A DNA stretch of 63,642 nucleotides, counting the filler, from Octopus bimaculoides (taxonomy: Eukaryota): NCBI RefSeq assembly GCF_001194135.2. It is 5 parts of 4 records of this genome, joined end to end, with 100 filler letters (N's around TTAATTAATTAA, not from the genome) between each part and the next. Parts side by side here need not be neighbours in the genome. Positions count along the whole stretch, not along the records: positions 37,693 to 62,441 come from NC_068985.1; 4 more parts are not named here. The stretch is one strand, 5' to 3'. This document shows positions 1-63,642 of this stretch, piece after piece. The notes under the pieces were generated by a model. That model saw only the letters and a list, made by a program, of their open reading frames with translations, was not told the DNA's origin and searched no databases. Both the position numbers and the translations under genes were made by a program. Numbering within the stretch: the stretch's first letter is position 1; each line of letters begins with the position of its first letter.

Positions 1-15200: not shown

Positions 15201-16320
15201 GGTGTAACAGTTAGTGGTTGTCGTACCTGTAGTGCAACAATGATATTGAATGACTTTTAAAAATGGTGTAGAATCTGTGGAATGTAACTTGGATACATTT
15301 ATGTCTGTGGTGTTTCCTGTCGAGCAGAAGAAGAGAGAAGAGACAAAAGAATCACAAGAACCAGCTACAAAATCACATGCATGTATCTATACCAGGAGTT
15401 TTCAAACTGTGGTCCGCGGACCACAGGGGGTCCGCAAGGACAAGACGGGGGTCCGTGGACAGCAAATACTTTTTATGGGCAATTTGATTTTATATATGTC
15501 TTTTAATCGAAATCTTTTAATTGACAATAAACCTATTTTGTTAAATGCTTGCTGTTAAATAAATAAATGTAAAAATATATGTTATTTTAAGCAAATATTT
15601 ATGTATAAATTTCATAAGCGTTTATAAGGGGGTCCCTAAGGTAAAGCCTGAAATATAAAGGGGTCCGCAAGTCAAAAAGTTTGAAAACCCCTGATCTATA
15701 CATACACATATATATATAGTTATATATATATACATGCAAGCATACATACATGTGTGTATATATATAAATATATATAGATACATATAGATAACAAATTAAA
15801 ACGGTGGCTTATTAGCAGTTAGAACTTAAAGGTAAAATTAATAGAGGTCACAATATTTTAGTATAAGCGATGCTGACCAGCATCCTCCATCACTTTTGTG
15901 ATCTCTATTAATAGATATAAATATATGTTTAAAATTTATATTTATATACTGAGGGTGATAAATTGAATATTAATTTAATTAACATCAATTTAAAACCAGT
16001 GGCCTATCATATAAAAAAAATCTGAACATTCAGAAAAATTGTATTACATGAGTATAAGAAGGGATGACCACTAAGTGGACATCCGATATGCTAGAAAAAG
16101 ATCATCTACGATCTAACCACAAGGAAAAGAATGTTCTCCAGAATGTTCTACCTGGCTGCCGTTTCCATAGTCTTCAGATGCTGCCTGTGTCTGTTGTAAT
16201 TACACCAACAACACCACACCTTTAAGGTCAGCTGTTTTCTGTAATGGAGGGAAAACAGAATATGTAGTGACCACCACCTCCCATCAAGAAATACATTACA
16301 CTAACCCAAAACATAATGCT

Positions 16321-16356
<36 letters not shown>

Positions 16357-19300
16357 GCATCATCATCATCATCATAATCAACATTGTCGTCATCGTCATC
16401 ATCACTATCATCATCACCACCACCACCACCATCATCATCATCATTCTAATGTCCATTTTTCCATCTTTCTGTGAGTCAGATGGAAATTGTGGAGGCAGAT
16501 TTTCAATGGCTGGATGCCTTTGCTGTAACCAAACCTTGCCTGTCTCCAAGGGAGGTAATATTCCCCTTGGCTGGATATCTTTCACACAGAAGAGGAGAAG
16601 TGAAGGAAGCCGCTTGCACGACGGTGATACTTGTTTACAACAATTACACAATGTCAAACCAATCAGACAGTAATATACACACACATGCATGCATAAACAT
16701 ACACACACATGCATATACAGACATACACACACATACATACACACATACATACACACATGCATATATACATACGTTTTTACACACACACATGCATATATGC
16801 ATGCATCTTTATACATAACCCCACGCATATACATACACACACATGCATATACAGATATACACACATACATACACACATGCATGCATATATACATACATCT
16901 TTACACACACATACACACACATACACGCACACACACACATGCATATATGCACGCATCTTTATACATAACCCCCACACATATACATACATACACAAACACA
17001 TACATGCATATACAGACATACACATGCATACATAGACACATGCATGCATATATACATACATCTTTACACACAGACACTCACACATACACACGTGCACACA
17101 CACACACACATACACACATGAAGACATACATACATATATGAGCGTTGGGCCTCACAGAGGCCAAGTGGCTGAGTTCCTTTCGAGTGTTGGGCCTTATGGA
17201 GGCAATGACCAAGACCTTTGGCATTAAGTCGTGCTTGAGAAGAAGACCCATCAAGCTGAGCAAAATTTCAGTTGTGGCAGATACTAGTGTCACGCAAATG
17301 GCACCCATGCCAGTGGCACGTAAAAGCACCCAGTACACTCTTAGAGTGGTTGGCATTAGGAAGCGCATCCAGCCATAGAAAACCACGCCAAATCAGAGTG
17401 GAGTCTGGTGCAGCCTTCCAGCTTACCAGCCCTGATCATACAGTTCAACTCATGCCACCATAGACAACAGACATACAGACGTTAAATGATGATGATGATG
17501 ATATATATATATATATATACATATATGAGAAGAAAAAGAAAATGCAGATTGAGAAGTTAATAATTGTTTGTTATTAACAGCAAATTAATCGTCTTCACTT
17601 ACAGCTGTTTCAATTAATACTCAGTAAATATTAAGTAAATATTAAATTTCTATGACCTGAGCATAATATCTTCAGAGAGGGAAAAAATATGCTTTTGTAT
17701 GTTTTATATGTGTTTATGGATTCATTATAGCAGACTGAATGGTATATATGTATGTATGTATCTTTGTATGTACGTACGTATGTATGTATGTATATGTATA
17801 TACTACAGGATTCTTTCAGTTTCCTTCTATGAAACCTACTCAAATGCTTACCGACATTTCTTCCAACTTTACATTCTAAGTTCAAATACCGTCAGGGTCC
17901 ACTTTGCCCTAGATCCTTTTAGGGTCAATAAAATAAGTACAAGTTGAACTCTGGGGTTAATGTAATCAACTANNNNNNNNNNNNNNNNNNNNNNNNNNNN
18001 NNNNNNNNNNNNNNNNNNNNNNNNNNNNNNNNNNNNNNNNNNNNNNNNNNNNNNNNNNNNNNNNNNNNNNNNAACGATTACGCTCAAATGGTGCTATTTA
18101 TGGGCCACTAGCATGGAAGCCATCAACATCATCATCATCATTGTCATCATTTAATGTCTGCTTTCCATGCTGGCATGGACTGGAAAGTTTGACTGAAAAC
18201 TGCTTAGCTGGATGACTGTACCAGGTTCCAGTCGGATTTTAGCTTGTTTTCTTCGGCTGGATGCCCTTCCTCACACCAACAACTCCAAGAGTGTAGTGAG
18301 TTTATTTCCTGTGCCACCGGCACAGGTGCCATTGACCTGAGACCGGCATCAGGCATGACTACAGTCTCACTTGGCTTGACAGGTCTACACAAGCATGGTA
18401 TATTGCCAAGCATCTTGGTCACCTGTCCCTGCTTCCATATATACATAAAAAAGGAAGAAGATGGACAACAGAGCCCTGTCTCCCACCAACTCCTGGATTT
18501 TGAAAGACAACATGAGGCGGGACAATAATTTATTCATTTCAAGGAATTGGTAAAGACAGGAATGGAAACTCCCAAAAGAATGAGAGTATGATGAACAAAT
18601 TGACTGTGAAAGAAAGTATGAATACAGAAGTAAAACCAAGACAAATAAATAAATGCAATAAAAATATAAAGTAAGAAAAATATAGAATAAAACAAGAAGA
18701 CAAACAAAAGACGTTGGTAAAATAAACCTTAAAAATTGATAAGAATTAATATATACGTACATACATACATGTATGTATGTGTGTGTATATATNNNNNNNN
18801 NNNNNNNNNNNNNNNNNNNNNNNNNNNNNNNNNNNNNNNNNNNNNNNNNNNNNNNNNNNNNNNNNNNNNNNNNNNNNNNNNNNNNNNNNNNNNNNNNNNN
18901 NNNNNNNNNNNNNNNNNNNNNNNNNNNNNNNNNNNNNNNNNNNNNNNNNNNNNNNNNNNNNNNNNNNNNNNNNNNNNNNNNNNNNNNNNNNNNNNNNNNN
19001 NNNNNNNNNNNNNNNNNNNNNNNNNNNNNNNNNNNNNNNNNNNNNNNNNNNNNNNNNNNNNNNNNNNNNNNNNNNNNNNNNNNNNNNNNNNNNNNNNNNN
19101 NNNNNNNNNNNNNNNNNNNNNNNNNNNNNNNNNNNNNNNNNNNNNNNNNNNNNNNNNNNNNNNNNNNNNNNNNNNNNNNNNNNNNNNNNNNNNNNNNNNN
19201 NNNNNNNNNNNNNNNNNNNNNNNNNNNNNNNNNNNNNNNNNNNNNNNNNNNNNNNNNNNNNNNNNNNNNNNNNNNNNNNNNNNNNNNNNNNNNNNNNNNN

Positions 19301-20023
19301 NNNNNNNNNNNNNNNNNNNNNNNNNNNNNNNNNNNNNNNNNNNNNNNNNTATATATATATATATATATATATATGCATATGTATATATGTCATTGTGTAT
19401 GTGTGAGTGCATAAGTGTATAATTGTGCCTGTATGTGCGTGTGTGTGTTTGTGTGTATGTGCGTGTGTGTGGGTGGGTGTTTATTTAAACAATAGGACAG
19501 AGGGAAATATGCCAGGGGAGTGTTCTACATGTAAATACACGCATATTAGAGTCTCTCGTATGTAATGTAGTGAGTTTAAGAAAAAAAAAACCTTCCGTTG
19601 ACTGTTATTATCCTTGTAATTAAAACAGACAACCTCCCTCCAGAGGAGTGTTCCAAATCTAAAAACAACAGACGAGACATATAACTGAAATGAACTCAAC
19701 TAATCCATGATTTTGAGGTTAGGGATGGATCTTGTCCTTAGAGCTGACAAGTGAATGTAAGAGGTGTTTGTTTCGGTCTTGTTGGACCTCATTAGTGAAT
19801 AATACTGAGCTCAGTTGACAAGGGTACCAAAAATTTAAAAGAAAGAAAGTGAATACATATAGCATGGCTGTGTGGTAAGAAGTTTTGCTTTCCAACCACA
19901 TGGTTACAGGGTTCAGTCCCATTACGTGCAGCACCTTGGACAAATGACTTCCACTGTAACTTCAGGCCGAACTTCTGAGAGGATATGATAGAGGGAAACT
20001 GAAAAGAAGCCCATCTCATATAC

Positions 20024-20061
<38 letters not shown>

Positions 20062-20663
20062 GTATATGTATATATATCATTTATATATATGTAAGATTTA
20101 TACTTAGATCATTTCTAATNNNNNNNNNNNNNNNNNNNNNNNNNNNNNNNNNNNNNNNNNNNNNNNNNNNNNNNNNNNNNNNNNNNNNNNNNNNNNNNNN
20201 NNNNNNNNNNNNNNNNNNNNNNNNNNNNNNNNNNNNNNNNNNNNNNNNNNNNNNNNNNNNNNNNNNNNNNNNNNNNNNNNNNNNNNNNNNNNNNNNNNNN
20301 NNNNNNNNNNNNNNNNNNNNNNNNNNNNNNNNNNNNNNNNNNNNNNNNNNNNNNNNNNNNNNNNNNNNNNNNNNNNNNNNNNNNNNNNNNNNNNNNNNNN
20401 NNNNNNNNNNNNNNNNNNNNNNNNNNNNNNNNNNNNNNNNNNNNNNNNNNNNNNNNNNNNNNNNNNNNNNNNNNNNNNNNNNNNNNNNNNNNNNNNNNNN
20501 NNNNNNNNNNNNNNNNNNNNNNNNNNNNNNNNNNNNNNNNNNNNNNNNNTAGTACTTATTCTATCGGTCTCTTTTGCCGAACCGCTAAGCTACGGGGACG
20601 TAAACACACCAGCATCGGTTGTCAAGCGATGTTGGGGGGACAAACACAGACACACAAACATAT

Positions 20664-20694
<31 letters not shown>

Positions 20695-23600
20695 CATATA
20701 TACGATGGGCTTCTTTCAGTTTCCGTCTTCCAAATACACACACAAGGATTTAGTCGGCCCGAGGCTATAGTAGAAGACACTTGCCCAAGGTGCCACACAG
20801 TGGGACTGAACCCAGAACCATGTGGTTGGTAAGCAAGCTACTTACCACACAGCCACTCCTGCGCCTATATATATACATTTCATATATATATGTATGTATT
20901 GGTGGTGGTGCTGGTGGTGGTGCTGGTGCATAATGATGATGGTGGTGGTGATGATGTTGACGTTTTAATTCAGACCCCTTTAAAAACCTCTTGTTAGATC
21001 ATGTTCTAAATCCAAGTTTAATAATAAAAACGTTACTTTGCTAAATTCTTCATAATTTCAAAAATTAATTGAAACAAACGCAGCATATTTCAATAGAAAT
21101 CACCATCATCATCATTACACCATCACCACCAGCATTACCAGCACATCATCATCATCATCATCATCATCCATTGTTTAATGTCCACCTTCCATGCTGGCAT
21201 GGATGGGATGGTTTCGCAAGAGCCGGCCAGGTCAAAGCCTGCACCAGGCATCTGTGACTGTTTCAGCAGGATTTTCTACAGCTAGATGCCCTTCCTAACA
21301 CCAACCACACAGTAGAGTGGACTTAGTACTTTTTACATGGCACCACCACAGGCAAGGTCAGTTTTACAGCCGGACGCCCTTCGTAACACCAACCACTTTA
21401 CATTGTGGACTGAGTGCTTTTAAGTGGCCCCTTCACTGACAGGGTCAACAAGAACTTGCAACGCAAAAAAAAAAAAAACTTTTAAGAGGGGAGGTCATAA
21501 AAAACAAAATTGTTTATGAAAAGATTAACGTGATCTAAATTAAAATCTTTCATTAAAATTCCATGTTTCGAGGGTGAGTCAAAAAGTAATGCCATTTTGT
21601 TTAGGATAGGTTTAATTACCAACACAGGAACATGTATCATACATCAAAATGAAGCTGGTCCTCTGTGGATCACATCCCTACTCCTCAACATAGTCACCAT
21701 TTCTCTCAATAGCAATGTTCCACCTTCGAATGAGAGCATGTATCCCTGCCCCGTAAAATTATGTTGACTGTTCTTTGAGCCATTTCTTCACTACTTCCAC
21801 ACTCACCAGATTTAGTGCCTTCAGACTATTATCTCTTCGGCACCACGAAAGAGGGTTCGAGAGGTAAACATTATTCCAGTGACGAGGAAGTGAAAACTGT
21901 AGTGAAGAAGTGGCTCAAAGAACAGCCAACAGAATTTTACGGGGCAGGGATACACGCTCTCATTCGAAGGTGGAACGTTGCCATTGAAAGAAACGGTGAC
22001 TATGTTGAGGAGTAGGGATGTGATCCACAGAGGACCAGCTTCATTTTGATGTATGATACATGTTCCTGTGTTGGTAATTATACCTGTCCTAAACAAAATG
22101 GCATTACTTTTTGACCCACCCTCATAATTTGTGTTTCAAACACCAGCTTAATAATGGAAAAGTTACTTTAGTAAATTCTTCATAGTTTTCAAAATTGAAA
22201 CTATGGCATTGTATTTCAGTAGAAATATGTTTTAAAAAAGGTTAAAATAACCTAAATTTAAAACATTCCATCAAAATTTCATGTTAATTCATACAGTTCT
22301 ATATTTAAGAGATGAATAATTATGTACATTATTTACATTTGACGGATATTTGTCCTCATCTTGTTTGTTGTTAACACAACGTTTCAGCTGATATACCCTC
22401 CAGCCTTCATCAGGTGTCTTGGGGAAATTTCGAACTTGGGTTTTCATTCCTAAAGTAGTTTTCGATGTTATTATTATTATTATTCAGGTCACTGCCTGGA
22501 ATCGAACTCGGAACTTTGGGGTTAGTAGCCCACACTCTTAACCACTATGCCATATGCCCATGGTTCGAAATTTCCCCAAAACACCTGATGAAGGCTGCAG
22601 GGTATATTAGCCAAAACGTTGTGTTAACAACAAGATGAGGACAAATATCCATCAAATGTAAATAATGTAAATAATATTAATTCATGTCTCAAAGACCAAC
22701 TTAATAATCCTTTCTATTACGGGCACAAGGCCTGAAATTTGGGGGAGGGGACTGGTTGATTACACCAACCCCAGTGTTTCACTGGTATTTAATTTATGAA
22801 CCCCGAAAGGATGAAATGCAAAGTCGAGCTCAGCGGAATTTGAACTTAGAACGTAGTGACAGGTCAAATACTGCTAAGCATTTTGTCTGGCATGCTAACG
22901 ACTCTGCCAGCTCACTGCCTTATACCAACTTAATAATGACAATGTTACTTTACCAAATTCTTTATTATTTTCAAAATTAACTGACAGTGTATTTCAACAG
23001 AAATATGGTAACAGAAGGGTTAACATCAAAGAACAGGAAAAACAGATGACAGCAACACTAACAGCAAAACAATTAACAACATTTTTGTTAATTACTTACA
23101 TTTGGTGGACGTGGGGAAGATGTTAAGTTTGGTAAAATTCTTTCTTTCCTACTCAAACATTTCTCCTTTCTTTGATAGTTTCCTTTCTGTTGGTTATCCT
23201 TAGTAACATGGAATGGTAAACACTCCGTTCCACTGTTCTCCAAACCACTGTTAGATTCTTCACAAGGTAACACATCTCCAAAGCTGTTACTCTGATTGTC
23301 AACACAGTCAATTTGAGAGACTGACCAGTCTAATGTTGACTTATTCAAAAAATTGATTCCACTGCTCTGTTCTATCTTGTCCTGAACCAAAATATATTCA
23401 TTCCCTGATTTTTTCCCAGAATCAAAACATGTGTTGTCCTTTCTTAATTTTGTATTTGGTTCTTTGTCCTTTTTTTTACGATCTGAATTTAGTTCATTTT
23501 TGTCATTTCCAATAACTGCTGAGATTCCATCATATTTTACATCTTTCATGGAATTTTCATATCTATTTTCTCTGCAATATCCCAACTTTCTGTGGCTATT

Positions 23601-24738
23601 TTCATGATTGTTTAACTTATTACTACAGACCAAATTTCTATGAGAAGAACCATTCAAATTAATTGGTTCATTTGCCATTTGTGGTACATGGCATTCATTT
23701 TCAGCATCAACAGAAGACAAACCATCATTTATGTAAGGAAAACTTAATTTAATTTTATTTATAGAAGTTCTAATGGACCATTCTGAAGAATTTGTGTGAC
23801 AAAGTCTATTGAATTCTTTCAATGGTGATGGCATTGTTTTATTGTTCTCATCAGATGGTTTATTAAAACGATCTACAACATGTTTTCCTTTCCTCTCACG
23901 TTTAAAACAACCCTCTTTTAGATGCTGTCCCATGACTTCATAAGAACCATCCAAATGCAGATGGGATCTGGAACTCTTTGTCACCTCTGTAGCCAACTTC
24001 TTTGGTCTTTTATTAAACTCACTTTCCAAGCGTATAAAATCCAGAGGAATTTCCCCATTTTTTTGGATGTAACTAATGATATTTACATAACGAGAACTTA
24101 ATTTTACAGATTTGTTAGAATTATAATTATCATCTTTCTGTCTTAAATAATCACTTGATGTCTCTAACAAACTCTGATGATTCTTTGGAAATAGATCAAC
24201 AGTTCGTTCTTTCTTGTAATCTACTCTCCTTTTATATTTCTCACCATTTCTTACAGAATCAATTTCATTTCCTGAATTATGAAATATCGGTAAGGAATAA
24301 TAGTCTGGAACATTTGTCTGAAATTGTCCAGTTGGCGCACTGGCTGACCGAAATACATTTTTATTTGTCCTTGAGTATTTCTGACTTGAACTATCATGTT
24401 CATAGATCATGTGATCAGTTTTGGTCACATGATCAGGTCTTATTTGATATTTATAAAAATCTCCTTCATTCTGACAAATGGGGTAACAATGTCCATTGTT
24501 ATAAATCTTCCGGCCACTTTCAGCCAAACTGGAATGAGATCTTTGACTACAGAGTTTATTCCTTTGATATTTCTTAGATTTTGCTTTGGTTTCAGAAATG
24601 ACTAAATCGACTTTGGTAGCTGCTTCCATTTTCAGCCGTTTCCAGGAATTATTTTGAACAAAAGATAAACATCCATTTATTTGTCATCTCCTTCTTCTTC
24701 TCCAGGAAATAAACCACTCCAAATAACAATATTAATTC
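411..24738 (-). CDS. SFI1: SFI1-like centrin-binding repeat protein, multi-exon gene (at least 1130 aa)
   Basis: 13 exons with AG/GT boundaries were read from the sequence. Ten consecutive junctions from 16238 to 717 are phase-compatible. The product has periodic Trp helical repeats, e.g. ATEHIQKLYLMKLFAKWK and ASHFHRKSLLRRFITWR, fitting the Sfi1 consensus AX7LLX3F/LX2W. Orthology versus another Sfi1-repeat protein is inferred, not searched. Confidence 0.7.
991..1179 (-). mobile_element. C-terminal fragment of an RLE-type non-LTR retrotransposon ORF
   Basis: DYKFRFIPVIIGALGYVTLCLNTNLEKLGFSKLERRKLIQRLQIQSITGTVKLSRSLSFKYI*. The IPVIIGALG...LQ..S.TGT pattern fits RLE endonuclease C-termini; cut by a gap. 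Confidence 0.6.
1849..2024 (-). CDS. SFI1: SFI1-like exon RRNVLHQKTFFNQWRW...GAFDTWRRALSNLLLAR (phase 0/2)
   Basis: Acceptor atttctgccag; donor CAG|gtaggg; 176 nt. Confidence 0.9.
2052..2378 (-). mobile_element. Same tRNA-head/HHR-tail element, copy 1
   Basis: Same head, expanded (AAT)n, same tail ending in TGTAAATAA repeats about 25 nt from the 2025 splice acceptor. Confidence 0.8.
2116..2163 (-). ncRNA. Minimal hammerhead, slightly decayed copy
   Basis: GACAC-CUGAUGA-A-GGCUG..CAGCC-GAAAU-GUU/GUGCU; C15.2U and one stem I mismatch. Confidence 0.65.
2775..2988 (-). CDS. SFI1: SFI1-like exon RLHVVYDCER...CFSGWKQ...RRFITWRRR...EAEM (phase 2/0)
   Basis: Acceptor ggttttccag; donor ATG|gtaaaa; 214 nt. 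Confidence 0.85.
3501..3905 (+). mobile_element. SINE family A (GGCGGCGAGCTGGCAGAA head, often dimeric)
   Basis: Shared core GCCTTTCATCCTTTCGGGGTCGATAAA..AAGTACCAG (Meta-domain-like, from recall). Copies near 7.9-8.3, 22.7, 34.3, 45.5, 49.3-51.5 and 57.7 kb. Confidence 0.85.
4030..4134 (-). CDS. SFI1: SFI1-like exon VTKSWHQLIIRK...LSKYFTRWR (phase 2/2)
   Basis: Acceptor atttcttgtag; donor CG|gtaggc; 105 nt. Confidence 0.9.
4511..4697 (-). CDS. SFI1: SFI1-like exon ACFKRWTSTLQK...FIFLQWYR...NKLLAR (phase 1/2)
   Basis: Acceptor atttctccag; donor CAG|gtaaag; 187 nt. Confidence 0.9.
4780..5165 (-). mobile_element. tRNA-derived CORE-like SINE, family B
   Basis: Head TGGCTGTGTGGTAAG...GGTTCAGTCC, then CACCTTGGGCAAGTGTCTT (CORE-like). 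Further copies near 19.9, 20.6-20.9, 24.8, 26.6, 41.4, 43.0, 53.8, 54.8, 55.0, 58.7, 59.7-60.07 and 61.0-61.7 kb. Confidence 0.85.
5340..6667 (+). mobile_element. Tandem copies of a TTAA-ended piggyBac-like MITE, interrupted by SINEs
   Basis: Unit of about 230 bp repeated at 5340, 5570, 6205-6667 and 13250-13840, ending AAAGGG|TTAA. A related TTAACCC-ended family lies at 12902, 21.0-22.3 and 23.0 kb. Confidence 0.6.
5820..6204 (+). mobile_element. tRNA-derived SINE, family C, full length
   Basis: A and B boxes; 12-bp TSD ATATTAGCATTT. Other copies at 58000-58386 (minus, TSD TGTTATTCATT) and 30333-30604. Confidence 0.9.
7676..7773 (-). CDS. SFI1: SFI1-like exon KAIKHWKELHHQVALEKFANHYKSVQKNLQLR (phase 2/1)
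   Basis: Acceptor cctctttctgttcag; donor GAG|gtgaaa; 98 nt. Confidence 0.9.
10347..10390 (-). ncRNA. Degenerate minimal hammerhead copy, probably inactive
   Basis: Core CUGAUGA and GAAAC are present, but stem II is mismatched (GGACG/CAGCC) and the triplet has become GUG. Confidence 0.5.
10462..10606 (-). mobile_element. 3' end of an R4/Dong-like RLE non-LTR retrotransposon inserted in (AAT)n
   Basis: LGTAHILCKTLSIQ* at 10605-10561 plus about 100 nt of 3'UTR, flanked by AAT repeats. An LGTAHILR-type terminus is typical of R4/Dong. Confidence 0.7.
11286..11420 (-). CDS. SFI1: SFI1-like exon FCLRSQQEKWWKRMKMVCFENWR...CWSYMCVR (phase 2/2)
   Basis: Acceptor tttctttttcag; donor CG|gtgagt; 135 nt. 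Confidence 0.9.
12240..12460 (+). mobile_element. Interspersed repeat family E with a (GAT)n tail
   Basis: GTGGTTGGCGTTAGGAAGGGCATCCAGC motif and GATGATGAT tail. Copies near 6.35-6.55, 12.0, 14.27-14.8, 17.1-17.5, 18.1-18.4 and 21.15-21.45 kb. Possibly RTE-LINE related. Confidence 0.75.
12513..12743 (-). CDS. SFI1: SFI1-like exon RFLKKWHRKW...MKLFAKWKNFSQRQKQTR (phase 2/2)
   Basis: Acceptor ttttacatcgttcag; donor AAG|gtatgt; 231 nt; carries a near-consensus Sfi1 repeat. Confidence 0.9.
13975..14166 (-). CDS. SFI1: SFI1-like exon HYTIKKVFHLWKR...HRANQWMLR (phase 2/2)
   Basis: Acceptor ccatcacag; donor CAG|gtaact; 192 nt. Confidence 0.9.
14843..15195. repeat. Compound (CA)/(TA) microsatellite with CATATGGATACAC higher-order units
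   Basis: Direct reading. Similar tracts at 16670-17135, 35340-35690 and 52370-52850 generate many spurious ORFs. Confidence 0.9.
15227..15316 (-). CDS. SFI1: SFI1-like exon KHHRHKCIQVTFHRFYTIFKSHSISLLHYR (phase 2/2)
   Basis: Long pyrimidine tract plus cag acceptor; donor CAG|gtacga; 90 nt. Confidence 0.85.
15393..15693. mobile_element. hAT MITE
   Basis: TIR CAGG(A/G)GTTTTCAAAC; perfect 8-bp TSD ATCTATAC. Confidence 0.9.
16152..16238 (-). CDS. SFI1: SFI1-like exon KQLTLKVWCCWCNYNRHRQHLKTMETAAR (phase 2/2)
   Basis: Acceptor ttttccctccattacag; donor CAG|gtagaa; W-x2-W repeat. Confidence 0.85.
19592..19684 (-). CDS. SFI1: SFI1-like exon LYVSSVVFRFGTLLWREVVCFNYKDNNSQRK (phase 0/0)
   Basis: Acceptor ttcatttcag; donor AAG|gttttt is weak; 93 nt; compatible with the upstream phase-0 exon. 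Confidence 0.55.
21569..22124 (+). mobile_element. Palindromic mariner-derived MITE with about 230-bp inverted arms
   Basis: CGAGGG...CCCTCA|TA ends. The middle encodes the mariner C-terminus HSPDLVPSDYYLF...WLKEQPTEFY..GIHALIRRWNVAIERNGDYVEE. 21569-21800 is the reverse complement of about 21895-22124. Confidence 0.9.
22292..22563 (-). mobile_element. tRNA-headed SINE-like element with Penelope-type HHR tail (best copy)
   Basis: A box TGGCATAGTGG (about 22542-52); B box GAGTTCGATTCC (22498-509); (AAT)n spacer; HHR tail; followed by an inverted copy of the tail at 22563 to about 22685. Confidence 0.8.
22373..22418 (-). ncRNA. Minimal type I hammerhead (Penelope-type), core intact
   Basis: GACAC-CUGAUGA-A-GGCUG(loop)CAGCU-GAAAC-GUU/GUGUU; palindromic ACGU stem III; 5-bp stem I. 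Confidence 0.8.
22580..22625 (+). ncRNA. Minimal hammerhead in the inverted arm, G12A, probably inactive
   Basis: ACAC-CUGAUGA-A-GGCUG..UAGCC-AAAAC-GUU/GUGUU; GAAA has become AAAA at 22613. Confidence 0.55.
23100..24629 (-). CDS. SFI1: SFI1-like first coding exon, 510 codons, low-complexity N/K/S-rich
   Basis: Long ORF ending in a GTAAGT donor at 23099-23094 (phase 0). Acceptor ttttagtcttagatttcgcag ends at 24739. An in-frame TGA lies at 24686-24684, upstream of the ATG. Confidence 0.8.
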
Positions 24739-39512: not shown

Positions 39513-39574
39513 GGGATAGCTTCGACTGAGGAGACACACAACGTGGTCGAAACACTGTGGTGTCTCAGAGCCCC
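39513..39574 (+). ncRNA. Canonical full-length type I hammerhead ribozyme
   Basis: CUGAGGA at 39526-32; stem II GAC/GUC plus CAC/GUG; GAAA at 39549-52; stem III ACAC/GUGU with UGUG loop; GUC cleavage after 39564; stem I 7 bp with one C.A mismatch, an AUA bulge, then GGG/CCC. Confidence 0.85.
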
Positions 39575-39620
39575 TTTACACCGGTGAATCGCGTGTCTTA
39601 TGCTCACACATCGTCTTAAG

Positions 39621-39878
39621 CAGTGGTTTTCAACCATCTTTTTACCTATGAATCCTCCTTAATTCCTGTTTTTCTTGGTTGGATCCTCATAGCCATTCAA
39701 TGTTTAAAAACATCTCATTATATTCTTTGTAATTAAATCCCATTAGGAATTGTATTAAAAAAATTGCTAAAATATTTTGTGCATTGTAGAAGTATAATCA
39801 ATTTATTGCACATAAATTTTAACTACAAAAAGTTACATGGACCCTAAGAGTCATGTGGACCCCAGTTGAGAACCACTG
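39621..39878. mobile_element. hAT MITE (same family as the fragment at 59120-59230)
   Basis: TIR CAGTGGTT(T/C)TCAAC; TSD degraded. Confidence 0.75.
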
Positions 39879-40791
39879 GTTAAATGGGAGTGGTGTTCTC
39901 CGAAGACGAAAAGCACCAGTGATCAGATATTGACGTATGAAATGTATTAAGAATGAATATGAAACGGATATATGCACCAAATAAATGATGTGGAGAAAAA
40001 TATTAGTTCATGTGGTCTTTATTTTACCGTTACAATATAAGAATCAACTTTTTCGTGTTGTAGAAATATCAGTTAAGTTCTATAGTTCATTTTCTAAGTA
40101 GTTATATTCATCTATGTGACTGCTAGAAGGCGGAAGGTAAAAGAAGAGAGAGAGAAAGAGTAATAGAATTTACCTCCCTGGATTGACAAGTAGAAAGCGT
40201 GGAAGCTGTATGGTCCCTCGGTGACAAGCCATTAGTGAAGGGGGTAAAACATGGAGAAAAAGAGAGATGATCTTCCAGCGAAGGGCCGAGTGAAAGAGGT
40301 AGAATTGAATCTGGGTCCTGTATTGAGAATATTTTCCTAGTCAAATTAGGCCAGGTTAAACAAAGGCTTTTTCGCCTGTTATATACTTTGAACTAAGTCT
40401 CACACAAAATGGCCTTAAGTTTAACAGTTGACTCTCAGGAATGCTGAGAACAGTAGGATGGAATTCGTAGAAAAATCTAGGCAGGGTTCGGATCCTGGCT
40501 AAGAGTACAGGAAGCGATTTGCTACAAATATATACGTTATTAACTAGACTTTAGAACACACCTTACGTATACTTATTTATTTATCTTTCGCTTCATTCTG
40601 TCGTTGGATTCTGGTCATGCTGGAGCACTGCCTTGACCGGTTTTAGTCGAACAAATCAACCCCGGGACTTATTTTCTTAAGTCTGACACCTATTCTAACA
40701 GCATTTTTGTTGGAATTAAGTAACGGAGGCATAAGAAAGCCCCCCATGGCTGTCAGGTGGTGGTACTGAGACATTCACAAACACGCACATA

Positions 40792-41157
40792 AACCTTATC
40801 CTCGACTTACGACCGAGTTCCAATTCCGACTGACAGGTCATAAGTCGATCTGGTCGAATGTCGGATTTATATTTTTCTATTCTATTTTCATTCAAACGCA
40901 ATTGATGCTTGAAAGCGAGCGAGTGAGAGAGAGTGGCAGGCGCAGTGGATGCCTAGGTCTGAGGGAGGCATCTGCGTTGCCAGATGCTGCCATAATTATC
41001 GTACGGGCAGCTGCCCAACGTCCGAAGATCAATTTTTAAAATTTATTTATTTTTCCATTTCCTTATTTTTTGTGGTCGTAAGTCGCATAGGTCGTAAGTC
41101 GCATAAGTCGTAAGTCGCATAGATCGTAAGTCGCATAGGTCGTAAGTCGAGGAGGTG
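40792..41157. mobile_element. Tigger/pogo-like MITE with a tandem subterminal 16-mer array
   Basis: TA-flanked; TIR core TCCTCGACTTACGACC (40799-40814 and 41138-41153); five tandem GGTCGTAAGTCGCATA-like units at 41074-41153. Confidence 0.8.
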
Positions 41158-41377
41158 TACATACATGTATACATATCCCATCACACACACACACACACAC
41201 TTACATACATACATAGTCCGACAATAGCTTAGGTGCCAACAACATTCTTGTATAAGAATAGTAAATTTGTACTCTACAGAAGTATAAAGTAATCCATCGG
41301 CTGAATATAAAATTGTTTTTATTATAACTAAACACAAAAACAAACATCTCTATATATGTGTGTGTGTACGTGTGTGT

Positions 41378-41428
<51 letters not shown>

Positions 41429-43459
41429 GGCACAGGCGTGGGTGCCTGGTAAGAAGCTTGCTTCCCAACCACATGTTTCCGAGTTCATCCCCACTGCGTG
41501 GCATCTTGGACAAGTGTCTTCAACTATAGCCTCGGTCCGATCAAAGCCTTGTTAGTGGATATGGTAGACGGAAACTGAAAGAAGCCAGTTGTGTGTTTGT
41601 GTCTGTGTTTGTCTCCCAACCCACCATCGCTTGGTGTGTTTACATCCACGTAAATTAGCAGTTCGGTAAAAGAGACCGATAGAATAAGTACAGGNNNNNN
41701 NNNNNNNNNNNNNNNNNNNNNNNNNNNNNNNNNNNNNNNNNNNNNNNNNNNNNNNNNNNNNNNNNNNNNNNNNNNNNNNNNNNNNNNNNNNNNNNNNNNN
41801 NNNNNNNNNNNNNNNNNNNNNNNNNNNNNNNNNNNNNNNNNNNNNNNNNNNNNNNNNNNNNNNNNNNNNNNNNNNNNNNNNNNNNNNNNNNNNNNNNNNN
41901 NNNNNNNNNNNNNNNNNNNNNNNNNNNNNNNNNNNNNNNNNNNNNNNNNNNNNNNNNNNNNNNNNNNNNNNNNNNNNNNNNNNNNNNNNNNNNNNNNNNN
42001 NNNNNNNNNNNNNNNNNNNNNNNNNNNNNNNNNNNNNNNNNNNNNNNNNNNNNNNNNNNNNNNNNNNNNNNNNNNNNNNNNNNNNNNNNNNNNNNNNNNN
42101 NNNNNNNNNNNNNNNNNNNNNNNNNNNNNNNNNNNNNNNNNNNNNNNNNNNNNNNNNNNNNNNNNNNNNNNNNNNNNNNNNNNNNNNNNNNNNNNNNNNN
42201 NNNNNNNNNNNNNNNNNNNNNNNNNNNNNNNNNNNNNNNNNNNNNNNNNNNNNNNNNNNNNNNNNNNNNNNNNNNNNNNNNNNNNNNNNNNNNNNNNNNN
42301 NNNNNNNNNNNNNNNNNNNNNNNNNNNNNNNNNNNNNNNNNNNNNNNNNNNNNNNNNNNNNNNNNNNNNNNNNNNNNNNNNNNNNNNNNNNNNNNNNNNN
42401 NNNNNNNNNNNNNNNNNNNNNNNNNNNNNNNNNNNNNNNNNNNNNNNNNNNNNNNNNNNNNNNNNNNNNNNNNNNNNNNNNNNNNNNNNNNNNNNNNNNN
42501 NNNNNNNNNNNNNNNNNNNNNNNNNNNNNNNNNNNNNNNNNNNNNNNNNNNNNNNNNNNNNNNNNNNNNNNNNNNNNNNNNNNNNNNNNNNNNNNNNNNN
42601 NNNNNNNNNNNNNNNNNNNNNNNNNNNNNNNNNNNNNNNNNNNNNNNNNNNNNNNNNNNNNGACATGCATTCTCTCCTGATGATTCCATAAACTTGCTAG
42701 TATCTGCAAGTTGTCTACAGAAAACATACATATGTAGTGTCATAGGCCAAAAACATTTTTAACTTCTTGGCTAGTGCGAGCCCAGTGCAATATCACATCT
42801 CCACTCTTGCAGTATTACTTGTCAAAAGTGAAACAATAACATCTCTATTGTAATGTCAGATATTTTCACTTTAATACTTTCATTTTAATACTGAAACTAT
42901 TAAAGTGAAACTATTATCTCACATATATACAGGCATATATACATATATACATGCATACATATATACCCCAATACACACACACATACACACACACATATAT
43001 ACGAAGGTGCAGGTGTGGCTGTGTGGTAAGAAACTTGGTTCCAAAACACATGTTCCTTCGTTCAGTCCCACTGTGTGGTGACTTGGCATGTGTCTTCTGC
43101 TATAGCCTCAGACTAGCCAAAGCCTTGTGAGTGGATTTCGTAGACAGAAAGTGAAAGAAATCANNNNNNNNNNTGTATGTACGTACGTATGTATGTATGT
43201 ATGTATGTATGTATGTATGTATGTATGTATGTACATATGTAAGTGTATATGTGTCTCTTTGTCTCTGTGTTTCTCCCTCATCACTGCTTCACAACTGGTG
43301 CTCGTTTATTTACATGCCCATAACTTACTGGTTCGACAAGAAGAGACTGATAGAATAAGTACCAGGCTTATGAAAATAAAAAAAAGCACAAGGCAGTGTC
43401 TCATATTTTTGTTTGCCCACTCAGTTGTCTCTATCAATCTATCTATTTGTTTGTGTGTA

Positions 43460-43538
<79 letters not shown>

Positions 43539-43582
43539 CACACACATACACATATACATGTATGTATATGTGCATATTCATA

Positions 43583-45273
43583 TCTATTATACAAAAGTCA
43601 ATGTCTTTATGTGTGTTCGTGTGTTACTTATACATTCGAAAACTACTGCACCGATCCTAATGAAATTTGGAACACAAAATCCAAGCCTAGGGAGAAGGGT
43701 AATGCTGTGTATTTCATACAATTTCATGGACCAAAATTACTGAATGGATCCTATGATATTTGGAACTTAGATTCAACGCATAAGGGCGAGTATAATGCAA
43801 TATGTTTGGTTTGAATTTGAGAAGGCTTCAAGGGGGCAAAACCCCCATGAAAATTCATAAATTTTCGATGTTGATGAAATTTCAACCATGGGTAATTGAC
43901 ACACATCAAGAAGTATTCCCAAAGTTTCCACTTCTCATGAGGATTCTAAGACCCCCTAATGGGGGCCTTAACTCCCAAATTTTAGTCATTATTTTATGAT
44001 CCAAAACTAGGTCAAAAGTACTGAATGGATCTTTATGATATTTGGAAATTATATTCTCTGCATAAAAGCCATAACACCCATGAAAATTCATATATTTTGA
44101 CTGTTGATGAAATTTTAACCATAGATATTAGAAAAAATGAAGTAATATTTCTAAAATTTCATCTTCTTAGAAGTTAGAAAGACCCCTTCATGGGGACTTA
44201 ACACCCACAATTTAGTCATTTTTATCTAAGCAAAGACGAATACAGTTGTACTCTTGGAAGCTGTAGGGTCACCCGAGCATGAAAGATGAGCATTATTTGT
44301 AATTCAATGTTACAACAGTGTAAGAGTTTGCTTTGAGATATACTTAGATTGTGATTTCTGCAATGTGGTGCCTAAATTGTCAAGTAAATGACAGGCATCT
44401 TTGCCTCCACTGATTCAGTTGCAAAGTGTCGAGTAAAGTTATTTGGTTGCAGACCTCCTTTGAGTCTTTTTATTATCACTGGGACACACATAGTCCCCAG
44501 ATGGTAACATTGATTTCAAGGCCTTCCCAGATGAGTGACTGGTTATTCAAAGGCATTTATAGATTGTAAATTTATTCTGTCCAGTTACCTATCGGTATAG
44601 CGGTCATTTGCAAACTCCAGAGGTGACACTTTCATTTCTCCTTAGCCCTCACGCCACGCAGTTGTTTATGTTTATTTGAGTTGGGTCACGCCCTTCCAAT
44701 TGCTATAGATCGGTAATGCATCTTACGGTTGTGTCTGTCACCTGTATGGTGAGGAATCCTACATTGGGAGTGGTAACGATTAGGGTAGGGTAGCTGACTG
44801 CTTATTGTGATCATTCGTCTTTTGGTTTCCTATAGCTTTGCTCTCTTTTACAAACCCAGGAAACATACAGATATTTCCTATTTCAAAGAAATTCAAACAA
44901 TAGATATAAGACCCAAGTTAAAAAGATTCTCAGCAATTCAACTTCTCTGGTTGACATTAAGACACCCACCCCCAATAGGGGCCTTAACTCCCACATCTTA
45001 GAGCTCTATGACATCCATTTTTCAGGAGTAAAATCCTTTTAACAGGTTCCATTAGATTGGAATTTTGGAATCTGCGCATAAAGATCAATAGTATGGGATA
45101 CATGTGTCATGATTAAAATTTTTTAGGGTGTGTAAAGAGGGAAAGAACGCTCATCTGCAATTTTGATGAAATTCGAATCATAGGTATTCCAGTTCATTAG
45201 AGAAAATGTAACAGAAAAGTCTAATAATTCTTCAATTGAATATAACACGGGCAACGCCGGGTATCTCTGCTAG
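43583..45273 (+). mobile_element. Non-autonomous Helitron
   Basis: A|TC 5' end; CGGGCAACGCCGG hairpin then CTAG|T 3' end; internal duplicated module of about 290 bp. Confidence 0.75.
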
Positions 45274-45306
45274 TGTATATATATATATATATATATTTAG
45301 AGAATT

Positions 45307-45352
<46 letters not shown>

Positions 45353-46383
45353 NNNNNNNNNNNNNNNNNNNNNNNNNNNNNNNNNNNNNNNNNNNNNNNN
45401 NNNNNNNNNNNNNNNNNNNNNNNNNNNNNNNNNNNNNNNNNNNNNNNNNNNNNNNNNNNNNNNNNNNNNNNNNNNNNNNNNNNNNNNNNNNNNNNNNNNN
45501 NNNNNNNNNNNNNNNNNNNGGTATTTCGTCTGCCACTGCGTTCTGAGTTCAAATTCCGCCGAGGTCGACTTTGCCTTTCATCCTTTCGGGGTCGATAAAT
45601 TAAGTACCAGTTACGCACTGGGGTCGATATAATCGACTTAATCCGTTTGTCTGTCCTTGTTTGTCCCCTCTGTGTGTAGCCCCTTGTGGGCAGTAAAGAA
45701 ATAGGTATTTCGTTTGTCTTTTCGTTCTGACTTCAATTTCCGCCGAAGTCGACTTTGCCTTTCATCCTTTCGGGGTCGAAAGGATGTATACTGGGATCGA
45801 TGTAATTGACTCTCCAAAAATTTCGGGCCTTGTGCCTAGAGTAGAAAAGAATATATATATAAAACACACACATATATTGTATATTTATATGTATGTCTGT
45901 GCGTATATATATATAAATATATATATACATATTTACACATATATGTAAATATTCATACACACATATGTTTTATGAGTGTGTGTATGTGGGAGTGTATATA
46001 TCCTTGTATTACATGTATGTGTGAGTGTGTGTAAATATATATGTATATATATATATCCTCTCCATATATATGCATGCGTATGTGTGTGTGTGTTTGTATG
46101 TATACATCCGAAGACAGACAGGCACACACACACACATACACTCCTCTACACACACATTTATATGCAATCTTAGAAAGCAGCCTCATGCGCCAAAGAAACC
46201 GTTAGGCTCGCGCAGATAGGACACAAACCGTTGGACGCGCACACATACAGACGCAGATGCTTACGTATGTGCATATGTGTGTGTGTGTGTGTATATGTGT
46301 GTACGTGAGTGCGTGTGCGTATGTGTGTGTGTGTGTGTGTATGTATGTGTGTTATCCCGAATTTAATAAGTAACATCACCAAA

Positions 46384-46448
46384 GACGTCACGATAGCGAA
46401 TATCTCTGAAAGATTTTAGAATGTTTCATTGGCGAAATATCCGGATGT
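46384..46448. promoter_or_regulatory. Candidate promoter upstream of the orphan ORF
   Basis: GACGTCA (CRE-like), ATTGG (CCAAT) and CCGGATGT (ETS-like) within 65 bp; CpG-rich patch at 46180-46260. Confidence 0.3.
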
Positions 46449-46866
46449 AGAGTCTTTGCTTCTCTTGGAATTTTTTATCAGTTTATCTCCTTGATCCAGT
46501 TTACATTCAATTTACGCATATATACATATATATGTATATTATATACCAATGGACCTAAACTAAGACAATGGACTTAAACTATAGGACGGACAAACTTTAC
46601 CAAATGTTTTATTAGTCTAACGCTTTATAGGAGAAAGGGAACGAGTCATTTTTTGAGAAAAATATTTATAAATCCTTACTTGGATATGTGTACAAAAATA
46701 TTCATGTCAACCAGGAAGGAAAAGATAAATCAGAACATTTTATATATATTTTAAATGTCTCTGTGTCTTATACTGTGCACCACTTTCTACTGAAACAGCA
46801 AACAGAATTTTGCAAAAGTTTCATTGCCATATATGGGTAATTAGCTTCTTTAGTTGTTCTGTCTAC

Positions 46867-46928
<62 letters not shown>

Positions 46929-47056
46929 ATCTATCTATCTGTGTTTGTGTGTCTATCTATCTGTCTGTCTGTCTTTCTGTTTATCTATTTATACACACCC
47001 CTACTCCACCCCACTCACACACATATACATCACGCATCCAATACCAAACTACCAGC

Positions 47057-47569
47057 ATGGTGGATGATGATGAAGACACCAAATCTATTTCCCCAGACTG
47101 TTTGGACACAACAAGGAACTACGTCAACATGGTTTTCTGTTGTTCTTACTCTTCTCTTAAAGCGGATGACGGTAGTGAGATTGTCGTCAATAAAGATGAC
47201 GTTGCTACCACCCCTCCTGTTCCGGCAACTGACCCTCTTGATACTGCTGTTGAAGATGACGGAAGTGGTGATGACGTTGATCGCGCTGCTGCTAAAACTA
47301 CTTCGGCTACTGTTAATATTGCAGAGGATGTCCCTGCCATTGCTGATCCTAATCCTAATGCTGTTGGTGATCCTAATCCTAATGCTGTTGGTGATCCTAA
47401 TCCTAATGCTGTTGGTGATCCTCCTACTGTTGCTGCTATCCATAACGTGGTTAACAATTCTGTTGATGAGAGTGTACGAAAGCAATCAAGGGTCAGTTGG
47501 TCAGACCAGAAGGTGATTATAGAGGATAAAAAGAAGAAGAAAGCAGGAAAAAAAGGAAATCCCTTCTAG
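47057..47569 (+). CDS. Orphan acidic low-complexity protein, 170 aa, with (DPNPNAVG)x3
   Basis: ATG in strong context (AGCATGG) after a possible accag acceptor; TAG at 47567-47569; structured termini (VFCC, RVSW, KKKKKAGKKGNPF). Codons are heavily NNT, so openness could partly reflect cryptic trinucleotide repeats. Confidence 0.55.
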   Translation: MVDDDEDTKSISPDCLDTTRNYVNMVFCCSYSSLKADDGSEIVVNKDDVATTPPVPATDPLDTAVEDDGSGDDVDRAAAKTTSATVNIAEDVPAIADPNPNAVGDPNPNAVGDPNPNAVGDPPTVAAIHNVVNNSVDESVRKQSRVSWSDQKVIIEDKKKKKAGKKGNPF

Positions 47570-47692
47570 CTACAGCTTTATAAACGTCTTATTTGGTTCC
47601 TTTCTTACAGTTGTTTGGTAGTTGGCCGTACTTGGCCGTACAGTGGAGATACGAAAGAGTTTTTTTTTTACATTCAAGAAGGAAACTGCACC

Positions 47693-47731
<39 letters not shown>

Positions 47732-47756
47732 ACAGACACACANNNNNNNNNNNNNN

Positions 47757-47813
<57 letters not shown>

Positions 47814-47854
47814 TGATACAAACGTGCGCAAGACTATTGTGTAATACATGACTG

Positions 47855-49062
47855 TTAAGTAACACAGAGCTTTCGACATGCATTGTGCAACATAGAACTA
47901 CCACCACGTACATTATATAGTACCAGTATGCTACCAGTATGCTACAGGTGTTTAGCGGAATGTACTACAGCACTAATAAGAGAAACTGACATACCTCATT
48001 GTTACAAACATTTATTGGTGTATTACAGTACTAAAAACAAGTATGAATGTACTACAGCACAAAGGACAGATATATATTTTCCATAATGCCAGGAACATCC
48101 TTGGGTGTACTACAGTACAAAAAGAAGCAGATATCAATGTACCGCAATGATTGGAATATCTATGGATGTACCACAGTACATCGAAATCAACGCACCAAAT
48201 GGCCAAAGTTCTGGATAAATAACAGAGCTGAAAATACGAGTGTTATAAGGATACATCAACCTACCTCATGATATATTCACTGTACCTCAGTGTGTTCAAG
48301 GTGGGTGGAAACGCTACAATATGTGCTATCGCCCATAAATACAGTCCGAACAACTATTATTATTGTTATTATTACAAGTGACATCCAATAATGTGCTATA
48401 AAACTTCTTGTATCCATAAATGAACCACAAATCTATTAATATATACGAATGTATGGAATAATACCAACGTAAAAGAGAACGACCAATATATGCGGGTATT
48501 CAAAAGAACTGCCCATGTATATTATGTAACACAGACCTAGAAGCATAATTATGTATCACAGACGTACCAGTATACTTTATACAACACAGAACTGTTATGT
48601 AACACAGAACTACTGAGTAAAACAGAACTCTAATGCAACACAGAAATCTCGACATACATTGTGCAACATAGAACTACGGCTATACATTATGTAACACAAA
48701 TATACCAAAATACACGATGTAATACAGAATTTCCAACATATATTATGTAACATAGACCTACTAACACACATAATGTAACACAGACCTACCAAAATGCATT
48801 GTGTGTAACACAGACCTACAAATATGCATTGTGTGTAACACAGACCTACAAATATATTTTATGTAACACAGGACAGATACGTAACTCAGAACTGTTGTGC
48901 AATACGGGATTATTATGTAACACAGAACTCTCAGTATAGTGTGCGTAACATTGAACTACTGCATTATACAATTAAAAAAATCTGCCAATATACATCATGC
49001 AACACAGAACTACCAACCAAGCAGAAACCCACCACCATACATACATTAAGTAACACAGAAAC
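47855..49062 (+). repeat. Diverged minisatellite of about 28-30 bp, core TGTAACACAGA(A/C)CTAC
   Basis: About 19 cores at 48525-49062 with variable linkers; a related TGTACTACAG(C/T)AC motif occurs five times at 47961-48179. Confidence 0.8.
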
Positions 49063-52000
49063 TAACGTAGATCATTTTATCACAGAATTACAGTATAGAT
49101 TTACAGCCAAAACTCTTGATAAAATCTCCTGGCATGATACACATGAAAAAGCATCATTGTTAATCTTTGAATTGAACCGTCCAGCGTTGCATGTCATCCA
49201 ATGTTTATAGTCGTTATAAATACACCATATCTTGCTGTTGTTGCTGAGTTTCGTCGATAATTTATTCTATCGAAAAGTTTGTTGTAAGATCTTATATTTT
49301 CCTCCCTATATTAGCAATCAACAAATGTCTCTTTCAATAATAATGGTTTCAAATTTTGATGCAAGGCCTGCAATTTTAGGAGGAAGGGTTTGGTCGATTA
49401 CGTCGACCTTAGTGCTAAACTGGTCCTTGTTTTATCGTCCCCGAAACGATTAAGAGCAAATTTAACCTCAACGGAATTTGAACTCAGAACGTAATGAATC
49501 GAAATAACGCGAAGCACTTTGTCCAACGCGTTAACGATTCTGCCAGCAATGAGAATTATATAATAGTTCTTTCTTCTGTAGGTACAAGGCTTGAAATTTT
49601 GAGACAGGGGTTATAGTTGATTACATCGACTCCAGTGCTCAACTGGTACTTATTTTATCGAACCCGAAAGGTAAAGTCTGCCTCAACGGAATTTTAACTC
49701 AGAACGTAAAGGATGGGATGAAATACCACCAGGCATTTTGTCCACTGTTTTAACAATTCCACCAGCTCCTCCTGCGACTCTGGACCAAACATGTTCGTAC
49801 GTGCAACGTCGAGCGACATTAGAGATAATGCAAAATGGACCAACACCACAACCAATGAGCCTTTTGAGAAGTTATAAACCTTCCTGAAACATCTTATTTC
49901 CTAACCTTAACCGACATCGTTGACAAGAAAACATTCTTTATTATTCAGTCGGAACTTCCTTAGTTTGTATGTCATACAAGCAGGTTTGCTAATAACTTCC
50001 TTATATATTCATTTCAAATTTTGGCAGAAGGCCAGCAATTTCGGTTGAGGGATAAGTCGATTACATCGACCCCGAGAGAATGGATGGCGGAATTTTAACT
50101 CTGAACGTAAGGACAGACGAAATGCTGCCAAGCATTTATTTTACCCGGCGTGCTAACGACTGTCAGTCATCTCGCCGCCTTTAACTCCCTTCTAGATTAA
50201 CAACCAATGAACGAAGATTTCTTTCAATGATAATTAAAACTGAATATTCTTATTTTTGCATTCTATGATAATAACAAACTCTAGACCAAACCTTTTCTAT
50301 GTGCAATGTCGAGCGACGTTAAGGAGAATTCAAAATACTCTAACGCCTTCAGTGAGGGTTTTAAGAAGCAATAAACCTTCTTAAAGCATCTTGTAACCAA
50401 CCACCTCAAGGGATATCGTTGATAAAAGAAAATTTCTACTATTATTCAGCTACAATTTCCTCAATTTATGTTTCTTTGAGGCAAGTTTAGTAACCTCCTC
50501 CTATATTATCTATCAACTATATATATTCTTTTCTACTCTAAGCACAAGGCCCGAAAAGTTTTGAAGAGGAGGCCAGTCGATTAGATCGACTCCAGTATGC
50601 AACTGGTACTTAATTTATCCACCCCGAAAGGATGAAAGGCGGAATTTGAACCAAGAACGTAAAGTCAGGCGAAATACCACTAAACATTTCGCCTGGCGTG
50701 CTAACGTTTCTTATTTCATTATTGCCCACGAGGGGCTACACACAAAGGGGACAAACAAGGACAGACAAACGGATTAAGTCGATTATATCTACCCCAGTGT
50801 GTAACTTGTACTTATTTAATCCACCCCGAAAGCATGAAAGGCAAAGTCGACCTCGGCGGAATTTGAACTCAGAACGTAGCGGCAAACGAAATACCGCTAA
50901 GCATTTCGCCTGGCGTGCTAACGTTTCTTATTTCGTTATTGCCCACAAGGGGCTAAACATAGAGGGGACAAACAAGGACAGACAAAGGGATTAAGTCGAT
51001 TACATCGACTCCAGTGCGTAGCTGGTACTTAATTTATCGACCCCGAAAGGAGGAAAGGCAAAGTCGACCTCGGTAGAATTTGAACTCAGAACGTAGCTGC
51101 AGACGAAATACAGCTAAGCATTTCGCTCGGCGTGCTAACGTTTCTGGCAGCTCGCCTTCAACTATATATACTATATTATCTATATTATCTATAACTATCA
51201 TTGGAAGTCAATGACAATTGTTTCAAATTTTGGCACAGTGCTTGCAGTTTTTTTTTTTTTTTTTTTTTTTTTGAGGAGAGGAGGAAGTCAATTACATTGA
51301 CATCTGTTTTTGATTGAACTGATACTTATTTAATCGACCCTGAAAGGGATGGAAGGCAAAGTTGACCTTGGCGGAATTTGAACTCAGAACGGACAAAATA
51401 TCGCAAAGCATTTTGCCCGTGTGCTAACAATTCTGCTAGCTCATCATTTCCAGTGATTAACCCTTTTTGCTATAGGCACAAGGCCTGAAATTTTTGGGAA
51501 AGGGGATGGTCGATTATATATGACTGATACTTATTTCATCGNNNNNNNNNNNNNNNNNNNNNNNNNNNNNNNNNNNNNNNNNNNNNNNNNNNNNNNNNNN
51601 NNNNNNNNNNNNNNNNNNNNNNNNNNNNNNNNNNNNNNNNNNNNNNNNNNNNNNNNNNNNNNNNNNNNNNNNNNNNNNNNNNNNNNNNNNNNNNNNNNNN
51701 NNNNNNNNNNNNNNNNNNNNNNNNNNNNNNNNNNNNNNNNNNNNNNNNNNNNNNNNNNNNNNNNNNNNNNNNNNNNNNNNNNNNNNNNNNNNNNNNNNNN
51801 NNNNNNNNNNNNNNNNNNNNNNNNNNNNNNNNNNNNNNNNNNNNNNNNNNNNNNNNNNNNNNNNNNNNNNNNNNNNNNNNNNNNNNNNNNNNNNNNNNNN
51901 NNNNNNNNNNNNNNNNNNNNNNNNNNNNNNNNNNNNNNNNNNNNNNNNNNNNNNNNNNNNNNNNNNNNNNNNNNNNNNNNNNNNNNNNNNNNNNNNNNNN

Positions 52001-52396
52001 NNNNNNNNNNNNNNNNNNNNNNNNNNNNNNNNNNNNNNNNNNNNNNNNNNNNNNNNNNNNNNNNNNNNNNNNNNNNNNNNNNNNNNNNNNNNNNNNNNNN
52101 NNNNNNNNNNNNNNNNNNNNNNNNNNNNNNNNNNNNNNNNNAAAAGACCTCGTGACCATCCACCTCAAGAAACATAGTTGATAAATGACCATTCTCAACT
52201 ATTCTTCACCTAGGACTTCCACATTGATTTCTTCAAATTTCAAACTTTTTCGAACTTTCTCGAAAATTTCCAAATTTTCCACACTTCTTCATATCTTGAA
52301 TAAATTATGAACTGTTTCTAATTTCGATGTTGGTTTCTTTTGTTTTTCTTTCTTTCTTTCTTTCTAATGATAGTGTGATGTTGAAAAGTACGATGG

Positions 52397-52428
<32 letters not shown>

Positions 52429-53050
52429 GTGATAGCGTTGATAGTGTTGACGGCGTTGGTGGTGGTAGAGGTGGTAGTGGTGATAGTAAGTATGACTGTG
52501 GTTGTGATGGTAGCAGTGACGGTGTTGATGGTATTGTTGGTGATAGTGTGATGGTGATGATGATGGTGGTGGTGGTGGTGGTGGTGATAATAGTAGTGGC
52601 ATTAGTGATTGAAGGTGATGGTGCTGTTAGAGTCGGCGGTGATGGTGGTCGAGCTGGTTGAAATGATGGTGAAGGTAGTGATGATGATGATGGTGGTGGT
52701 GGTGACGGTAGCTTTAGTAGTGATGGTAGTGATGGTAATGATGATAGCAGTGGTGGTGGTGATGATGGCGATGGTGGTAATATTATTTGTAGTGGTGGTG
52801 ATATCAGAGACGTTAGAATCAGTGATGAAGACGGAGGTGCAGAGCTGATAAAAACTTACATAAAATTTAGTAAACTTATGCCTATCCCATGACCAACATA
52901 GATTCTTCAAATCGATTATCCCACTTTACTGAAACCTGAACTTGTTCAAGGCCTCGTTTTATTTCTGAGTTTTTTTTGTTTTTTTTTCATACATTTGAAT
53001 ATACTTTACTTTATAAGAGCTCACTGCGCAAGCGCAAGATTACTTTTGAC

Positions 53051-53693
53051 CAGGGGTTCTTAACCATTTTTTATTTTTGCCTATGGATCCCTTTGATTAC
53101 TGTTTTACTCTGGTGGACTCCATAGCCATTCGATATTTAAAAAAGTACTTTTATATGTACTTCTTTGAAAATTCCTTTTTTGGTTTACACTCATTCACTT
53201 GTGTTCGTTTGCAACAGCACTCTCTCAGAGAACATGTTTCAGTGGCTGGAATCATGCTGAACTCTATAAAACAGTGGTTCCCAAAGTGGGCGGTATTGCC
53301 CTGCTGGGGGAGGTGGAAGGTTCCAAGGGAGCATTGAAGAAAAGTGGGGCGATAATGGGGTAGCGATTCATGTAAAATCAACAAAATAATGGGTTCGTTA
53401 GGTTAAGCTTTATTTCTGAAAATACAGTGGTTTTGAATTTGCTTCAGAAAGGTCTCTGTTTGTGATGGTTAGCTGGCCTGGATAGCCTGAAAAAATTTAG
53501 GGACCACTGCTATAAAACATTAAAAAAACCTGGTTGTTTCTTGCAATAGATACATCTAAAGCAAAAAATTTTTTTCTTGAACGCTTAAAATACTACTGTA
53601 GATCCCCAATTTACTATCTTGCTTGCTTGGGCTCCACCAAAAATCTTATATACACTCTCCGGAGGTCACATGGATCCCGGTTGAGAATCACAG
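53051..53693. mobile_element. hAT MITE with a second hAT MITE nested at 53272-53509
   Basis: Outer TSD CTTTTGAC/CATTTGAC; inner TSD CTATAAAA is perfect; CAG(G/T)GGTTC ends. Confidence 0.8.
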
Positions 53694-54054
53694 CATTTGA
53701 CAACGATGTCCCGTAATTATGATTTTGCGATTTGAGACTGGTGTCCAATATTCGTTTGGAAATTTGTGATTTTTATGAGTTTGTTATTCTTTTATTCCTT
53801 TATTCTTTAATTTGTTTCAGTCATTTGACTACGGCCATGCTGGAGCACCGCCTTAAAAGAATTTTTTTTTTAGTCGAAGAAATCGACCCCAGAACTTATT
53901 GCTTGCAAGCCTAGTACTTATTCTATCGGTTATTTTTGTCGAACCGCTAAGTTACGTGGACGTAAACACACCAACATCGGTTGTCAATCGATAGTGGAGG
54001 AAAAACACAGACACAAAGATACAGTCACATAAATATACACACACAAACACACAC

Positions 54055-54107
<53 letters not shown>

Positions 54108-55909
54108 ATAATATTAGGGACAAAATCCAAAATTACAGGTAAAAAACTCAATTAAAATCAATTTATAAAAAATTAAAATTAAATTGAGCCTTATAGATAA
54201 AGTATATATAAAATATATAGTTTTAGGGAAAATAACCAATTTTCAAGAACTCATCGATGAAAATCCACTATCACATATAGNNNNNNNNNNNNNNNNNNNN
54301 NNNNNNNNNNNNNNNNNNNNNNNNNNNNNNNNNNNNNNNNNNNNNNNNNNNNNNNNNNNNNNNNNNNNNNNNNNNNNNNNNNNNNNNNNNNNNNNNNNNN
54401 NNNNNNNNNNNNNNNNNNNNNNNNNNNNNNNNNNNNNNNNNNNNNNNNNNNNNNNNNNNNNNNNNNNNNNNNNNNNNNNNNNNNNNNNNNNNNNNNNNNN
54501 NNNNNNNNNNNNNNNNNNNNNNNNNNNNNNNNNNNNNNNNNNNNNNNNNNNNNNNNNNNNNNNNNNNNNNNNNNNNNNNNNNNNNNNNNNNNNNNNNNNN
54601 NNNNNNNNNNNNNNNNNNNNNNNNNNNNNNNNNNNNNNNNNNNNNNNNNNNNNNNNNNNNNNNNNNNNNNNNNNNNNNNNNNNNNNNNNNNNNNNNNNNN
54701 NNNNNNNNNNNNNNNNNNNNNNNNNNNNNNNNNNNNNNNNNNNNNNNNNNNNNNNNNNNNNNNNNNNNNNNNNNNNNNNNNNNNNNATATATATATATAT
54801 ATATATATATATACGGTGGTCTTCATTCAGTTTCCGTCTACCAAATCCACACACAAGTCTTTGGTCAATCAGAGCTATGGTAGAAGATACTTGCCCAAGG
54901 TGCTACGCAGTGGGACTGAACCCGGGACCATGTGGTTGGGAAGCAAGCTTCTTACTACACAGTCACACCTCCATATATCATAATATGTGACACAAGGATC
55001 GATAAGGATAGTGATACTAGAACGAGTTCATACATAGCTGTATGGTTAAGAAGTTCTATTTGCAGCCATGCGGTTTCGGTTTTAGTCCCAATGTATAGCA
55101 CCTTGGGCAAGTGTCTTCTACTTTAGACCCGACCGACCAATGTCTTGCGAGTGAATAATCCTGACCTGTTCGCTTAGCCAGCGGGGGATGGCCTCATTCG
55201 AAAGCTAAAACGATGCAAAGCGTTGTGATAATCGGTGTATAACAACATACGATAGTTTGTTGGATCGTGTGATTAAAACAAATAGCCAGATGTCTAAAGT
55301 AAACGATCTCTTAAAGCGTTCTACTTCGTATTGCTTGTCTCATGTGGCTTCCACTGAACTGAAAATCTATGGATTATTAAGTATAAACTTCCTTTCTCTA
55401 TATTATGCATCATCAGCCGTTTTGGGCCCGCTTATTTGGTGTCGCAGATTCCATGTTGACTAATCAGACATCAGACGTTTTAATGGTTCTCTCTCTGCCC
55501 ACTCTGTCTTTCTCTCGCTCACTTGCTAAATTACAGGGATGTAAACAAACCAACATTGATTGTCAAGCAGTGTGGAATAACAAACATAAACACAAAAGGT
55601 GACGCATACATACATACATGCATACATACATACATATTTATATCTGACAGGCTTCCACACAGTTTCCGTCAACTAAATTCATTCACGGTATTTGTTTGAT
55701 ACCAAGGTTCTCAAAATTCATAGACTGCGTGCTTTTATTAACAGTAGTATGAAAGGTGCCCTTTTTCTTTTACTTAATAGATGATACCAAACACATTGAA
55801 TCATACTTTCCACAGTAATTGTTGGATTAGTAACGAGATTGTAGCGAGTCTTCTGTTGAGTTTTGAAATTTCGCACTCAGCTTCCCCAGCTTCGGACCAC
55901 GGTCTACAA

Positions 55910-55931
55910 TCTATATATATAAAAATGAGAA

Positions 55932-55978
<47 letters not shown>

Positions 55979-57197
55979 GTGAATCCCTAAAACTCGAGAA
56001 CTACGCAACCAATTTCATTCAAATTTTACAGATGCCTTACTTAGGGTTCCAGTTGTGTTTTNNNNNNNNNNNNNNNNNNNNNNNNNNNNNNNNNNNNNNN
56101 NNNNNNNNNNNNNNNNNNNNNNNNNNNNNNNNNNNNNNNNNNNNNNNNNNNNNNNNNNNNNNNNNNNNNNNNNNNNNNNNNNNNNNNNNNNNNNNNNNNN
56201 NNNNNNNNNNNNNNNNNNNNNNNNNNNNNNNNNNNNNNNNNNNNNNNNNNNNNNNNNNNNNNNNNNNNNNNNNNNNNNNNNNNNNNNNNNNNNNNNNNNN
56301 NNNNNNNNNNNNNNNNNNNNNNNNNNNNNNNNNNNNNNNNNNNNNNNNNNNNNNNNNNNNNNNNNNNNNNNNNNNNNNNNNNNNNNNNNNNNNNNNNNNN
56401 NNNNNNNNNNNNNNNNNNNNNNNNNNNNNNNNNNNNNNNNNNNNNNNNNNNNNNNNNNNNNNNNNNNNNNNNNNNNNNNNNNNNNNNNNNNNNNNNNNNN
56501 NNNNNNNNNNNNNNNNNNNNNNNNNNNNNNNNNNNNNNNNNNNNNNNNNNNNNNNNNNNNNNNNNNNNNNNNNNNNNNNNNNNNNNNNNNNNNNNNNNNN
56601 NNNNNNNNNNNNNNNNNNNNNNNNNNNNNNNNNNNNNNNNNNNNNNNNNNNNNNNNNNNNNNNNNNNNNNNNNNNNNNNNNNNNNNNNNNNNNNNNNNNN
56701 NNNNNNNNNNNNNNNNNNNNNNNNNNNNNNNNNNNNNNNNNNNNNNNNNNNNNNNNNNNNNNNNNNNNNNNNNNNNNNNNNNNNNNNNNNNNNNNNNNNN
56801 NNNNNNNNNNNNNNNNNNNNNNNNNNNNNNNNNNNNNNNNNNNNNNNTTCTGCAATGTGGTGCATAAATTGTCAAGTAAATGAGACTCATCTTTGCCTCC
56901 ACTGATTCACTTACAAAGTGTTGAGTAAAATTATTTCGTTGCAGACCTCCTTTGGGTCTTTTTATTATCACTGCGACACACATAGTCCCCAGTTGGTAAC
57001 ATTGATTTCAAGGCCCTCCTAGATGAGAGACTGGCATTCCACTTAATGTCTATGTTCCATGCTGGCATGGATTGGAGAGTTATTAATGTAGAAATATGGT
57101 ATCGTAGCTACTAACAGTTGAGGGTTGCGTAGTCTAGACGGCGTTTTTAGATTTCATTATTCTCTTTAACCCGGGCAAAGCCGGGTATTTCTGCTAG
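55910..57197 (+). mobile_element. Non-autonomous Helitron (contains a gap)
   Basis: A|TCTATAT start, (CTGT)n near the 5' end, CCCGGGCAAAGCCGGG hairpin, CTAG|T end. Confidence 0.75.
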
Positions 57198-57999
57198 TAC
57201 TATCATAAACGTCAAAGCCAGTTATGAAAAATTAATTGTCGTCATGGAAGACTTTAACGCCTACACGAAATTGGCTCAGCTAATGAAATAGACTAGTGTG
57301 TAACGAAAGAAACTGTAATCTTACCGTCAAATAGTTTGGTCGAACTTTCTAGAATATCCGTTGGACATTATACAAAGTGGGATTATGAATAGCCAGATAG
57401 AACCATCCTAGGCTTTACACGGAACTATGTCACTCAGTTCTGTAATAGATGTTCTCACTTTTTCTGCTTCTTCTGCCTAGAACGATCTGAGGTGTCCCTC
57501 GTAGCTATGTCTGTAAGCATTGTCGTAAAGTGTGTTCATTCTTTCTATTTAATTTGTTCTCAATAATTATGAATTTGATTCCTATTTTGCTCTTTAATGC
57601 AGTAAAAATGTGTACCTAATCTATTCGATACCTCTTGTATGCTGTTCTATTTATTCAACTATTGCATATGTGTAGATGCAAATGTTCCAAATTAATAAAA
57701 ATGTATGAAAACTAATACGAATATTAGTGTGGTCATTAAGACGGCGAGCTGGCAGAATCGTTAGCATGCTGGGAAAAACACTGAGAGACATTTTTATCTA
57801 TGTTTAATGTTTTAAGTTCAAATACAGCCACGGTCGAATTTTCTTTACATCCTTTCGGGAGTCGATGAAATAAGTACCAGTTGAACACTGGAGTCGATGT
57901 AATCGATTTATCCCCTTCCCCAAACTTGCTGGCCTCGAACCAAAATTTGAAACCAATATCAGAGTGGTTATAATGACCAACCAAATATTGTTATTCATT

Positions 58000-58386
58000 G
58001 TGTGTGTTGGCACTCCGTCGTTTGCGACGTCGAGGGTTCCAGTTGATCCGATCAACGGAACAGCCTGCTCGTGAAATTAACGTGCAAGTGGCTGAGCACT
58101 CCACAGACACGTGTACCCTTAACGTAGTTCTCTGGGAGATTCAGCGTGACACAGTGTGACAAGGCTGACCCTTTGAATTACAGGCACAACAGAAACAGGA
58201 AGAAAGAGTGAGAGAAAGTTGTAGTGAAAGAGTACAGCAGGGTTCGCCACCATCTCCTATCGGAGCCTCGTGGAGCTTTGGATGTTTTCGCTCAATAAAC
58301 ACTCACAACACCCGGTCTGGGAATTGAAATCGCGATCCTATGACCGCGAGTCCCCTGCCCTAACCACTGGGTCATTGCGCCTCCAC
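58000..58386 (-). mobile_element. tRNA-derived SINE, family C, full length
   Basis: Reverse complement of 5820-6204; 11-bp TSD. Confidence 0.9.
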
Positions 58387-59312
58387 TGTTATTCATTAAT
58401 AACTACTTAACAACTCTTGGCAAACTTTCACNNNNNNNNNNNNNNNNNNNNNNNNNNNNNNNNNNNNNNNNNNNNNNNNNNNNNNNNNNNNNNNNNNNNN
58501 NNNNNNNNNNNNNNNNNNNNNNNNNNNNNNNNNNNNNNNNNNNNNNNNNNNNNTCGACTAAAAGGCTAAAAGGTGCTCCAGCATGGCCGCAGTGAAATGA
58601 CTGAAACAAGTAAAAGAGATTTCGTGTATTGTAAAAGTATAACCAATTTGTTACAGATAAATTTTGTCAGCAAAATCTTATATGTATGTATGTATGTGTG
58701 TGTGTATGTGTGTCTGTTTGTCCCCCCCCCCACCAACATTACTTGACCACCGATGGTGCTGTGTTTACGTCCCTGTAACTTAGCGGTTCGGCAAAAGAGA
58801 CCGATAGAATAAGTACTAGGCTTACAAAGAATAAGTCCTGGGGTCGATTTGCTCGACTAAAAGGCTAAAAGGTGCTCCAGCATGGCCGCAGTGAAATGAC
58901 TGAAACAAGTAAAAGAGATTTCGTGTATTGTAAAAGTATAACCAATTTGTTACAGATAAATTTTGTCAGCAAAATCTTATATGTATGTATGTATGTGTGT
59001 GTATGTATTTATGTGTATGTGTGCGTATGTGTGTGTATGAGTGATGTGTGTCAGTGTATATATATGCGTGCCCGCCATTGTTTTCACATTAAATTCCGAT
59101 ATAATCATAATCTATGTCCGTAGTTCCCAACCGAGGTCCACATGGCCCTTGGGGATCCATATAAAACTTTGTTGTTAAAATTTATGTGCAATAAATTGAT
59201 AAATTGGAAATTTGAAAAAGAATATGTAATGTGTGTTAGCATATATGTGTGCGCACGAACCATGTCTTCTTTTTTGTTTCACATTAAATTCCGATATAGT
59301 CGTCGTCTACAC

Positions 59313-59503
59313 CAGCGCTCCCCCACCCATCCTTTCTTCGCTTGCGATACACTTATATTCTTTTCAAAATTTGGCTGCAAACTTGAACTAAAAATATAGC
59401 TAAAAGTATAAGGGAAAAGATTATATTCAGGTTACACTGCGGCACACCTAACATCGTCTCGTGGCACACCAGTGTGCCGCGGCATACCGGTTGCAGAGCA
59501 CTG
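59313..59503. mobile_element. hAT MITE
   Basis: Ends CAGCGCTC / GAGCACTG; perfect 8-bp TSD GTCTACAC. Confidence 0.85.
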
Positions 59504-60737
59504 GTCTACACCATCTGAAGAGTATTTGTGGAAAATTTTATTAAAAAATGTCCATCTTTCTGAAAGTTATGAAGAAACAAAGTCGACTTATGAGAATTAT
59601 CCTTAACTCCCCTCCGACCCTTCGAAAACATTTTTCGCAACAGATGCCGATAAATCGTAATCTACACCGATTGAAAGCTATTTTCTCTTTTACCACTTGC
59701 TTGTTTCAGTATGCATTTTTTAGAGCCTGGTTCTTGTTCTATCGGTCTCTTTTGCCAAGCTGCTAGACTACGGGGACGTAAGCACACTAACACCGGTTGT
59801 TAAGCGGTGGTGGGAAACAAACACAGACACAAAGACACGCACACAAACACACACACACACATACATACACGCACATACACACATACATATGTATATACAT
59901 ACACATGACGGGCTTCTTTCATTTTCTGTCTACCAAACCCACTCTCAAGGCTTAGGTCGGCCCGAGGCTAGAGTAGATATTCATACATTTGTCCAAAATG
60001 CCACACACAGGGTCTGAACCCGGAACCATGTGGTTAAGAAGTAAAACTTCGTACCACACACCTACACCTTGCGCCTTTGTAAAAGAAAAAATTCATAAAA
60101 AAAATATCCATGTTTCTGAAAGATATGAGGAAACAAAGTCCAGATTATGCTCATTTGTGTAGATATGCCCAACTCTATAACCCTCGCTAGAAGGTGATTA
60201 TTAAATAATGTACAACAAAAGCGTACATTTACTGAAGCAGGAAACAACAACTGGTTCGAAATTAAATAATTCCGAGACACCTTTCAGAATAAAAACGAAA
60301 AAAAAATAAATAAATAAATAAATAAATGAATAACAATAATTAAATTAAATTAGTGTTGACATATTTAATGAAGGGAACATTAAAAAGCTAATCAGAAATA
60401 ATAATGCGTCGAGGAAATTATATTTTTAATGTATTTTGTGGTGTTAATTTTTCCATTGAGTCTCAAAACTGTTGTTTTAAACACAAAGAGCTTTTAATGT
60501 TTCATATGACATTGCAATAAACGATGTTAGAAGTAATACTTCAATCAAAAGGAAAATTCACAGCATTAATATTATTATCATCATCTTTATTGTTATAATT
60601 ATTATTATTGTTGTTGTTGTTGTTGTTGTTACGCACGTATTCAAATAATGTCTGCACATGTCACACTAAAACACCTTATTATTACGTTCTGTAAGTCATC
60701 GGCAGGAGATCTGTAACTTCAGTCAACATGCTATACT

Positions 60738-60846
60738 ACGCATGCGCCTAGTCGTACGTACACAAATACTATTCTTCTATGGAATGTTTATGTAAGGCGG
60801 TCGGCGTTCATAGAAGACGCGTATTCGTGCATTCGCGCGCATGCGA

Positions 60847-60848
<2 letters not shown>
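60738..60848. promoter_or_regulatory. CpG-rich patch with two NRF1-like GCGCATGCG sites, candidate promoter
   Basis: ACGCATGCGC at 60738-47 and GCGCATGCG at 60837-45 in CpG-rich unique sequence. Confidence 0.4.
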
Positions 60849-60882
<34 letters not shown>

Positions 60883-62193
60883 ATACACATATGTATATAC
60901 ACACACAAAGAAAGCAAAAGGTGGAAATTTTCAGATGATGTATTATATTATATTAATATAAAGTGACTGTGTGGTAAGTAGCTTGCTTATCAACCACATG
61001 GTTCCGGGTTCAGTCCCATGCATGGCACCTTGGGCAAATGTATTCTACTATAGCCTCGGGCCAACCAAAGCCTTGTGAGTGGATTTGGTAGACGGAAACT
61101 AAAACAAGCCTATCGTATATATGTATGTATATATNNNNNNNNNNNNNNNNNNNNNNNNNNNNNNNNNNNNNNNNNNNNNNNNNNNNNNNNNNNNNNNNNN
61201 NNNNNNNNNNNNNNNNNNNNNNNNNNNNNNNNNNNNNNNNNNNNNNNNNNNNNNNNNNNNNNNNNNNNNNNNNNNNNNNNNNNNNNNNNNNNNNNNNNNN
61301 NNNNNNNNNNNNNNNNNNNNNNNNNNNNNNNNNNNNNNNNNNNNNNNNNNNNNNNNNNNNNNNNNNNNNNNNNNNNNNNNNNNNNNNNNNNNNNNNNNNN
61401 NNNNNNNNNNNNNNNNNNGCACCTTGGGCAAATGTATTCTACTATAGCCTCGGGCCAACCAAAGCCTTGTGAGTGGATTTGGTAGACGGAAACTGAAAGA
61501 AGCCTGTCGTATATATGTATATATGTATGTGTGTGTATATGTTTGCGTGTCTGTGTTTGTCCCCCCAACATCGCTTGACAACCGATGCTGGTGTGTTTAC
61601 GTCCCCGTAACTTAGCGGTTCGGCAAAAGAGACCGATAGAATAAGTACTAGGCTTACAAAGGCGGTGCTGCAGCATGACCACAGTCAAATGACCAAAACA
61701 AGTAAAAGAGTAAAAGAGGTCCAACGTACACAGAGTAAGTTGGGCCTATTAATTTACTCTGGGAACTGATCTAGGAATATTCACACCATATGTCTACAGC
61801 GAGAAATTTTCTCCATGACAAAATACAGTGGTTGGCTTGTTCCCCAGTTCGAACGTGCCTCAAGCATATTTGAACTGGTGATAAGATTGCATTTATACAT
61901 ATCACTGCTTAGCGCTCCCATTCCGTAATATATATATATATATGTTTGGGCGCGTGTGTGTATATGTGTGTGTGTAAAAGATGTTGAATATGAACTGGGA
62001 TTCGTTTCGACATTTTATTTTAAAGATTTTAAAGAATTAACCGGTTTCACAGAATTCACTGATTTTCAAAAAAGTTACGATAGAAAGACATGGCACTATG
62101 CTGCAACTGCCTTGCTTATATACATACATACATACCTACATACATACATACATACATACATACATGCATACATACATTCATACATAAATACAT

Positions 62194-62233
<40 letters not shown>

Positions 62234-62323
62234 TATAAAAAACAATAACAAAAAAACAAAAAACAACAAAGTGAGGACGTGATATGGATAGTATTATTGG
62301 ACGTTCAGGAAAGGAAAGAGAGA

Positions 62324-62360
62324 GTGTATGACGTTTCGGGCGTAGCCCTTCGTCGGAAAG
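62324..62360 (-). ncRNA. Minimal hammerhead, fourth family, core variant CCGACGA
   Basis: CCGACGA-A-GGGC(UAC)GCCC-GAAAC-GUC; U4C; weak stem I. Confidence 0.5.
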
Positions 62361-63410
62361 ATGGAAAGTTCGGAGAATGGAAGAACGGAGAAAGAGGAAA
62401 ATGGTACCGATGCCCACGAGGTTACATTATGAAAAGACCGGNNNNNNNNNNNNNNNNNNNNNNNNNNNNNNNNNNNNNNNNNNNNTTAATTAATTAANNN
62501 NNNNNNNNNNNNNNNNNNNNNNNNNNNNNNNNNNNNNNNNNGTGCTCCAGCATGGCCGCAGTCAAATGAATGAAACGAGTAAAAGAGTAAATATAAGGGT
62601 AATATATAATGAGATGCGGGGAGATAGGAAGGGGAGGGATATATTAATGTATGGGATGCAGAGAAAGAAAGAAAGAAAGAGGGGGGAGAGAGAGAGAGTG
62701 ATATATATCTTTTAAGCAAGTGAGGGAAAGGATGAAGTGAGCGATATATTAAGGGAGGCGGAGTAATTAAACTGAATATATAATGAAGTGCCGAGAGAAA
62801 AGAGACAAAGAGGGAGAAATCGAGTGATATGTTTTGTAGGCGAGAGAGAGAGGGCGAACGATAACTATATTTACAGAGAGAGGAAGGGTATGAGGTAATA
62901 AAGGAAGTTAAATAGGCGGAGTCATCTGTTGAATATATAAAGATGGGTGGAGAGAAGGGATTCTGAGCAAGGTTTATAACTCTCATTACATCCCTTTATG
63001 GTTTAAATTCAGTTCTTATCGTGTGAAATAGAAAATTTATGTCGTTGCTCAGTCTGTGAAGATTTCCAAATATGATTTAATGTAAATAGTATATCGAAGT
63101 GCTTATAACAGATTACCAATAAATAACGACCATTTCTCCATATCAATGATTCAATTGTCGTCAAGGACCTAAAAGAAACACATTTTCAAGTATTAGCTTT
63201 GCACTCTCCTGAAATTGTGAAAAAGCTTCAAACAGCCGAATCCTACTCAATTCACATCTTAAAGAAGGACACATTATACAATGTGGTTATAGGTTCTCTA
63301 TACTTAGGGAAAAGACAGGATGGTCCTGGGTGGAAGGAATTTGAACATAGGTCTCTGTTTCGTCGAAGGTAGACTCAAGACGGAACAATAGCACCGTTTT
63401 CTACAGAAAT

Positions 63411-63616
63411 TCAGTTTACGTCTGATGATAGGTGTTCAAGAGCATCGAAACACTCCGTTTTATTAAGAGCTTCCTTTAAAGTTCCAAGTGTACGTTTCGC
63501 TGGATCACAACTCTGAAACCATTTATGGAGCATCTGGAAAGTTTGTTCTACAACATCATGAGGGTAATCATGCCAGATAACATCCAGGTCAACTTGTCTA
63601 ATTCCTAATTCTCTTC
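63411..63616 (-). CDS. Terminal exon of a death-domain protein (gene continues beyond the window)
   Basis: Acceptor ttttgtattgtattttttgcag, phase 1. Reads (G)RELGIRQVDLDVIWHDYPHDVVEQTFQMLHKWFQSCDPAKRTLGTLKEALNKTECFDALEHLSSDVN*, which has the death-domain pattern GRELG..I..D.P.D..EQ..QML.KW...T...L..AL. Confidence 0.85.
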
Positions 63617-63642
63617 CTGCAAAAAATACAATACAAAAATAA

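What the first reader, a model, noticed from the sequence alone, without database searches (positions are those of the whole stretch)
22292..22563. A tRNA-promoter SINE with a Penelope-type hammerhead-ribozyme tail
Seen: three independent copies (2052-2378, 10295-10719, 22292-22563, all minus) share one order: tRNA-like head with A and B boxes (it resembles tRNA-Ile AAU), (AAT)n spacer, then a tail with a minimal type I HHR. The HHR has CUGAUGA plus an extra A, stem II GGCUG/CAGCY, palindromic ACGU stem III and GUU cleavage (22378/22377). The best copy has no internal T4 on its coding strand; the first T4 is about 16 nt past the end, which fits one Pol III transcript. Established: SINE tails derive from their partner retroelement, and minimal palindromic-stem-III HHRs mark Penelope-like elements (PLEs) and cleave as dimers. 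Inference: this is a Pol III-driven, self-cleaving SINE mobilised by a PLE rather than a LINE, a SINE/retrozyme hybrid. I am not aware of a description of this architecture.
Basis: partly seen in the sequence, partly recalled or inferred. Interest (0 to 1): 0.9.

Follow-up and report, generated by a model that had tools for sequence, protein, structure and literature searches.

The report
Octopus SINE with Penelope-type ribozyme tail
This is a real family of short mobile elements, closest to Octopus bimaculoides sequences, that joins a tRNA-like promoter to a tail carrying a minimal hammerhead ribozyme, and its insertion scars point to copying by Penelope-like retrotransposons rather than by a LINE, a partnership I could not find described.

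Summary
Three minus-strand copies (2053-2378, 10302-10744, 22293-22563) share the order tRNA-like head with A and B boxes, (AAT)n spacer, then a roughly 175-nt tail. A fourth, tail-only copy lies at 22564-22701 (+). The tail carries a minimal type I hammerhead with all four features published for Penelope-like element (PLE) hammerheads. Only copy c3 is near-intact. "tRNA-Ile" is not supported.

New evidence favours PLE mobilisation:
- 5'-truncated copies in inverted orientation abut the 5' end of the head (c4/c3, and a 24-nt fragment at c2).
- A 34-nt 3' extension is optional and can sit at either end.
- A 9-bp target-site duplication encloses head and tail of c2.
- Targets are AT-rich or (ATT)n.

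A translated search found about 70 related clusters, from O. bimaculoides, other sequencing runs and an unidentified eukaryote. Fetched loci show the same module behind two other tRNA-like heads, in inverted pairs, and in 114-129-nt tandem arrays. Helices I and II covary between families.

Not shown: the autonomous PLE partner, Pol III transcription and self-cleavage. In a single SINE RNA, cleavage would cut the promoter from the reverse-transcription entry site. I judge this a new variant of known kinds (schistosome Sm-alpha SINE-like elements, PLE hammerheads, retrozymes).

The parts
22293..22563 (-). Copy c3, the full-length and best-preserved SINE: head, (AAT)n, tail and 34-nt extension.
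   Evidence: It starts at CCATGGGCAT, as c1 does, about 11 nt upstream of the A box.
22485..22563 (-). tRNA-like head of c3. A box TGGCATAGTGG at 22552-22542; B box GTTCGATTCC at 22507-22498.
   Evidence: ARAGORN detects it only at relaxed thresholds. No Rfam tRNA match.
22468..22484 (-). (AAT)n internal spacer of c3. Its length varies between copies.
22373..22418 (-). Minimal type I hammerhead of c3: helix I GACAC/GUGUU, CUGAUGA, bulged A, helix II GGCUGG/UCAGCU, GAAA, palindromic ACGU. Predicted cleavage between 22378 and 22377.
   Evidence: The fold with helices I and II is within 0.6 kcal/mol of the minimum free energy. Covariation across families.
22327..22372 (-). A/C-rich region after the hammerhead (AACAACAAACAAGAUGAGGACAAAUAUCC), ending at the short-type 3' end ...CAAATGTAAATAATG.
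   Evidence: The 3' ends of c2 and c1 lie here or within the following 9-mer repeats.
22293..22326 (-). Optional 34-nt 3' extension (TACATAAT TATTCATCTCTTAAATATAGAACTGT).
   Evidence: Present in c3 and c4 and, inverted, at the 5' end of c2. Absent from the 3' ends of c1 and c2. Conserved in other families.
22564..22701 (+). Copy c4: tail only, 5'-truncated near unit position 125-129, head-to-head with c3. Hammerhead remnant at 22580-22625 (G12 changed to A). Extension at 22668-22701. Its 3' end abuts the (ATT)2 tail of an older SINE.
   Evidence: (I22). The junction shows CCCA(T)GG microhomology.
10302..10720 (-). Copy c2: head 5'-truncated at unit position 33 (10720-10673), (AAT)n, about 185 bp of unique insert (10456-10640), (AAT)5, and tail 10443-10302 with a dead hammerhead (10388-10351).
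10721..10744 (+). 24 nt of the extension in inverted orientation, abutting the truncated head of c2. This is an extremely 5'-truncated inverted partner.
   Evidence: 1 mismatch in 23 nt, 0 expected by chance.
10745..10753 (-). Upstream copy of the 9-bp direct repeat TACTATTAT, the putative target-site duplication of the whole c2 insertion.
   Evidence: The downstream copy is at 10301-10293.
10293..10301 (-). Downstream copy of the 9-bp direct repeat TACTATTAT.
2053..2378 (-). Copy c1, full length: head 2378-2300 with a degenerate A box, long (AAT/AAC)n spacer 2299-2215, and tail 2214-2053 with four TAAATAATG-like 9-mers. Hammerhead at 2162-2117 (U15.2 and a helix I mismatch). No extension.

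Best explanation
What it is. A family of roughly 270-330-bp non-coding retroposons whose closest relatives are Octopus bimaculoides sequences. Each unit has three parts:
- a degenerate tRNA-derived head with an internal Pol III promoter (A and B boxes);
- a variable (AAT)n spacer;
- a roughly 175-nt 3' module organised like the pseudo-LTR / 5'-end region of a canonical endonuclease-positive Penelope-like element (PLE).

The 3' module contains a minimal type I hammerhead without helix III and an A/C-rich stretch. It also has a 3' terminus where cDNA synthesis starts at either of two sites 34 nt apart, which gives short ends and extended ends.

Inferred life cycle. Pol III starts about 11 nt upstream of the A box. 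It reads through head, spacer and tail, because there is no internal T4 run, and stops at a T run in the AT-rich flank. A PLE reverse transcriptase / GIY-YIG endonuclease supplied in trans recognises the 3' module. It nicks AT-rich or (ATT)n DNA on both strands and primes reverse transcription from both nicks. This yields head-to-head pairs of variably 5'-truncated copies, with the extension at one or both outer ends.

Role of the hammerhead. It is inherited from the PLE-type module and kept as part of it. In a single SINE RNA it has no helix III. Cleavage would also separate the promoter-bearing 5' part from the reverse-transcription entry site. It is therefore most likely latent in the SINE form. 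It could act where the module is tandem, as in the 114-129-nt arrays seen in a second organism, or with PLE protein.

Shown: the architecture, its recurrence in other loci and families, the insertion scars and the hammerhead covariation. Inferred: Pol III transcription, the PLE partner, and when or whether the ribozyme cuts.
For: 1. One unit.
- All 3 heads in the window are followed by tails in the same orientation, with the same junction (AAT)n-ACATCGAA.
- c1 and c3 start at the same base.
- The inverted partners abut the 5' end of the head, not of the tail.
- A 9-bp direct repeat encloses the inverted fragment, head and tail of c2.
- P0036, from assembly GCA_001194135.2, fuses this head's 5' end to the tail.
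- Two other families have different tRNA-like heads, no (AAT)n and the same module: L002 10022-9710 (-) and L008 about 548-890.

2. PLE-type hammerhead. [quoted passage not shown] Helix I is 5 bp and helix II is 6 bp.

3. Hammerhead structure is conserved across 15 copies from about 5 families.
- 81% of cells are paired, against 14-53% when partners are slid by 1-3 columns.
- Both-sided changes occur at one helix I pair (C:G to U:A) and two helix II pairs (U:A to C:G; G.U to A-U or U-A).
- ACGU is nearly invariant.

4. PLE insertion hallmarks, as described.
- Frequent 5' truncation.
- An inverted 5'-truncated copy adjacent to the 5' end: window c4/c3 and c2; L003/L004; L002; L005; L007; also visible in ORFs P0026, P0030, P0051 and P0054.
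- An optional 30-40-bp extension at either end. It is 34 nt here and about 40 nt in L002 arrays compared with the L002 SINE. In L006 only the last array unit carries it.
- AT-rich or microsatellite targets.
- Partial tandem arrays.

5. Geometry. The hammerhead cut site lies 51 nt from the short end and 85 nt from the long end. In the Anolis PLE, reverse transcription starts 85-92 nt downstream of the hammerhead cut.

6. Coding-like frame. The whole c3 tail is open in one frame for 59 codons, matched by only 34 of 5000 shuffles.

7. Terminators. No internal T4 run, and T4-T5 runs lie shortly after the ends.
Against: - No autonomous PLE (RT plus GIY-YIG) sharing the module was found or could be searched for. 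The only reverse-transcriptase ORFs near related arrays are RTE-type LINEs, and their 3' ends do not resemble the module.
- None of the roughly 70 translated relatives is a long ORF continuing into a reverse transcriptase.
- The window holds only four copies, all decayed by about 5-13%. Clear target-site duplications exist for one insertion only.
- The 3' 9-mer repeats (TAAATAATG)n resemble the short tandem repeats at the 3' ends of some LINE clades.
- The heads are not recognised as tRNA by ARAGORN at default settings or by Rfam.
- Pol III transcription and ribozyme activity are untested.
- The nearest-neighbour model does not favour the double-hammerhead dimer: -24.3 kcal/mol against 2 x -13.6.
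- The covariation score exceeds shuffles only modestly (10 of 500), and the copies are related by descent.
Confidence: 0.68

Rival explanations
1. Two independent elements. A simple tRNA-derived SINE ends in (AAT)n. A separate short non-autonomous PLE derivative (the hammerhead module) preferentially lands in (AAT)n/(ATT)n microsatellites. Head and tail are then neighbours, not one transcript.
For: - The PLE endonuclease prefers 5'-ATT-3' and microsatellites.
- c4 and several fetched copies are tail-only.
- c2 has about 185 bp between its two (AAT)n runs.
- The module exists without any head in tandem arrays.
Against: - All 3 heads carry a tail in the same orientation with an identical junction, and no head-only copy exists in the window.
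- The (ATT)23 run at 3436-3504 has no tail insertion.
- Inverted partners and the c2 direct repeat bracket head plus tail.
- L002 and L008 join other tRNA-like heads to the module without any (AAT)n.
- P0036 fuses head to tail.
Confidence: 0.1
2. An ordinary LINE-dependent SINE, for example with an RTE, CR1 or L2-type partner that leaves short 3' tandem repeats. The hammerhead-like body is then a conserved SINE domain of other or no function.
For: - The 3' end consists of 1-4 copies of a 9-mer.
- 5' truncation also occurs with LINEs.
- RTE ORFs lie within 5-8 kb of related arrays in L002 and L005.
- Conserved SINE bodies are known to derive from LINE 5' UTRs.
Against: - An inverted 5'-truncated partner that includes the element's own 3' end, together with an optional 30-40-nt extension at either end, is described as not seen with LINE target-primed reverse transcription.
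- The RTE copies share no sequence with the module.
- The motif has all four PLE min-HHR features and covaries.
- A systematic Repbase survey found only RTE and Vingi contributing to SINE bodies, and neither carries a hammerhead.
Confidence: 0.12
3. A true retrozyme-like replicator. The hammerhead self-cleaves efficiently, the RNA is circularised by a tRNA ligase, and rolling-circle reverse transcription gives new copies. The tRNA-like head only supplies transcription.
For: - The same module forms 114-129-nt tandem arrays with intact min-HHRs in another organism.
- Metazoan retrozymes are proposed to be non-autonomous PLE derivatives.
- The hammerhead structure is conserved.
Against: - Octopus copies are dispersed single units with one hammerhead each. 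One cut cannot release a unit-length RNA, and it would remove the promoter from the reverse-transcription entry site.
- c4 is truncated upstream of the hammerhead, not at the cut site.
- PLE min-HHRs have low activity in vitro, and hammerhead mutants did not affect insertion in vitro.
Confidence: 0.07
4. A foldback or MITE-type DNA transposon whose terminal inverted repeats are the tail sequences.
For: The composite 22293-22701 has 135-nt inverted arms with matching outer ends.
Against: - c1 has no inverted arm.
- c2 has a 24-nt left arm but lacks the matching right terminus.
- Arm lengths differ between loci, and the two arms of c3/c4 differ by 13%.
- Many tail-only and tandem forms exist.
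Confidence: 0.03

Closest known systems
Sm-alpha / Sj-alpha SINE-like elements of schistosomes (Ferbeyre et al. 1998; Laha et al. 2000; summarised in PMC6765202)
   Same: Short non-coding retroposons. A Pol III-type promoter is followed on the same strand by a type I hammerhead. They are dispersed and partly tandem.
   Different: - Sm-alpha carries a canonical hammerhead with loop-loop contacts and a short helix III, and it cleaves well in vitro.
- Here the motif is the PLE-type minimal variant: no helix III, a bulged nucleotide after A9 and a 6-bp helix II.
- Here the copies show PLE-type insertion scars and an (AAT)n spacer.
- There is no sequence similarity.
- I could not read the Sm-alpha primary papers.
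Minimal hammerheads in pseudo-LTRs of Penelope-like elements (Cervera and de la Pena 2014, PMC4209133; Frangieh et al. 2024, PMC11167929)
   Same: - Same ribozyme architecture, with four of four diagnostic features.
- Single dispersed motifs and pairs 100-700 bp apart on opposite strands.
- Reverse-transcription start about 85-90 nt downstream of the cut site.
- An optional 30-40-bp tail and AT-rich targets.
   Different: - There the motif sits in an autonomous RT plus GIY-YIG element or its truncated copies.
- Here it sits behind a tRNA-like Pol III head in a unit of about 300 bp with no coding capacity.
Metazoan non-LTR retrozymes (Cervera and de la Pena 2020, PMC7229834; Li et al. 2026 bioRxiv 10.64898/2026.07.22.740005)
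   Same: - Non-autonomous, hammerhead-bearing and thought to depend on PLEs.
- The related arrays in L002, L005 and L006 are tandem repeats with one type I hammerhead per unit.
   Different: - Retrozymes are defined as tandem repeats of 170-400 nt, mostly with classical hammerheads, and are reported to lack promoters.
- The octopus copies are single dispersed units with their own Pol III-type promoter.
- The related arrays have units of only 114-129 nt.
tRNA-derived SINEs whose body or tail comes from the partner retrotransposon (LINE 3' tails; RTE/Vingi 5'-UTR-derived bodies, Kojima 2018, PMC5786205)
   Same: Composite build: a small-RNA head, a linker and a partner-derived module. The partner-derived block is conserved across distant SINE families.
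   Different: - The donor here appears to be a PLE, a class absent from that systematic survey.
- Insertions carry inverted partners and an optional extension instead of plain LINE-type ends.
Non-autonomous Chlamys PLE derivatives such as MRC1 in Chlamydomonas (Craig et al. 2021, PMC8557442)
   Same: Short non-coding elements that share the 3' end of autonomous PLEs and form pseudo-LTRs and head-to-tail multimers.
   Different: Those have no tRNA-like head and no canonical hammerhead, and they occur in green algae.

Membership tests
SINE (tRNA-derived, SINE2 type) | Internal Pol III promoter: A box and B box at tRNA-like spacing near the 5' end. | tested here: met
   In c3 the A box TGGCATAGTGG is at +12 and the B box GTTCGATTCC at +57. 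The B box is present in all three heads. The A box is degenerate in c1 and lost in the truncated c2. This is sequence evidence only; transcription was not tested.
SINE (tRNA-derived, SINE2 type) | Head recognisably derived from a tRNA. | tested here: inconclusive
   ARAGORN finds none at default settings. At 80% thresholds it gives an irregular cloverleaf with no isotype. Rfam gives no tRNA match at E<=10. The tRNA-Ile(AAU) assignment is not supported.
SINE (tRNA-derived, SINE2 type) | Short, non-coding, dispersed copies with variable 5' truncation and target-site duplications. | tested here: met
   Four copies are dispersed over 20 kb, and two are 5'-truncated. A 9-bp direct repeat flanks c2. 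Duplications are unclear for c1 and for the c3/c4 pair.
SINE (tRNA-derived, SINE2 type) | 3' module shared with an autonomous partner in the same genome. | not testable with these tools
   No eukaryotic genome search was available. Scans of the viral, metagenome and prokaryote-genome collections gave 0 matches.
PLE-type minimal hammerhead (min-HHR) | Catalytic boxes CUGANGA and GAAA, with a U-H cleavage site. | tested here: met
   Present in c1, c2 and c3 and in the consensus. c4 has AAAA. c2 lost the U-H site through a 3-nt deletion.
PLE-type minimal hammerhead (min-HHR) | [quoted passage not shown] | tested here: met
   An extra A is present in 4 of 4 window copies and in all 15 aligned relatives.
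PLE-type minimal hammerhead (min-HHR) | G10.1-C11.1 closing pair and a long helix II (6-8 bp). | tested here: met
   The pair is G-C in c1, c2, c4 and most relatives, and G.U in c3. Helix II is 6 bp.
PLE-type minimal hammerhead (min-HHR) | No helix III; positions 15.1-16.1 palindromic, so that two copies can pair. | tested here: met
   ACGU is present in c2, c3 and c4, and AUGU in c1. Across relatives A-U is 15 of 15 and C-G is 13 of 15.
PLE-type minimal hammerhead (min-HHR) | Self-cleavage, as a dimer or with protein. | not testable with these tools
   Only energy estimates are available. The monomer with helices I and II is at -13.0 kcal/mol against a minimum of -13.6. The double-hammerhead dimer is at -24.3 against 2 x -13.6.
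PLE-mobilised insertion | An inverted 5'-truncated copy immediately adjacent to the 5' end. | tested here: met
   Seen at window c4/c3 and c2, and at L003/L004, L002, L005 and L007.
PLE-mobilised insertion | An optional 30-40-bp extension ("tail") at one or either end. | tested here: met
   A 34-nt extension is present at the 3' ends of c3 and c4 and, inverted, at the 5' end of c2. It is absent from the 3' ends of c1 and c2. It is conserved in other families and confined to the last array unit in L006.
PLE-mobilised insertion | AT-rich, 5'-ATT-3' or microsatellite target preference. | tested here: inconclusive
   c4 abuts the (ATT)n tail of an older SINE. c1 lies next to (TA)n. The c2 duplication is TACTATTAT. 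There are too few sites for statistics.
PLE-mobilised insertion | Sequence identity of the module to the pseudo-LTR or 5' end of an RT plus GIY-YIG element. | not testable with these tools
   No PLE ORF was found in the window or in about 105 kb of fetched loci. The RVT_1 hits there are RTE LINEs.
Non-LTR retrozyme | Tandem repeats with a type I hammerhead in each unit. | tested here: not met
   The window copies are single dispersed units. Relatives in L002, L005 and L006 do form arrays of 2.5-3.5 units.
Rfam hammerhead families (Hammerhead_1, _3, HH9, HH10, _II) | A covariance-model match. | tested here: not met
   No match at E<=10 around c3 and none at E<=1 in the intact L002 arrays. These models expect a helix III.

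The most novel reading that the evidence does not exclude
These elements would be the first recognised SINEs that depend on Penelope-like elements. Several independent tRNA-like heads, in octopus and at least one other marine eukaryote, have captured the same conserved roughly 125-nt PLE-type module. That module runs from the minimal hammerhead through the reverse-transcription entry site to the optional extension, and it also propagates on its own as mini-retrozyme arrays. The hammerhead block would then be a conserved SINE domain kept because the PLE enzyme needs it. SINEs, retrozymes and PLEs would be linked in one system.
Probability: 0.45. Interest if true: 0.8.

Novelty: new variant of a known kind. 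Interest (0 to 1): 0.68.

Why it matters
- SINEs are taught as parasites of LINEs. A SINE class that parasitises Penelope-like elements would widen that rule.
- It would explain a share of the thousands of orphan minimal hammerheads scattered in invertebrate genomes.
- It would give a compact, naturally optimised RNA substrate of about 125 nt for studying how PLE reverse transcriptases pick and prime their template. That mechanism has only just been opened up in vitro.
- It offers a direct test of whether PLE hammerheads are catalysts or protein-binding scaffolds. In a SINE the promoter lies upstream of the cut site, so cleavage should be selected against, yet the fold is conserved.
- For genome annotation, these units and their inverted or tandem composites are likely to be misfiled as unknown repeats, foldbacks or even exons. 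P0002 and P0036 are annotated octopus "proteins".

Tried and rejected
- Rfam scans of the window, the c3 region, L008 and the L002 arrays gave no hammerhead or tRNA family. The window hits are microsatellite-driven miRNA noise.
- ARAGORN found nothing on the window or on L002.
- The first translated search used a hand-made consensus ORF and found nothing. The later exhaustive search with the true c3 frame worked.
- DNA pattern scans of viral, metagenome (twice) and prokaryote-genome collections gave 0 matches.
- An empty-site test through the ortholog failed. Contig L001 (85% identity) stops inside the older neighbouring SINE at window position 22874, before reaching c4/c3.
- Partner search:
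  - No reverse transcriptase or GIY-YIG domain was found in the window.
  - The reverse-transcriptase ORFs in L002 and L005 are RTE LINEs unrelated to the module.
  - In L009 the tail sits inside a LINE reverse-transcriptase fragment, which reads as an ordinary nested insertion.
- P0004 and P0035, the long "hits", are repeat-driven false positives. P0077 is an unrelated bacterial protein placed in a cluster.
- The idea that the tail encodes the N-terminus of the PLE ORF is not confirmed. The frame is unusually open, but no long protein carries it.
- The region after the hammerhead shows no significant fold (z about 0.2). The hammerhead fold alone gives z of -1.4.
- Twin priming by a LINE is rejected, because the inverted piece duplicates the element's own 3' end rather than an internal segment.
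- A full-text search for the sequences themselves found no paper.
- The Ferbeyre 1998 and Lunse 2017 papers are not held.


Full report
**1. What is in the window**

The piece is AT-rich, gap-containing eukaryotic DNA full of microsatellites and several SINE families.

- c1, at 2378 to about 2053 (-), is full length.
- c2, at 10720 to 10302 (-), has its head truncated at unit position 33 and about 185 bp of unique DNA inside its spacer.
- c3, at 22563 to 22293 (-), is full length and the best preserved.
- c4, at 22564 to 22701 (+), is tail only.

Pairwise identities are 87-95%, so the copies are moderately old. c1 and c3 begin at the same sequence, CCATGGGCAT, about 11 nt upstream of the A box.

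**2. The head**

c3 has a perfect A box (TGGCATAGTGG, 22552-22542) and a B box (GTTCGATTCC, 22507-22498) at tRNA-like spacing. The B box is present in all three heads.

The head is too degenerate to be called a tRNA:
- ARAGORN finds nothing at default settings and only an irregular cloverleaf with no isotype at 80% thresholds.
- Rfam gives no tRNA match at E<=10.

No copy has a T4 run on its sense strand, and T4-T5 runs follow 10-25 nt after the ends. This allows one Pol III transcript but does not prove it.

**3. The hammerhead**

In c3 the motif reads GACAC-CUGAUGA-A-GGCUGG-AGGGUAUA-UCAGCU-GAAA-CG-U-U, then the cut, then GUGUU.

- The core pattern occurs 4 times with 0 expected.
- A structural descriptor found nothing in 30 Mb of random sequence.
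- The motif has the four traits that Cervera and de la Pena (2014) give as diagnostic of PLE minimal hammerheads. [quoted passage not shown] Helix I is short and helix II is long.
- Rfam hammerhead models do not detect it, even in intact relatives.

Every window copy carries at least one damaging change: G.U at 10.1-11.1 in c3, U15.2 in c1, a 3-nt deletion at the cut site in c2, and G12 changed to A in c4. Only the consensus is canonical.

**4.

(a) c4 lies head-to-head with c3. Its truncated 5' end meets the first bases of the c3 head through a CCCA(T)GG microhomology.

(b) The element has two kinds of 3' end. c1 and c2 stop at or just after ...CAAATGTAAATAATG. c3 and c4 continue for 34 nt (TACATAAT TATTCATCTCTTAAATATAGAACTGT).

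(c) The last 24 nt of that extension occur once more in the window, inverted, exactly abutting the truncated head of c2. There is 1 mismatch in 23 nt and 0 matches are expected by chance.

(d) A 9-bp direct repeat, TACTATTAT, flanks the whole of c2: inverted fragment, head, spacer and tail.

(e) The c4 3' end abuts the (ATT)n tail of an older SINE, and c1 lies beside (TA)n.

These are the features that Craig et al. (2021) and Frangieh et al. (2024) describe for PLE insertions:
- frequent 5' truncation;
- an inverted 5'-truncated copy adjacent to the 5' end;
- a 30-40-bp "tail" at either end, which corresponds to two reverse-transcription start sites;
- nicking of both strands at AT-rich 5'-ATT-3' sites;
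- a bias towards microsatellites.

The distance from the hammerhead cut to the long end (85 nt) also matches the 85-92 nt inferred for the Anolis PLE.

**5. Relatives elsewhere**

DNA pattern scans of the viral, metagenome and prokaryote collections found nothing.

The c3 tail is open in one frame for 59 codons, which only 34 of 5000 shuffles reach. An exhaustive HMMER search with that translation returned 74 hits. Two are repeat-driven false positives. The rest are short ORFs called across homologous elements.

- The best hit, P0002 (88% identity), is a UniRef entry from Octopus bimaculoides.
- P0036, from assembly GCA_001194135.2, fuses this very head's 5' end to the tail.
- The window's neighbouring 513-aa ORF has a 78%-identical ortholog in run SRR11869385.

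The window therefore most likely comes from an octopus close to O. bimaculoides. This is inferred from these hits.

**6. Fetched loci**

| Locus | Source | What it shows |
|---|---|---|
| L003/L004 | SRR11869385, SRR11869394 | Two 5'-truncated tails head-to-head, both with the extension |
| L002 | ENA ERZ21867824, 267-kb contig | A complete unit at 10022-9710 (-) with a different tRNA-like head, no (AAT)n, the same module (82% identity over 68 nt, E=5e-15), the short 3' end and a T5 run right after. It sits head-to-head with a + strand array of 2.7 units of 129 nt, each with an intact min-HHR |
| L005 | same assembly | An inverted pair and a 2.5-unit array |
| L006 | same assembly | A third family with 114-nt units. 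Only the last unit carries the extension |
| L007 | same assembly | An inverted pair of an octopus-like family |
| L008 | ERR1711875 | A third tRNA-like head, a linker, the min-HHR, the extension and a T5 run |

The extension block (C)CTCATCTC..AAATATAGA is conserved across all these families. It therefore belongs to the element and is not flanking DNA.

Several group B ORFs (P0026, P0030, P0051, P0054) read through an inverted copy into a sense copy. This shows that the head-to-head arrangement is common.

**7. Hammerhead covariation**

I aligned 15 copies from about five families and tested the structure helix I + helix II + palindrome.
- 81% of cells are paired, against 14-53% when partners are slid by 1-3 columns.
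- Helix II is 89% paired.
- Three pairs change on both sides: helix I C:G to U:A, helix II U:A to C:G, and G.U to A-U or U-A.
- ACGU is almost invariant.
- The covariation score is 0.249 against a shuffled mean of 0.202, reached by 10 of 500 shuffles.

The copies are related and partly decayed, so this is moderate and not decisive support for a maintained fold.

**8. Mechanism**

The best-supported reading is a composite SINE. A Pol III head drives a transcript that ends in a PLE-type 3' module. A PLE RT/GIY-YIG enzyme supplied in trans recognises that module and primes at one of two internal sites on nicks in both DNA strands.

Role of the hammerhead:
- In a single SINE RNA it has helices I and II (-13.0 kcal/mol against a minimum of -13.6) but no helix III. 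The double-hammerhead dimer is not favoured by the energy model.
- Published PLE min-HHRs cleave weakly, only as dimers or multimers or with PLE protein. Hammerhead mutants did not impair insertion in vitro.
- A cut would sever the promoter from the reverse-transcription entry site. Kojima (2018) makes the same argument for ribozymes in SINE bodies.

I therefore take the ribozyme to be an inherited and conserved part of the module. It is probably latent in SINE RNAs and potentially active in the tandem arrays. This step is inference.

**9. What could not be done**

- No eukaryotic genome could be searched. There is therefore no genome-wide consensus, no head/tail census, no Dfam or Repbase look-up and, above all, no test for an autonomous PLE sharing the module.
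- The reverse-transcriptase ORFs seen near arrays are RTE LINEs with unrelated ends.
- The empty-site test failed because the ortholog contig ends in a neighbouring repeat.

**10. Comparison with what is known**

Four things are established:
- Pol III-promoter SINE-like elements with a hammerhead, Sm-alpha and Sj-alpha.
- Minimal hammerheads in PLE pseudo-LTRs and scattered as orphans.
- Retrozymes as probable PLE dependants.
- Non-autonomous PLEs in algae and butterflies.

Searches of the held literature did not turn up a tRNA-headed SINE whose 3' module and insertion scars are PLE-type. A systematic Repbase survey of SINE-LINE sharing reports only RTE and Vingi as body donors.

I file the finding as a new variant of known kinds. 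Confidence is about 0.68 that PLEs are the mobilising partner. Interest is about 0.68. It would rise if the partner PLE is found, and fall if the family is already catalogued with a LINE partner.

Noticed in passing
window 3505-3667 (+), 3734-3851 (+), 17853-17970 (+), 22708-22925 (-): An older SINE family that starts AAGGCGGCGAG(C/T)TGGCAGAG and ends in (ATT)n. The copy at 22708-22925 is also present at the orthologous site in a related species (L001, 85% identity). Its (ATT)n tail is the target of the c4/c3 insertion.
   Followed up: partly
window 10800-10960 (+) and 7130-7290 (-): Two further tRNA-like SINEs share a conserved central block (GAGCAARACACTTYATTTC.CATTGCT.CAGTCCACTCAGCT.GCAAAAATGAG). 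They are probably members of a known conserved-domain SINE superfamily.
   Followed up: no
window 23088-24629 (-): A 513-aa ORF with no Pfam domain. It is 78% identical to a 506-aa ORF in Logan run SRR11869385, so it is probably a large exon of a conserved gene.
   Followed up: partly
window 21570-21794 and 21899-22123: A foldback with 225-nt arms that are 95% complementary. One arm encodes ...EEVKTVVKKWLKEQPTEFYGAGIHALIRRWNVAIERNGDYVEE*, which from memory looks like a mariner transposase C-terminus. Pfam gave no supporting hit.
   Followed up: partly
window 5279-5316 (-), beside a 232-bp tandem duplication at 5336-5800: A second match to the relaxed min-HHR descriptor (CUGAAGA ... GAAAUGUA). 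Its helix II is made of G.U and A.U pairs only. It is not part of the repeated unit and is probably a chance match.
   Followed up: partly
window 10456-10640 (-): About 185 bp of DNA unique in the window sits inside the (AAT)n spacer of copy c2, flanked by AAT repeats on both sides. It could be a later insertion into the spacer or a subfamily variant.
   Followed up: partly
L002 10027-10379, L005 10154-10520, L006 10116-10500: Tandem arrays of 2.5-3.5 units (114-129 nt) of the same hammerhead module, without any head. Those in L002 and L006 carry intact min-HHRs; the L005 units are mutated and fail the structural descriptor. They are retrozyme-like but shorter than the 170-400 nt reported for animal retrozymes.
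   Followed up: partly
L005 10001-10540 and 3162-5564; L006; L007 (ENA ERZ21867824): Gene calls on these eukaryotic contigs read TGA as Trp. This appears to be an artefact of a metagenome gene caller. The source organism of the assembly is unknown.
   Followed up: no
P0002 (UniRef A0A0L8FV75_OCTBM) and P0036 (GCA_001194135.2 gene model with EF-hand_2): Annotated octopus "proteins" that are translations of this SINE's tail or head-tail fusion. They are probably annotation artefacts or exonised SINE copies.
   Followed up: partly
L002 2061-2959 and L005 3162-5564: RTE-type LINE reverse-transcriptase ORFs lie 4.5-8 kb from the arrays. Their ends share no sequence with the module.
   Followed up: partly

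What the first reader, a model, noticed from the sequence alone, without database searches (positions are those of the whole stretch)
47057..47569. Orphan acidic protein with membrane-anchor, PP1 and NPF motifs and CSP-like repeats
Seen: 170 aa rich in D/A/P/V; a second strong ATG at 47129 gives MVFCC; a 24-nt repeat x3.25 at 47345-47422 encodes DPNPNAVG; the protein ends KQSRVSW...KKKKKAGKKGNPF*. Established: N-terminal CC can be palmitoylated (GAP-43 starts MLCC), RVxF/W docks PP1, and NPF binds EH domains. Inference: a lineage-specific disordered membrane or endocytic adaptor, possibly born from NNT microsatellite sequence. The repeat resembles Plasmodium CSP NANP/NVDP by convergence only.
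Basis: partly seen in the sequence, partly recalled or inferred. Interest (0 to 1): 0.7.

Follow-up and report, generated by a model that had tools for sequence, protein, structure and literature searches.

The report
Chance reading frame in repeat DNA
The 170-codon reading frame is really there, but it is most likely a by-product of triplet-periodic repeat DNA that leaves four of six frames open; it has no relatives anywhere, and the only database protein at this spot is read from the opposite strand.

Summary
ORF 47057-47569 (+) translates as written, 47129 gives MVFCC, a 24-nt unit is repeated 3.5 times, and RVSW and a terminal NPF are present.

The protein interpretation is weak.
- The core (47165-47461) has T at 74% of third codon positions.
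- That periodicity leaves four of six frames open for 139-243 codons.
- The ATG comes from a (GAT)n remnant and the KKKKK tail from a T-free purine run.
- With this scaffolding kept and only the 47 non-repetitive codons randomised, the frame stays open in about 9% of trials.
- A second such block at 52390-52850 is broken by stops.

There is no Pfam or PDB match and no homologue in 5.8 billion proteins. An exhaustive HMMER scan of 1.84 billion found only four low-complexity repeat hits. AlphaFold gives pLDDT 43.5.

RVxF, RVxF-PhiPhi and NPF occur 0.36, 0.12 and 0.03 times per 170 aa in junk translations of the same DNA. There is no hydrophobic segment. MVFCC is N-terminal only if four upstream ATGs are skipped.

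The exact antisense ORF (47443-47030, 137 aa) is in UniRef, so the depositor's gene model is on the other strand. It too has no relatives.

Verdict: probably non-genic, at most a young proto-gene. Transcription could not be tested.

The parts
46858..46992 (.). (TCTA)n microsatellite, about 34 copies. It is stop-free in all + frames and extends the open frame upstream to 46841.
47057..47569 (+). The frame is stop-free from 46841.
47057..47077 (+). ATGGTGGATGATGATGAAGAC, a (GAT/ATG)n microsatellite remnant. It supplies the start codon, MVDDDED, and three out-of-frame ATGs at 47064, 47067 and 47070.
   Evidence: 86% match over 22 nt to the start of the 52393 block
47129..47131 (+). Second in-frame ATG (MVFCC), with A at -3 and G at +4. 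Four ATGs lie upstream of it.
47165..47461 (+). Triplet-periodic (RNT) block of 99 codons with T at 74% of third positions. T3 is 8 of 8 in the young core and falls to 4-6 of 8 outwards.
47340..47422 (+). 24-nt tandem repeat, 3.5 copies, 98% matches, encoding (N)AVGDPNP / DPNPNAVG.
47229..47257 (+). Older diverged copy of the unit (DPLDTAVED), 72% identical, offset 114 nt (a multiple of 3).
   Evidence: family D2
47489..47521 (+). RVSWSDQKVII, which matches the RVxF pattern plus PhiPhi at +5/+6.
   Evidence: motif definition from PMC10731240
47528..47559 (+). T-free A/G-rich run that encodes KKKKKAGKKG. No stop is possible in any + frame.
47558..47566 (+). C-terminal NPF.
47030..47443 (-). Antisense ORF in exact codon register, 137 aa (MDSSNSRRITNSIRIR...). 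This exact sequence is in UniRef/MetaClust, so it is the depositor's gene model.
47064..47516 (+). Overlapping +1-offset ORF, 150 aa from ATG (220 aa from TTG), Leu-rich. It is a by-product of the NTN phase.
47695..47811 (.). (CA)n microsatellite with a small assembly gap, bounding the locus downstream.

Best explanation
The ORF is a by-product of simple-sequence DNA, not a gene under selection for this protein. The locus is a patchwork:
- a (TCTA)n microsatellite;
- a (GAT)n remnant that supplies the ATG;
- a roughly 300-nt triplet-periodic R-N-T block with a freshly expanded 24-nt minisatellite at its centre;
- a T-free purine run.

Codons of the form NNT cannot be stops, and neither can their NTN phase or two of the antisense phases. 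Long open frames therefore arise on both strands automatically. Only 47 ordinary codons need to be stop-free by luck.

Shown: the periodicity, the multiple open frames, the chance estimate, and the lack of any relative.
Inferred: that no functional protein is made. The locus may still be transcribed, and an automated annotation did place a model here, on the other strand.
For: - T is 74% of third positions in the core. Period-3 power is in the top 1% of the piece, shared only with the block at 52390-52850.
- Four of six frames are open for 139-243 codons.
- The frame stays open in 9.2% of trials when the two non-repetitive flanks are dinucleotide-shuffled. It stays open in 8.6% when they are replaced by random real DNA of the piece.
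- A 155-aa ATG ORF at 43193-43660 runs purely through microsatellites.
- The sister NNT block at 52390-52850 is interrupted by stops and frame shifts.
- No Pfam, PDB or protein homologue. Four low-complexity hits to the repeat only.
- pLDDT 43.5, pTM 0.12.
- Mismatches of the 24-nt units to the core unit by codon position are 47, 53 and 28. Third positions are the best kept, the reverse of what purifying selection on a protein gives.
- The exact antisense ORF, not this one, is the one in UniRef. Sixteen other ORFs and start variants from this locus and elsewhere in the piece are absent from the collection.
Against: - This frame has the longest open stretch of the four.
- Its third positions are 69% A+T, in line with a 62% A+T genome, against 39% for the annotated antisense frame.
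- Both ATGs have a strong initiation context.
- The RVxF-PhiPhi string, with basic residues before and an acidic residue after, is a full match to the published pattern.
- A gene model exists at the locus, which may reflect transcript evidence.
- Young de novo genes are expected to look exactly like this.
- No expression or orthologue data could be consulted.
Confidence: 0.6

Rival explanations
1. The + strand ORF is a real, very young lineage-specific gene, born de novo from triplet-periodic repeat DNA. It would encode an acidic disordered protein with a basic tail that could dock PP1 through RVSW...VII.
For: - It is the longest of the open frames.
- Third positions are A+T-rich, as expected of sense codons in this genome.
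- The initiation context is good.
- It is a full RVxF-PhiPhi pattern match.
- Gene birth and ORF elongation by tandem repeats are documented elsewhere (PMC6410882, PMC12888051).
Against: - No homologue, and no annotation in this frame.
- ORF length is explained by the scaffolding at about 9%.
- The motifs are common in junk translation.
- Third positions are the most conserved.
- No fold is predicted.
Confidence: 0.18
2. The annotated antisense ORF (47443-47030, 137 aa, S/I/R/N/T-rich) is the real product.
For: - The exact sequence is in UniRef.
- The ATG has G at -3 and G at +4 (read).
- Sixteen other ORFs and start variants from this locus and elsewhere in the piece are not in the collection, so the model is not an indiscriminate call.
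Against: - It is the codon-for-codon mirror of the NNT frame: ANN codons with 61% A at position 1 and only 39% A+T at position 3 in a 62% A+T genome.
- It has no relatives.
- It is shorter than the sense ORF.
- It is not in the contig gene index.
Confidence: 0.06
3. The stretch is one exon, or a UTR, of a larger spliced gene or long non-coding RNA whose other parts lie outside the piece. The ATG-to-stop ORF would not then be the true product.
For: - The first AG after a long G-poor pyrimidine/CA-rich tract falls at 47054-47055, immediately before the ATG, like an acceptor site.
- AAG|GTGATT at 47511 resembles a donor site (both read).
- The piece holds no other recognisable coding sequence.
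Against: - The 18 nt before that AG are only about half pyrimidine.
- Any annotated protein sharing this exon would have been found, and none was.
- The splice-like signals are at chance level in such DNA.
Confidence: 0.08

Closest known systems
Spurious or 'shadow' ORFs in triplet-periodic simple-sequence DNA
   Same: RNY/NNT periodicity excludes stops in the sense frame, one shifted frame and the mirror antisense frame. The ORFs overlap on both strands, have no homologues and are of low complexity.
   Different: This frame extends about 47 ordinary codons beyond the repeat scaffolding and carries a good start context. That happens in about 9% of randomisations.
De novo genes born from or elongated by tandem repeats, such as gadid antifreeze glycoprotein (PMC6410882) and the human MYU ORF (PMC12888051)
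   Same: A short in-frame unit (here 24 nt, a multiple of 3) is amplified inside previously non-coding DNA, giving a repetitive disordered peptide with no relatives.
   Different: Those cases have demonstrated transcripts, translation, a secretory signal or function, and traceable non-coding ancestors in sister species. None of that could be shown here.
PP1-interacting proteins (RIPPOs) with RVxF-PhiPhi short linear motifs, such as PNUTS and NIPP1
   Same: RKQS-RVSW-SD-QK-VI fits [K/R]-x(0,1)-[V/I/L]-x-[F/W]. Basic residues precede it, an acidic residue follows, and PhiPhi sits 5 residues downstream, in a disordered context.
   Different: There is no sequence homology to any RIPPO family. The same extended pattern occurs 0.12 times per 170 aa in junk translation of this DNA. 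The resemblance to NIPP1's SRVTFSEDDEII is recalled from memory only.
Plasmodium circumsporozoite-type NANP/NVDP repeats
   Same: A short Asn/Pro/Asp/Ala/Val-rich tandem unit.
   Different: Only compositional. The exhaustive search returned four unrelated proteins with other G/D/P/N repeats and nothing outside residues 89-129.
GAP-43-type N-terminal dual palmitoylation (MLCC...)
   Same: A Cys-Cys pair lies 3-4 residues after a methionine.
   Different: That Met is residue 25, with four ATGs upstream. There is no adjacent basic cluster. Palmitoylation of GAP-43 is from general knowledge and was not tested here.

Membership tests
Protein-coding gene (any) | An ORF longer than local sequence structure allows by chance | tested here: not met
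   The frame is open in about 9% of trials once the stop-proof repeat scaffolding is kept. Four of six frames are open.
Protein-coding gene (any) | Homologues or conservation of the frame in other genomes | tested here: not met
   None in 5.8 billion clustered proteins. Only low-complexity repeat hits among 1.84 billion representatives. No cephalopod genome DNA was reachable, so synteny could not be tested.
Protein-coding gene (any) | Transcription and translation in this frame | not testable with these tools
   No RNA-seq, Ribo-seq or proteomics access. The only indirect hint is a UniRef entry for the antisense ORF.
Protein-coding gene (any) | A substitution pattern showing purifying selection (third positions least conserved) | tested here: not met
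   Among the 24-nt units, mismatches by codon position are 47, 53 and 28. The caveat is that alignment of the older units is only 38-54% identical.
PP1 regulatory/interacting protein (RIPPO) | RVxF motif [K/R]-x(0,1)-[V/I/L]-{P}-[F/W], usually with PhiPhi 5-8 residues downstream | tested here: met
   RVSWSDQKVII at residues 145-155. Frequencies are 8.6% (RVxF) and 1.35% (extended) in shuffles of the protein, and 0.36 and 0.12 per 170 aa in junk translation.
PP1 regulatory/interacting protein (RIPPO) | Motif conserved in orthologues, and binding to PP1 lost on V/W mutation | not testable with these tools
   No orthologues found. Binding needs a bench assay.
EH-domain ligands (NPF proteins) | NPF motif(s) in a disordered region, usually several, in an endocytic protein | tested here: inconclusive
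   A single NPF forms the last three residues. It appears in 1.6% of shuffles and 0.03 times per 170 aa in junk translation. No endocytic domain.
Lipid-anchored or membrane protein | A transmembrane segment, signal peptide, or Cys at the true N-terminus | tested here: not met
   The highest 19-residue hydropathy mean is 0.59. CC is at residues 28-29 of the ORF, and four ATGs precede the MVFCC start.
De novo gene born from tandem repeat | An in-frame tandem unit amplified within otherwise non-genic DNA | tested here: met
   24 nt x 3.5 at 98%, an older copy at 72%, and a T3 gradient from core to edges.
De novo gene born from tandem repeat | A non-coding ancestral state in outgroups plus an expressed, functional product in the focal lineage | not testable with these tools
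   No related genomes or expression data available.

The most novel reading that the evidence does not exclude
A very young protein-coding gene caught just after birth from triplet-periodic minisatellite DNA. The + strand ORF would be translated into an acidic disordered protein whose basic C-terminal tail carries a working RVxF-PhiPhi PP1-docking site. The mirror-image antisense frame would have been mis-annotated in its place.
Probability: 0.12. Interest if true: 0.55.

Novelty: not a real feature. Interest (0 to 1): 0.15.

Why it matters
If the null holds, this shows how NNT-periodic simple DNA produces long, plausible-looking ORFs on both strands. It also shows how such DNA seeds hypothetical-protein entries in databases: here the antisense frame is deposited while a reader picked the sense frame. 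That bears on orphan-gene counts in repeat-rich genomes.

If the ORF were expressed, it would be a compact example of gene birth from a minisatellite that already carries a complete PP1-docking string. That would be of moderate interest for studies of de novo genes, and it is cheap to test with existing RNA-seq.

Tried and rejected
- Pfam at E up to 10: only a 7.5-bit chance hit.
- PDB sequence search at E up to 10: only a 9-bit Ala/Pro-rich chance hit.
- Word-indexed search of 5.8 billion proteins: nothing.
- Exhaustive HMMER over 1.84 billion representatives: four hits, all confined to residues 89-129 and all unrelated G/D/P/N repeat proteins.
- Exact look-ups of the 170-, 146-, 206-, 220-, 150-, 151- and 103-aa variants: absent. 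Only the 137-aa antisense ORF is present.
- That protein has no relatives and no record in the contig index, so no flanking or orthologous DNA could be fetched.
- Control search with an ORF from the interspersed repeat, to see whether this genome's DNA is otherwise represented: nothing.
- Ten other ORFs from the piece: none in the collection.
- blastn and tblastn of the ORF against the piece: no paralogue, only weak simple-sequence matches to the 52.4-kb block.
- Rfam and tRNA scans of the piece: nothing.
- Degenerate and exact DNA patterns in metagenome and prokaryote genome collections: nothing, as expected.
- The original octopus genome paper is not held, so I could not check how the depositor's gene models were built. 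The organism was not established by any tool.
- I first thought the whole core was a 13-unit 24-nt array. I rejected this because the outer units are only 38-54% identical in register. Only four units plus one 72% relic are supported.
- Single-sequence AlphaFold gives no fold. That is uninformative between a disordered protein and no protein.

Full report
**What is there**

The piece (37693-62441) is A+T-rich eukaryotic DNA: 62% A+T, with 3456 of 24749 bases as N. It is dense in microsatellites, minisatellites and an interspersed repeat. No tool established the organism.

- It is 170 aa, with D 25, V 21, A 17 and P 15.
- It has 26 acidic against 6 basic residues in the first 135 aa, and 11 basic residues in the last 35.
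- ATG 47129 gives MVFCC.
- Tandem Repeats Finder reports a 24-nt unit at 47340-47422, 3.5 copies, 98% matches.
- RVSW (residues 145-148) and the terminal NPF are present.

**Anatomy of the locus**

The ORF is a mosaic of simple DNA.
- Upstream lies (TCTA)n at 46858-46992, then a G-poor stretch. Neither carries a stop in this frame, which is open from 46841.
- The start codon sits in ATGGTGGATGATGATGAAGAC, a (GAT/ATG)n remnant. It also creates three out-of-frame ATGs at 47064, 47067 and 47070. It is 86% identical over 22 nt to the start of another repeat block at 52393.
- The 99-codon core (47165-47461) has T at 74% of third positions, against 36% and 20% in the two ends. Its period-3 power is in the top 1% of the piece.
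- T at third positions is 8 of 8 in the three youngest 24-nt units and falls to 4-6 of 8 outwards. An older copy of the unit survives at 47229-47257 at 72% identity. This looks like a simple-sequence block with a young, recently amplified centre.
- The lysine tail is a T-free purine run (47528-47559) in which no stop can occur.

**Consequence for open frames**

NNT codons cannot be stops, nor can the NTN phase or two antisense phases. Accordingly four of six frames are open:
- 220 in the next + frame;
- 151 and 139 on the minus strand.

I kept all the stop-proof scaffolding and randomised only the 47 ordinary codons (47078-47164 and 47477-47529). The 170-codon frame stayed open in 9.2% of dinucleotide shuffles. 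It stayed open in 8.6% of replacements by random real DNA from the piece.

The 0.3% obtained from a plain shuffle of the whole piece therefore overstates the significance. Two natural controls lie nearby:
- A 155-aa ATG ORF at 43193-43660 runs through nothing but microsatellites.
- A second triplet-periodic block at 52390-52850 has the same GAT/GGT/AGT structure but is cut by stops and frame shifts.

**Relatives**

There are none.
- Pfam at E up to 10 and the PDB give only chance hits.
- The 5.8-billion-protein search found nothing.
- The exhaustive HMMER scan of 1.84 billion representatives returned four proteins. All matched only residues 89-129 through unrelated G/D/P/N repeats.
- No paralogue exists in the piece.
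- AlphaFold without an alignment gives pLDDT 43.5 and pTM 0.12. That fits disorder, or no protein at all.

**The opposite strand is what is in the databases**

I made exact look-ups of the possible products of all open frames. One is in the collection (UniRef/MetaClust): the 137-aa ORF on the minus strand, 47443-47030.
GAT CCT AAT CCT AAT GCT GTT GGT reads backwards as T N S I R I R I.
- Sixteen other ORFs and start variants, from this locus and elsewhere in the piece, are not in the collection. So the model is not part of an indiscriminate call.
- It has no relatives either and no record in the contig index.
- The disagreement itself shows that nothing beyond periodicity marks a specific frame.
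- The gene model may reflect transcript evidence. I could not check this, because the genome paper is not held.

**The motifs**

The RVxF definition and the PhiPhi spacing come from PMC10731240. RKQS-RVSW-SD-QK-VII meets the whole extended pattern. Two things weaken this.
- The pattern is cheap. RVxF appears in 8.6% and the extended form in 1.35% of shuffles of this protein. In six-frame translations of the surrounding non-coding DNA, RVxF, the extended form and NPF occur 0.36, 0.12 and 0.03 times per 170 aa.
- The three motifs were chosen after reading the sequence, from hundreds of known linear motifs.

The 'membrane anchor' is the weakest claim. There is no hydrophobic segment (highest 19-residue mean 0.59). 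CC is internal unless four upstream ATGs are skipped, one of them in an equally strong context and three leading into the Leu-rich overlapping frame.

**Selection**

Among the 24-nt units, mismatches to the core unit by codon position are 47, 53 and 28. Third positions are the best conserved. Purifying selection on a protein gives the reverse; a sequence-level triplet repeat gives this pattern. The alignment of the older units is weak, so this is supporting evidence only.

**Verdict**

Most likely (about 0.6) the ORF is a non-genic by-product of triplet-periodic repeat DNA, and the deposited antisense 'protein' is the same artefact seen from the other strand. The rivals are:
- a real, very young + strand gene (about 0.18);
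- the annotated antisense protein (about 0.06);
- an exon or UTR of something larger (about 0.08).

The adaptor function is not supported. Documented cases of gene birth and ORF elongation by tandem repeats (PMC6410882, PMC12888051) show the novel reading is possible. It needs transcripts, ribosome footprints and sister-species loci, none of which these tools could reach.

Noticed in passing
window 52390-52850: A second triplet-periodic block on the + strand: (GAT)14, then GGT/AGT/GTT triplets, with T at 74-84% of one codon phase. It starts with ATGGTGATGATG, like the ORF, but is broken by stops and frame shifts. Only short His-rich and Thr/Ile-rich ORFs lie on the minus strand.
   Followed up: partly
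window 50575-51368 (+) and 45520-45779 (-): Copies of an interspersed, SINE-like repeat. At 50638-51145 a 217-nt unit is tandemly duplicated 2.3 times at 88% identity. ARAGORN and Rfam do not recognise it.
   Followed up: partly
window 43193-43660: An ATG ORF of 155 aa that runs entirely through TGTA and TCTA microsatellites. It shows that long ORFs from simple DNA are routine in this piece. It is not in the protein collection.
   Followed up: yes
window 48682-48871 and 41074-41149: Minisatellites of 28-30 nt (about 6.6 copies, 77-85% matches) and 16 nt (4.8 copies, 93% matches).
   Followed up: no
window 37693-62441: 3456 of 24749 bases are N, in many gaps of different sizes, including 14 N inside the (CA)n just downstream of the ORF (47744-47757). 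It is a gap-rich short-read scaffold, so repeat copy numbers here may be unreliable.
   Followed up: no
Any leaky scanning would enter this frame before reaching 47129.
   Followed up: partly
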